A DNA stretch of 64,000 nt from positions 17,784,213 through 17,848,212 of the forward strand of contig OZ234493.1 of assembly GCA_965153455.1 (NCBI GenBank), given 5' to 3'. The translations under genes and the position numbers were made by a program. The DNA comes from Sphagnum compactum. Taxonomy: Eukaryota. The stretch's first letter is position 1. Each line of letters begins with the position of its first letter. The notes under the pieces were generated by a model. That model had not been told where the DNA came from. It ran no database searches and worked only from the letters and a program-made list of their open reading frames with translations. This document shows, piece after piece, positions 1 to 64,000 of the stretch.

Positions 1-686
1 TTCTTTTGGGCTAGTTAGTAGTATGTAAGTACAATGCAAATCATTAAACTATTATAATTGATGGGATTTGCACTTGGGAGGAGGAGGAAGAGGAGCATAG
101 TACAACAAGTACAAAGTGATAGCTAATAATTTCCTATGGGGAATTGGTGATAGTTTCTGACACTCTTTCTTCATACCTACTTTACAATTGAGCAGATTTG
201 GCATGATTATTGACTCTCTTCTCTTTACATGTGTTTGGGTGTGTGTGTATGATATGTGTGTTGTGTTGTGTTCCTCCTCCTCCTCCTCTCTCTCTCTCTC
301 TCTTTCTTTCTTTTTGCCCTCTTCCACACTTTGCTGCAACACCGACTGACTACTCAATGAATCAAATCCTTGAGTTTTGCGGCCCATGAAATGAAAGAAA
401 TCCCAATCAATCGTGATGAACATGCAAAGCTCAAACATGCGTAAATGGCTCTCTCTCTCTCTCTCTCTACCCTTTAATGGCAAGTTCAAACAAAATCATG
501 ACAAATTTTTCACGACCCAATGTTAACAACAAACACACGGTTAGGTGATTTTGTCATCAGAGACATCAGAATTGGCCACCACCAGCAGGAGGAGCTTATT
601 GTTGTTCTCTGACATAAAATAGCAGCTGGGGAACATGTTATTATTAAAAGTCAATGGGAACTCTGCCTACATGCCAGGGTTCCCCC

Positions 687-732
687 CCTCTTTGAAATGA
701 TTTGGTCTGAAGGAAGAATCATTTCAAAGAGG
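687..732. other. Perfect 16-bp inverted repeat (hairpin, 14-nt loop)
   Basis: CCTCTTTGAAATGATT (687-702) and AATCATTTCAAAGAGG (717-732) are exact reverse complements. Confidence 0.85.
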
Positions 733-892
733 ACAACCAAATCAAATTGGCCTTTGCTATTTAATGACTGCAAAATGAATTTTTCTTTTAATTTTTCTTT
801 TAGTTTTTCTTTTTTTATTTATTTAATGAATTTGATTAAGAAATAGTAGCCTAAAGAATACAGTATAGCTGATTTTTTGGGTGCTCCCATTT

Positions 893-1020
893 AGCTTTGG
901 GGTGAACCAGGCACCCACATTGGTACCATGGTAAAAATCCCGAATTTTATTTAAATTATTTCTACATATTGCAAGTATCCTAAGTTGCTTACACTAAATC
1001 AAGGCCTCTAAGATCAAATC
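893..1020. mobile_element. Terminal fragment of a MITE/DNA-transposon family (inverted copy of 19200-19330)
   Basis: GGGTGAAC...CATTGGTACCATGGTAAAAATCCC...TTTAAATTATTTCTA aligns with the reverse complement of 19200-19330. Confidence 0.6.
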
Positions 1021-1904
1021 CTTTAGTCACTAAGTACTCAATAAAAATATGGGTTATTTTAGAGATCATTTTTGTCATGCTTTATTAATTTCTACCTTTT
1101 TTTTTTCAATTTTGGGATGCATTTACATCATTTTTGGGCACTATAAGAGCCCCATGCCTCTCGATTTTCAAACAAGTTTCTCCACATCAAATTTCATCCA
1201 CTTAGCTCTCTAGCACTTACACTAATTACATACCACTATTTTAGTACTAAAACTAAAATGCACAATGTTCTTGAAATGGGTTTAAGGTATTTCCCCCCAA
1301 ATTTTTTTTTATAAAAATCCAATTCAAACCAATTTGGATGAATGCCTTAGGGATGGTTTTACATCTATGAATAATGTTTCTTATCATCCACCTTTCTCCT
1401 TCCCTTTCTCATAAAAATTGATCCTCGAGTTTGCATGTCCTACATTGCACATGGATGATTGATACATCTATGAAGTATCATCTCACTAGGTTCCATCCAT
1501 CCTCCTCATCATTAACACTTGTTGTTGCAAAATGTCTACAATAGAAATTGAGTGTAATTGTTGGAATTTGAGACTTGAGAAAGTTTAGATTTGTAGAGAT
1601 TAGTAATGCTCTCTTGATTAATACCCAAAACTTACACTACATAAAAACCCACACATTCAGATCTGATTTTGCACACATGATTTGAAAAAAATTCAGCTAA
1701 TTTTATAAATATTTCTTTAAATATATTATTTCTATATTGACATTAGATAGAGAAAAATAGATTTAATTTTTTGTATGCACATTGGTATGTAAGAACATTC
1801 ATTTCGAAACATTCCATTAAGGGTAATCTTTTGATGGAAAAGAAGTGGGTTGTTTATGGAGACATAGGTTTTCATGGGTTGTGCACTTCAGTTCAATTAA
1901 GTTG

Positions 1905-2435
1905 TGGAAAAGGGAGTATTTTCTTCTATTTTTCCTTCTTATAGAACTTAATCATACACAAATTTAGATTTTTACAATCTCTTTTATGAACAACGTTTAT
2001 AATCTATACATATTTCAACAACACAAATTGAAGCAAATTCCAAAAATAATTAGACAAAAATAAAAATTTGTATGTGTAAATCCAAACTCAAATGAATCTA
2101 TTCTTCTTGCCAATTTTTTTTTTAAAAAAAATTTGCAAACGTTCAAAACTCAAAACTCAAGTTATGTTTGAAACTCTATAGCAAATCCTATTTAAACTTC
2201 ATGTTCAAAGGTTCAAAGATAATAACCAATAAATTTAACTAGTACAAATCAAAACTATAACCAATATAAATCTTTAATTTATTCAAATTATTGTTTTCTA
2301 GTAAACTACAAATCCAAATGTAAACTATATATCATATTTCAAATGAAAAAGTATACTACGTATCTTATTACAAATCAAATTATTACAGATCTTATTACTA
2401 CATACGTTACCACTAATCAAAGCCACTACTTAAAA
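1905..2435. repeat. Diverged ~500-bp direct repeat, copy 1 (copy 2 at ~9515-9950); possible LTR or subterminal repeat
   Basis: Shared blocks, e.g. TAATTAGACAAAAATA, AAATCCAAACTCAAATGAAT.TATTCTTCTTG and TATTTAAACTTCATGTTCAAAGGT. Confidence 0.7.
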
Positions 2436-2599
2436 TTTGTCCTTTCAATAATTTGGATATTGTCTTCAAAATCCATGTACAATTGAAGTAAGTTAAACAT
2501 TTATGGTTTCAGTCACATATGTAAAATCTATATAAATTATTGTTGGTTGTTTGATTTGTCAAAGTAAAACTTTTGATGCATGAATAGTAGTTGATGAAA

Positions 2600-4500
2600 T
2601 TCAATTTTAGATCTAGGATTAATTTGAACATTCACACATACAATCTATGTTTCAAAGTGGTATGTCAAGTTTTGTTGATTCTAAGATATGTGAAAGATTG
2701 TTAGAAATTAATGTTTCTTTTCATATGTCATTCAACCTTGCATTTGTGGGTTGAGGTGATTGTTTTCAAGTAGGACTTGAGTAGTTAAGAACATGTTGTT
2801 GGAATAACATACAAATGATTTAGATAAGCAATAATGTACGATTCAAATTTGAGAATGTATAATTGTTTGTCAATGTTCCAAGCATCAAATGTTTCCAAAG
2901 TCGTATCATTCACAATGCCATGAACCTTGTCCCACCAAGGTTCCCATCTAGAAGGCTTTAGGGCCAAAACTTATGTGTGAACATTAGACAAGGTCTAATT
3001 TAGTAGCAACTCATCATACTCTTTCATTTGATGCATTGCAATGATTGGTGGTGTGTTACATACTTGTTGAATTTGATCACAATATCGATCATGCTTCAAC
3101 TAGAAGGCCATGAGTTGCTTCTATTGGTTTGCATTTATTTTTTCCATAACAAGATAAAATTCATTTGTTTTGTTATAGTGTCAATCAAAAAGAGCATACA
3201 AAATCTTGGTGTCTCCAAATCTTTCTACTATAGCTAATCAATATTATGTTTTGGCTTGGCCTTGTATTGTTTAGTTTCAACCTTGAACTTCTCCAATTAG
3301 TCATAGGTTTCCAAATAATTAAATTCATGAATACAAACATGAATTTTCAAACTTTCCATCTACACCTTAAGAATATCATACCCATCTAACTTGACATGCA
3401 ACTCTTTGTGCTTAATTCAATTAACATTTAATTATTTGTGCAAGTTGAATAATTTTCTTTCATGATTTTTTTGTCTCTCTGTAAGAACATTGATCTTGTA
3501 TATCTTGTCAAAATTTTCATTATTAAGTCGTTTCCTATCAATTGCTAACATGTTATGTTTTACCATGAAGTTCATGAAGTCATCTAATAAAAATTGGCAA
3601 TGTTCATATCGTTCAACACCAAATGTTACAACTTCACAAAAATCATTAAATGGTGTTAGTCTTTGAGAGGAAAGGGTTGAAGCATGTGCTGAACCATGAG
3701 GTGTGGAATTAAACACATTATATTAAACAACATCAATTAAACATCTCCATTATTTAAAGCAAAATAGTGGCAACATCTACCAATGGAAGGCATTATTCAA
3801 AAATCGGTGAAGATGATCGTGTTGGGACTAGCTCAAATGTAGATTTAAATATAATTGTATATATTTTTATTCAAGTGCATGCATGCTTATGAACAAGTTT
3901 AGTCAAAAGAACCTTCAATGAAATTATTTGGGTTCTTAATGTTTATTGAACTATATTATATCAAATACTTAATTTCTTGGTGGAGACATGGGTATAGTTC
4001 GGACAATTGGACCTTGGGCACATACATTGCACAAACTATTCCACAGTAATCTTTGCAACTGCATCATCTTGTACATGGACTCCTATGGATCCTCCTATGT
4101 CTTTAAGCTATTACCATGTACATATGTCATATCTCTTGTCTTTTTTTTTGGTCATCTATTCCTCATCAAATAGTGGTTGTTGAATAACTTGATTAGTGAC
4201 TTTTGTAAGTTTCCCATCCAATGGAAACCATTTTCAAAACAAAATATCATTTATATGTCTTACATAAAATATATTTGTCTTCTTGGTTTTCTAAACATGA
4301 CCCATAACAATCTTTTTTTGATTTTTTGTCCATCGTTGCAACTCCATTGCAAATTGGGTAAGCATAATGGAACATTAGTTCAGAGCAATGCCCCAATTTG
4401 CATTACACAATGTAACAACAATCTAATGTCTAATAGATGGCCTATAAAATTGTGGAGAATTGAACTATATATGAATCCCACATTTTGATAATCTTCCTCA
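2600..4500 (-). mobile_element. Highly degenerate transposase-like remnant (possibly Mutator/MULE)
   Basis: Broken minus-strand ORFs (3432-3716, 2785-2967) with a weak ID..xNxTxxG...TL resemblance to the MULE catalytic region; many stops. Confidence 0.25.
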
Positions 4501-5199
4501 TTTCAATAATCTTTCAATTGCATTTTCGAATCTACAACTCATGTTTGTGCAAAGAAAAAAAAAATAACGAAAAAACTAAAAAGTGTAAGAAAGGACTATA
4601 ATAATTTTCTTGAAAATAATGGTGTCAACAATTAGTTAATGATGACAATGACATTAACCAAATTAGGATTAGGGTGTCATTATGGTAGTAATTGTTCTTT
4701 TTGATAATTTTGCAATAAAATGATAAAACAATAATAGTTCCATTAACTGAAGATAATCCTAAAATATTATCGCATGTTTTGATAATTGAGAATATTCATA
4801 ATCCACAGGTTGAATAGTATTCACAAAAATTATACATATAGGTATTTAAATTTATTCAATAATTATTTTTTCATATTGGCACAATTTCAATTTATTGATG
4901 TTGACCATGATTAAATTTAAATCAAATTTGTCAAATGCAACCAATAAGATTGGGTTATGTATAATATTGTATTTGATAAAGATTGAACCATCAATGTTTA
5001 AACTTCATAGTATGCACCTTGATTTTTTTTTAAAGTTATAAAACATAATCTCCAAATTTGAATCAATTTTGAACATGATGTTATTACAATCATAAAAACC
5101 AATTTCATTGATTAAAAAAAAGAGTATATTATGCTTATAATTGATTCTCTTGAAATCACTTCAATTCAATAAGTTGACCACTAAGGACTCGAGTAGGTT

Positions 5200-8100
5200 T
5201 TGAATTGGTTTTTACCATCGATCCGTGTTGGTAAAAGGTGTTCGGTCGGTAACAACGGATATAAGTTGTAAACTAATTGAAAAGGAGTATGGCCAATTGC
5301 AACTTTAAATGCAATATAATAAAAATGTAATTATTGGTAAATATTTATCCTAATTAAATCATTTTTCATTGACCAATTTGGTTAACAATGTATTGAACAT
5401 TTTATTGATAAACTTGACCCAAGCAATACCTAAAGGGTAATAAATAATAGAACTTGTGTGATGCATTAAAAAATGGTTAGTTAAGCATTGAATATCATCA
5501 TTAATGAATGTGTACCTTGATTAATAACAATGGTCAAAGGGCAATTAAATTGAGCAACAATACATTCATATTATTATTTTGTAATAATTGTAGCAATGTT
5601 AGTCCATTAAGCCTTGGCTTCCACCCATTTTGTCATATAATTGATAAGAACTCGAATATAGTGATTTTTCATGAGTTTACCCATGGGCTTAATTGGTCCA
5701 ACAAAATCAAAACCCCATTTCATGAATGGTTATTTAGGAAGAGTTGTAATAAACTTCACCCAACTTTGAGTTGACAAATTTACCTATCCTTTGGCATGAA
5801 TCACAAGTTTTATAATATTTGATATTATCTCAATATAATGTTGACCACTAATATCATGCATCCAAAATCTTTCAAGCAATAATATCCATTGAAATATTCC
5901 TATATGAAAGTTCAAAGTTCATGGAGTATCATTGATATTTCGACTAGTTGTAAGCATCAACAAAATTGGTGGGTTTGTCTGAATCAATACAAGATATGAT
6001 TATGAATAGTAAAAGGTTTAGCCTTCTATGTTAGGTTGTGGTGTTGTGCTAAATGTAACTAACTAACATTTAACATGAACTTAAATAATCAAATTTTTTT
6101 TGTAACCAATCATGTTCTAATAAAAATAAAAATAACATCAATTGATCAAGTACTTTGATCAATTGTGCTTCATTGGTAAATATAGATGAAACATTAGATT
6201 ATTCGATGTGATCTACTTGGTTTGTATATGATTTTGAAATTATATTTTAGAAATAGTGATAACCATTGGGCTATTATACTTAAGACCTATGGTTTGTTGA
6301 CCAAATAAACCAAGGCCATGTGATCAATGAAAAATAAATAAAATTTCCTGATATATAATTTTGAAATTTATGCAATGCAAAAACCATTATTAAAACTTCT
6401 CTTTATGTGCTAGTATAATTCCTTTCTACATGATTTAATAATCTATATGTGCAAACATTGGGTTAATCAAACTTTTTAGTTGATTTTGAAATAGCAAAAC
6501 TCTTACTACTAATTGTGAAACATCTATATGAACATGGAATTTTAAATCCCAATTTAAACTAATCAAAATCAATACTTATACATATCAACTTTTGATATAT
6601 TCCCATGTTATCTAACATTCATTAGTTTAGATAAATATTCAAATTTTTGCATCAACTTGATTATAAGTTCCATGACAAAAATGGTTTCAAATAAAACCTT
6701 AGTAAAATTGGGCCATATCACTGAAAACATATATCTATTTTAATGTAGTTTGTATCAACATATTAAATGTTGGCTTGTATGTTTTTGGATTAGGGAGTTT
6801 ACCTTCTTTGGATACCATAAGCCCAAGAATTAATCCAAAAACACTATGAAATCATGTTTATCCATATTTAAGTTGATAACAAACTCATGAAACTTGAGAA
6901 AACAAAGTCATAAATTGTCCAAATGAATATCCATATTGTTGAAAACAATGATTATCTAAAAAGATTTTCATAAATAAATTGATGTATTCTTGGAATGATT
7001 TGCTAACAACATATCGATAAGTTGGTGGTTTATTATTCATTCCAAAAGGCATAACAATCCATACAAAGACTCCCAAATTAGTAACAAAAACATTTTTGTA
7101 CCGATCTTCTAATGTAATCAATATTTGATGGTAATTCAAAAACACCATCAAGGAAAGAATAGGTTTCATGACCTACAATAATATTGAGCACTTCATTGGT
7201 GAAAGCCAAAATATATTGATTTTTTTCGTGATGACATTGAATTTTCAAAGTCAACACAAATCTATAGCTTACCATTCTTCTTTGGTACCACCACAATTGG
7301 TGACAACCATGTAACTTCTTCCATATGTTGAATAAATCTTGTAGTTAATAACTTATCAATATCTTATTTGGTAATAGTAGTGTAGTTTATATTTAATTGG
7401 TATTGGGTTTGATGAGCTTGTGGGATTGATGTATCAAGTTCAATATGATGTTAGGTAATCTTTGGTGGAATTCCCTTTAAATCTTTGTATGTCCAAGCAC
7501 ATATGTCTTTGAGTCCTAAAGTAGTGTTGTTAGTGCATGGGATTATTTAGGTTTTAATGCATGTTGATATTCACATGTTGAGGATTCTCCAAGGTTCCCA
7601 AGTTGACTTTGATTAGTTGTTCTTCTTCGCTAACAATCCATCCAACACAATCTACAACTTTTGCATTTGTATTATGATAGGCCGTTCATCAATCAACATC
7701 ATTTTGATTTTTGATTTGTAAAATGTCACAATGTAATCTTTACTAACCTATGTTTGTTTTAATTTTGTAAAACGTTTAGATGATAGGTTTGAACTACTAA
7801 CATGTATAATTGGTTTCGCTTCAACTATATTCAAAGGCTCATGATTTTTCACCTTTAAACAAATTATCAATAGAAAAAAAAAACCAATCAAAAATAACTT
7901 TGGCTCTATAGCAAACATAAGATCTTTTTTTTCATCAAAAATTTTATTATAGAAATCATAACACATAATAACCTTTGGTATTTTGGTTTGTTTATTAAGA
8001 TGTTTTGTGACAATTATGGTTTTGACCAATGTTGGCTAGTATTGTTTTTAAAAAGTAAATGTTGAGTAGGTTATTTAATTTATTTGGGGCCACACATGTT

Positions 8101-9170
8101 ATCAATATCCCCAAAAAAGTCTCAAATAGGTTATCAAATTACCGATCAATAACCACCAATTATACACCAATTATACGGTTTTAAAACAAAATTATGAAAA
8201 AAAAAATATTATTTAAAGATTGATAACCTATTTGGATGACCCAATTATCATGCAAGTATGTTATTAGATTTTGAAATTTTAGTACACTGCAGTTATCAAT
8301 TTAATTAATTATTAAAGAATCAAGAATTGGCTAGTAAATTATTAATAATCAAGTTAATAAATGGGTAAAAATTCTTTAATTTGCCAACATTGGTTTTGAT
8401 AATGTCATTACTTTGGATAGTAACTACATGTTATTACCCCCAAATATGTGAAACCTTTGCATCTATCAACCAAGGTCTACCAAGTAGCATAAAATAAATA
8501 GAATCAAGTACAACATTATGCATAATAGTAAAAAGTGGAAAACCATGCACAAGTATTCATAGATATCAAATTGGCCTTAAAGGTTTAGTAGTTATTTGAT
8601 TTACCATCCACAAATTGTAAGGTGCAAGTTTGGGTTTAGGCAATCTTAAATGAGCCTTCAATATTTTTATGATATATTATTAAGTCCAAAACCTCCATGT
8701 CATAGAACATCATTTGTCATTTTTTACACATTTGTATTTGGATGATTGCCATGTGATGTACAAAAGCAACCCATTGAGTGTGGTATTCTTTTAGTTATTG
8801 GTATCTTGTTTGGTTTCAATTATTTGGGTCAAAAATCTTTTAAGATCAAATACAACATAAAATAACCAACTCAAATTAAGAGTGTATTTAGTATCAAAAA
8901 CTTGTTGACCAATATTTTGTAGAGTGTTTTTAACCAATTTTGATTTAAAAAATAAATACAACAAATTGGATCAAGCAATGGAAATGAAGAAATTGGTATT
9001 GTAACTTGCATTGGATTGGATTGGATCGATTTTCTAGATTGGCCAATTTCCTTTGACTTATAATTTCACCTACATTTTCAATTTGTTTATATGATCTAAT
9101 ACCAATCTTTTGTTGTGGTTGATCAGTGTTCATTTCTTTGGCAAGTCTTTTGGTAAATATCATTCTTGAT
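5200..9170 (-). mobile_element. Degenerate Ty3/Gypsy LTR retrotransposon pol region
   Basis: Minus-strand order is protease (~8400-8750, LLGRPWL), RT (~6700-7450, FLDG, YHQI, VMPFGMNN, MKIFLD), RNase H (~6200-6600), integrase (~5200-6000, [15 protein letters not shown]). Integrase last is the Gypsy order. Many stops and frameshifts. Confidence 0.85.
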
Positions 9171-9514
9171 GTTTTATTATTTCACCCTTCTTAATCCTAA
9201 TATGTTATTTGATCTATACATTTCTATACATTTCTTGTTACAATTCTAAACATCTTAACGTTTATTACAAAACCACAAAAATATAATTAGTTTCTTTTGA
9301 AATTTTATAATTCAAATTAGTTAAAAACTCAAATTTTTATAGGTTAAACCAAATTTATATTAACAACCTATTCAAATTTCCGAATCCATAGTGTAAAAAA
9401 GAAACTTTCTAAACTTGTACTTCAAAAATCCACAAAACAAATTTAATTAACAAAATCCAATCTATGTTACAACTAAAAATTTAAACAAAATTGCTCCTTG
9501 ACATGGTCACCATA

Positions 9515-9950
9515 TGAAAAAGGGAACATTTTCCTTTATTCTTCCTTTTTACAACTTTAATTATACACAAATTAAAATTTTTGCAACCTATTATGTGAAT
9601 ATCTTGATCCATACATTTTCTTTTGCACAACATAGATTGAATCAATTTTGAAAACATAATTAGACAAAAATACAAATATGCATGTGCAAATCCAAACTCA
9701 AATGAATATATTCTTCTTGTCAAATCTTATTTAAACTTCATGTTCAAAGGTAAAAAAATGATCATTAAATCTAGCTAGTACAAATCAAAATTATAGTTAA
9801 TAAAAGTTACCTGTACAAGTTTTAATGTTTTCATATGATTATCTTTTGATAAACTATAGATTAAAATGTATATTCATATTTTATTATAGATAAAATTACT
9901 ACAAATCTTACTATTATAAATGTTACCACCAATTAAAACCAACCCTTAAC
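9515..9950. repeat. Diverged direct repeat, copy 2 (of 1905-2435)
   Basis: Same shared blocks as 1905-2435. Confidence 0.7.
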
Positions 9951-10456
9951 AAACTGAAAAGATTCAACAATAATAGGAGTCAACAAATATGAAAATTTAG
10001 ATAAGCTAAGCATTTAATTTTTATTAGTGGCAATGAAATGATCAAAGAAATGAGTTGAATTTGTGAAAATTAAGTTTGATGTCAGTGAAAATATTGAATG
10101 ACATTACATGCAACTTGAAATGATTGAATTCATACTTAATCAAATTGAATCCAAATTCTTAAATTGAATCAAAATACATTGAATTAAATTCAAATTGAAT
10201 TGAAATGCAACAAAATGCAAATTGATACACCAAATATTGAAAACACGCTCATCACTTCCATCATCCTTGACTATGGCATTGAAAAAAAAACACAATTCCG
10301 AAGAGATAGATTTGAAATCATTCATAATAAAATTTGAATTGAAATCTATTTTGGTAGGAATATATTACTAGTGAACCCTAAATTAATCTACCCTATACTA
10401 GCTTTGATATTACGATTGTCACAAAAATTTGGTGAAATATTTGATGACATTGGAAT

Positions 10457-10736
10457 CGAGGTTTTTTTTGGGTGTTGAACTTTTGCAATTTAGTGATAGA
10501 AAAGAAGGACTTCCAACATCTACAAAAGATTTTCTAATGAAAAAAACCCTAAATTTGCCACATTTTGAAGGAAAAATAGTTGAAATTGCCATATTTAGAC
10601 TATAGGCTCTTGCATGTCACCTATATAAATAGGGGGATTTTAAGAAAAAAATACTTCTCTTTACATCTCGTAGCCAAATTTGCATGTGGAGGATTGCCAA
10701 TCCAATTGCCTCACAATTTTGAAAACAAAACCCTCG
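10457..10736. mobile_element. hAT-type MITE (~280 bp)
   Basis: Ends CGAGGTTTT / AAAACCCTCG are near-inverted. They are flanked by 8-mers ATTGGAAT (10449-10456) and ATTGAAAT (10737-10744), a TSD with one mismatch. An 8-bp TSD is typical of hAT. Confidence 0.6.
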
Positions 10737-11985
10737 ATTGAAATGCTATAATCAATTTATAATTTACACCTATTCATCGAAAATATTATATTATGATGAT
10801 ATATTAAGTGACTATTGTTTTTGCTTAGTAACATATAACCCCATTACAACACTTTGATACTAAAATGTTTTCACTTTGGAATTTTCCCCAAATTGTTAAC
10901 ACATAGTTGTTCATATCATATACATATATTATATCTTTAAAATTATTTGTGAAATTTTACCACTTGGGGCGCTACAAAAGCATGTCAACTATGAACTTAA
11001 ATACTAAATTTCACATTGAATTACTCGGATTCTCTTTTGAATTGAACCTTACCTTACCCGTGACAACCGTATTTTTTAAAGTCCGCCGATTTGGTTTATG
11101 GTTCATACGATTTTTACTTTCCCTCTAGAATGTTTGTAATGATAAATTTTTTTAATTTTTAATTTTAATTTTTTTTTTAGGGTTTTTTTGGGAGTGCATG
11201 CATCATAGGAATCCGCATGAAAGGCTTCTTCTCCCACAACCATCCAAACAAGCTCTTTTTAAGGTCCAATAGTTGTGGCAAAGCAAAGCTCCATTTGATA
11301 TTATGGGATACCAAACATTGCTTAGGGCTTGGATATTCATATGCTCTCGGAAAATGTCTTCACAATTTGATTTGAGGATACAAGTGTGCCCAACTCTTTG
11401 GCTCGGATTCCTAAAGGAACTCCATTGCTCTCTACTAGTGATGTCCGCATGGTGGGGAAGAGGGGGCAGGGGCGGGGGGGGGAGTTTTTAAAAAAAATTA
11501 AAATGCATTAAAAATTGGAACTTAGTGGACCTTTTGCAAAGCTTGCCTAGGGGGGAAGAACGAACAAATGAACCCCCTCTTTGAACCTCTTATACAAAAC
11601 AACCAAATTAAAAAAAAGAAAAGAAAAGAAAGATCGGAACCAATGGCCTACCCCTTGTCGGCTTCATGACCATATTCAAGTACTACCAAAATCGGGTGAA
11701 TTTTAAAATGGTTTTTTTTTTTGGGGTGCAAAGCATATACCCTTTTGAAGTGCCCATTTCCCATTTAAAAACCAATTTCGATCCGCATAGATAGTAGAGC
11801 TTTCGTAATGGATGGCCCAGCCCCGTATGGGCTTTTCTCCTCAACTTTGTCCTCTTGCTTTCTTTCATTCTTTGCTCGGTGATTGAGTTTTAGTTCCACT
11901 CAGAGCTTGGCCTTTTGTTTTTTCGCACACAAATCGTTGAATATGTGAACCCATGCATTACGAGAAAGGACGACATGAAGGTTTA

Positions 11986-12340
11986 AAAAACATTAGGGTA
12001 CACAATTTTTTTTTCCGTTCAATCTCGAATAAATTATAATCCAATGGACCATCAACAAAAACATTAGGGTACACATTTTTTTTTCCATTCAATCTCGAAT
12101 AAATTATAATCCAATGGACCATCAACAAAAACATTAGGGTACACATTTTTTTTTCCGTTCAATCTCGAATAAATTATAATCCAATGGACCATCAACAAAA
12201 ACATTAGGGTACACATTTTTTTTTCCGTTCAATCTCGAATAAATTATAATCCAATGGACCATCAACAAAAACATTAGGGTACACATTTTTTTTTCGGTTC
12301 AATCTCGAATAAATTATAATCCAATGGACCATCAACAAAA
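11986..12340. repeat. Tandem repeat, 5 near-identical ~70-bp units
   Basis: Unit ACATTAGGGTACACATTTTTTTTTCCGTTCAATCTCGAATAAATTATAATCCAATGGACCATCAACAAAA, differing mainly in poly-T length. Confidence 0.95.
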
Positions 12341-13494
12341 GCCTTCGATAAAAAAGAGTTTGACGCACCAATTGCCGCCCCGGAAGACATGGACAAACAA
12401 ACATGGGTGGGTCCATAAAACCCCCTTTTTGCCATAGATTTCCTATCCCATATAGAAATCCCATCCCCCCCCCCTCCCCATATCACTAACCTAAATTGGT
12501 TTCAACTTGTTTCTTATTAAAAATAATAATATTGGAAAAAAAGAAAATGGGTGTTTTCTTTTCTAATTCTTGTATACTCTCTCTCAAGCCACAACAAGTG
12601 TTTTTTTTTTTTCTTGAATTTTGAGATAAGGAAAAAGTTTAACATCTTTATATATATTTTTGGCTACCTCTTGGACCATGTATAGAAATGTAGTGATTTT
12701 TTTAAATGATTTTTTGAAATTTGGATTTTTTTCAAAAAAATTAAATTTGTGACAAAAATTTCCCAAATTTTTTTGCAATAATGTGACTCAAAGAAAAAGG
12801 TTGGCCACACAGCCCACAAGTTGTTACAAAAGAAAAAAAATTACTAAAAATTATGTGAGTGGGAAAATCGATCACATGGTAGAAGAAAATATATTAAAAA
12901 AAAGAGAGAACTAACTCCAAATCAGCTTAAATAAATTTAAATTTAAAATTCAAAAATTTATGTGATTGAAAAAAAAAAACCCTAGTAAAAAAAGTTAAAA
13001 AAAAAGAATGATCTCCTCTCATTGGTTCCTTTCAAATTAGCATTGATCATAATAAATGATGATTTTTTAAAAAAAAGGAGAAAAAAATTGACACATACTA
13101 TTGAAAAAACTTAATTTTTTATTAAGCTAAATAAATTTAAAGAGAAAAAAAGGTAAAAAAGTATTCTAAATCCCACAAGAATATTTCAATTAAACTTAAA
13201 TTTGAATTTAAAATTAAAATTAAACCTGTGTCTTTTTTAACCTACCTGTGTAACTATGGTAAGTAGGAAACAAAAAACACAGGTAGGTAAATAACCAGCA
13301 ACGGCAGTAGAAATGCGTGTGGGGGCAAAAAAGAAAAAAAAGGAAAAAAAAAAGAAAAAAAAGGTACTTACTTTTCTCTTTTACTGGGTACGAAGCGGCG
13401 TGGGACTGACTTTTTGAGCACCAATAGGAGTCTCTGATTGGTCCACTAAAAGAAAAAAAAAAAGAAAAAAAAAAGGAACTATCAGGCACCCAAA

Positions 13495-13905
13495 AAGTAT
13501 CATTCATGATCCATCCATCCATTTTCCATAAAAGTACCATCTATGTCCATCCATGGTGAAGAAAAGTATTAATCTATGGTCCATCCACGCTTCAGAAAAG
13601 TATCATCCATATTCCATCCACGTTCCATCCACGCTGATTCGAAGTATCATCCATAGTCTATCCCAGGTCCATCCAAGAGAATCATCCATGGTCCATCCCC
13701 GGTCCATCCATGGTGCATAAAAGGAATCATCCATGATCCATCATCCCCAGTCCATCCGCGGTGCATAAATTCATCATCCATGGTCCATTCACGGTACGCA
13801 ATAGGTATCATCATCCATGGTCCATTCCCGGTACGCAATAGGTACCATCATCCATGGTTCATCCACGGCGCAAAATAACTTATCATCGAGGGCCTCATCC
13901 ATGGT
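13495..13905. repeat. Degenerate ~30-36-bp tandem repeat rich in ATCATCCATGGTCCAT
   Basis: About ten TCATCCAT(GG)TCCAT cores upstream of the SHI gene. Confidence 0.75.
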
Positions 13906-14097
13906 GGGGGGCGTCCGGATCGCACCGGTTGTACGCGACGGAATGGGAACGGAACGGCAAGAGGCTCGGAGAATCTAGAAGCTCGGAAACAGGTTCGTTG
14001 GAACCGAACCTGTGTTCTCCGAGGCTCGGGAACCGGGAGCAGTCGACCGCGCGGTTTGGAGCGTGACCGTCCGTTGCGCGATGACGCTCGTTCCTGG

Positions 14098-14112
14098 TGG
14101 CGGCGGCAGCAG
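14098..14112 (+). promoter_or_regulatory. GCC-box-like element upstream of the SHI/STY gene
   Basis: TGGCGGCGGCAGCAG about 1 kb upstream of the coding region. SHI/STY promoters are known to carry a conserved GGCGGC GCC-box-like element. Confidence 0.5.
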
Positions 14113-15106
14113 CCGTCGTCTTCTTCGGCGTCTGGCCGTCGGCGTGGTGCTCCGGGCGTCTGTCTCTTGGCTCTGGTGCGCTTGTGTTCTCGACTGCTTT
14201 TGCCCTACCCAAACACTCAGAGCTTGGCTGCACTTGTTGCCGGACAGAGGAGAAGCTTACCCATTCCTCGGAAGCGCTGCAAGTAAGCTGGAGATGAGTG
14301 GGAGAAGAAAGAGCTTCTTCTTCTGAAGAGATGTCAGAGTGGGAGCTTCTTCTTCTAGGAGTGTTCTGGCAGAGATGGTTTTGGTAATTGAAGATGGTTG
14401 CTACTGAGCAGTAAAGCATTTTGGGTTTCTGTCGAGGCCTCTTTTTTGTTTTTTTTGTTTTTGGTTCTACTTTCTCCCGTGCTGCTACTGCAACGGGTGG
14501 TGGGGTTGGATTGTAGTTCAGGAGAAGTTGACGAAGAGTTGAGGAAGAGTGTTTTTGTTTGTGTTTTTGGGAGTAAGGACGGGAAGAGGTTTTAGAGGTG
14601 TGTTGGTTGTTTTGGATTCGGGGTCAAGGGCGTTTGGGCGGTGTTGGTTTTGGTAAAGCGCGAGTGGGGTAGTGAGTGCACGGCTGGTTGCTTTGTGTGT
14701 GCCAGTCCCACGCAGGAGGAGGGAGTTTTGGATGTGAGAGAGAGGCTTGTCGATGAGTGGTGAGTCAAGAGGCTTTTTGTTCCTGATGTTGTGGGATTTA
14801 CGAGGGTTTTGGAAAGCAGTTGTAGGTGTGTTTTGCTTTTGAGAGAGTTGTGTGTGTGTGAGAGAGAGAGAGAGGAAGCAAAGAGTTGGAGAAAAAGGAA
14901 GAGGAACAAGAGGGAGGGGGAGGAGGAAGAGAAGTGAATCTCCTCCCCTTCTAGAGAAAGATCAGAAGAAAAGTCCAGAGAGAAAAAAGAGAGAGCAGGA
15001 ATCCCGGTGTTCAAAGAGGAGGAGAGAGAGAGGAATCTGTTGCGAGAGAGATTTGTGCAGACGAGTTGGGGGGGGGGGGGAGGTGGGGATCTCGAGGAGG
15101 GGCATT

Positions 15107-15959
15107 GTGGCGCGGGTTGTGGCAACTGAAGGGGGGGGAGGAGGAGGAAGCGACCCCAGAGACGACCCAACAGCGTTGAAAGAAGGGGATCTCTCGCTAG
15201 GCTACGCATACGCGCGCACCACCCTCCCTCCCGCTGCGCTCACAAACGCCATCCCCTGGGGCAGGGCCCCAGTCTATGGCACGCATCATCACCATCATCA
15301 TCGAGAAATCTACCACAACATTCTGAGCAGCAGAGGAGGTGGGGACTCAGACGGAGGAGTTGGTGATTATGGAGCTGCTGCTGCCACCCATGGAGCACCA
15401 TCACCTCATGGCGTAAGAAGCCATGGTTCTAGTGCTCATGTAGTTCACCATGTAGGAGGATCACTGCAGCAACATGGAGCAGCAGCAGCAGGATATGAAT
15501 CCAGAGAAGTTCTAAGGACTCAAGACACAGCTCTTGCAGCTGTCAATTTTGACGAGGAAGAAGACGAGGAGGCCGAAGAAGGGAGCAGCAATAGCGGTAG
15601 CGGTGGTGTGGGAAAGCAGCAAGGGACTGCAAGGAACAACCACCCATCATCAATAGGCCAGCAGGGCTGGCCGTTGTCTGTGAGACAACAGCAACAACAT
15701 CAAGAAGAAGAGGAAGAAGAAGGAGAAGAAGACGTGGCAACAACAACAACGCAGGGCATGAATGTACAAAGCTTGCAACAGCATAACCCCTCACATGGGG
15801 TGGTGGTTGCACCACCCGAACCTGACAACCATCTCCGTCTCCATGGTACACTATCATCTCTCTGATTGTCTTGTTCGGGCTTGCTTGTGGTGTGAAGGGT
15901 TTTGTTTTTTTTTCTGTGTCTGGCTTCTGAGGGTGCTTTAGGTTTTGAAGGTTTCTTCT

Positions 15960-15991
<32 letters not shown>

Positions 15992-18225
15992 ACTTTGTGC
16001 TGTTGTTATGCTTGGATTCTTTTGTGAAGGTGGATTTAATTTGTTTCTTTTTCAAAGGGGGGATTGGATTCTTAGGTTGCCTTAGGTTTTGAAGGTTTTT
16101 TCCTCTGCTGTTATGGTTGGATTCTTTTTCAAAGGGGGATTGGATTGTTTTTGCCGCTCTGATTTTGTCTTGCTTTCGGGTGTGTGTGTGTTCAAGAACC
16201 ACGAGCTGAAGAGCTCTGGGGAGGAGGAGCAGGAGGTGTAAAGGGAAATGAGATTGTGGTGCAGCAGCAAATAGGAGGAGGAGCAGGAGGAGGAGGAGCA
16301 CCAGTAGCAGGTGCTTTGACAACGGGAACAGGATCATCAGCATGTCAAGAATGTGGAAACCAAGCGAAGAAAGATTGCTCATACCGTCGGTGTCGCACCT
16401 GTTGCAAGAGCCGAGGCTTTGATTGTACCACTCATTTGAAGAGTACTTGGGTTCCAGCAGCAAAGCGGCGGGAACGACAGGCAGCCGAATCAGCTGCTGC
16501 TGCCGCTGCCTCTGCTGGACTCCTTCGTCCCAAGTCATCAAAACGTGCTCGTAATACACTGGTGGGCAATGTTGTAAATTCTCTCACCACTACCTCTGCT
16601 ACATCTCCACGCGGTGGCTCTGATCTCAACTCTGCTCACCTCACCTCAACTCATCCGTCTCAACCAAGTACAGCAGCTGTCTGATCTCTAATTGCATGAA
16701 TTTTTACTTTCCTTTTGTTCAAAGTCCTCTATTTTTTTGTGAAGGAAGGAATTTGTTTCACCACATGTGATGATGATACTTGTGAAAGAAGAACTCAAGA
16801 AAGCATATCCTGTGAATTAGGGTTTAGGGTTTAGGTGTTTTGTGAATGTAGTAATGTGCTCTGACATAGTTATATCCAAATGTGTGGAATCAATCAATGA
16901 CATCAGCCTCAGCAAAGGGTGGACTTCCTCCTGAAGTGAGAGCACAGGCACTGTTCAAGTGTGTGAGATTAATGGGCGTGGAAGATGGCGAGAACGAGTT
17001 TGCATATCAGGCAACTGTCAAAATTGGGGGCCATATTTTCAAAGGTGTGCTATATGATCAAGGCGTTGACAATGGCCAACCTGTGGCACAATCTTTGGGT
17101 GAATTGCAGCTGGGTGGGAGCCGAGGTGGCATGCCATCTTCTTCTGCACTGATTGACCCTGCGTCTCTGTATGTCTCTGGGAGTGCACTCTTGGGAGGTA
17201 AGCCATCTACAGACAATTGTGAGAAACTCTTCTTTAAATTATCAGTGTAATCTGTTTGTTGTCTTTCTTGCCCAAATGAGGACAGAATACTATCCAGACT
17301 TTTTGCCTTCCACTATGTCTTCAGTGCTAGGCAAAATCATGAACTGAGTCTTCCTGTTGCTTCCAGAAGAAAATACAACAGAAATTCAGGATGCAGATTC
17401 TGTATAATGGTTTGCCTGAGATTTTGGGTAGTCATGGCACTTCATCATCACTGCTATTTGTGATGATAAAGCTAAATGGTCTGACACTTTATGAGTGACT
17501 CTTGTAAGGTTACGACTGACCATGTTCATTTTCATGTTACCTTTCAACGTGTGGTTGTGAAGATGTCTTTTAAGACAATTCTTTAGGAAACAGCTATCAA
17601 GAGGCATGGTGAAAAAACAGATGACTGTCCGAAATATTAGCCAAAACTGGATGATCATGAAAATAGTGCTAGTTCTGCATATTGATGAAAGGTTTGTGTT
17701 GTTGTCTGGTGTGGTGAATGCAGCTTTGCGATGATAAGAGTATACACATGAGAGTAGATCAGGTGGCAAAGGAAGGAAGGAAGGAAGGATTTTTTTTTGT
17801 GGGTGAAAATGTTTCCAAATCAATCCTATCCCTATCCTTATCCTACTCTCCCCCCCTTGTGCAGGAAGTAGGTGTGTTTCTTTGCACCAAAATTTGTTCA
17901 GGAAAAAACCGTTTGTTGTTATGATAGGTTGTCTCAATCTGAAGACTAAAGACTGGAAGAGTTGTTTTTTTTTTGGGGGTGTCAAAATTGTGTCAAAAAA
18001 TTGTGTGGAATTTTTGTGGGGAAAGAAATCTTTCATCTGAATTTTCAAACTCACTCCCTGTGAATGAAAAATGTCACAGGGATATGAGTGAATGTAATGA
18101 GAGTATTTGAGAGGAGAATGGTTTACTGTTTGTGTAAGTAGAACCTTTTGTCTTTGGTGGTTCAAATCATTATCTTCTCTTAACTCGCAGGTGCACAAGA
18201 CTACGAAGGTGCAGCATGCATCTGA
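15107..18225 (+). CDS. SHI: SHI/STY (SRS, LRP1-like) RING-like zinc-finger transcription factor
   Basis: Zinc finger [46 protein letters not shown] and IGGH domain [20 protein letters not shown]. Predicted exons ~15107-15845, 16197-16667, 16907(or 16913)-17197 and 18191-18225, all GT-AG phase 1. Start codon and last exon are uncertain. Confidence 0.92.
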
Positions 18226-18454
18226 GTACACAGGCAGAAGCAGCAGCAATTACGCACGCCCATTGTTGTTCATTCAGCTTTGTCACCCAAGCACAAAATG
18301 CTGTATCAGACGCTGTCAAAGAAAACCCACTTGAGTTTTGACCATGAAAACATGCTTTTGTTCATTTCCAATTTTCTTACTTAATTTGTCTATTTGCAAT
18401 TGCAGTGATATGCAATGCTGTGACTATGATGTGAATGCATAACAACAATCTGGG

Positions 18455-18525
18455 TGTGTTGGCCAGTGCAAATTAGCGGGATCTGGCTTTTAACTGTAAC
18501 CTGGGGTTCCAGTTCAGGCACCTTT
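18455..18525 (+). mobile_element. Degenerate tRNA-Lys-like SINE head (tentative)
   Basis: A-box-like TGGCCAGTG, anticodon-like CTGGCTTTTAACTG and B-box-like GGGTTCCAGTTC. It does not fold as a full tRNA. Confidence 0.25.
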
Positions 18526-19119
18526 TTGTTTAGGGGAGGTACTTTGCGGCTGGTTCTTTAAACCCACCGGGGCACCATGCAGGATGAGTAGTGTGGTGTG
18601 TGGGTAGAAAACACGTATATGGCCATAGAACTGGACTATATCTTAACTATAGTAGTCAACTATGTACTAACTGTACACAATGTATTTAACTAACTAGTAG
18701 CCAACCCAGGTGACTTCACTACCTAGTTACGCAGTAACCATTTAAATTCCCTTCCCTTATGATAAGTTCCCACTCACTTGGGTAGTCCTAGTTCCACCCT
18801 CGCATGTCCCACCTCACATTGCCTAGTCGAAAGTGTGAAAGTATCATAGGGAAGTAGGGAAGGTTTACAGGGTAAGTTACCAAGGTGGAACTCAGTTGCA
18901 CTTTTTTAATCCCCAAGTGAGTCATAAGGGCATGGTAGGCTGATGTTACTGAGGTGGGACTTAGTTGTGTTTCATCCACAACCGAGTCATAACTGAGTCG
19001 TAACTGCAATGGATGGAACACTGGTTAGTGCTGGGTCATATAATATGTGTTTTAGTTCATCCTTGAGCTGTTAATACTCTTAGCGGAGTTAGTTATGTAT
19101 TTGGGGCAGGGTTTCCCAG

Positions 19120-19330
19120 GCCAGGGTGAACCCGTGCACCCACAGTGGTACCTTCACCTTTTTGTGTGAGGCCTTTTAGTGATCATATTAAGCCCAAAAA
19201 ATGTCAGTTTTGAACTCAGAGATCCTGATTTAGTCTAAGTATGGGATATTTGTAAAATATTTAGAAATAATTTAAATGGATTGTGGGATTTTTACCATGG
19301 TACCAATGAGCGGGCTTGTTCACCCAAGGC
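19120..19330. mobile_element. MITE with imperfect ~30-bp TIRs
   Basis: Left end CCAGGGTGAACCCGTGCACCCACAGTGGTACC versus right end reverse-complemented CCTTGGGTGAACAAGCCCGCTCATTGGTACC. A related end lies at 893-1020. Confidence 0.6.
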
Positions 19331-21029
19331 AGCTTTCCTCAGGCGACTTCCAGGATATAACTTGTTTGGAATGGGGGTTAAGTGTAAGTTGAAGAGCAGG
19401 CTATCCTGGAAGTCTCAAGGGGGAAGACTCACACTTGTGAAAAAGCCTATTGACATTTTTCATTTCGTGATTTTGTGTTTTGGATCTGACACAAGATCAT
19501 TTTGGATCTATAGTTGATAAGTTCAGTTGAATCTTCCTTGATTTGTGTTTTGGGACTCAACCTTTGTTGCTTTGTTCATAGGTTTTTATATTGTCTACTG
19601 GCAATCTTGACATGGCAATTTTCTTGTTTGATTGTCATTGTGATACCACACATTGTGGTGCATTTATGATTGAATGATGACATATGTTGAATTTCTATTC
19701 AGAAGCCCCGTGCATAGGTACTAACTAGTAAATTTAGTCTCTATTTTAATGATAAAATATAGTCAATGCAATTGGGGTTGCAAGTTGCAGGTTGCTCTTA
19801 ACTTGGGTTGACTCTTTTTGTATCAAGCATGATTGTCAATTACCGCATCCCTACTCGGACAGGTTACATAGTCAATGCAATTTCGACTTGCTACTTAATG
19901 TAGCGGTTCTTGCCATTTTTGCAGGAGGGCCCCATTGTTTATGGTGTTCAAAGAGTAGATGGAGGACCCCTCCTCTTTGTGCATCTATTGCATTAAAAAT
20001 AAGCAAAAATGGATGAGAGGTGAAAAAGTTATGATCCCCCGAAGTAAGGGGGGTTAATTTTACAGAAATTTCTTGTTCAATTTCTTGGTTGAACAGCTCA
20101 TAGCCTATTTTCGAACCTCTCAAAAAATCCTTAAATATTACTCTGTTGCCTTTAGAGTTACAAGATGATTTGTAAAGCTTAAGCTGGTGATTTCAGAGCA
20201 GTTTAAGTCGCTCAATTCAAACAAATATGAAGTAGGAGGGGTCAAAATGAAGAAAAATGGAAAAAAATTGCGTTTTGCAATTCAAAGAAAAGTATTTTCT
20301 TTACTGCTCTTTATTGCCTGCTCCTTCAGCTTTGCATTCCAAAGAAGATTTGTAAAGCTTGAGAAGGTCACTCAAAATGGAGAAGAATTGAGAAAGATCT
20401 GCCAAAGTGTTCGGTGATAGGCTAATATTCGATGATGGGCCAGTTTACCCTAACCCACTGGGGTAGACTCTTTCATTGTAAGCACAATTACCCATCCCTA
20501 GGACTCACATGCTTGGGGGGGATATTATGTGTAGTTTCCTCATGAGAAGGATACATGCATAATCCTAGGCATGAGGTAATTGTGCCTGTGGCATCCATAA
20601 AACCCGCAGTTCTTTAAAATTCAAATAATCACAGATCACCACTGGTCTGTTCCTGTTTCTAATAACTGCCCAACACTGGTGATTGTGCCTTGGGAAGTGC
20701 CCCATATAATAGAGCGGGAAAAACTTCGAAGGGGCTATCTGGGTCCTTACTTATTACTCTGTTGGCAGGACTAGGTAGTAGGCGCCTTGGGCATGGCTAC
20801 AAGCTCCAAGAAAAGCCATGTCAAGGCATGGGATCAACACTCAGAGTAGTAGTTTGATTAACATGTAGTCAGTGCAAATGTGGGCAATACTGCACATGGT
20901 CAAGATTGCTATCTTACTTCTTTGCCTATTTTTAGCTCATGAAAAATTGTGCATAGTGGAAGTTGCTACCTACCTCTGCCTACTTTTAGCTCATGTTCTA
21001 CCTATAACGAGCCTCTTGACTTATTTCAC

Positions 21030-21940
21030 AAAAGAGAAGAGATGGACAAATCAAATGCAAAATCATAGATAGAAGAAAAAACAAAGAGATTGGACAACTC
21101 AAATGCAAAATCCTAGATAGAAGAAAAAACAAAGAGATGGACAAATCAAATGCAAAATCCTAGATGGAAGAAAAAACAAAGAGATGGACAAATCAAATGC
21201 AAAATCATAGTGAGAAGAAAAAACAAGAAATCAAATGCAAAAACATAGATAGAAGAAAAGCAAAGAGATGGTCAAATCGAATGCAAAAACATAAATAGAA
21301 AAAAAACAAAGGGATGGTCAAATCGAATGCAAAAACATAGATAGAAGAAAAACAAAGGGATAGTCAAATTGAATGCAAAAACATAGATAGAAGAAAAACA
21401 AAGGGATGGACAAATCAAATGCAAAATCTTAGATAGAAGAAAAAACAAATAGATGGGCAAATCAAATGCAAAATCATAGATAGAAGAAAAGCAAAGAGAT
21501 GGACAAATTGAATCCAAAAACATAGGTAGAAGAAAAACAAAGAGATGGACAAATCAAATGCAAAAACATAGATAGAAGAAAAACAAAGAGATGGATAAAT
21601 TGAATGCAAAATCATAGAAGAAACAAAGAGATGGGGGAATTAAAATGACAACTACAGATAGAAGAAAAACAAAGAGATGGATAAATTGAATGCAAAATCA
21701 TAGAAGAAACAAAGAGATGGGGGAATTAAAATGACAACTACAGATAGAAGAAAAACAAAGAGATGGGGCAATTAAAATCGTGAATATAGACAGAAGAGAA
21801 ACAAAGAGATGGGGCCATTAATGTCGTGAATATAGATAGAAGAAAAACAAAGAGATGAGGCAATTAAAATCATGAATATAGATGGAAGAAAAACAAAGAG
21901 ATGGGACTATTAAACTTCCAAACATAGGATAGAAGAAAGA
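21030..21940. repeat. Minisatellite, ~20 units of ~46 bp
   Basis: Unit GATAGAAGAAAAACAAAGAGATGGACAAATCAAATGCAAAATCATA; spacing of 46 nt (e.g. 21481 and 21527). Confidence 0.95.
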
Positions 21941-22538
21941 TATGTTCCTGTTGGAAAAAAACAAAAGTAGTGTGAGGATGAATGGTGCATTCTTTGCACC
22001 TTTGAAGAACACCTAATACAATGGAATTATTTTTTGGCTGCACATACAAGGGTGGGAAAAAAGTTTCTCACTGTTACTAGATTTCAATTTTTTTACAGTT
22101 TACTCATATCAAAAACCCCATGTCTTCTCATAAGAATGGAGGGTCTTACCACACACACCCAAGTGTGGAAGAATGGAGTAGACTTGAAAGAGAGACAAAG
22201 GAGAGACTAGTAGTACACGAGCCCTCTGCTATAGAGAACAAAGTGAGAAGGGACAGATTTCTGCTGTATACATGCAGCAGACTGACGGACAGAAGGCCAT
22301 GTGAATAACTACAAACTCTACTACTATCGTTTTTTGAACTACCAAAGAATCAATCAACAGAAGCTTGCATGAGGAGACTTTCTCACCTGTTCCAATATCT
22401 TTAAGGTTTGATCCCCCACAGGCACCAAACATTTGGAGAAGTGGAATGTTTGTGCAGATGAGTAATTTCACTGCCCCCATAAGACTCTGTGCTGGGGGCT
22501 CCAAGAAAAAGCACAAGAAAAAAAATTGTCAGCTCAAA

Positions 22539-25500
22539 CTACAATGACGGTATTAGAGACTTTGCAGTGACAGGAACAGACTTGGAGTTGGTGATGTAGG
22601 AGACAATGACGGTGATATCATCCATTTTGCCTCCATAGAACCTGAAACCTGCCTCTTGTGCTGCTGTGGAGAAAGGGGTTTGACGATTCCTGTCTTCAGC
22701 TCGCTCTCTTGCTAAAGCCACTAACTTTTGGGCTGTAAGCTGAGGGCCATGGCCTGCCCTTGTTGAACGGACTACCACTCCTGTCAATTCATTATCGTAC
22801 ACATTGTCAAACAGGCCATCTGTGCCTGCAACAATTACATCTCCAGCTGCCACTGGCAAGGAAAATACCTGCAGAGAGAGGAAGGAATCAGCAGTTCAGA
22901 AATCCTCACATAACCATGAAACTCAGTAGCAAAATACCAACAAAGGGGGGGGGTTACAAGGTACTCAATCCCAACTAAAATTATAACTGTTGTGCAAGTC
23001 TACTCATGTCTGCCACAAAAGACCCACCAGAAAGCTCTCACCAACAATTAGCTTATTGAGCAAAGTACCTCAGCAGCACTGGGGGGGTCACTTCCACCAC
23101 TTTCCAGTTGGAAGGGAATGTTAAACTGGTGCTGCTGCACAGGTGACTTGAAAACAGTGCGCCCATTTCTCATTAACAGAAAACCACTGTCACCAAGATT
23201 TGCTGCTTGCAACCCCTGTGTAACAATACAACCAGATGAACTTTCTGCAGAAAAACCTAACTCATGAGAAATCATCAATTCCTGTGCTTCCTTCTAGTAC
23301 CTGACCTCTCATTTCTTGCTTATATTTCCACAAACTTACAGTGAAATGCTTTTTCTTCACTTCATTACATATTAAGATTGTATCACAGCAATGTGGAAAG
23401 AAACTTGTGGCATGACCCCATACTGAGCTGGCCGATTATGGTCCACACACCAGCAGGTGAAAACTAAAGAAAGGTGCAGAAATACTCACATAATCAGAGA
23501 GTGCAAGAATACATGCAGTTGATGAACCCCGGCATTTTGTTTTTGAGTGAGCACGAGCCATGACACGTGCAGGATCAATGAAACCTTGTGGCTCCTGGCA
23601 AACAGCAATCATTGATTGTGTCATGAGCTCCCTTGCATATTCACCAGCATCAACTCCCATATCCGCCCAACCTCCGACACCATCAGCCACTCCTACTACT
23701 TGTTCACTGGAACAGATGAAATAGGCATCATCTCCTCCGGTCTTCACCTTTTTCGGATGCGGCAGACAGCAGGCACCTGAGAGAAGCTGAAGTGATGGAC
23801 TTTCTACTCTTGACCTGCCACAAGAACAGTCAAAATTATTCAGGAACGGCAGAGGCTTCAGGAGGATGTTGTTAAACTCATGGGCAGCTCCAAAGGACAT
23901 CTTTATGAGATTGCAGATGAAAATCCACAACATATGACAAGAATGAGTGTGGCCAAAACCTCACTAATGTCAATCACAAAGTGTAAGACCATCACTTTCA
24001 TTGTGTACAGCAGTGACAAACTGCCATGAATCCCCACTGATGTCATCAGCTTGTGACAGTGGGGAGTAGATAAGCATAAATGATCTGCAGAAAATTTCAG
24101 GCAAAGTATCATGCAAACATCTGTGTACTGAGCTACTGTTGCATTTCCAGAAGCAATGAGAAAGACTCAGTCATGATGTTGGAGAGCACTCAAGAGACAT
24201 AGCTAATCAAAGAGTCAATTGTATCATCAGTCAAACTACAGCAAGCTGTGAGGGTAGGCTTCAATGAAATGAAGCTTGTCCCTGTAAAAGCAAGCATCTA
24301 AGCCTAAAGCATAGAGAGGCCTACATACAGGGTAGGGGTTGGGACCTCCTGCACCCAGAGCATATCCTTTGAACACACACTCCAAAGCAGCTCTAAAGTA
24401 CACTACACGACTGTTTATCAGAAGGCTAGTCGCATAACACTAGAGATCAAGGGGCACATAGTCTTGACTCTGTGCTTCTACCGAGCACTGGCAATTTCAT
24501 TAACTTTTACTTGGGAGGTGTGTGATTGCAACACCGTGAAATTAGTGGGGGCACAAATGGCAGGGGGATGACAGTGGGTAAAAAAGCCTTTTTTCTGCCC
24601 ATGTTGTATTCCCCAGACAATTCATCAGCAGAAGATATTCACAGGTCTAATCATGTAATCAGCTTCCATATCCATAATCCATCAATTCTCAGCAACCAGG
24701 CTTCATGATGATAAGCACAAAACCATGTCTGGTCGTAATAAGAAGCAATGAGAACATTAAGAGTAGTGGAGGGAAAATATGATTTTAAAACTACTATTCT
24801 CTTTGGGAAAATATGTTTCTCATGCACCATACCCAAGATCTAGATACAGATGTTGGAAACTGACAACCATAGAAGTTTCAATTATATTCCTTTTGTTTTG
24901 ACACTCAGCTCACAAGAACATGATTTGAGTTGGGGGCAGGCAGATGTCATACTCCTTGGGCCCAACTGGAATTTCATCCTCGCCATTTTGATCAAGTGCC
25001 AAGCCCAAAGAAGAGAGGTTTGTCCTTGCAAAGCTTGCATACTTTCCAACTACAGGAGAAGTAGCTCCTGAGTGAAAGAAACGGAAGGGGATAGACTGGC
25101 TGAACACATTTTGAATTCCTTGTGCCCCTTGAATTGTGATCCTTTCGAAGACCCTGTCATCAATACACTACAAACTACTCAGAGAAGAAGGTTCACAACA
25201 AGCAATCAATATACAGTAGTAGCTGACAGTTTATTGTCAAGCTGCAGGAGAACTCCCTTTGAGATGACCTAGGAATATAGACTGCAGGAGCTGCCACCAC
25301 AATATCCTATGAATATGAAGAGATGCTAAGCCAAGAGACCATGGCTGGAAACAATAGATTGCTGGGAATAATGTGCCAGAATTCCATCAGGTACCTGCCA
25401 GTTTCCAATCTCTCTCCTTCCCCTGATATCTTCCTCCTGACAGTGAACTCATCAACGATGTTGGATATCTTTGCACTGTGGAGAATTCTCAATTCTTTCT

Positions 25501-26125
25501 TGGCTTCAAAGCTGATGACGCTAAGCTTGGAGCTTGCATCGAGATCTGTGACATTCTCTCTGGGTCCAAGCCTTTGTTCCTTCCATTCCTCCTGAGTCTC
25601 TTCTGCAGCTGTGCAGATGGCATGATCCTTACAAATGCTTTTCTCACAGTTCAGGTGTTCTCTCCAACTCTCTTGAGGCAACCGTGAGGTGGCGGTGCTC
25701 ACAGTCACATGCACTCCACCATCTAGAGAAGTCGGATACCCCCCACAGCTCTGTACCAAGGGGCCATGAATTGAAGGTGTGGAAATTACTCGAGAGAGAG
25801 CAGCTGTGGCTGAGAGTGCCTTCTTCTCTCTTGCATAATTTCCAGGACTGGCAGTCACAGGAGAATGATCTGCTGTGGAACCACGGCTGGTTGAGAAGAG
25901 TTTTGACAAAAAGGCTGAGACAGAAGGATGTCGGGAAGAAGGGGGCGAGGAAGAACCAGAGTGAGAATGCAAGGGAGATGAAGGTCTAGTGTTTCGGGGG
26001 GAGCTTGAACTTCCTTTCTCAAATACAGTCTTTAGTCTGCCTGCCTGCAGCAAATCAGCTTTGTACCCTCCTGAGCTTGGTCTCAAACTTGCTCTCAGCT
26101 TCCAGAAGTTGTGCAGCGATGGCAT
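22539..26125 (-). CDS. Protein phosphatase 2C, PTC7-like (PP2C55/80 type) with long N-terminal extension, ~577 aa
   Basis: Motifs TGGDDAYF, GVADGVGGW, GSSTAC, ANLGDSGF, QQHQFNIPFQL, GTDGLFDN and GGKMDDITV. Exons 26125-25395, 25153-24953, 23814-23490, 23215-23069 and 22868-22539 join in frame (1734 nt) with GT-AG introns. A 5'UTR exon is likely near 27200-27400. Confidence 0.93.
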
Positions 26126-38919: not shown

Positions 38920-39515
38920 CCATCTTATAAGGATGTTCACCTCTCATAAGGATCCTGTACACCTAGGGGGGTGAGGAGACAATTGGTTGTGCCCATTATT
39001 GCAATTGAAAAATTGAATCAGCTGCAACAAGGATCTGCTAGCCTAATGCTAAAGAAATCTCACTGTACAACAACAACCATCAGTCTTTCTTCCTATCCTT
39101 GCGACCATGTGAAAACCAAACACCACCAGCATAGATAAGTTAACCAAAAGGTTCATATACTGTACAAGAATTGCCTCATCCCAGAATTGACAAATTTGCA
39201 GCTATATCAACCTTGTAGAAGGTTATGAAGTTTGTTTGGGTGAGAGTTACCAGGATGAAACCCTAAAGTATGAACCTTCTTCACCAACGACAAACATATC
39301 TAGAATGTGTACAAAATGGCAGATTTGCAGGCAAATAGGTATTCAAGCCCACCACCCTACATAGGTCTTCTTATTGCTGAGCAAAGTGAAGATACCAAGT
39401 TTCCTAAAAAGCAACCATAATCTAACTTACCTTTCAAATTTTGTTTTTGATACCACCACCCACATCTATCAGTTTTCACAAGCCAGACCATTTTCTTTTT
39501 GTACATTTGGATTGA

Positions 39516-40934
39516 TCATGGCACTAATTGCAGCATGTAAAGCTCTGCATCAAAATCCAGTCCTGCAGTGGCTGCTGGCATAATCTCCCCATCCACCATG
39601 CCCCCGAAAACAAGGATAGAATGACCTGAATCCAGTGCACAAGCTCCATGAAAGGACCGCTTACTTGGAGGTTGGCCCCATTGCTTCAGCTTCTTCCAGA
39701 ACCTACGAGCCAGTTTATTCCCAATGGAGTTGTCAGATCGTTGAGAGAAATTGGGGATGCATGATGAACTGCTACAGATCTGGACACCTGCACTTGGGTC
39801 AAGCACCCAAACATCCCCCTTGCGAAACCTTCGGGCATCCTCACCTCCATAGATCAATATTCTGCCGCCAAAAATCAGAGTTGCTGAGTGACCTGCACGT
39901 GGGACTGGAGCATCCTGTACAGGTTGAAGTTCACAAGCTCGCAGCTCTACCCAACTTGGGAAATCATCCTCCATGTCGAGAACCCAAACATCGTTCAAAA
40001 CCTCAAAGTGTGTCCCACGACCACCAAACAACACCATCCTCTTGCCTCCAATCCATGTAAGAGTGTGACCTGACCGAGGCATCGGTGCAACGGGAGTGAT
40101 CACCTCATGCCAAGTAGCTGGTGATTCCGCCAAATCCAACATCCATGTATCCCCTAGCCTTAAGCCATCCGAGCCAATCCCACCATAGATGACCACCTTC
40201 TTGTCACCTCCATAGCAACCTGAATGCGCACCCCGGGAAGGAGGTGATGAAACCACCTCCAACAATTGCCAGGAAGGGCTTCCATGGCCCGATATACCCA
40301 GATTCACCCATGTATCACATTGCCGCGTGCCCTTGTCATTGATTCCCCCAAACATCACCAAAGTTTCCTGCACAACGGTGCAACTCTGCCCAAATCTGCC
40401 TGAAGGGATTCCCACACAAATCTGTTGCCAACCAACACCATCACCGATTTGAGAAGGGAGAGGTGCAACCCAAGTATCATCAAGATGACGCCCACCTGCA
40501 CATCCTCCTCCATATACAGCAACCTTGCCTGCAACAGCGACCATGGAGTGCGACGCCCGTTGAGTCGGCCACAAATCCTCTTGATGAAACCTGTGCCAAG
40601 AAACAGCCTTCAAGAAGAGCATTTGACGATACACACGCTTCCATCCCCCTCTTTCTTTCCCAACTGCTGGCCATGCCTGCACTGCCATGCTTCCCCATTC
40701 ACGTGTACATATATAAGCCCACAGAGCATCTGTCTCTGCGAGCTGCCGGAATCTATGGCATGTTAGACCAAAGGAGATAACTGCTTGCACTGGCAAGTAG
40801 TACAGAATCGCCAGCACTTGATCTGATCCCAGCAAACTGAGCTCACTCGTTGCCGCTCCTCCTCCTCCTCCTCCTCCTCCTCTTCCGCATTCCGTTTCCT
40901 TCTCATTCTGTGACCACTTCATCACCATGTCCAT
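39516..40934 (-). CDS. F-box/kelch-repeat protein (At1g51550-like), intronless CDS, 472 aa
   Basis: N-terminal F-box LSLLGSDQVLAILYYLP...TCHRF...LW, followed by kelch repeats (RASHS..YGG, GRFGQS..FGG, RGAHS..YGG, RSGHT..FGG, RAGHS..YGG, RSFHG..FGG). Confidence 0.93.
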   Translation of the reverse strand: MDMVMKWSQNEKETECGRGGGGGGGGAATSELSLLGSDQVLAILYYLPVQAVISFGLTCHRFRQLAETDALWAYICTREWGSMAVQAWPAVGKERGGWKRVYRQMLFLKAVSWHRFHQEDLWPTQRASHSMVAVAGKVAVYGGGCAGGRHLDDTWVAPLPSQIGDGVGWQQICVGIPSGRFGQSCTVVQETLVMFGGINDKGTRQCDTWVNLGISGHGSPSWQLLEVVSSPPSRGAHSGCYGGDKKVVIYGGIGSDGLRLGDTWMLDLAESPATWHEVITPVAPMPRSGHTLTWIGGKRMVLFGGRGTHFEVLNDVWVLDMEDDFPSWVELRACELQPVQDAPVPRAGHSATLIFGGRILIYGGEDARRFRKGDVWVLDPSAGVQICSSSSCIPNFSQRSDNSIGNKLARRFWKKLKQWGQPPSKRSFHGACALDSGHSILVFGGMVDGEIMPAATAGLDFDAELYMLQLVP

Positions 40935-41269
40935 GCCTGATCATATCTCCACGCCACTAACCCTAAAAGATTCGCACTTGGATCTCGCTCACCGAAGGAA
41001 AGAAGACATCTGCCGGAGCCGCAGAGCCTTCTCCTTCAGGGAGGCAGGTAGGCAAGCAGAACACTGCCCCCGTCGTCGTTTCCTTACTGCTTGCTTGCTT
41101 CCGCGGCGTTCCTACCTCATCGTCTAACCCCTACTCGCTCGCCTTCACCCTGCAACTGTGCTCCTCGCGGAAACCCTAAACCGAACGTCCAAGAAACCCT
41201 TCTTGGACAGCAGCTCTTTCTTTTTAAAGGAGGAAAAATCAACGGGAAGCTTCACAGCAATTGCAGCCG

Positions 41270-41860
41270 AGGATGGATGAAGTTCTGTGTTCGTGGATGG
41301 ATGAAATTTGAATCATTAGGATGAAATTTGTTTTTTCCTGAGGAAAACAAGTATGAAGCAATCACAACAAGTATATTGCACCAAGGATGATGTTATGTGT
41401 CTGTATGGATTAAACTTCAATCATTTGGATGATTCCTTTTTCCCTGGAGGAAAACAAGTCTGAAGCAATCACAGCAATTATATTGCAGCCAAGGATGTTA
41501 TGTGTCCATGTATGGATGAAATTTCAATCACTTGGATGAAATTTATTTTAATTTCATGATTTGGATGAAATTCCTTTTTCTCTCAGGAAAATAACTGTGG
41601 AGCACCATGACAGCAAATTGCAGCCAAGGATGTGATGTGTCTGTGTATGGATGAAAATTGCAATCATTTGGTAGAAATTTTAATTTCTATGATTTGGATG
41701 AAACTTCTTTTTCACTGAGGAAAACAAGTGAAGCATCAGAGCAATGCCAAGGATGATATGTGTAGTTGAAGGATGAAAAAATTTAATGATTTGGGTGAAG
41801 TCTCTTTTTCACAGAGGAAATCAATGTGAAGCATCACATCAATGAGAAGGATGATATGTG
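41270..41860. repeat. Degenerate ~110-140-bp tandem repeat upstream of the F-box gene
   Basis: About five recurrences of GGATGAAA...TTTTT..GAGGAAAACAAG.GTGAAGCA.TCAC...CCAAGGATGA. Confidence 0.75.
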
Positions 41861-42149
41861 TCAAGTATAACTACATGTACTACATACCATTTTACTATAA
41901 CTGTTGGAGCTGCTCCAAGGTAGCATGATTATCATTGAAAGTTAAAAACACACTTTATGTAATAGAGTTATCCGTAAAGTCACCCTCTCTTCACACGGTC
42001 TTTGGGCCTGCTTTCACTCCCTATCATCAAAACGCTGTAAAGCTTTATTTATAAAACACACCACATATTCGAAAAATGTACATAGATATTAAAAACAAGG
42101 GATACTATAGAGTGCATCGAGTTAGTATAAACTAGATGTCAAAAACTTT

Positions 42150-42300
42150 GCATCTCAACAACCAACGGCTTGTAATAGGTCAACCCTGGCAGTGGAAGGT
42201 GTGTCATGAAGATCGAGAAATTCTTTGATGAAAAAAGTAACCAAGATAGAAAGGGAAGGTCCCTCTGGCGCTTTTAGTGGTATCCACAAGGTAATGAAAG
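42150..42300 (-). mobile_element. Second non-LTR retrotransposon 3' fragment (tentative)
   Basis: Minus strand reads WIPLKAPEGPSLSILVTF(F)HQRIS, like the C-terminal segment at 30290-30660. Confidence 0.3.
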
Positions 42301-43759
42301 TTTATTAAAACACAATATGAAATGCTGAAACTGAGCATTAAATGCAGAAGGTTCGAAACTAATTATAATATTTGTACAGGTAGGAGCAGTGAAAATATAT
42401 GTAGCAGTAGTGGAGGCGCTCAGGAAAAAGGAAAGACAGGATGAAACTCAGTTTACCACCAAAATTGCTAGGAAAAACTAGTCTGGGTCCAGTTATTTCA
42501 TTTTGTCGAATTTTCATTCCCAGTTACAGGCTTGGTGGTAACTTGAACCCACTTGCAAGGTGGGTAAAGGTTCCCATTTGCTTGGATTATTGGTTTGTTG
42601 TTGTGGTTTGGCCATATCATGTGGGTTTGAATAGTTTGTATAGTTTGATTAAATGATTGTGAAGTTTGATTACAAATGTTTTTGGAAAATGCATGCCTTG
42701 TGATAATATACATATTATATAATAAATTTAATCTAAGATAGATGTCAAAGTTTTAGTCCATGAATTGTGGTCATGAGTATGTTTTAAGTGGGCTTAATAT
42801 GCTTATAAACCATTGTGAAGGTCAAAAATCAAAATGTTAACATTATAAGTATGTGGTTAGATTTGCTCTAGCAACTACTGAAAAAGGCTTTGAATGTCAC
42901 TTTTTGCAAGAACCTTCCACCATTGTGGCATGAAAATAAAATTCCTTCGTACCGAAATCTTACTAACGATTTCAAACCTTTGGCCATGAGAAATTAATGC
43001 TTTTGGGTGGCTAGTCATAGTTGTAAAAAATAAGTTGATTATTGTTAATTCATTGGTCATCATGATTGGTCCATGTGTCAATTTTATTATTAACTGACAA
43101 AAATAGAATGCAAACTATACTGTTTATGGGTGGGGGAGGAGCAAACACTTACATTAAAAATGTATTTTATAGTGATAGCAAATGGTATCTAGTGAAAATG
43201 CAAGAGAAGCTTTTAAAGCATGCCCAATATAGGCTCAACAAATTGATGCACACTATTGCAATATTGCAAACTTGATGAGTGAAAGATAGTTGTGGCCATG
43301 GTAGATGGTGGCGGGTGGGTAGATAAGCCCAATAGTAAGTACATGACCTACAATTCCATTGGCAATGAATCTCAAGAGGGCAACTACATTGGCACCTATT
43401 AACAATTGGTTTGACACTCCAACTTGGTCGTGGCCTTTGTTGTAGAACTTCAAAACATCCCAATTCGCTCTTTTCACCATAACCAACCACTTGTTCTTGC
43501 CCATGCTACTCACTTTGTATTTCTAATATTCATTTTTACTACTTGTTGTTTGATTATTAAAAACGATGGTAGATGCTCAAAGGAAAAATATGACTCAAAT
43601 TGAAACCGACTTGAATGGGTATGACTTTGATGAGGATTTGTTTTTGGACTTACTTATGACCAAATGAAAGCAAACATTGAAAAAAAAGAGCTTGCTCCAA
43701 AATGAGGTGGTTTCACAATTGGCATATTACATCAATTTGATTTACAAAAGTAGATGGAC

Positions 43760-43945
43760 ATTAATGTTACTAGAGGGTTTTTGAGGAGGTTTGCTTTGAT
43801 CAATTGTATGCATTGGGATGGAAAAAATTGCCTTGTAGGTTGGCAATGTCAATACAAAGACACAAATGGTAAAATGAACATCATATTGGAAGTAGTTGTT
43901 AATCAATCATTAGGGATTTAGCATTTTTAGAATGTCAAAGGGAAT
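43760..43945 (+). mobile_element. PIF/Harbinger transposase fragment
   Basis: RGFLRRFALINCMHWDGKNCLVGWQCQYKDTNGKMNIILEVVVNQSL matches the plant Harbinger motif RGFPGMLGSIDCMHWxWKNCPxAWxGQYxG...TIILEAVA. Confidence 0.75.
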
Positions 43946-44494
43946 TCTATTTATTGATGGTTGTGCATTGCAAGGATGTTGAATGCAATATAGTGAGTCA
44001 TAGCCTCCAAGTTGTGTTGGAACAAGGAATTGAATGAATATTGATCTTGAGATTTTGTTGATTTGAAACCAACCATTTCCAATTCATCTTCAAATAAGGC
44101 ATCAATGCTGAAAAAGCTAGTGTGAAAAGGACAACACTAGGATCAAATTAGCAAATGGTAACATAGACACTTATTTCGACATATAAATCACATACAACAT
44201 TGTTTCATTTGTGAAGAACAACCCACATTGAATTCATGATCACATATGATCCATTTCAAAGAATAAGTTTCACACATAAATGAATGAAGCACCATGCATT
44301 TGAGGAAAACAATTATGCAATAGAAATGTACTTCCATTCCATTGCAAGAATACACATTACATGAAAAAGTTATCATTCAAGGTTAATGCCTATCGGTGAA
44401 TCATTTGTGAACCTTGTCACATAGTACACATTTTCTATTATTGGGTTATTTTTTGCATCTTCATTTAAGGCTTGGACAAAAGGTTGTTACATTA

Positions 44495-44788
44495 CTGTAG
44501 TACCTTTACCATTTTGGCATAAATTAAATTGTTTTTTTTGTTTTCATGAGCTTTCAAAAAGTTGAATTATCAGGCTTTGAATTGCAAACCTTCCATGTCA
44601 GTGATTTAAAACTGAGGCAATCTAGAGACACTAAATTGTTCCATGACATTGACATGACCTTATTTATTATTTTGTAAAACCATTACCTACTGAAAATTTC
44701 AGAATTCAAAAACCAAGTGCTGAAGTCAAGATTTCAAATTTAATTAATTATTCGACAATTTGTTACCAAAATGGTAAAGGTACTATGG
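44495..44788. mobile_element. Tc1/mariner-type MITE, copy 1
   Basis: Perfect 20-bp TIR core TAGTACCTTTACCATTTTGG / CCAAAATGGTAAAGGTACTA, with TA on both flanks. Confidence 0.85.
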
Positions 44789-45644
44789 TATCAAAGCCTA
44801 GGGTGTTTAATGCTTGAACTTAAAGTTATTAGTGCATTTGGATGTGTGTAAGGAATGGTGGGCATTAGAGCAAGGGTGGGTGGCATTGAAGCTATAATAA
44901 TAATGGTAATAAAAGTTACATTTTTTATGGCAAGGTGACAACGTTGAATATTTGTTAGTAGCTCCTCCCTTCACAATAGTAATTAATTCACACACATCAT
45001 TTCCTATTGTTATACATAAAGTGGCATTGAAAACAACCACAAAACCAATTGATTTGAAAGGAACTTAACCTTTAAAAAACACGTTTTGGCAATATCTAGT
45101 GTTGCCTATGCTTGCACCCTTGTTGAACACTTTCTACTACCTGCAATTTGAAGTAATCCTTCATTGTTTGACTATACTGATTGGCATGTTGTGTGAAATT
45201 CATGGCAACAAATTTTTGGTCCATTCTCCATATCCAAATGGTCTATCTTGCCCCCTTGTGCACCTCTTGTAATTATATCTGACCATGTAGATGTGAGATC
45301 AATTGTTGTTCTTTTGTTTTTAACTACCTTTGATTTTGTCTTGATTTGGTTTTTCACATCACTCCATGCAAGGTTTTGCTTATAACCTTGCATGCATTTT
45401 GAGATGCATCTACCCACTTTGACACATCTTACAAAACCAACTAGCAATGAGAATGATGAAATCAAGTTTCTTTAGGGATTTTTGACACAATACAATTTGA
45501 AGGTGCATTGCAAATTGTCATTTAGACTTGATTTAGATTCCTTCACATTCAAAACTTATTAGTACATTCATCCCCATTTTGTTTTTAGAGATCTTGTGGG
45601 CTTAGGACCACACCCAATTGGGATATGGGAGCAAACATATTAAA

Positions 45645-46165
45645 ATGAGCCACATGGTGTGTGGATAATGTTTAAAATTATAATTTTGCATCTTTGAAAA
45701 ATCACAAAGGAGACATAATAAAATGATTGTTGATTTTTTTTCCTTTTTAGGTTCCATTAGTTGCAAAGTTTTAATGTTCAAAACTTGATGCAAGTTGATG
45801 ATGTTTCAAGAGTCCTTTTGCATGTTCAAAACAAATAATTTGGACAATGGTTTTTTCTCAAATGTTTTTTTCCATTATGAAAATTTTCCTTCTCACAATT
45901 GGATAGGATCTTAATATTGATGATTAAGAAAACAAAAGCACTTGAAATTGGCGAAATTCATTTAAAAACACATTTGAGTGCATGTGCTTCTTTAACAAAA
46001 AAAATCTATTTTATACTATTCAAAACATTACAAAATATGTAATATAGACTAAGATATAGTTTTTAAAAAAAATCTAGCACACAATTGTAAACTAGGTTTG
46101 AAAAATATAAAAATAATTAAAATAATCCAACACAAGAATGCCAAGTGTCAAATGTAGTCCTTGGA
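45645..46165. mobile_element. hAT-associated subterminal repeat, diverged copy
   Basis: Aligns with 48355-48990 and 63045-63613; ends TGTAGTCCTTGG. Confidence 0.6.
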
Positions 46166-47519
46166 AAGGGTTCCAAGACCTTGATGTCCTACCTCTTTTT
46201 AGTGTGTTTGCAATCATATGCACATTTTAATAAACTCCAACTCTTTCCCAAAATTCAACAAACTTTTGGTTGTTCAATCTTCATGTAACGTGAAATAACC
46301 AAGTATGAGTGATATAGTTGATGTTTTTTATTATCAACAAAATACTTGTCATTTGTTCCTTATGATCTAGCTTGAATGGACAATGGTGTGACAACAAAGG
46401 GGGACACACATTGTAGAAAAATGCAATAAACAAGCGACATGAGGCTTAATGTGATGTTCAATAAAGTCCCTCATTCCATCACACCAAAGGATTGTTGGCA
46501 ACTGGATTGTATGGTGGTGTGGGAGATTCAAATTAGTTCACCAAATTTATTATAAACGGAAAACAAGATGGAGGTATTTTGTGTGCACTTGGGAATTTGA
46601 GGTGATAGGTTACATTGTTTGGGAAACATACTCTGCACCAAAATCCCTGACTATTTTATTTTGAAGTTGGTGTTCCAATTTTTGGTATTGCTAAGCAACA
46701 TGTTTTTAAATCACCTGTATTTAATATTGTCAAGTTAATTAATTTATTGATAGATAATTATTTTAGAGTTACAAAAAGGTGAAACTTGGGGATTGATGAT
46801 GGATTGTACATGCAAACAAAAGTTCAACAAGAGGATTGAACATCGCATAATTCATTTATGGACAACTTTAAGGAGGTCATCATTTATGGTAAGGTATACC
46901 ATTTATTTTTTTTCATGCTTGCTTTATGGAGTGGCGATTTTTTCATAAGTTTTTGTTGTTGGATAAGTATGATGTAAACCAATGCTGAAGGAACATTGAA
47001 CCTCATTTGGAAATTGATAGTTAGGATGATTAAATTGATTGGTTTTCCAAGTCATCCATTTAAAGGATGATAAGGACCTTGTTTCGGGAAGAACATGATG
47101 ACACACCTTGTTTTCATTTTGAAAAGGATCATTTTTTTCTAATTTTTCACAAGTAAGTTGTGAATCCTAAATTTTCCCTAAATTTATGTTGTTCCACTTG
47201 TTTTTTGTCATCATTAACACTTTGTTAAAATGTTTTCCCATTACACATATCATGAACTTTTGGTTACAAATAGATATATACATATTAAAAAAATTATTAT
47301 CTATTCGTAGGTGTTGATTTGGTCTAGTTTTGACCTTAGATGTATGAAATACATTTGTACAATGTTAAGTGCTTAGATCAAGTTCTGACTGTTACAATGA
47401 TTTCAAAATGTTTGTTTCCAAAGTGGTAGTATCATTTGTAGTTTTTCAACATCTTTTAATCAATAAAGGTGGTTCCTTTTCAAGATTAAATAAATAATGA
47501 AAATGAATTGTTGCAAATA

Positions 47520-47819
47520 CCATGCTACCTTTACCATTTTGGTAATAGATTGTTGAATAATAAATTAAATTTTAAATCTTAATTTCAGCACCTAGTTTTT
47601 AATTCTGAAAATTTTGGTAGGTAATGGTTATAGATAATAATAAACAAAATATACTTAGTGTTATGGAACAATTTAGTTGCTATCCTTGGAGGTTTGGGGG
47701 TTCAAACCCTGACAGTGAAATTTTTGATTTTATTAAAATTTCGGCACAAATAAGAAATACTTTTTCAAAACTTTGAATAAAAAAATTTGATTTATGCTGA
47801 AATGGTAAAGGTACTATGG
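47520..47819. mobile_element. Tc1/mariner-type MITE, copy 2 (inverted relative to 44495-44788)
   Basis: TA|CCATGCTACCTTTACCATTTTGG ... AAATGGTAAAGGTACTATGG|TA. Confidence 0.85.
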
Positions 47820-48072
47820 TATGTGATTCATAATGTAGCATACATATTTCCATGGATGGAGGCAATATAATTGCATAACATAGTAGTCAAACTCCATCAA
47901 GATTGCCAGATCTTTAGATTTGGGATGTAGGTAGTTGCAAGGGAAAAAACATTCCTTTGAGTAGGAGTGTTTTGGACTTTAGTGCAACTAAACACTTAAA
48001 TTATATTAGTACAACATGCTCAAGTGTCTTCAACCTTTTGACAGTAGTGTATCCATGATAGATAATGTAAAC

Positions 48073-48192
48073 AACCCTAACAATGAAAATTTTAATTTGA
48101 TTAAAATTTCGGCACAAATAAGAAATAAATTTTCAAGAAATTTCATAAATTTTAAAAAAATAATTTATGCTGGAATGGTAAAGGTACTATGG
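48073..48192. mobile_element. Truncated third copy of the same MITE
   Basis: ATTAAAATTTCGGCACAAATAAGAAATA...AATGGTAAAGGTACTATGG|TA, shared with 47705-47819. Confidence 0.75.
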
Positions 48193-48354
48193 TATTTAAA
48201 ACATAAGGTTCATCTAATAAAACATTAGGGCACAAGTTTGATTTCTCTTTATCCTAATTGCAATATGGTCCACTCTTATTATCTTTTATGTGATTTGAAA
48301 TTATGTTTTTTATTTTTGATAATTGATAATGTTTTTTTGTTGGTGGGTAAAATG

Positions 48355-48990
48355 ATAATCAAAGGAGCCACCCAAGTGAATGGACACTCCTTAAAATTGC
48401 ATTTTTGTATGTTTGAAAGATCACAAAGGAAACATAATAATTTGGATTGTCATAATGTTTTTTGGAATATTTTTTAGTAGTTGCAAAGTTTACATGTTCA
48501 AAACTTGACAAAAATTAAAAATGTTTTTGCATATTTAAAACACTCAAAGCTCGAAAGTGGACAAATGCCTTTGTTTTTTTCAAACGTCCTTTTTTCCTAC
48601 CAAATGTGCACTATTCCTTTTGAAAAGTGGAGAGGATTTAACATTGATAATTAGAAGGGCAAAAGGACTTGAATTGATGAATTTTTTTTTTATAACCCAT
48701 TCAAACACATTTGGTAGAAACATTTGGTTTAAAAGTGTTTTCGAGTTTGAAAATTGTGGATTTTAAAAATGTGGCTTCAACAAAGTTAGTCATATATATG
48801 TGATAGAAGGCATGAATGCATAATATACATGATATAAAATCAATTCGTAGTCAAAATGTATTTATATTTAAAATGTAATGTTAAATTGGGTATCCGAAAT
48901 ACAAAATTTAAAGTTATAGACCAACACACAAATGACATGTGTCATGTGTAGTCCTTGGAAAATGACACATGTCATGTGTAGTCCTTGGAA
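48355..48990. mobile_element. hAT-associated subterminal repeat (direct copy of 63045-63613)
   Basis: Long alignment including CCTACCAAATGTG, GCAAAAGGACTTGAATTGATGAATT and GGCATGAATGCATAATATACATGATATAAAAT. The terminal 30-bp unit is duplicated. Confidence 0.8.
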
Positions 48991-51900
48991 ATGACACGCC
49001 CCTAGCTCCTTTGACCGTGATCTCATCCTAGTGTTACAAGGTTTTTCCTTCAAATAATGCTCCCAAGACCGAAGTTACTTATGAATGCCCATATAAATTA
49101 TCTTTCAATGCCCACCCACATAATTCATTTGACATCATGTCTTTTAAAATCAACCATTTTCAAATGTTTTTTGGATGTAAAAGGGTTATGGATTTTGGGG
49201 ATTTTCCCACTACAACAAAACATGTTTTTTTATGTTGGCTTTTGTATCACAACAAACAATTGACGAATTAGGTTTGAACAAAATGAATCAAATGATTTCA
49301 AACAACAGTTTGATTGAAGCAATTGATATGCTAAATGATGTGTTTAATGCCACATATCGTATTTGTTATGACCAAAAATATGATTAATATTACTATTGAA
49401 TAGTTATTTGACATGACTAAGATTTTTTGTATGGCATTATTAATTTTGAAAAATAATGAATTATAATCAATTTGTCAATTTTGATTGGTACACATGGAAG
49501 CCAACGATTTGACCATGTGGCTTACCTATTTAAATATTTAGTTTCAACCTACCTAATAATCCAATAAAACATTAAGACCTACCTACCTACTTACATAGGT
49601 ACCAAGTAGGTAAGTATTTACCGTGCATACCTACTCTTTCTTTTGGGGTAAATACTTTGAGTAGGATGTAGCATGTAATTGATTATAAATCTACCTACCT
49701 ACTTACCTATTTGTTACCTACCAATGTAGGTAGGTATGTACCAACTTACATACTTACATATATATTTGGAAAGTATTTGGAGTATGTAGGTACTTACATA
49801 CATAAGTACTTACATAACAACAGAGGTGCTTCATATAAGTAGGTTGGTATTTCCCCATGTGAGTACCTACGTACATAGGTTGTTACTTATCTACATAGGG
49901 GGCATCACAACATAACATTATAGTCATGTGTATGAATGACTTATTTCAATCACATTAGTCAAAGTTTGGAATCCATGTAAACAATGAATCTACCATGTGT
50001 ATAACATTATGTTTGATTTGACTAAATACCTAGTTGTAGTTAGTCACAATAGATAGACCTACTTTTCATTTTAGTCAAAATAGATGTAGTTAGTCATTTC
50101 GGTCAAAATGAAAATGATTTAGTAAACTTGATTATATAATTAATCATAATATTAGTAGCAAAGAAAACTTGGTTTTATCGTAATGACCTCAACTTTGTTT
50201 AGAGCATTTTAGGTTCAACTTATCAACCTTTCTTTTGCTCAATGTTGTAGATTATTGAGGACAATTTTACCATGGTAATTCACATTTTGATTCGATCATT
50301 CTTCTATTGTTCATAAAACATTTGAATTGTGCTATCAATAATGTTTTAAGTGTCATTGAAAATTTATCCTTTTTAGGGACTTGACAATTATCATTAATTT
50401 GTTTGAACAAAAGGTTGAAAGCATGGTAAAATAACAAAAAAAGAGTAAAAACATTAGTTTTATCTTGTGTCATGCATATGAAAACAATAAAATAACATTG
50501 GAATGGGTGGAAGTATGATAAAAAATCTTTATGCCTTCTGTTACATTTATGAAACTTTACTTTCACAACATTATGATAAGTCATAAATAAGTTTAAAAAA
50601 TAAATAAGTATCCCAAGAAATGAATGATAATAAATTTATGTTTAGTGAACCTTGAACACAAAATATTCAATGAAATATTTTCATATTAAATAAAAAAACT
50701 AAAAAGTTGTATTATTGAGCATACCGTCAAATATAAATTCTACTTTTTATTTGTCAGAACATACTTAATATTTATTAGTCAACAATACAAAAAATGGACT
50801 TAAAATGTTCTTGCATTTCAAACAACTAGGTTATTTTTTATTAAAATTAAAAAAAAATTAAAATTGATTCATAATAATGAATAATTATATATTATCAAAT
50901 AAAAATATTCAATGTATAATAATTGTATGATGGGTTTTGTTTCTATTTTACATCTATTTGCATTCAACATTGACAAGACATTTTTTTCACTTGTTTTTAT
51001 TGTGTTTGATACTAATTAAAATTACTAGGTGTAAATCAAAATGTTTTGCAATAGGTAGAACATTTATTAATCAAAATATATTAATGTAGTAGGTAAAACA
51101 TTTGCTAGTCACATGATGCACCCAAAGGTTTGTTGTGTGGTATGAGGGGTAAACATTTTTCTGGTTTTGAAATGGAATGCAAACCTAGGACATGTTCCCT
51201 AGCTTTCACAAAAAGGGAAGGCATGGGAGCTTTGGGATGGGATTAACACAAGTTCACAAAATTAAACTCAAGATGAAATCAATTTGCACAAATCCAAAAA
51301 GGTGGTTAATGCAAATTGGAATCAAAATGGTGCATAAACAAGTCACAAAAGACACATTTACATGACTCATCGTGATTCGACCCTTGAAAGGAGTCACCCT
51401 TGCCTCCTTATAGTATCATACATTTGGGTCAAAATGGCACCTAGGTGCCAAATTAACCATTTTTTGGGATTTGGAAACTTTTGGCACATGGGAATGTTTT
51501 TTTGAGTTTTTGGCAAATGTGACATAAAATGTTTTAGCATTCTTCCGTAACTTTCTCTTAGACCTGATTACTTTTGGTGATAGCTATAGAACATGACAAA
51601 ATTGATGGGGTCATTGAGTACCTTCAATTATTTTTTGTTGGTAGACCTATTCAACATGTTAAATGGCACACATGTGTTTTGTTGTTTAGAGTACTTTTTG
51701 GATATGAAGATTTAAAAACCCATTATCATTTGTGATTACTAGGGCATGAAGATAAGTTATGTGGATTTAATTTGGTAGAATTCTATTGGTTTTTGTTTCC
51801 TTAAAGCGTGGAAGGGAGGTCTTAAAAGATGTGAAGGGGTTTCAACAGCAAGATAGGAAAATAGGTTGTCCATTTTTTAATTTGTTTTTTAAGCTTGGTG

Positions 51901-52259
51901 TCCCATTAACATCAAATTTATATCAAAAGAGAGAAAATTCAACAAGTGGCGACTATTTTAGAATTACCCTATGTGATAATGCACGGGAGGGTGCAAAGCC
52001 CTATGGCTTTTCAAACCTAAATTACTTTCTTCAAAAGCCATTCAATTTCATCAATGTTGAAATTTATAACTTCAACAAATTTCTTGAGAATTTCACAAAA
52101 TCATGCACAGTATACACAAATGTTTCTCATATATTTGGACACTATAATCTTATCTTATAGAAAATTTCAAACACTTTGGTTTTTAATCAATTATATACAA
52201 AATTAACTCACACATAATGTATATTTTATAGATGAGGATAGGGATTACATCGAAGTGAC

Positions 52260-52800
52260 ATAAATTCCCAAATTTAATCTTAAACAGAAGTCCCAAAATT
52301 CTCAAGTTATGAGGCTTGTTATTTCATGGGTTCATAGAACCCTACATATGAACTCCAATTCAAGAGCTTCAAAGGGAAAAATTAAAGACTTTGAGATGAC
52401 CTTTCTAACACTCTAATCATTTAAGGTGGTTTGACCCCTTTGTTAAATGGTTTAGTGGTTGATAATCAAACTGCCATTTTCATTGCTAACCATTTTTCTG
52501 CACGTAGTTTGCGTTTTAGATCTTTGAATGGGAAATGAAACCCACTTTACATTTGTGTACTTTTCAAGACCTTTCCAATGATCTAAAGGGGCCCTTTTTG
52601 GACAAGGTTTGGTCCCCCAAACCTTGTTTGAAATATTTGAAACATTGTAGGCCTACAACTTTTTAAAGTGGAAATCCAATTGGGAGACTCATGTTTTCAC
52701 ACTTGTGAATGTGTTTGAAACCCATTGACACTTTCTTGGCACATTCCCCTTTGTCATCCCTTAACTTTGGTCACAAGCCCAAGGCTACTATTGTGAGACA
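52260..52800. mobile_element. Possible solo-LTR remnant
   Basis: Higher-GC block with no coding capacity, ending ...CCCAAGGCTACTATTGTGAGACA (CA terminus). Recognised only by resemblance. Confidence 0.25.
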
Positions 52801-53323
52801 TAGCCTTGAAAAAACAAAATGCATTAAAAAATGTTTTTAATTATGTTTCTAACTAGTAACATGTAATTTAATAATAATTTTTTGCAATTAACTTTGTTTC
52901 ATGTAGTGGGTGTTATCACTTATTGAAAAAAATATGACCATTGAATTTTGGTAGGGGAAGAATGTAATTGTCCTATAAGTTTCTTGAGCAAATTTTAACA
53001 CATTCACATAATAAAAACACAACACCATATTGGTGTTTACATAACATGATATTGTTATTTCATTTTTGTGGTTATAAATTTAAAAAACCACCTTATAACT
53101 ATATATGGAGTTTATTACAATTTCTAATACCCACCCAACATTGGTGAACCCTTATGTAAACGATAGATATTTTTGGAAATAATCAAAACTTTAATGAATC
53201 ATGTGTTATTTGATATAAGTGCCTTGCGATGAAATGCCTTTGAAATCCTTGTGAAGTTTAAGACCATTAATTTTTATCTCATAATGCATTTTACATAGTC
53301 TTGATTTGTTTGTTAAATAAATA

Positions 53324-54264
53324 TCTATTTATTGAAGAAGGTTGTTTATTTGTTTTGTATGTTTTTTTTTGTTTGCCATGTTGAGATCTCCCAAACCATG
53401 GTGCCCCTTGTTGTGGTCTTGGTACCATTGGAAAGCCCTCAATGGCTACAATTGAACTATAAGGAACCGTTTAGGCCTATTGTTAATGCTCTTTTTCTTT
53501 GGTCGTAAAAAATATTTAATTAAATGTTGAATTTTTTTTAAAAAAAAAGAATAATATTTTTAATTTTACTATCATGGGAACATTCGGATAAATTTGAAAT
53601 GAATATAATGAGTATGGAATATTGAAAATGATTTGTAAAACCATGTAACCAATGTTCAAAATAATTTTTTAAAATTGTTGTTTAAAGGATTTTTTGAATG
53701 ATTTCAAATAGTTAAAGAATGACATTTTTATGGGAATGCTTTTAAATACATTTTCAAATAATAATATAATGGAACATATCTTTGGGTCATAAGAATAAAA
53801 TCAAACAAAAAGTTGATTTGCAAAGTATCATTTTAACAATATTTTATCATTGAGGAGTCTAGTCCTTGGCATGAGGGTTTCCTTATATTCAATTTACACC
53901 CTAATGAAGGCATTGGCATGGTTTGGTAATGTTTAAACTACCATGCAAAAATGATTGATTATTGAAGAAAAAATCATTGAAAATTTAAATAAAATAAAAT
54001 AAAATATTTTAAGGAAAATTGGGGCAACCTCTTGGTAATGCTAGAAAGCCCTTGATAAGTGGGATTCTTTGGAGGTGATTTTAAAACTCTTAAACCTAAG
54101 GTGGGGTAAATATTGAATTTTGAATCATTTTTTTCATGAAATATTAATTTAAAATTTAGAAATAAAAATTTCAGAATTGGGGTCTATCATTAGGGTCCTA
54201 TTCACACTTGAAAAAATAATCATAATTGTGTTCGCACTTGGGCCAATGGCCCATGCCACATTAG
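53324..54264 (+). mobile_element. Non-autonomous Helitron-like element, copy 1 (with internal insertion)
   Basis: Starts A|TCTATTTATTGAAGAAGG. Ends with the hairpin GGGCCAATGGCCC, then a short spacer and TTAG|T (CTRR variant). Confidence 0.55.
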
Positions 54265-54663
54265 TGTACTATTAAGGAAATTGATTTGTTTGTCATGTGC
54301 AGATCTCCTAAGCTGTAGTGCTCTAAATTACATTCTTGGTACCACTGAAAAGATCTTGATGAGAAGAGGTGCCCCAAGGTGATTTTGTAATGTTTAGACC
54401 TTTGGTGCAAGTGCTATTGAATATTTAACAATTTTTTCAATGAGAATTCAGAAAATCAAAACTAAATTTTTTAGGGAAATTTGGGCTTACTTTTGGTATT
54501 GTTGGAAAGTACTCAATGAAGGCATTTCCGAATTTTTAGACCTAAGTTCGAGGAGATTGAATTTTGAGTAATCTTTGTCGGTTGAAATTCAATAAAAGTT
54601 TGATAAAATCAAAACAAAAATATTTGGAGTTCACACTTGGGCCAATGGCACATGCCACACTAT
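54265..54663 (+). mobile_element. Non-autonomous Helitron-like element, copy 2, head-to-tail with copy 1
   Basis: Repeats the CATGT..AGATCTCC, CTTGGTACCA.TG.AAAG and CACTTGGGCCAATGGC.CATGCCACA blocks of copy 1; ends CTAT. Confidence 0.55.
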
Positions 54664-55004
54664 CGCGATGATTATGAAGAACCATGATTTCGGACCTGGT
54701 ATGGTGATACAAGTGCCCTTACAATTGAATTGCCTCCCAAATCAATGTGAAGCTTGTGATCATCAAGCTTTAGTACATTGTATATAACATTTTTGTATAA
54801 CACATGTTAACTGGGAGCCCATTGAGATATGGCAGAAAAAAAACTGCTTGCAGAATTTCTCTACTTTTATACACTAACATTTCTTGAACTCGAGGTTGTC
54901 CAAACTTATTTTGAATTCTATAACCAAATTTTTAATCACTTGAATCACTAGCACTTTCCTTTTCATAAAACTCTCACTACTCACTTTTCATGAAACTCTC
55001 AATC

Positions 55005-55545
55005 AAGAACAACTACTAGACCATGCCCTAAACCATAATCATGAGAGCCCGATTGTGAAGAACTACTAAACCATACCCTAAACCTTAGACGCTAATTGAG
55101 AAAATTTCCAGCTCCAATAGCATATATTTATGTTGTTGCGGTTCAAAAGCTCATAGTTGGAACTCAGAGCTTCGCAGGCAATCCACCTTCTTTGGGTGTG
55201 CATGGGGCGCCTCGTCCTAAGTTGTGCCAAGGACATCCCCCTTACCTTGAAACCGTTAAACCCTAAACCCTAATCAAGGGAGCCTGATCAAGAAGAACAA
55301 CTTCTAGACCATATCCTAAACCCTATCCAAGAGAGCCCAGATCGAGAAATACTACTAGGTCCCATATGCTAAACCCTAATCAAGAGAGCCTAATCAGAGA
55401 ACAACTACTAGGTCCTAAACCCTAGTTACCCTAATTAAGAGAGCCTAATCAGAGAGCAACTACTAGGTCCTAAACCCTAGCTAGAGCATACCCTAAAACC
55501 TAGAACTATCTAGGGCATACTGTAAACCCTAAACCCTAATCCAGA
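55005..55545. repeat. Array of ~50-60-bp units containing telomere-like/telo-box motifs (AAACCCTAA)
   Basis: About nine CCCTAAACCCT-type motifs interleaved with AATCAAGAGAGCC and AACTACTAG blocks. Confidence 0.85.
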
Positions 55546-55640
55546 AAGCGTGATCATCTTTTCCGGCGGGCGGGAGGAGCATCGTCGTTTTTGCCTCGCA
55601 CAATTGCTCCTCGTGATTTGCAGAAGAATCTGGGTACAAA

Positions 55641-55683
55641 TGCTGAGGATCATGTAATGCCGAGAATCACATGATCCTCAGCA
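55641..55683 (-). other. 15-bp perfect hairpin in the 3'UTR of the RGF-like gene
   Basis: TGCTGAGGATCATGT (55641-55655) and ACATGATCCTCAGCA (55669-55683), 32 nt past the stop codon. Confidence 0.85.
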
Positions 55684-55715
55684 GCGCTATCATGGAGGAG
55701 CTGCTGGATTCTTGT

Positions 55716-57078
55716 CTAATTGCTTCTAGGAGGATGGTTTTCTGGGTCTCTGTAATCGCTGTCGAAATCGTTGTTGGAAGTATGAGGGAATTTGTTGTCT
55801 TTGTTGTTGGATTCTGGTAGCTTTCGTCTAAGGTCGGTGGGTCTCATCATGCGTCGTCGTCTAATTTGATGATGGGTTGTTGCTGTTGTTGTTGTAGCAG
55901 CGGCAGCAGCAGCAGCTGGTGGATACAAACTTCTTTTATGATCGACGCCGCGGACTCTGAGCTTCATCAGTATCATGTCTTTCCAGATCTTGCTAAGGAG
56001 TTTCATAACAAGATTTGTTGTTATTGTTTTCGTCGTCGTCGTCGTCTCCTCCAACAACTTGTTTTTCTGATAATTATTGGTAGCTGGATGCGCCAGATCA
56101 AGTTGCTGCTGGCGGTGGTGATATTGCACAGCATCATGTGAAAATTTTGTCCATTTTCGATGTGTGAACAACACTGGCTGCTGTGCAGCAGCTCCTTTTT
56201 TGACACTGGAGGTTTGATCTTCTGGAGCTTGTGGTGGACCATTGTATGCTTCCAGCAGTGCAAGAATGGAAGCTTGTTCTTGTTCCGTGTCTCTCTGCCA
56301 TGGGTTGCAGCAAATCGACAAGATTAGACGACAATTTCACACACTGGACTTGAAGAAGCAACCACCATAGACGAACGTCCGACATGATTTTGGAAGAGAG
56401 AAACCACCAGGACATTCACCAGCCTAACTGAAAGCCAAGTTCCTAGGAGCAAGTTCTCTAGATGAATTGTGTTCTCTAGAATCCAAAAGCTGCAATATCT
56501 CAACGTGTTCTGAGTGTGATTTTTTTTTTGGTTTTTACCTTCGATTCTGTTGTTGGACTCGATGCAGCAGCAGCATCATTCTCGGGATCTTGCACTGCCG
56601 GCGTTTCGGTGATGCGTGCCGGCGCATACTTGTTTAGAATGAGGAATTTGTCATTCGTTTCTTCTGAAAATACATCATGGAAACAAGTCACGGGATCAGA
56701 GGAGAAAACTTGAACCAAGACCAGTACTATAAACAGCTCGAGAGATGGTTCACGGCAGCAATGATTGTAAACGGCGCGGCGCATGATCAATTCACAGACA
56801 GAAATATCTAAGTACAGCTTAAACATGCAAGTAATCCGAGCGTTCTCTCTTTAAATCCGCATGCAAAATGCGTACATGTGCAGCACCGCCGCTTGCAAGC
56901 GGCGCCGACCGGCCGGGAAGACAGAATTACCTAAGCGAGCTGGATGGCTGGCGGAAGTGAAGGAAGTGCAGATGAGCAGGTGGACGAAGACGAGAGCCAC
57001 AATGGTTGTGCACCAGAATGCAGTCACAATTGGTCGAGTACCCCGCACGCTTCGTATTCTCTTTCGCACAGAGACCAT
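55716..57078 (-). CDS. RGF/GOLVEN/CLEL-like secreted peptide precursor (~283 aa); C-terminal peptide DYRDPENHPPRSN
   Basis: Exons 57078-56931 (hydrophobic signal IVALVFVHLLICTSFTSA), 56663-56539 and 56294-55716 join in frame (852 nt) with GT-AG introns. The last 13 aa fit DYxxPxxHPPxxN, as in RGF1 DYSNPGHHPPRHN. Confidence 0.8.
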
Positions 57079-59166
57079 TCTTACAACTTTTGCATAGCTG
57101 CTTCTGCTGCTGCACAACTTTGCTTAGACTCCACCTGATGATCTCCTTGCACGTCTCGACTACTACTGCATGAGCTCTTATATCGACGATCTGCAGTTCT
57201 AACAGCTGCTACGACCAAGGTCTAGTCAGTCTCTAGCTGACGACCCCCGGGAAGGGATAGATCGATCGACCCACAAGCTTGGATTCTAGAGCTCAATATG
57301 CTGCTAGCATCACGGCAGATCCTTCATCCTCAACAAGAGAGATTATATCTCTCATCACCACACAGATCAGAAGCGCGTAACAATAGAGAGAGAGAGAGCC
57401 GCGCACTCCCGCACTAAAGTAATTGATCCCGAGCTGATTGCAATCAGGTTTCAACAAAGCAGCTAGCTTTAACAGGGAGGAACACAGCCAGCTCGGAGAA
57501 TTCTAGCACACGCCAATTCATTCAACTCTGGACAACTAATCTACCTCAGAAGAAGCAGCAGGACAGTAGCAGCAGTACTAGTAGCAGCAGAAGTGGGGAA
57601 GAAGAAAGATCGCTGTCTAGAACAGTAGAACAGCCATACTATTGAGCTTTGCGTACGCTGCAAGCATAGGTACTGCAGCACAGCAGCAACAGCAGAAGCT
57701 AGTCAGTCCACACGAAGATCAGAGGAAAGAAGCTACTACATACAGCTCTGGAGTCTGCATCACATGAAACAGTCCACAAGCATTTGTATTCTGCATGAGC
57801 TGGGTTGTAGTGTGCTGTTGCTACTGCAGGAGGCGACGGTGATGACCAAGAGTTAAAATGAGAGAGAAATATTCATGCAGGACCTGAATCTGATCCAGAC
57901 TCGAAGCTCATTTATGGAGCACGTCGCGGGTACTAGCTACTGCTGCTGCTACACCCACGTCGAGCCTGGCTTCTCGTTCTGGTCCTCGTCTTCGTCCTCC
58001 TACGTCTAGATTTCCTACTCCTGAGACTCCAGGCTCCTCCTAGAAGTCTAGCTAATCCTGGAGCTCTTGCTGCTGCTCATGCCGCACAGCTACCTTACTA
58101 GGGCCTAATTCTAGTAGTAAAACAAAATACAAAAGTACAAAAACACACACACACACACACACACACATACACACATCCTCTTGCAATAACTGTCCAACAG
58201 AAACAAAATAAAAGAGTTTTTTTTTCTCGCGGGGCCTGCACCTGCAGCAAGCTCTTTTGCAGCTCGTGCTGATCAGTACTCGCAGCTGGGGGGAGGGACG
58301 GCCGGGTGGGCGGACGACTAGCTAGCTGCTAGCTACCTCAGAGAAGACTTTGGGAGTCAGCGATGTCTTTGGGTGTGCACTGTGGTGGGGTCTAGATGTC
58401 TGGGACGAGCTCTGTGTGTATGTTTGTTGTGGTGGGATCAGCGCGACGCGTTCTCGGGGAGTGGTAAGTACCTGCTCCTGCTGCTGTTGTTGCTGTTGTT
58501 GCTCCCAGCTCCATGTCTCTGTGCTTGCTTTCTGACACGAAGCATGTGCCGCCATTTTTGCACCCAATTTCATACTCTCCACACCTCGACGTCTGCCAAC
58601 ACTCTACTCATGTTCTTAATATACACATGTTTCATACCCTTCTTAATCTTTTTACTACCCACTTATCTACCTACCACCTACCTACTTACCTACCTACTTA
58701 AATATTAAGTATTTATAACAACTTTTTATTACCCACCTACTTACTTACCACCTATCTATTTACCTACCTACCTAAATACTAATTACTTATAACAACTTTT
58801 TACTACCCACCTATCTACTTACTTACCTAGATACTAATTACTTACAACAACCCATTAGCCTAAATACCTTCTCACTAATCATTTTTACATTTTATATCTA
58901 CTACACACCATAGTGGTTAGTTAAAGACTATTGCTTTGCATTTGCCACTTTCTTATGCCTTCTCCAACTGTTTTTTTCTTTGAGAGTATTTAGCTCTCAT
59001 TTATTTACCATGTGAACTGGGCTCGAGGTCATTGGTTATTGGTAATATCTTTGGCCCTTTGAAGGTATCAATTACTAGACAAGAGGTTGTTGGTTAACCG
59101 AAAGAGCTGAGATCTGGAAGTGTCAAAGGTCTTTTTGTTAACCAATTTGACCTTGAGCCAATCGTC

Positions 59167-59232
59167 GCACATAACCTAATATTGTTCATAGACTTGAGAG
59201 CACATAACCTAATATTGTTCATAGACTTGAGA
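59167..59232. repeat. Exact 33-bp tandem duplication
   Basis: GCACATAACCTAATATTGTTCATAGACTTGAGA x2. Confidence 0.9.
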
Positions 59233-59449
59233 GCGAGCCAATGTAACCCCTCTTATCAATGAATGAAAAACTCATGTATCAATGAAAAGTTGTTTAACCT
59301 CTCATGTCAATGGATGAAAACTCATATCTGACATCATTTAGGATTGAAAATAGGAGGAAGGACAAGAGGTTATGCTTGCTGAACGAAAAAGTGTAGGATG
59401 AATCAAAAGCTCGAGAACCTATGGATGATAGGTTATGTTGTTATTTTTT

Positions 59450-59820
59450 TACTACCTACCTAGGTACTACAACCAACCAACCCTCAGCTATGTACTAAAC
59501 ATCTACATGGTATATGATGTACACACACCATGGTGGTTAGCTAAGTTGAGCCTATTTTACTTTACTAAGTTCTAACAACCCACTAGCCCTTACCTATATA
59601 ATAATCACGTATATATACCTACTCACCTAGTAGCTACTTAGTAGTCACCTATTGTCTGACCTACTTACCTACTTACCTGCTTACCTGGACCTAGTTTTTA
59701 CAGGATAGGCTATCAAGATCAAACCTGATGTTCAACTCAGTTGGGGTTCATCCATAACTGAATCATATAACATGCTTCTGATGGATGGATGGTGTGCAGG
59801 TGGTTGTTGGTTCACTTTGG
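59450..59820 (+). repeat. TACC-rich dispersed repeat family member
   Basis: Aligns with 37810-38160. Further TACC-rich tracts occur at 58660-58860 and 49550-49900. Confidence 0.7.
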
Positions 59821-61399
59821 CACAATTTATTATTATTCTTATTATTTTATTTTATTTTCCCCTTTGCTTTGCTTTCCCTCTAGACCCCGCAGTTTTTGCA
59901 TGAATGTCAAAGAAACAAAAGATAAGGAACTCCTCAAAAATGACAACTTTATTGTAAGTGTTGGGGGGGGGGGGGGGGTTTGGAGTGCCCCTTTTTTAAT
60001 TGGGGGGTGGGTTACTGGGGTGGGTGGTGGGTGGGGGGGGGGATTTTTTGTGGTGGCAATTTTAAATTAGAAAGTACTTAAAAAAAAACTGATTCTGGAG
60101 TTTTCTTTAGGCCATTTTCAAAACAAAAGAAAGGATAGAAATCACCAAATTTGTGCATTAGGTAGTACAAATAAAATAAGATGCCTCAATTGTTATGGAT
60201 GATTGTAACGTGTATATATGGATGATGCCAAGTTAGCACAAAATATGGATGCATTCCTTGATTGGTATGGATGATTGTCATATGTTACAAATGCACTTTG
60301 TGCTCAAATGTAGTGGAATATAACAAAGTGACCATGCAATTGAATGGATTCAGTTGCACATGTTTACTTAGAGAAAAGAAACAGAACCCTATCATGGGTG
60401 GTCACATAAACTTTATGAATGTATGGGTGACCATGTAGCCTTTGAATTTGGCTTTAGTCACTTTCTAATACATGACTGTAGCATCTCCGAAAGACTCAGT
60501 GTTATTTCAACTTATCATACTTCAAACTATGTAAGAGTAGCCAGAATGAACCAACAGCCACCACAGTGCACCATCCAGTGGAAGCATGCTATGACCCTGG
60601 AACTGTGGATGAGCCCCAACTGAAACTGATGTTCACCTTCATAACATATGCCACAATGGATAGGTCATGTAGGCAAGTAGGAAGGATGATATATGAGTGG
60701 CTTACTAGGTAAATAGACACCTATAGATGGTTATTACCAGTGTTGCCCGGTTATTGAGTTTTAATTACCCACCAGGCTGATTATTTGAAAATTAAATTTT
60801 CATGGACACACTGGGTTATCAAATAACTGAGTTTTTGCAGATTTTTGGGTCCTGCATGGTGTCAATTTGTTAGAATGGTCAATTCATAAGGTTATTAAAT
60901 TTTTAAAGTAATAATCTCTTGGTATGCATAAGAGTCAATGCTTGCAATAACTTGTTGAGAACCACCAAATATAATGTATAGGTCATTTATTCAGTAAAAA
61001 AACCTTATCACTATACACAATATGAATGACCACTAAACCAACACACTTCACACCTTGTTCTACATATGAACAAGATGTTGATTGTCTTTGTCAAAACTTA
61101 AAACCAAGATGCAAAAATAATTAATTAAAACAAACATGCATGGGACTAACTCATTGAGATTTGAGCAAAAGAAATGCCAACATTGGATCATTATAGCAAA
61201 CAAGGTTGACCTTTAATACATCTAGCCACTAAAGTTGACATCAACTAGAAAATCTCCTATTCATGGCAATGCTACTAAGTTATAAAAACTAGAACAAAAT
61301 CTTCGTCAATATGCATATCCATTAGTCTAGCTTGTCAACATTGAAATAGTTAGTTGTGTTCAACATAGTATTGTTTTCATCAATGATACCCATGTTTCT

Positions 61400-63613
61400 T
61401 CCTCAAAAAATCATTAGTGGATTATAGTTCTTGTAAGCAATTTGCCCTTGCATTAGTTGACCAATTTTTCATAATCATGACAAGCTTGTATAGATTTTCA
61501 ACTCCCAACTTACAATATCATCGGCTTGTTAACATTCCAACTATATTGAAAATTTGTTCAATCTCAATTTGGGATTTAGGAATCCCAAGAATTTGTCATG
61601 CAACAAAGGAAATGTTAGGAAATCATATTTCATGGGAATTCCACCCAGTCAAGGGCAATAGATAATTTTCAAGCTTCACATGTAAACAATGGAATAAAGA
61701 TAGTTCATTTTTCAACAACCCACGCAATGTGGCCTCATTTGAAGTCATTGCTCCAAAAATGGATTCATCATCATCAACCACTAGTCGTTCGGTAGGGCCA
61801 ACAATGTCGGGGCTTTGGAATTGAAAAGCAACCACCAATAGTGACATCCAATTCATGTTATCATACTTCCCCATGATCCACCATCTATATGACTTTTGCT
61901 CTCTCTAAAAATGGTTTCACCACATCAAGATATTTGAAGCATGGGTCTAACATTAGTGCAAGCATTTTATGAACCTTGCAAGCTTCGTAAGTAAATGCAA
62001 ATGACAAAAATGAAGCTAGGATTACCAAAACTTTTGTCATCATCCACATGCAAAATGCTTGCAATTCAAACTCAAAATACACACTTGCAAAATTGATGGA
62101 ACTAGTTTTAGATTGTTCAATTTAACAATACTTGCACATAGTTATTGAAAAAGTAACATTTAAGGCATGAAAGTAATCAATAACCTCAAGTTCGATTGAA
62201 GATACATTGTTTCACAATAGGAAGCATAGTTCTTGTAATTGTTTTGCAAACTACCCATGTCTATGTATATGGTACCTAACCTTGTAACTTTATAAGTTTT
62301 TGCCTTTCACAACAAAAATTGATGGCATCATGATATTCCAAGGTTTTTTAAAACAAAATCATCTTTATAACAAACATGTTCTTCATTAGGGTTTTCAATT
62401 TCTAATGGGAGATGCTTGCATTACGACATGCCATTTCCCAATTAGCACATCCTTTGCTTGATTTTTTTCCAATGTAATTTTTTTTTGCAAGGTAGATTGT
62501 GTGACTTTCAAACTAACCTCGTGAAAGCCCACGTAAACATTTGTATCACTACAATTATATTGGCATGGTTTAGGTCCAAAACAAGATCGTTGCCAAGGAA
62601 TTGCAATTACCAAAGGAACACATTCAACCACAAAGGTCAAAACTCAAGCAAGGATGGACAAATTGCCACTCTCATCCTTCACAAAGGCAATCAATTTGTC
62701 CAACAAATTGTAAGATGAAATAAGCTCCTTGATTTATGTTGCCATTGCAACTCTAGTCATATTAATAGCTTCAAAGAGTCCCATTGTGACAAGGGAAGGT
62801 ACCAATAGTGACTTGATGAAATTTATCATGTGTAAGAGCAAATGTCTCATGTCCAGATCTAGACATTCACAAATTGAAAAAAGTTACAGTATCACAAGAA
62901 TCCAAAATTAAAATCACATATTTTCCCATGGTTTTAGCCATCAATAAAGGGATGGCATGTTTAACCCTTTTTTTCTAATTTAAAAACATGATTCAAATTT
63001 TTTAACCCATGCCCAAATGCCTCAACCATTGAGGTAAAAACACAATCAATGGAGCCATGCAAGTGAGTGAACATTCCTTTAAACTACATTTTTGTATGTT
63101 TAAAATATCACAAGTGAAGTATAATAGTTTGGATTGTCCTAATTGTTTTTGAAATATTTTTCATTAATCGCAAATTTTACATGTTCAAAGCTTGGAAAAA
63201 ATAAAAAATGTTTTTGCATGTTCAAAGCACTCAAACCTCGAAAATGGACAATCCTTGTTTTTTTCAAATGTCCTTTTTCCTACCAAATGTGTGCAATTCC
63301 TTTTAAAATTAAAAAGTATTTTAAGATTGATGATTAGAAGAGCAAAAGGACTTGAATTGATGAATTATTTTTAATAACCCATTTGAGCACATTTGGTTCA
63401 AAAGTGTTTTTTGGACCTAAAAATCATGGATTTGAAAATGTGCTTTTAACAAAAGTTGTTCATGTTTATGTGATAAAGGGCATGAATGCATAATATACAT
63501 GATATAAAATTAATTTGTAATCAAAATGTATTTATATTTAAAATTTAATGTTAAAGGGGGTACCCAAAATACAAATTTTCAAGTTATAAACCAACACAAA
63601 AATGACACATGTC
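61400..63613 (-). mobile_element. Degenerate hAT DNA transposon (transposase remnant plus 5' subterminal region)
   Basis: Minus-strand fragments LALMLDPCFKYL and the dimerisation-domain-like QILGIPKSQIEIEQIFNIVG...CKLGVENLYKLV. The adjacent 63045-63613 block is repeated at 48355 and 45645. Confidence 0.75.
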
Positions 63614-64000
63614 GAAGATGGCTTGTGCATGAACCTAGAGCTTGAGCTTAAAACTTTGAGCTTGTAGCTTAACGTTTAATGTGATTTTAACCCACCTACA
63701 TGGATGAATGTGTCCATAGCTCAATGATTTCACATGGATGAAAATCATTTTGCATGGATGAATTTTATTAATGAACTGGATTAAATAAATAAATATTTGA
63801 TTAAATTCATCCATGATTAGAAGATAAATAAATTAAAATTTATTTATATCCATCTTCATTTCTTGTCCAAGTATTAATATTTCAAACTTGAGTGTCATTT
63901 AATGATGATGCATAATGTGACTATAAGGGAAAATATGATGATGGGACCAAATTTTTTTAAAATTTTGTTTAAAAAATCATTTTCATCAATAATGTTAAGC

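Follow-up and report, generated by a model that had tools for sequence, protein, structure and literature searches.

A three-exon gene of Sphagnum compactum for an RGF/GOLVEN-type signalling peptide precursor

Does a rootless plant carry a gene for an RGF/GOLVEN/CLEL-type sulfopeptide hormone, and had such a gene been overlooked? The question was raised by a locus on the minus strand of the window, by which we mean the whole 64,000-nucleotide stretch of Sphagnum compactum DNA analysed here. Sphagnum is the main peat former and is ecologically important, and the adult plant has no rhizoids. We found that the locus is a genuine three-exon Sphagnum gene, the product of which is an RGF/GOLVEN-type signalling peptide precursor. 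Its family is known, and within it the gene is unremarkable; the RGF reading is correct but not new.

Gene structure, transcripts and annotation

Direct reading of the sequence, recomputed by script, placed the ATG at 57078 and the stop codon at 55718-55716 of the minus strand, with two GT..AG introns at 56931/56663 and 56539/56294. The joined coding sequence of 852 nt was in frame, had a single terminal stop and gave a protein of 283 aa. The boundaries read TTAG/GTAATT at the exon 1 donor, TTTTCAG/AAG and GAAG/GTAAAA at the exon 2 acceptor and donor, and ATGGCAG/AGAG at the exon 3 acceptor, the coding residues of exon 3 ending at 55719. The parts of the gene were as follows.

57079..57544, minus strand: 5' untranslated leader, 466 nt or longer, containing 6 upstream ATGs (published S. 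lescurii 1KP transcript, its start aligned by eye from 57544 downward; uATG/uORF count)
56931..57078, minus strand: coding part of exon 1, residues 1-49 and the first base of codon 50, with a hydrophobic stretch of 24 residues after a basic n-region (sequence; identical in annotated protein P0018)
56664..56930, minus strand: intron 1, 267 nt, GT..AG (sequence; RNA-library contig joint)
56539..56663, minus strand: exon 2, 125 nt, residues 50-91, with a second DPEN inside (sequence)
56295..56538, minus strand: intron 2, 244 nt, GT..AG (sequence; RNA-library contig joint)
55716..56294, minus strand: coding part of exon 3, residues 92-283 and the stop codon (sequence)
55403..55715, minus strand: 3' untranslated region, at least to 55403 (spliced RNA-library contig collinear from 56294 down to 55403)

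Both junctions were present in RNA-library contigs from a metatranscriptome of a close relative, joint 56663>56931 across intron 1 in a 58-nt contig (depth 12.9, shorter side 28) and joint 56294>56539 across intron 2 in a 1138-nt contig (depth 13.8, shorter side 127). The numbers from X3 and X4 were identical and the two were therefore counted as one data set. Unspliced contigs occurred at depth 3.8-6.2 beside the spliced ones at 12.9-13.8, and X18, probably a DNA run, was collinear through intron 2. The full-length, spliced 1KP transcript of S. palustre had the same joins at the protein level. The preliminary description had proposed that three exons splice in frame and had asked for a transcript linking the signal exon to the DY exon; the sequence, the RNA-library junctions, the 1KP transcript and the identity with P0018 bore this out. 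Another joint in X18, 55539>55896, was rejected as a repeat artefact, as a single contig carried it, with 21 letters on the shorter side, and it ended in telomere-like/low-complexity repeats.

Genuine expression was not seen in the polyA RNA-seq run X24, which carries the same species label, in the ~12% of the run that was read. All 22 reads matched the stretch only in part, 19 of them at 90-95% likeness. They lay over GCT/ACA-type low-complexity codons (55826-56109) and continued into unlike sequence, and were rejected as the gene's own and assigned to other genes. These reads are evidence neither of expression nor of its absence beyond the ~12% of the run read.

The spliced product agreed in every residue with P0018, an independently annotated public Sphagnum protein, and several Sphagnum assemblies have annotated orthologues, under 'hypothetical' or 'unnamed' labels only. 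The expectation that automatic annotation would miss the gene was thus mistaken; the correct gene model is already public, merely nameless. The implied novelty did not hold either, since Furumizu & Sawa 2021 (PMC8329595, supplementary file 1, sheet '2. Mosses') filed the orthologues RCBT-2021437 (S. palustre, full length) and GOWD-2006297 (S. lescurii) as moss RGF-like. Since 2021 it has been in print that early-diverging mosses (Takakia, Sphagnum, Andreaea) have RGF-like genes and that Bryophytina, the main moss lineage, and hornworts have lost them. The locus brings no new kind of gene, and the practical gain is its exact exon-intron structure.

The C-terminal 13-mer, its family and its precursor

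Within the product, the following features were located.

56947..57078, minus strand: signal-peptide-like or signal-anchor-like region, residues 1-44, with a hydrophobic core at about 17-40 followed by small residues, TSAS (hydropathy; AF2 helix)
56578..56589, minus strand: second DPEN tetrapeptide, residues 75-78 (sequence)
55947..56081, minus strand: prodomain helix block, residues 163-207, with W195, M198, V205 and R206 invariant across paralogues (AF2 helix, block-mean pLDDT 48-63; invariant alignment columns)
55851..55862, minus strand: RRRR basic cluster, residues 236-239 (sequence; R236 invariant across 13 orthologues and paralogues)
55818..55829, minus strand: RRKL, residues 247-250, candidate S1P/SBT6.1-type pre-processing site, 24 residues ahead of D271 (sequence; conservation)
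55719..55757, minus strand: predicted mature RGF-type 13-mer DYRDPENHPPRSN, residues 271-283, immediately 5' of the stop codon (sequence; conservation; PMC8329595 supplement)

The 13-mer occupies the last 13 codons ahead of the stop, with the sequence originally described. The pattern DY-x5-[HR]PP-x2-N-stop had a single occurrence across the six reading frames of the window and none in 200 mononucleotide shuffles of the whole window. The conservation looked for in related species was found: the 13-mer was invariant in all 10 distinct full-length orthologues and present in 32/32 stored sequences of its orthologue group. Among the 10 orthologues, variable columns numbered 0/13 in the peptide, 3/34 in residues 237-270 and 41/192 in the prodomain. 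The peptide opens with Asp-Tyr at the C-terminus of the precursor, as the peptide domain of group-H RGF/GLV/CLEL members does; in Furumizu & Sawa (PMC8329595), presumptive mature peptides start with D followed by Y, and moss RGF C-termini read R/K-G/S-N. The residues H8-P9-P10-R11-S12-N13 were invariant in 13 aligned orthologues and paralogues, apart from R/K at position 11. Prerequisites of sulfation, proline hydroxylation and trimming were also found in the sequence, namely Asp ahead of Tyr, two adjacent Pro and Asp at the N-terminus; PMC7162652 describes requirements for Asp before Tyr, for Pro and for N-terminal Asp in sulfation, hydroxylation and trimming.

An exhaustive HMMER search returned Sphagnum orthologues and paralogues only (6 proteins at E<=0.001), with three paralogue groups having the common tail F-x-H…DF-x-x-DY-[RK]-DP-x-x-HPP-[RK]-SN. 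The D-Y…H-P-P-x-S-N frame was retained in at least four paralogue groups, and paralogues with the same tail had just 30-46% overall identity. The published moss orthologues matched across the whole precursor and carry the identical 13-mer, which upholds the description of the locus as an RGF/GLV/CLEL-type precursor gene in a bryophyte. It is highly probable that the gene is the Sphagnum orthologue of the 2021 moss 'RGF-like' genes and belongs to the group-H RGF/GLV/CLEL family of tyrosine-sulfated peptide hormones. When P0018, its 60 C-terminal residues and the paralogues were compared with the local copy of Pfam, no family matched at E<=10, including GLV1-2 (PF21529) and RGF3 (PF27951, the presence of which in this copy is unconfirmed). 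The GLV1-2/RGF3 profiles do not define the family; the short peptide motif does. The nearest feature clusters in the ESM Atlas were 'Root meristem growth factor 3' and 'Gloven 1/2' (score 0.89, 173 and 177 shared features), which is a lead and not a profile match. A sub-threshold match to DUF4094 (E 0.036-0.065; 14-15 bits, the cut-off being 24.5) was taken as noise, and structure matches in the Atlas (TM 0.24-0.36 on a model with pLDDT 0.51) were discarded as meaningless.

The two 1KP orthologues, RCBT-2021437 and GOWD-2006297, agreed with the window gene in the 13-mer, the N-terminus MVSVRKRIRS…, the exon joins at the protein level, RRRR and RRKL, and differed only by a few prodomain substitutions between species. 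To these the window adds the genomic arrangement of exons and introns, the leader rich in uATGs and the neighbourhood, leaving the biology unaltered. The Takakia RGF-like peptide DYRDPETHPPRGN is identical to the window 13-mer at 11 of 13 residues, and Andreaea also has relatives. The putative mature MpRGF of Marchantia polymorpha, DYAEPDTHPPESN (PMC8462819, Table 1), likewise a group-H bryophyte RGF, is identical at 8 of 13 (D1, Y2, P5, H8, P9, P10, S12, N13) and shares the acidic positions 4 and 6 and the S-N ending; its position 11 is E, whereas mosses have R or K. The RDPE core of the window peptide, which had been called unusual, is indeed acidic, but such a core is bryophyte-wide, as the Takakia peptide and MpRGF show. 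Liverworts have a single RGF gene according to PMC8329595, against at least four paralogue groups in Sphagnum, with precursors of 222-355 aa. That source also reports functional over-expression data for MpRGF; the moss peptide is known from sequence. With Arabidopsis RGF1/GLV11/CLEL8 (DYSNPGHHPORHN, PMC8462819, Table 1) the window peptide shares 8 of 13 residues (D1-Y2, P5, H8-P9-P10, R11, N13), both being 13-mers at the extreme C-terminus. It differs from RGF1 in the charged R-D-P-E core of positions 3-7, in the long hydrophobic N-terminal segment of its precursor and in coming from a rootless plant.

The precursor had been described as unusually long. This is true beside RGF precursors as reported (100-150 aa, PMC13503966), of which it has about twice the length, but not among the Sphagnum paralogues. 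T, A, R and L are frequent in the precursor, and most of it is disordered as modelled: the AF2 model (mean pLDDT 44.6) lacks any folded domain, which suits a propeptide. Of 67 stored family members, 66 had RRKL at a distance of 24-39 residues upstream of DY, and the motif is also present in Andreaea RGF-like precursors. Together with RRRR it provides, at the motif level, a candidate basic pre-processing site of the S1P/SBT6.1 type upstream of the peptide. In the CLEL6 maturation pathway of Arabidopsis (SBT6.1, TPST, SBT3.8; PMC7162652), R-R-x-L-type dibasic sites likewise precede the peptide within the variable domain, with RRLR/RRAL as the precedent. The second DPEN had been suggested to be a relic of the peptide motif. 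We found that a 4-mer of the 13-mer recurs in 450 of 20000 prodomain shuffles (2.3%), and DPEN has neither DY before it nor HPP after it, so that a relic has no support; at this site the paralogue P0008 reads DHPD and P0011 lacks the region.

The N-terminus is the sole strongly hydrophobic stretch of the product. The first 16 residues have a net charge of +6, and the best 15-residue Kyte-Doolittle windows begin at residues 22-26 (mean 2.3-2.5), the maximum beyond residue 60 being 1.02. AF2 models a helix at 15-43, with block-mean pLDDT 50-71 over residues 11-40, and (-3,-1) cleavage candidates lie after residues 43 and 44.

Alternative readings of the tail and of the N-terminus

It is barely credible that an unrelated low-complexity protein should end in the DY…HPP..N tail by chance. 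A T/A/R/L-rich, mostly disordered product with no Pfam match at E<=10 in the local copy would suit such a reading, but it is contradicted by conservation: the tail is invariant and the remainder variable, paralogues at 30-46% overall identity have it in common, and it recurs in Takakia and Andreaea, while none of the 200 window shuffles placed the motif before a stop. Mature CIFs have about 21 residues. It is very unlikely that the peptide belongs to CIF/TWS1 or PSY, different DY-sulfopeptide families, although, according to PMC8462819, these share with RGF a secreted precursor, the Asp-Tyr start, richness in Pro and often a terminal Asn, and can be hard to distinguish from it. Their mature peptides are longer (18 residues for PSY1 in Table 1 and 17 in the CIF query pattern of that paper), compared with only 13 from DY to the stop here, and their receptors are others (GSO, PSYR). 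Length and the H-P-P-x-x-N frame thus do not fit these families, H8-P9-P10 and the terminal N match RGF1 and MpRGF, and the authors of the moss survey classed the orthologues as RGF-like (PMC8329595 supplement). An RGF-type peptide could still be an orphan ligand, the gene being transcribed but RGI lost in Sphagnum as in Physcomitrium, with the peptide inert or read by another subfamily-XI receptor. P. patens lacks both RGI and RGF according to PMC8462819 and PMC8708909, so receptor loss in a moss is possible, and clear expression was absent in one polyA run (~12% read). Nevertheless, across 10 distinct orthologues the prodomain drifts but the 13-mer is invariant and its flanks nearly so (3/34 vary), at least four paralogue groups keep the frame, and the core is retained from Takakia to Sphagnum. 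These three observations therefore imply selection on a peptide reader, and we judge an orphan ligand improbable.

A different doubt concerns the N-terminus of what would be the same RGF-like precursor. Its hydrophobic segment, about 24 residues after a 16-residue basic n-region, exceeds a typical cleavable signal peptide, and could be an uncleaved type-II signal anchor that holds the precursor in the ER/Golgi membrane, the C-terminal part being freed only by a subtilase cut at RRKL/RRRR. The single modelled helix (15-43) behind the +6 n-region, the automatic UniRef name 'Membrane-associated protein' on orthologues and a paralogue, the near-universal RRKL (66/67 stored members) and the block conserved across paralogues within the long prodomain would agree with an anchor. 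On the other hand, T-S-A-S after the hydrophobic core supplies the (-3,-1) cleavage candidates named above, and Arabidopsis RGF/CLEL precursors have a cleaved signal peptide (PMC7162652). An anchor is thus a possible but doubtful reading; if it were true, peptide release would be a regulated step. The survey of PMC8329595 set no requirement for a predicted signal peptide.

Possible maturation, perception and role

For the RGF-like precursor, we infer sulfation, cleavage and activity by analogy with the Arabidopsis pathway, as laid out in PMC7162652. The N-terminal segment would direct the precursor into the ER so that the C-terminus faces the lumen, and an S1P/SBT6.1-type subtilase may cut RRKL, and perhaps the RRRR cluster, in the Golgi. 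TPST would sulfate Tyr272, which is preceded, as required, by Asp, one of Pro279/Pro280 might be hydroxylated, and an Asp-dependent subtilase would trim to Asp271 and free the 13-mer. The peptide may then bind a subfamily-XI LRR receptor kinase of the RGI/RGFR type, the RxGG motif of which would read the sulfated Asp-Tyr. The RxR motif of the receptor would read the C-terminal Asn. Both RxGG and RxR are reported to matter for RGF recognition.

Functional work on Sphagnum RGF was not found in literature naming both 'Sphagnum' and 'RGF', judged by title, and Sphagnum was unnamed in the RGI/RGFR/LRR-RLK literature among the matches listed. Our most likely guess for the role in a rootless plant is that the peptide controls the proliferation of apical cells in the gametophore. 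Tentatively, Sphagnum may have kept a working RGF module that was lost in Bryophytina, in which at least four long, membrane-anchored precursors, released at RRKL, control stem-cell activity in the shoot-like capitulum of a plant without roots; such a module, unlikely as we hold it to be in this full form, would reveal a pre-root function of RGF signalling. Peat-moss researchers could use these genes to address RGI retention and the role of RGF without roots. A further gain is that RRKL, the F-x-H…DF block and the prodomain helix are seen to be conserved across the Sphagnum paralogues.

Gene model and transcript support

Joining the three exons of the minus-strand RGF/GOLVEN/CLEL-type gene by coordinates in a script gave an in-frame CDS of 852 nt that has a single stop, at its end, and encodes 283 residues. 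The 13-mer, RRRR, RRKL and second DPEN reported in the preliminary description were all present in the spliced product as described, and the observation of a three-exon RGF-type gene was confirmed. In six-frame translation of the window, the pattern DY-x5-[HR]PP-x2-N-stop was found a single time, as compared to 0 occurrences in 200 window shuffles.

Features of the gene and of its spliced product
57078-56931, minus: exon 1, opening with ATG at 57078; GT donor TTAG/GTAATT
56663-56539, minus: exon 2, pyrimidine-rich acceptor TTTTCAG/, donor GAAG/GTAAAA
56294-55719, minus: exon 3, acceptor ATGGCAG/; TAG stop at 55718-55716
55757-55719, minus: 13-mer DYRDPENHPPRSN, last 13 residues of the spliced product
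Residues 75-78: second DPEN, in exon 2
Residues 236-239: RRRR
Residues 247-250: RRKL

RNA evidence came from metatranscriptome contigs of a close relative aligned to the window (30 letters and 3 gaps different over 892 nt). Intron 2 was skipped in a contig of 1138 nt and depth 13.8 (56294 to 56539), and intron 1 in one of 58 nt and depth 12.9 whose shorter side was 28 (56663 to 56931); on the plus strand each jump had CT..AC ends, that is, GT..AG on the strand of the gene. The RNA-library runs X3 and X4 were counted as one data set because their numbers were identical. Translation of the published S. palustre 1KP transcript gave a full-length protein whose joins (…ARL-EE…, …TESK-RDTEQ…) match those of the window. 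Transcripts thus join the signal exon to the DY exon, as had been predicted. Beside the spliced contigs (12.9-13.8), the same RNA library held unspliced contigs of depth 3.8 and 6.2 at 56304-56502 and 56636-56960, which could reflect intron retention, pre-mRNA or DNA carry-over. X18, probably a DNA run, was collinear through intron 2. One negative result counts against the model: in about 12% of a polyA RNA-seq run bearing the same species label, genuine expression was not seen, the hits being 22 partial reads over low-complexity codons.

Letter for letter, the spliced product equals P0018, a publicly annotated protein of Sphagnum with 283 aa. Several Sphagnum assemblies carry annotated orthologues under the labels 'hypothetical' or 'unnamed protein product', and their automatic UniRef name is 'Membrane-associated protein'. 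The earlier expectation that annotation would miss the gene was therefore wrong; only its functional name is absent from public annotation. Since RNA-library contigs, published transcript and public annotation are three independent lines, the gene model is real. The short public proteins P0007 and P0009, which match window frames 56500-56850 and 56851-57123, read across introns 2 and 1; they are artefacts of gene calling that ignored introns in contigs of unspliced RNA or genomic DNA.

Identity and conservation of the RGF-like peptide

The gene belongs to a Sphagnum peat moss, and the best protein matches showed 89-97% identity over exon 3. Furumizu & Sawa (2021) searched 22 mosses, described RGF-like sequences in early-diverging lineages only, with C-termini of the form R/K-G/S-N, and inferred loss of these genes before Bryophytina diverged (PMC8329595). 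The word 'Sphagnum' occurs 0 times in the main text of that paper, being confined to figures and supplements.

Moss peptides in PMC8329595, supplementary file 1, sheet '2. Mosses'
S. palustre RCBT-2021437, full-length orthologue: DYRDPENHPPRSN
S. lescurii GOWD-2006297: DYRDPENHPPRSN
Other Sphagnum paralogues: DYKDPQNHPPRSN, DYRDPETHPPKSN, DYSDPRTHPPRGN, DYSQPQTHPPKGN, DYSDPQTHPPKGN
Takakia: DYRDPETHPPRGN
Andreaea: other peptide forms

Because orthologues with DYRDPENHPPRSN stand in this supplement, the locus is an already published RGF-like gene, known from the moss list as well as from public annotation. Of the 13 residues of the peptide, 8 are shared with Arabidopsis RGF1 (DYSNPGHHPORHN), 8 with the putative MpRGF, DYAEPDTHPPESN (both in PMC8462819, Table 1), and 11 with the peptide of Takakia. 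The moss list and these tail matches support the RGF reading. Comparison with the MpRGF and Takakia peptides shows the 'acidic core' to be a trait of bryophytes rather than something special to this gene. As an independent lead, the nearest ESM Atlas feature clusters (score 0.89) were 'Root meristem growth factor 3' (RGF3 in 67% of members; 173 shared features) and 'Gloven 1/2' (177 shared features). Pfam, scanned in a local copy, yielded neither an RGF nor a GLV match at E<=10, and our literature search found no paper on the function of Sphagnum RGF.

An exhaustive HMMER search over 1.84 billion representatives (E<=0.001) returned 6 proteins: the orthologue cluster, the fragments P0007 and P0009, and the paralogue representatives P0008 (340 aa), P0010 (355 aa) and P0011 (222 aa), with 30-46% overall identity to P0018. 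Paralogues kept W22 in the hydrophobic segment, the prodomain block W195, M198, V205 and R206, R236, and the tail F260-x-H262…D267-F268-x-x-D271-Y272-x-D274-P275-x-x-H278-P279-P280-x-S282-N283. In 66 of the 67 family sequences collected, RRKL lay 24-39 residues upstream of the DY Asp, and Andreaea precursors carry it as well. The expected conservation of the 13-mer in related species was borne out.

Variable columns among 10 distinct full-length orthologues
13-mer: 0/13
20-residue linker: 2/20
Basic-site block: 1/14
Prodomain: 41/192

The precursor, earlier called unusually long, is so against RGF precursors in general (100-150 aa; PMC13503966) but not within the Sphagnum subfamily, where 222-355 aa is the rule. 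The suggestion that the second DPEN is a relic motif found no support: a 4-mer of the 13-mer recurred by chance in 450 of 20000 prodomain shuffles, the exon-2 site has neither DY nor HPP, and its position reads DHPD in P0008, the region being absent from P0011. In one annotated Sphagnum genome, the orthologue (cluster of P0014) and the DYKDPQNHPPRSN paralogue (cluster of P0047) were on the same linkage group; their locus tags, 08G143200 and 08G016900, place them on one chromosome, not in tandem.

Targeting, and proposed maturation and perception

The product of this transcribed and spliced gene combines a hydrophobic targeting segment at its N-terminus with a conserved peptide at its C-terminus. 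In the AF2 model (mean pLDDT 44.6), which predicts a largely disordered product, the only helices apart from short ones were those at residues 15-43 and 163-207. A hydrophobic core of about 24 residues lies behind an n-region of net charge +6, with (-3,-1) cleavage candidates after residues 43 and 44. Judged from sequence, the segment could be a cleaved signal peptide; it could also be a type-II anchor. Under either targeting model the precursor has its C-terminus in the lumen, from where a cut at RRKL would release it.

By analogy with the Arabidopsis CLEL6/CLEL9 pathway as described in PMC7162652, the precursor would enter the ER, undergo SBT6.1 pre-cleavage in the cis-Golgi at R-R-x-L-type sites well upstream of the peptide, be sulfated on Tyr by TPST, which needs Asp on the amino side of Tyr, be hydroxylated at a proline, and be trimmed N-terminally after the Golgi by an Asp-dependent subtilase. 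Sequence prerequisites for every step were found in this precursor. Perception would be by an RGI-type receptor, the RxGG motif of which would read the sulfated Asp-Tyr (PMC8462819); both the RxR and the RxGG motif are reported to matter for RGF recognition (PMC8708909). P. patens is described as having lost both ligand and receptor (PMC8708909, PMC8462819). A more novel but less likely reading is that a membrane-tethered, RRKL-released RGF module acts in the rootless Sphagnum shoot apex.

Leader, 3' end and neighbouring frames

The 5' leader, of at least 466 nt (57079-57544, minus), contains 6 upstream ATGs opening uORFs of 2-25 codons, the last of which, 4 codons long, stops a short way ahead of the main ATG; such a leader may confer translational control. 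Telomere-like CCCTAAA/TTTAGGG units form the basis of a tandem repeat at 55257-55479 (53 bp x 4.2 copies, 79% matches), which overlaps both the 3'UTR end and the sequence immediately after it; AGGGTTT occurs 8 times in 55100-55718. A probable F-box/Kelch protein gene lies at 39516-40940 (minus), where a 474-aa open frame contains Kelch repeats (E 2.6e-49) as well as an F-box-like domain (E 2.4e-06). An open frame at 16163-16684 (plus), inside a G+C-rich stretch at 14-18 kb, matched Pfam DUF702 (E 7e-31), the domain of SHI/STY/LRP1-type plant transcription factors.
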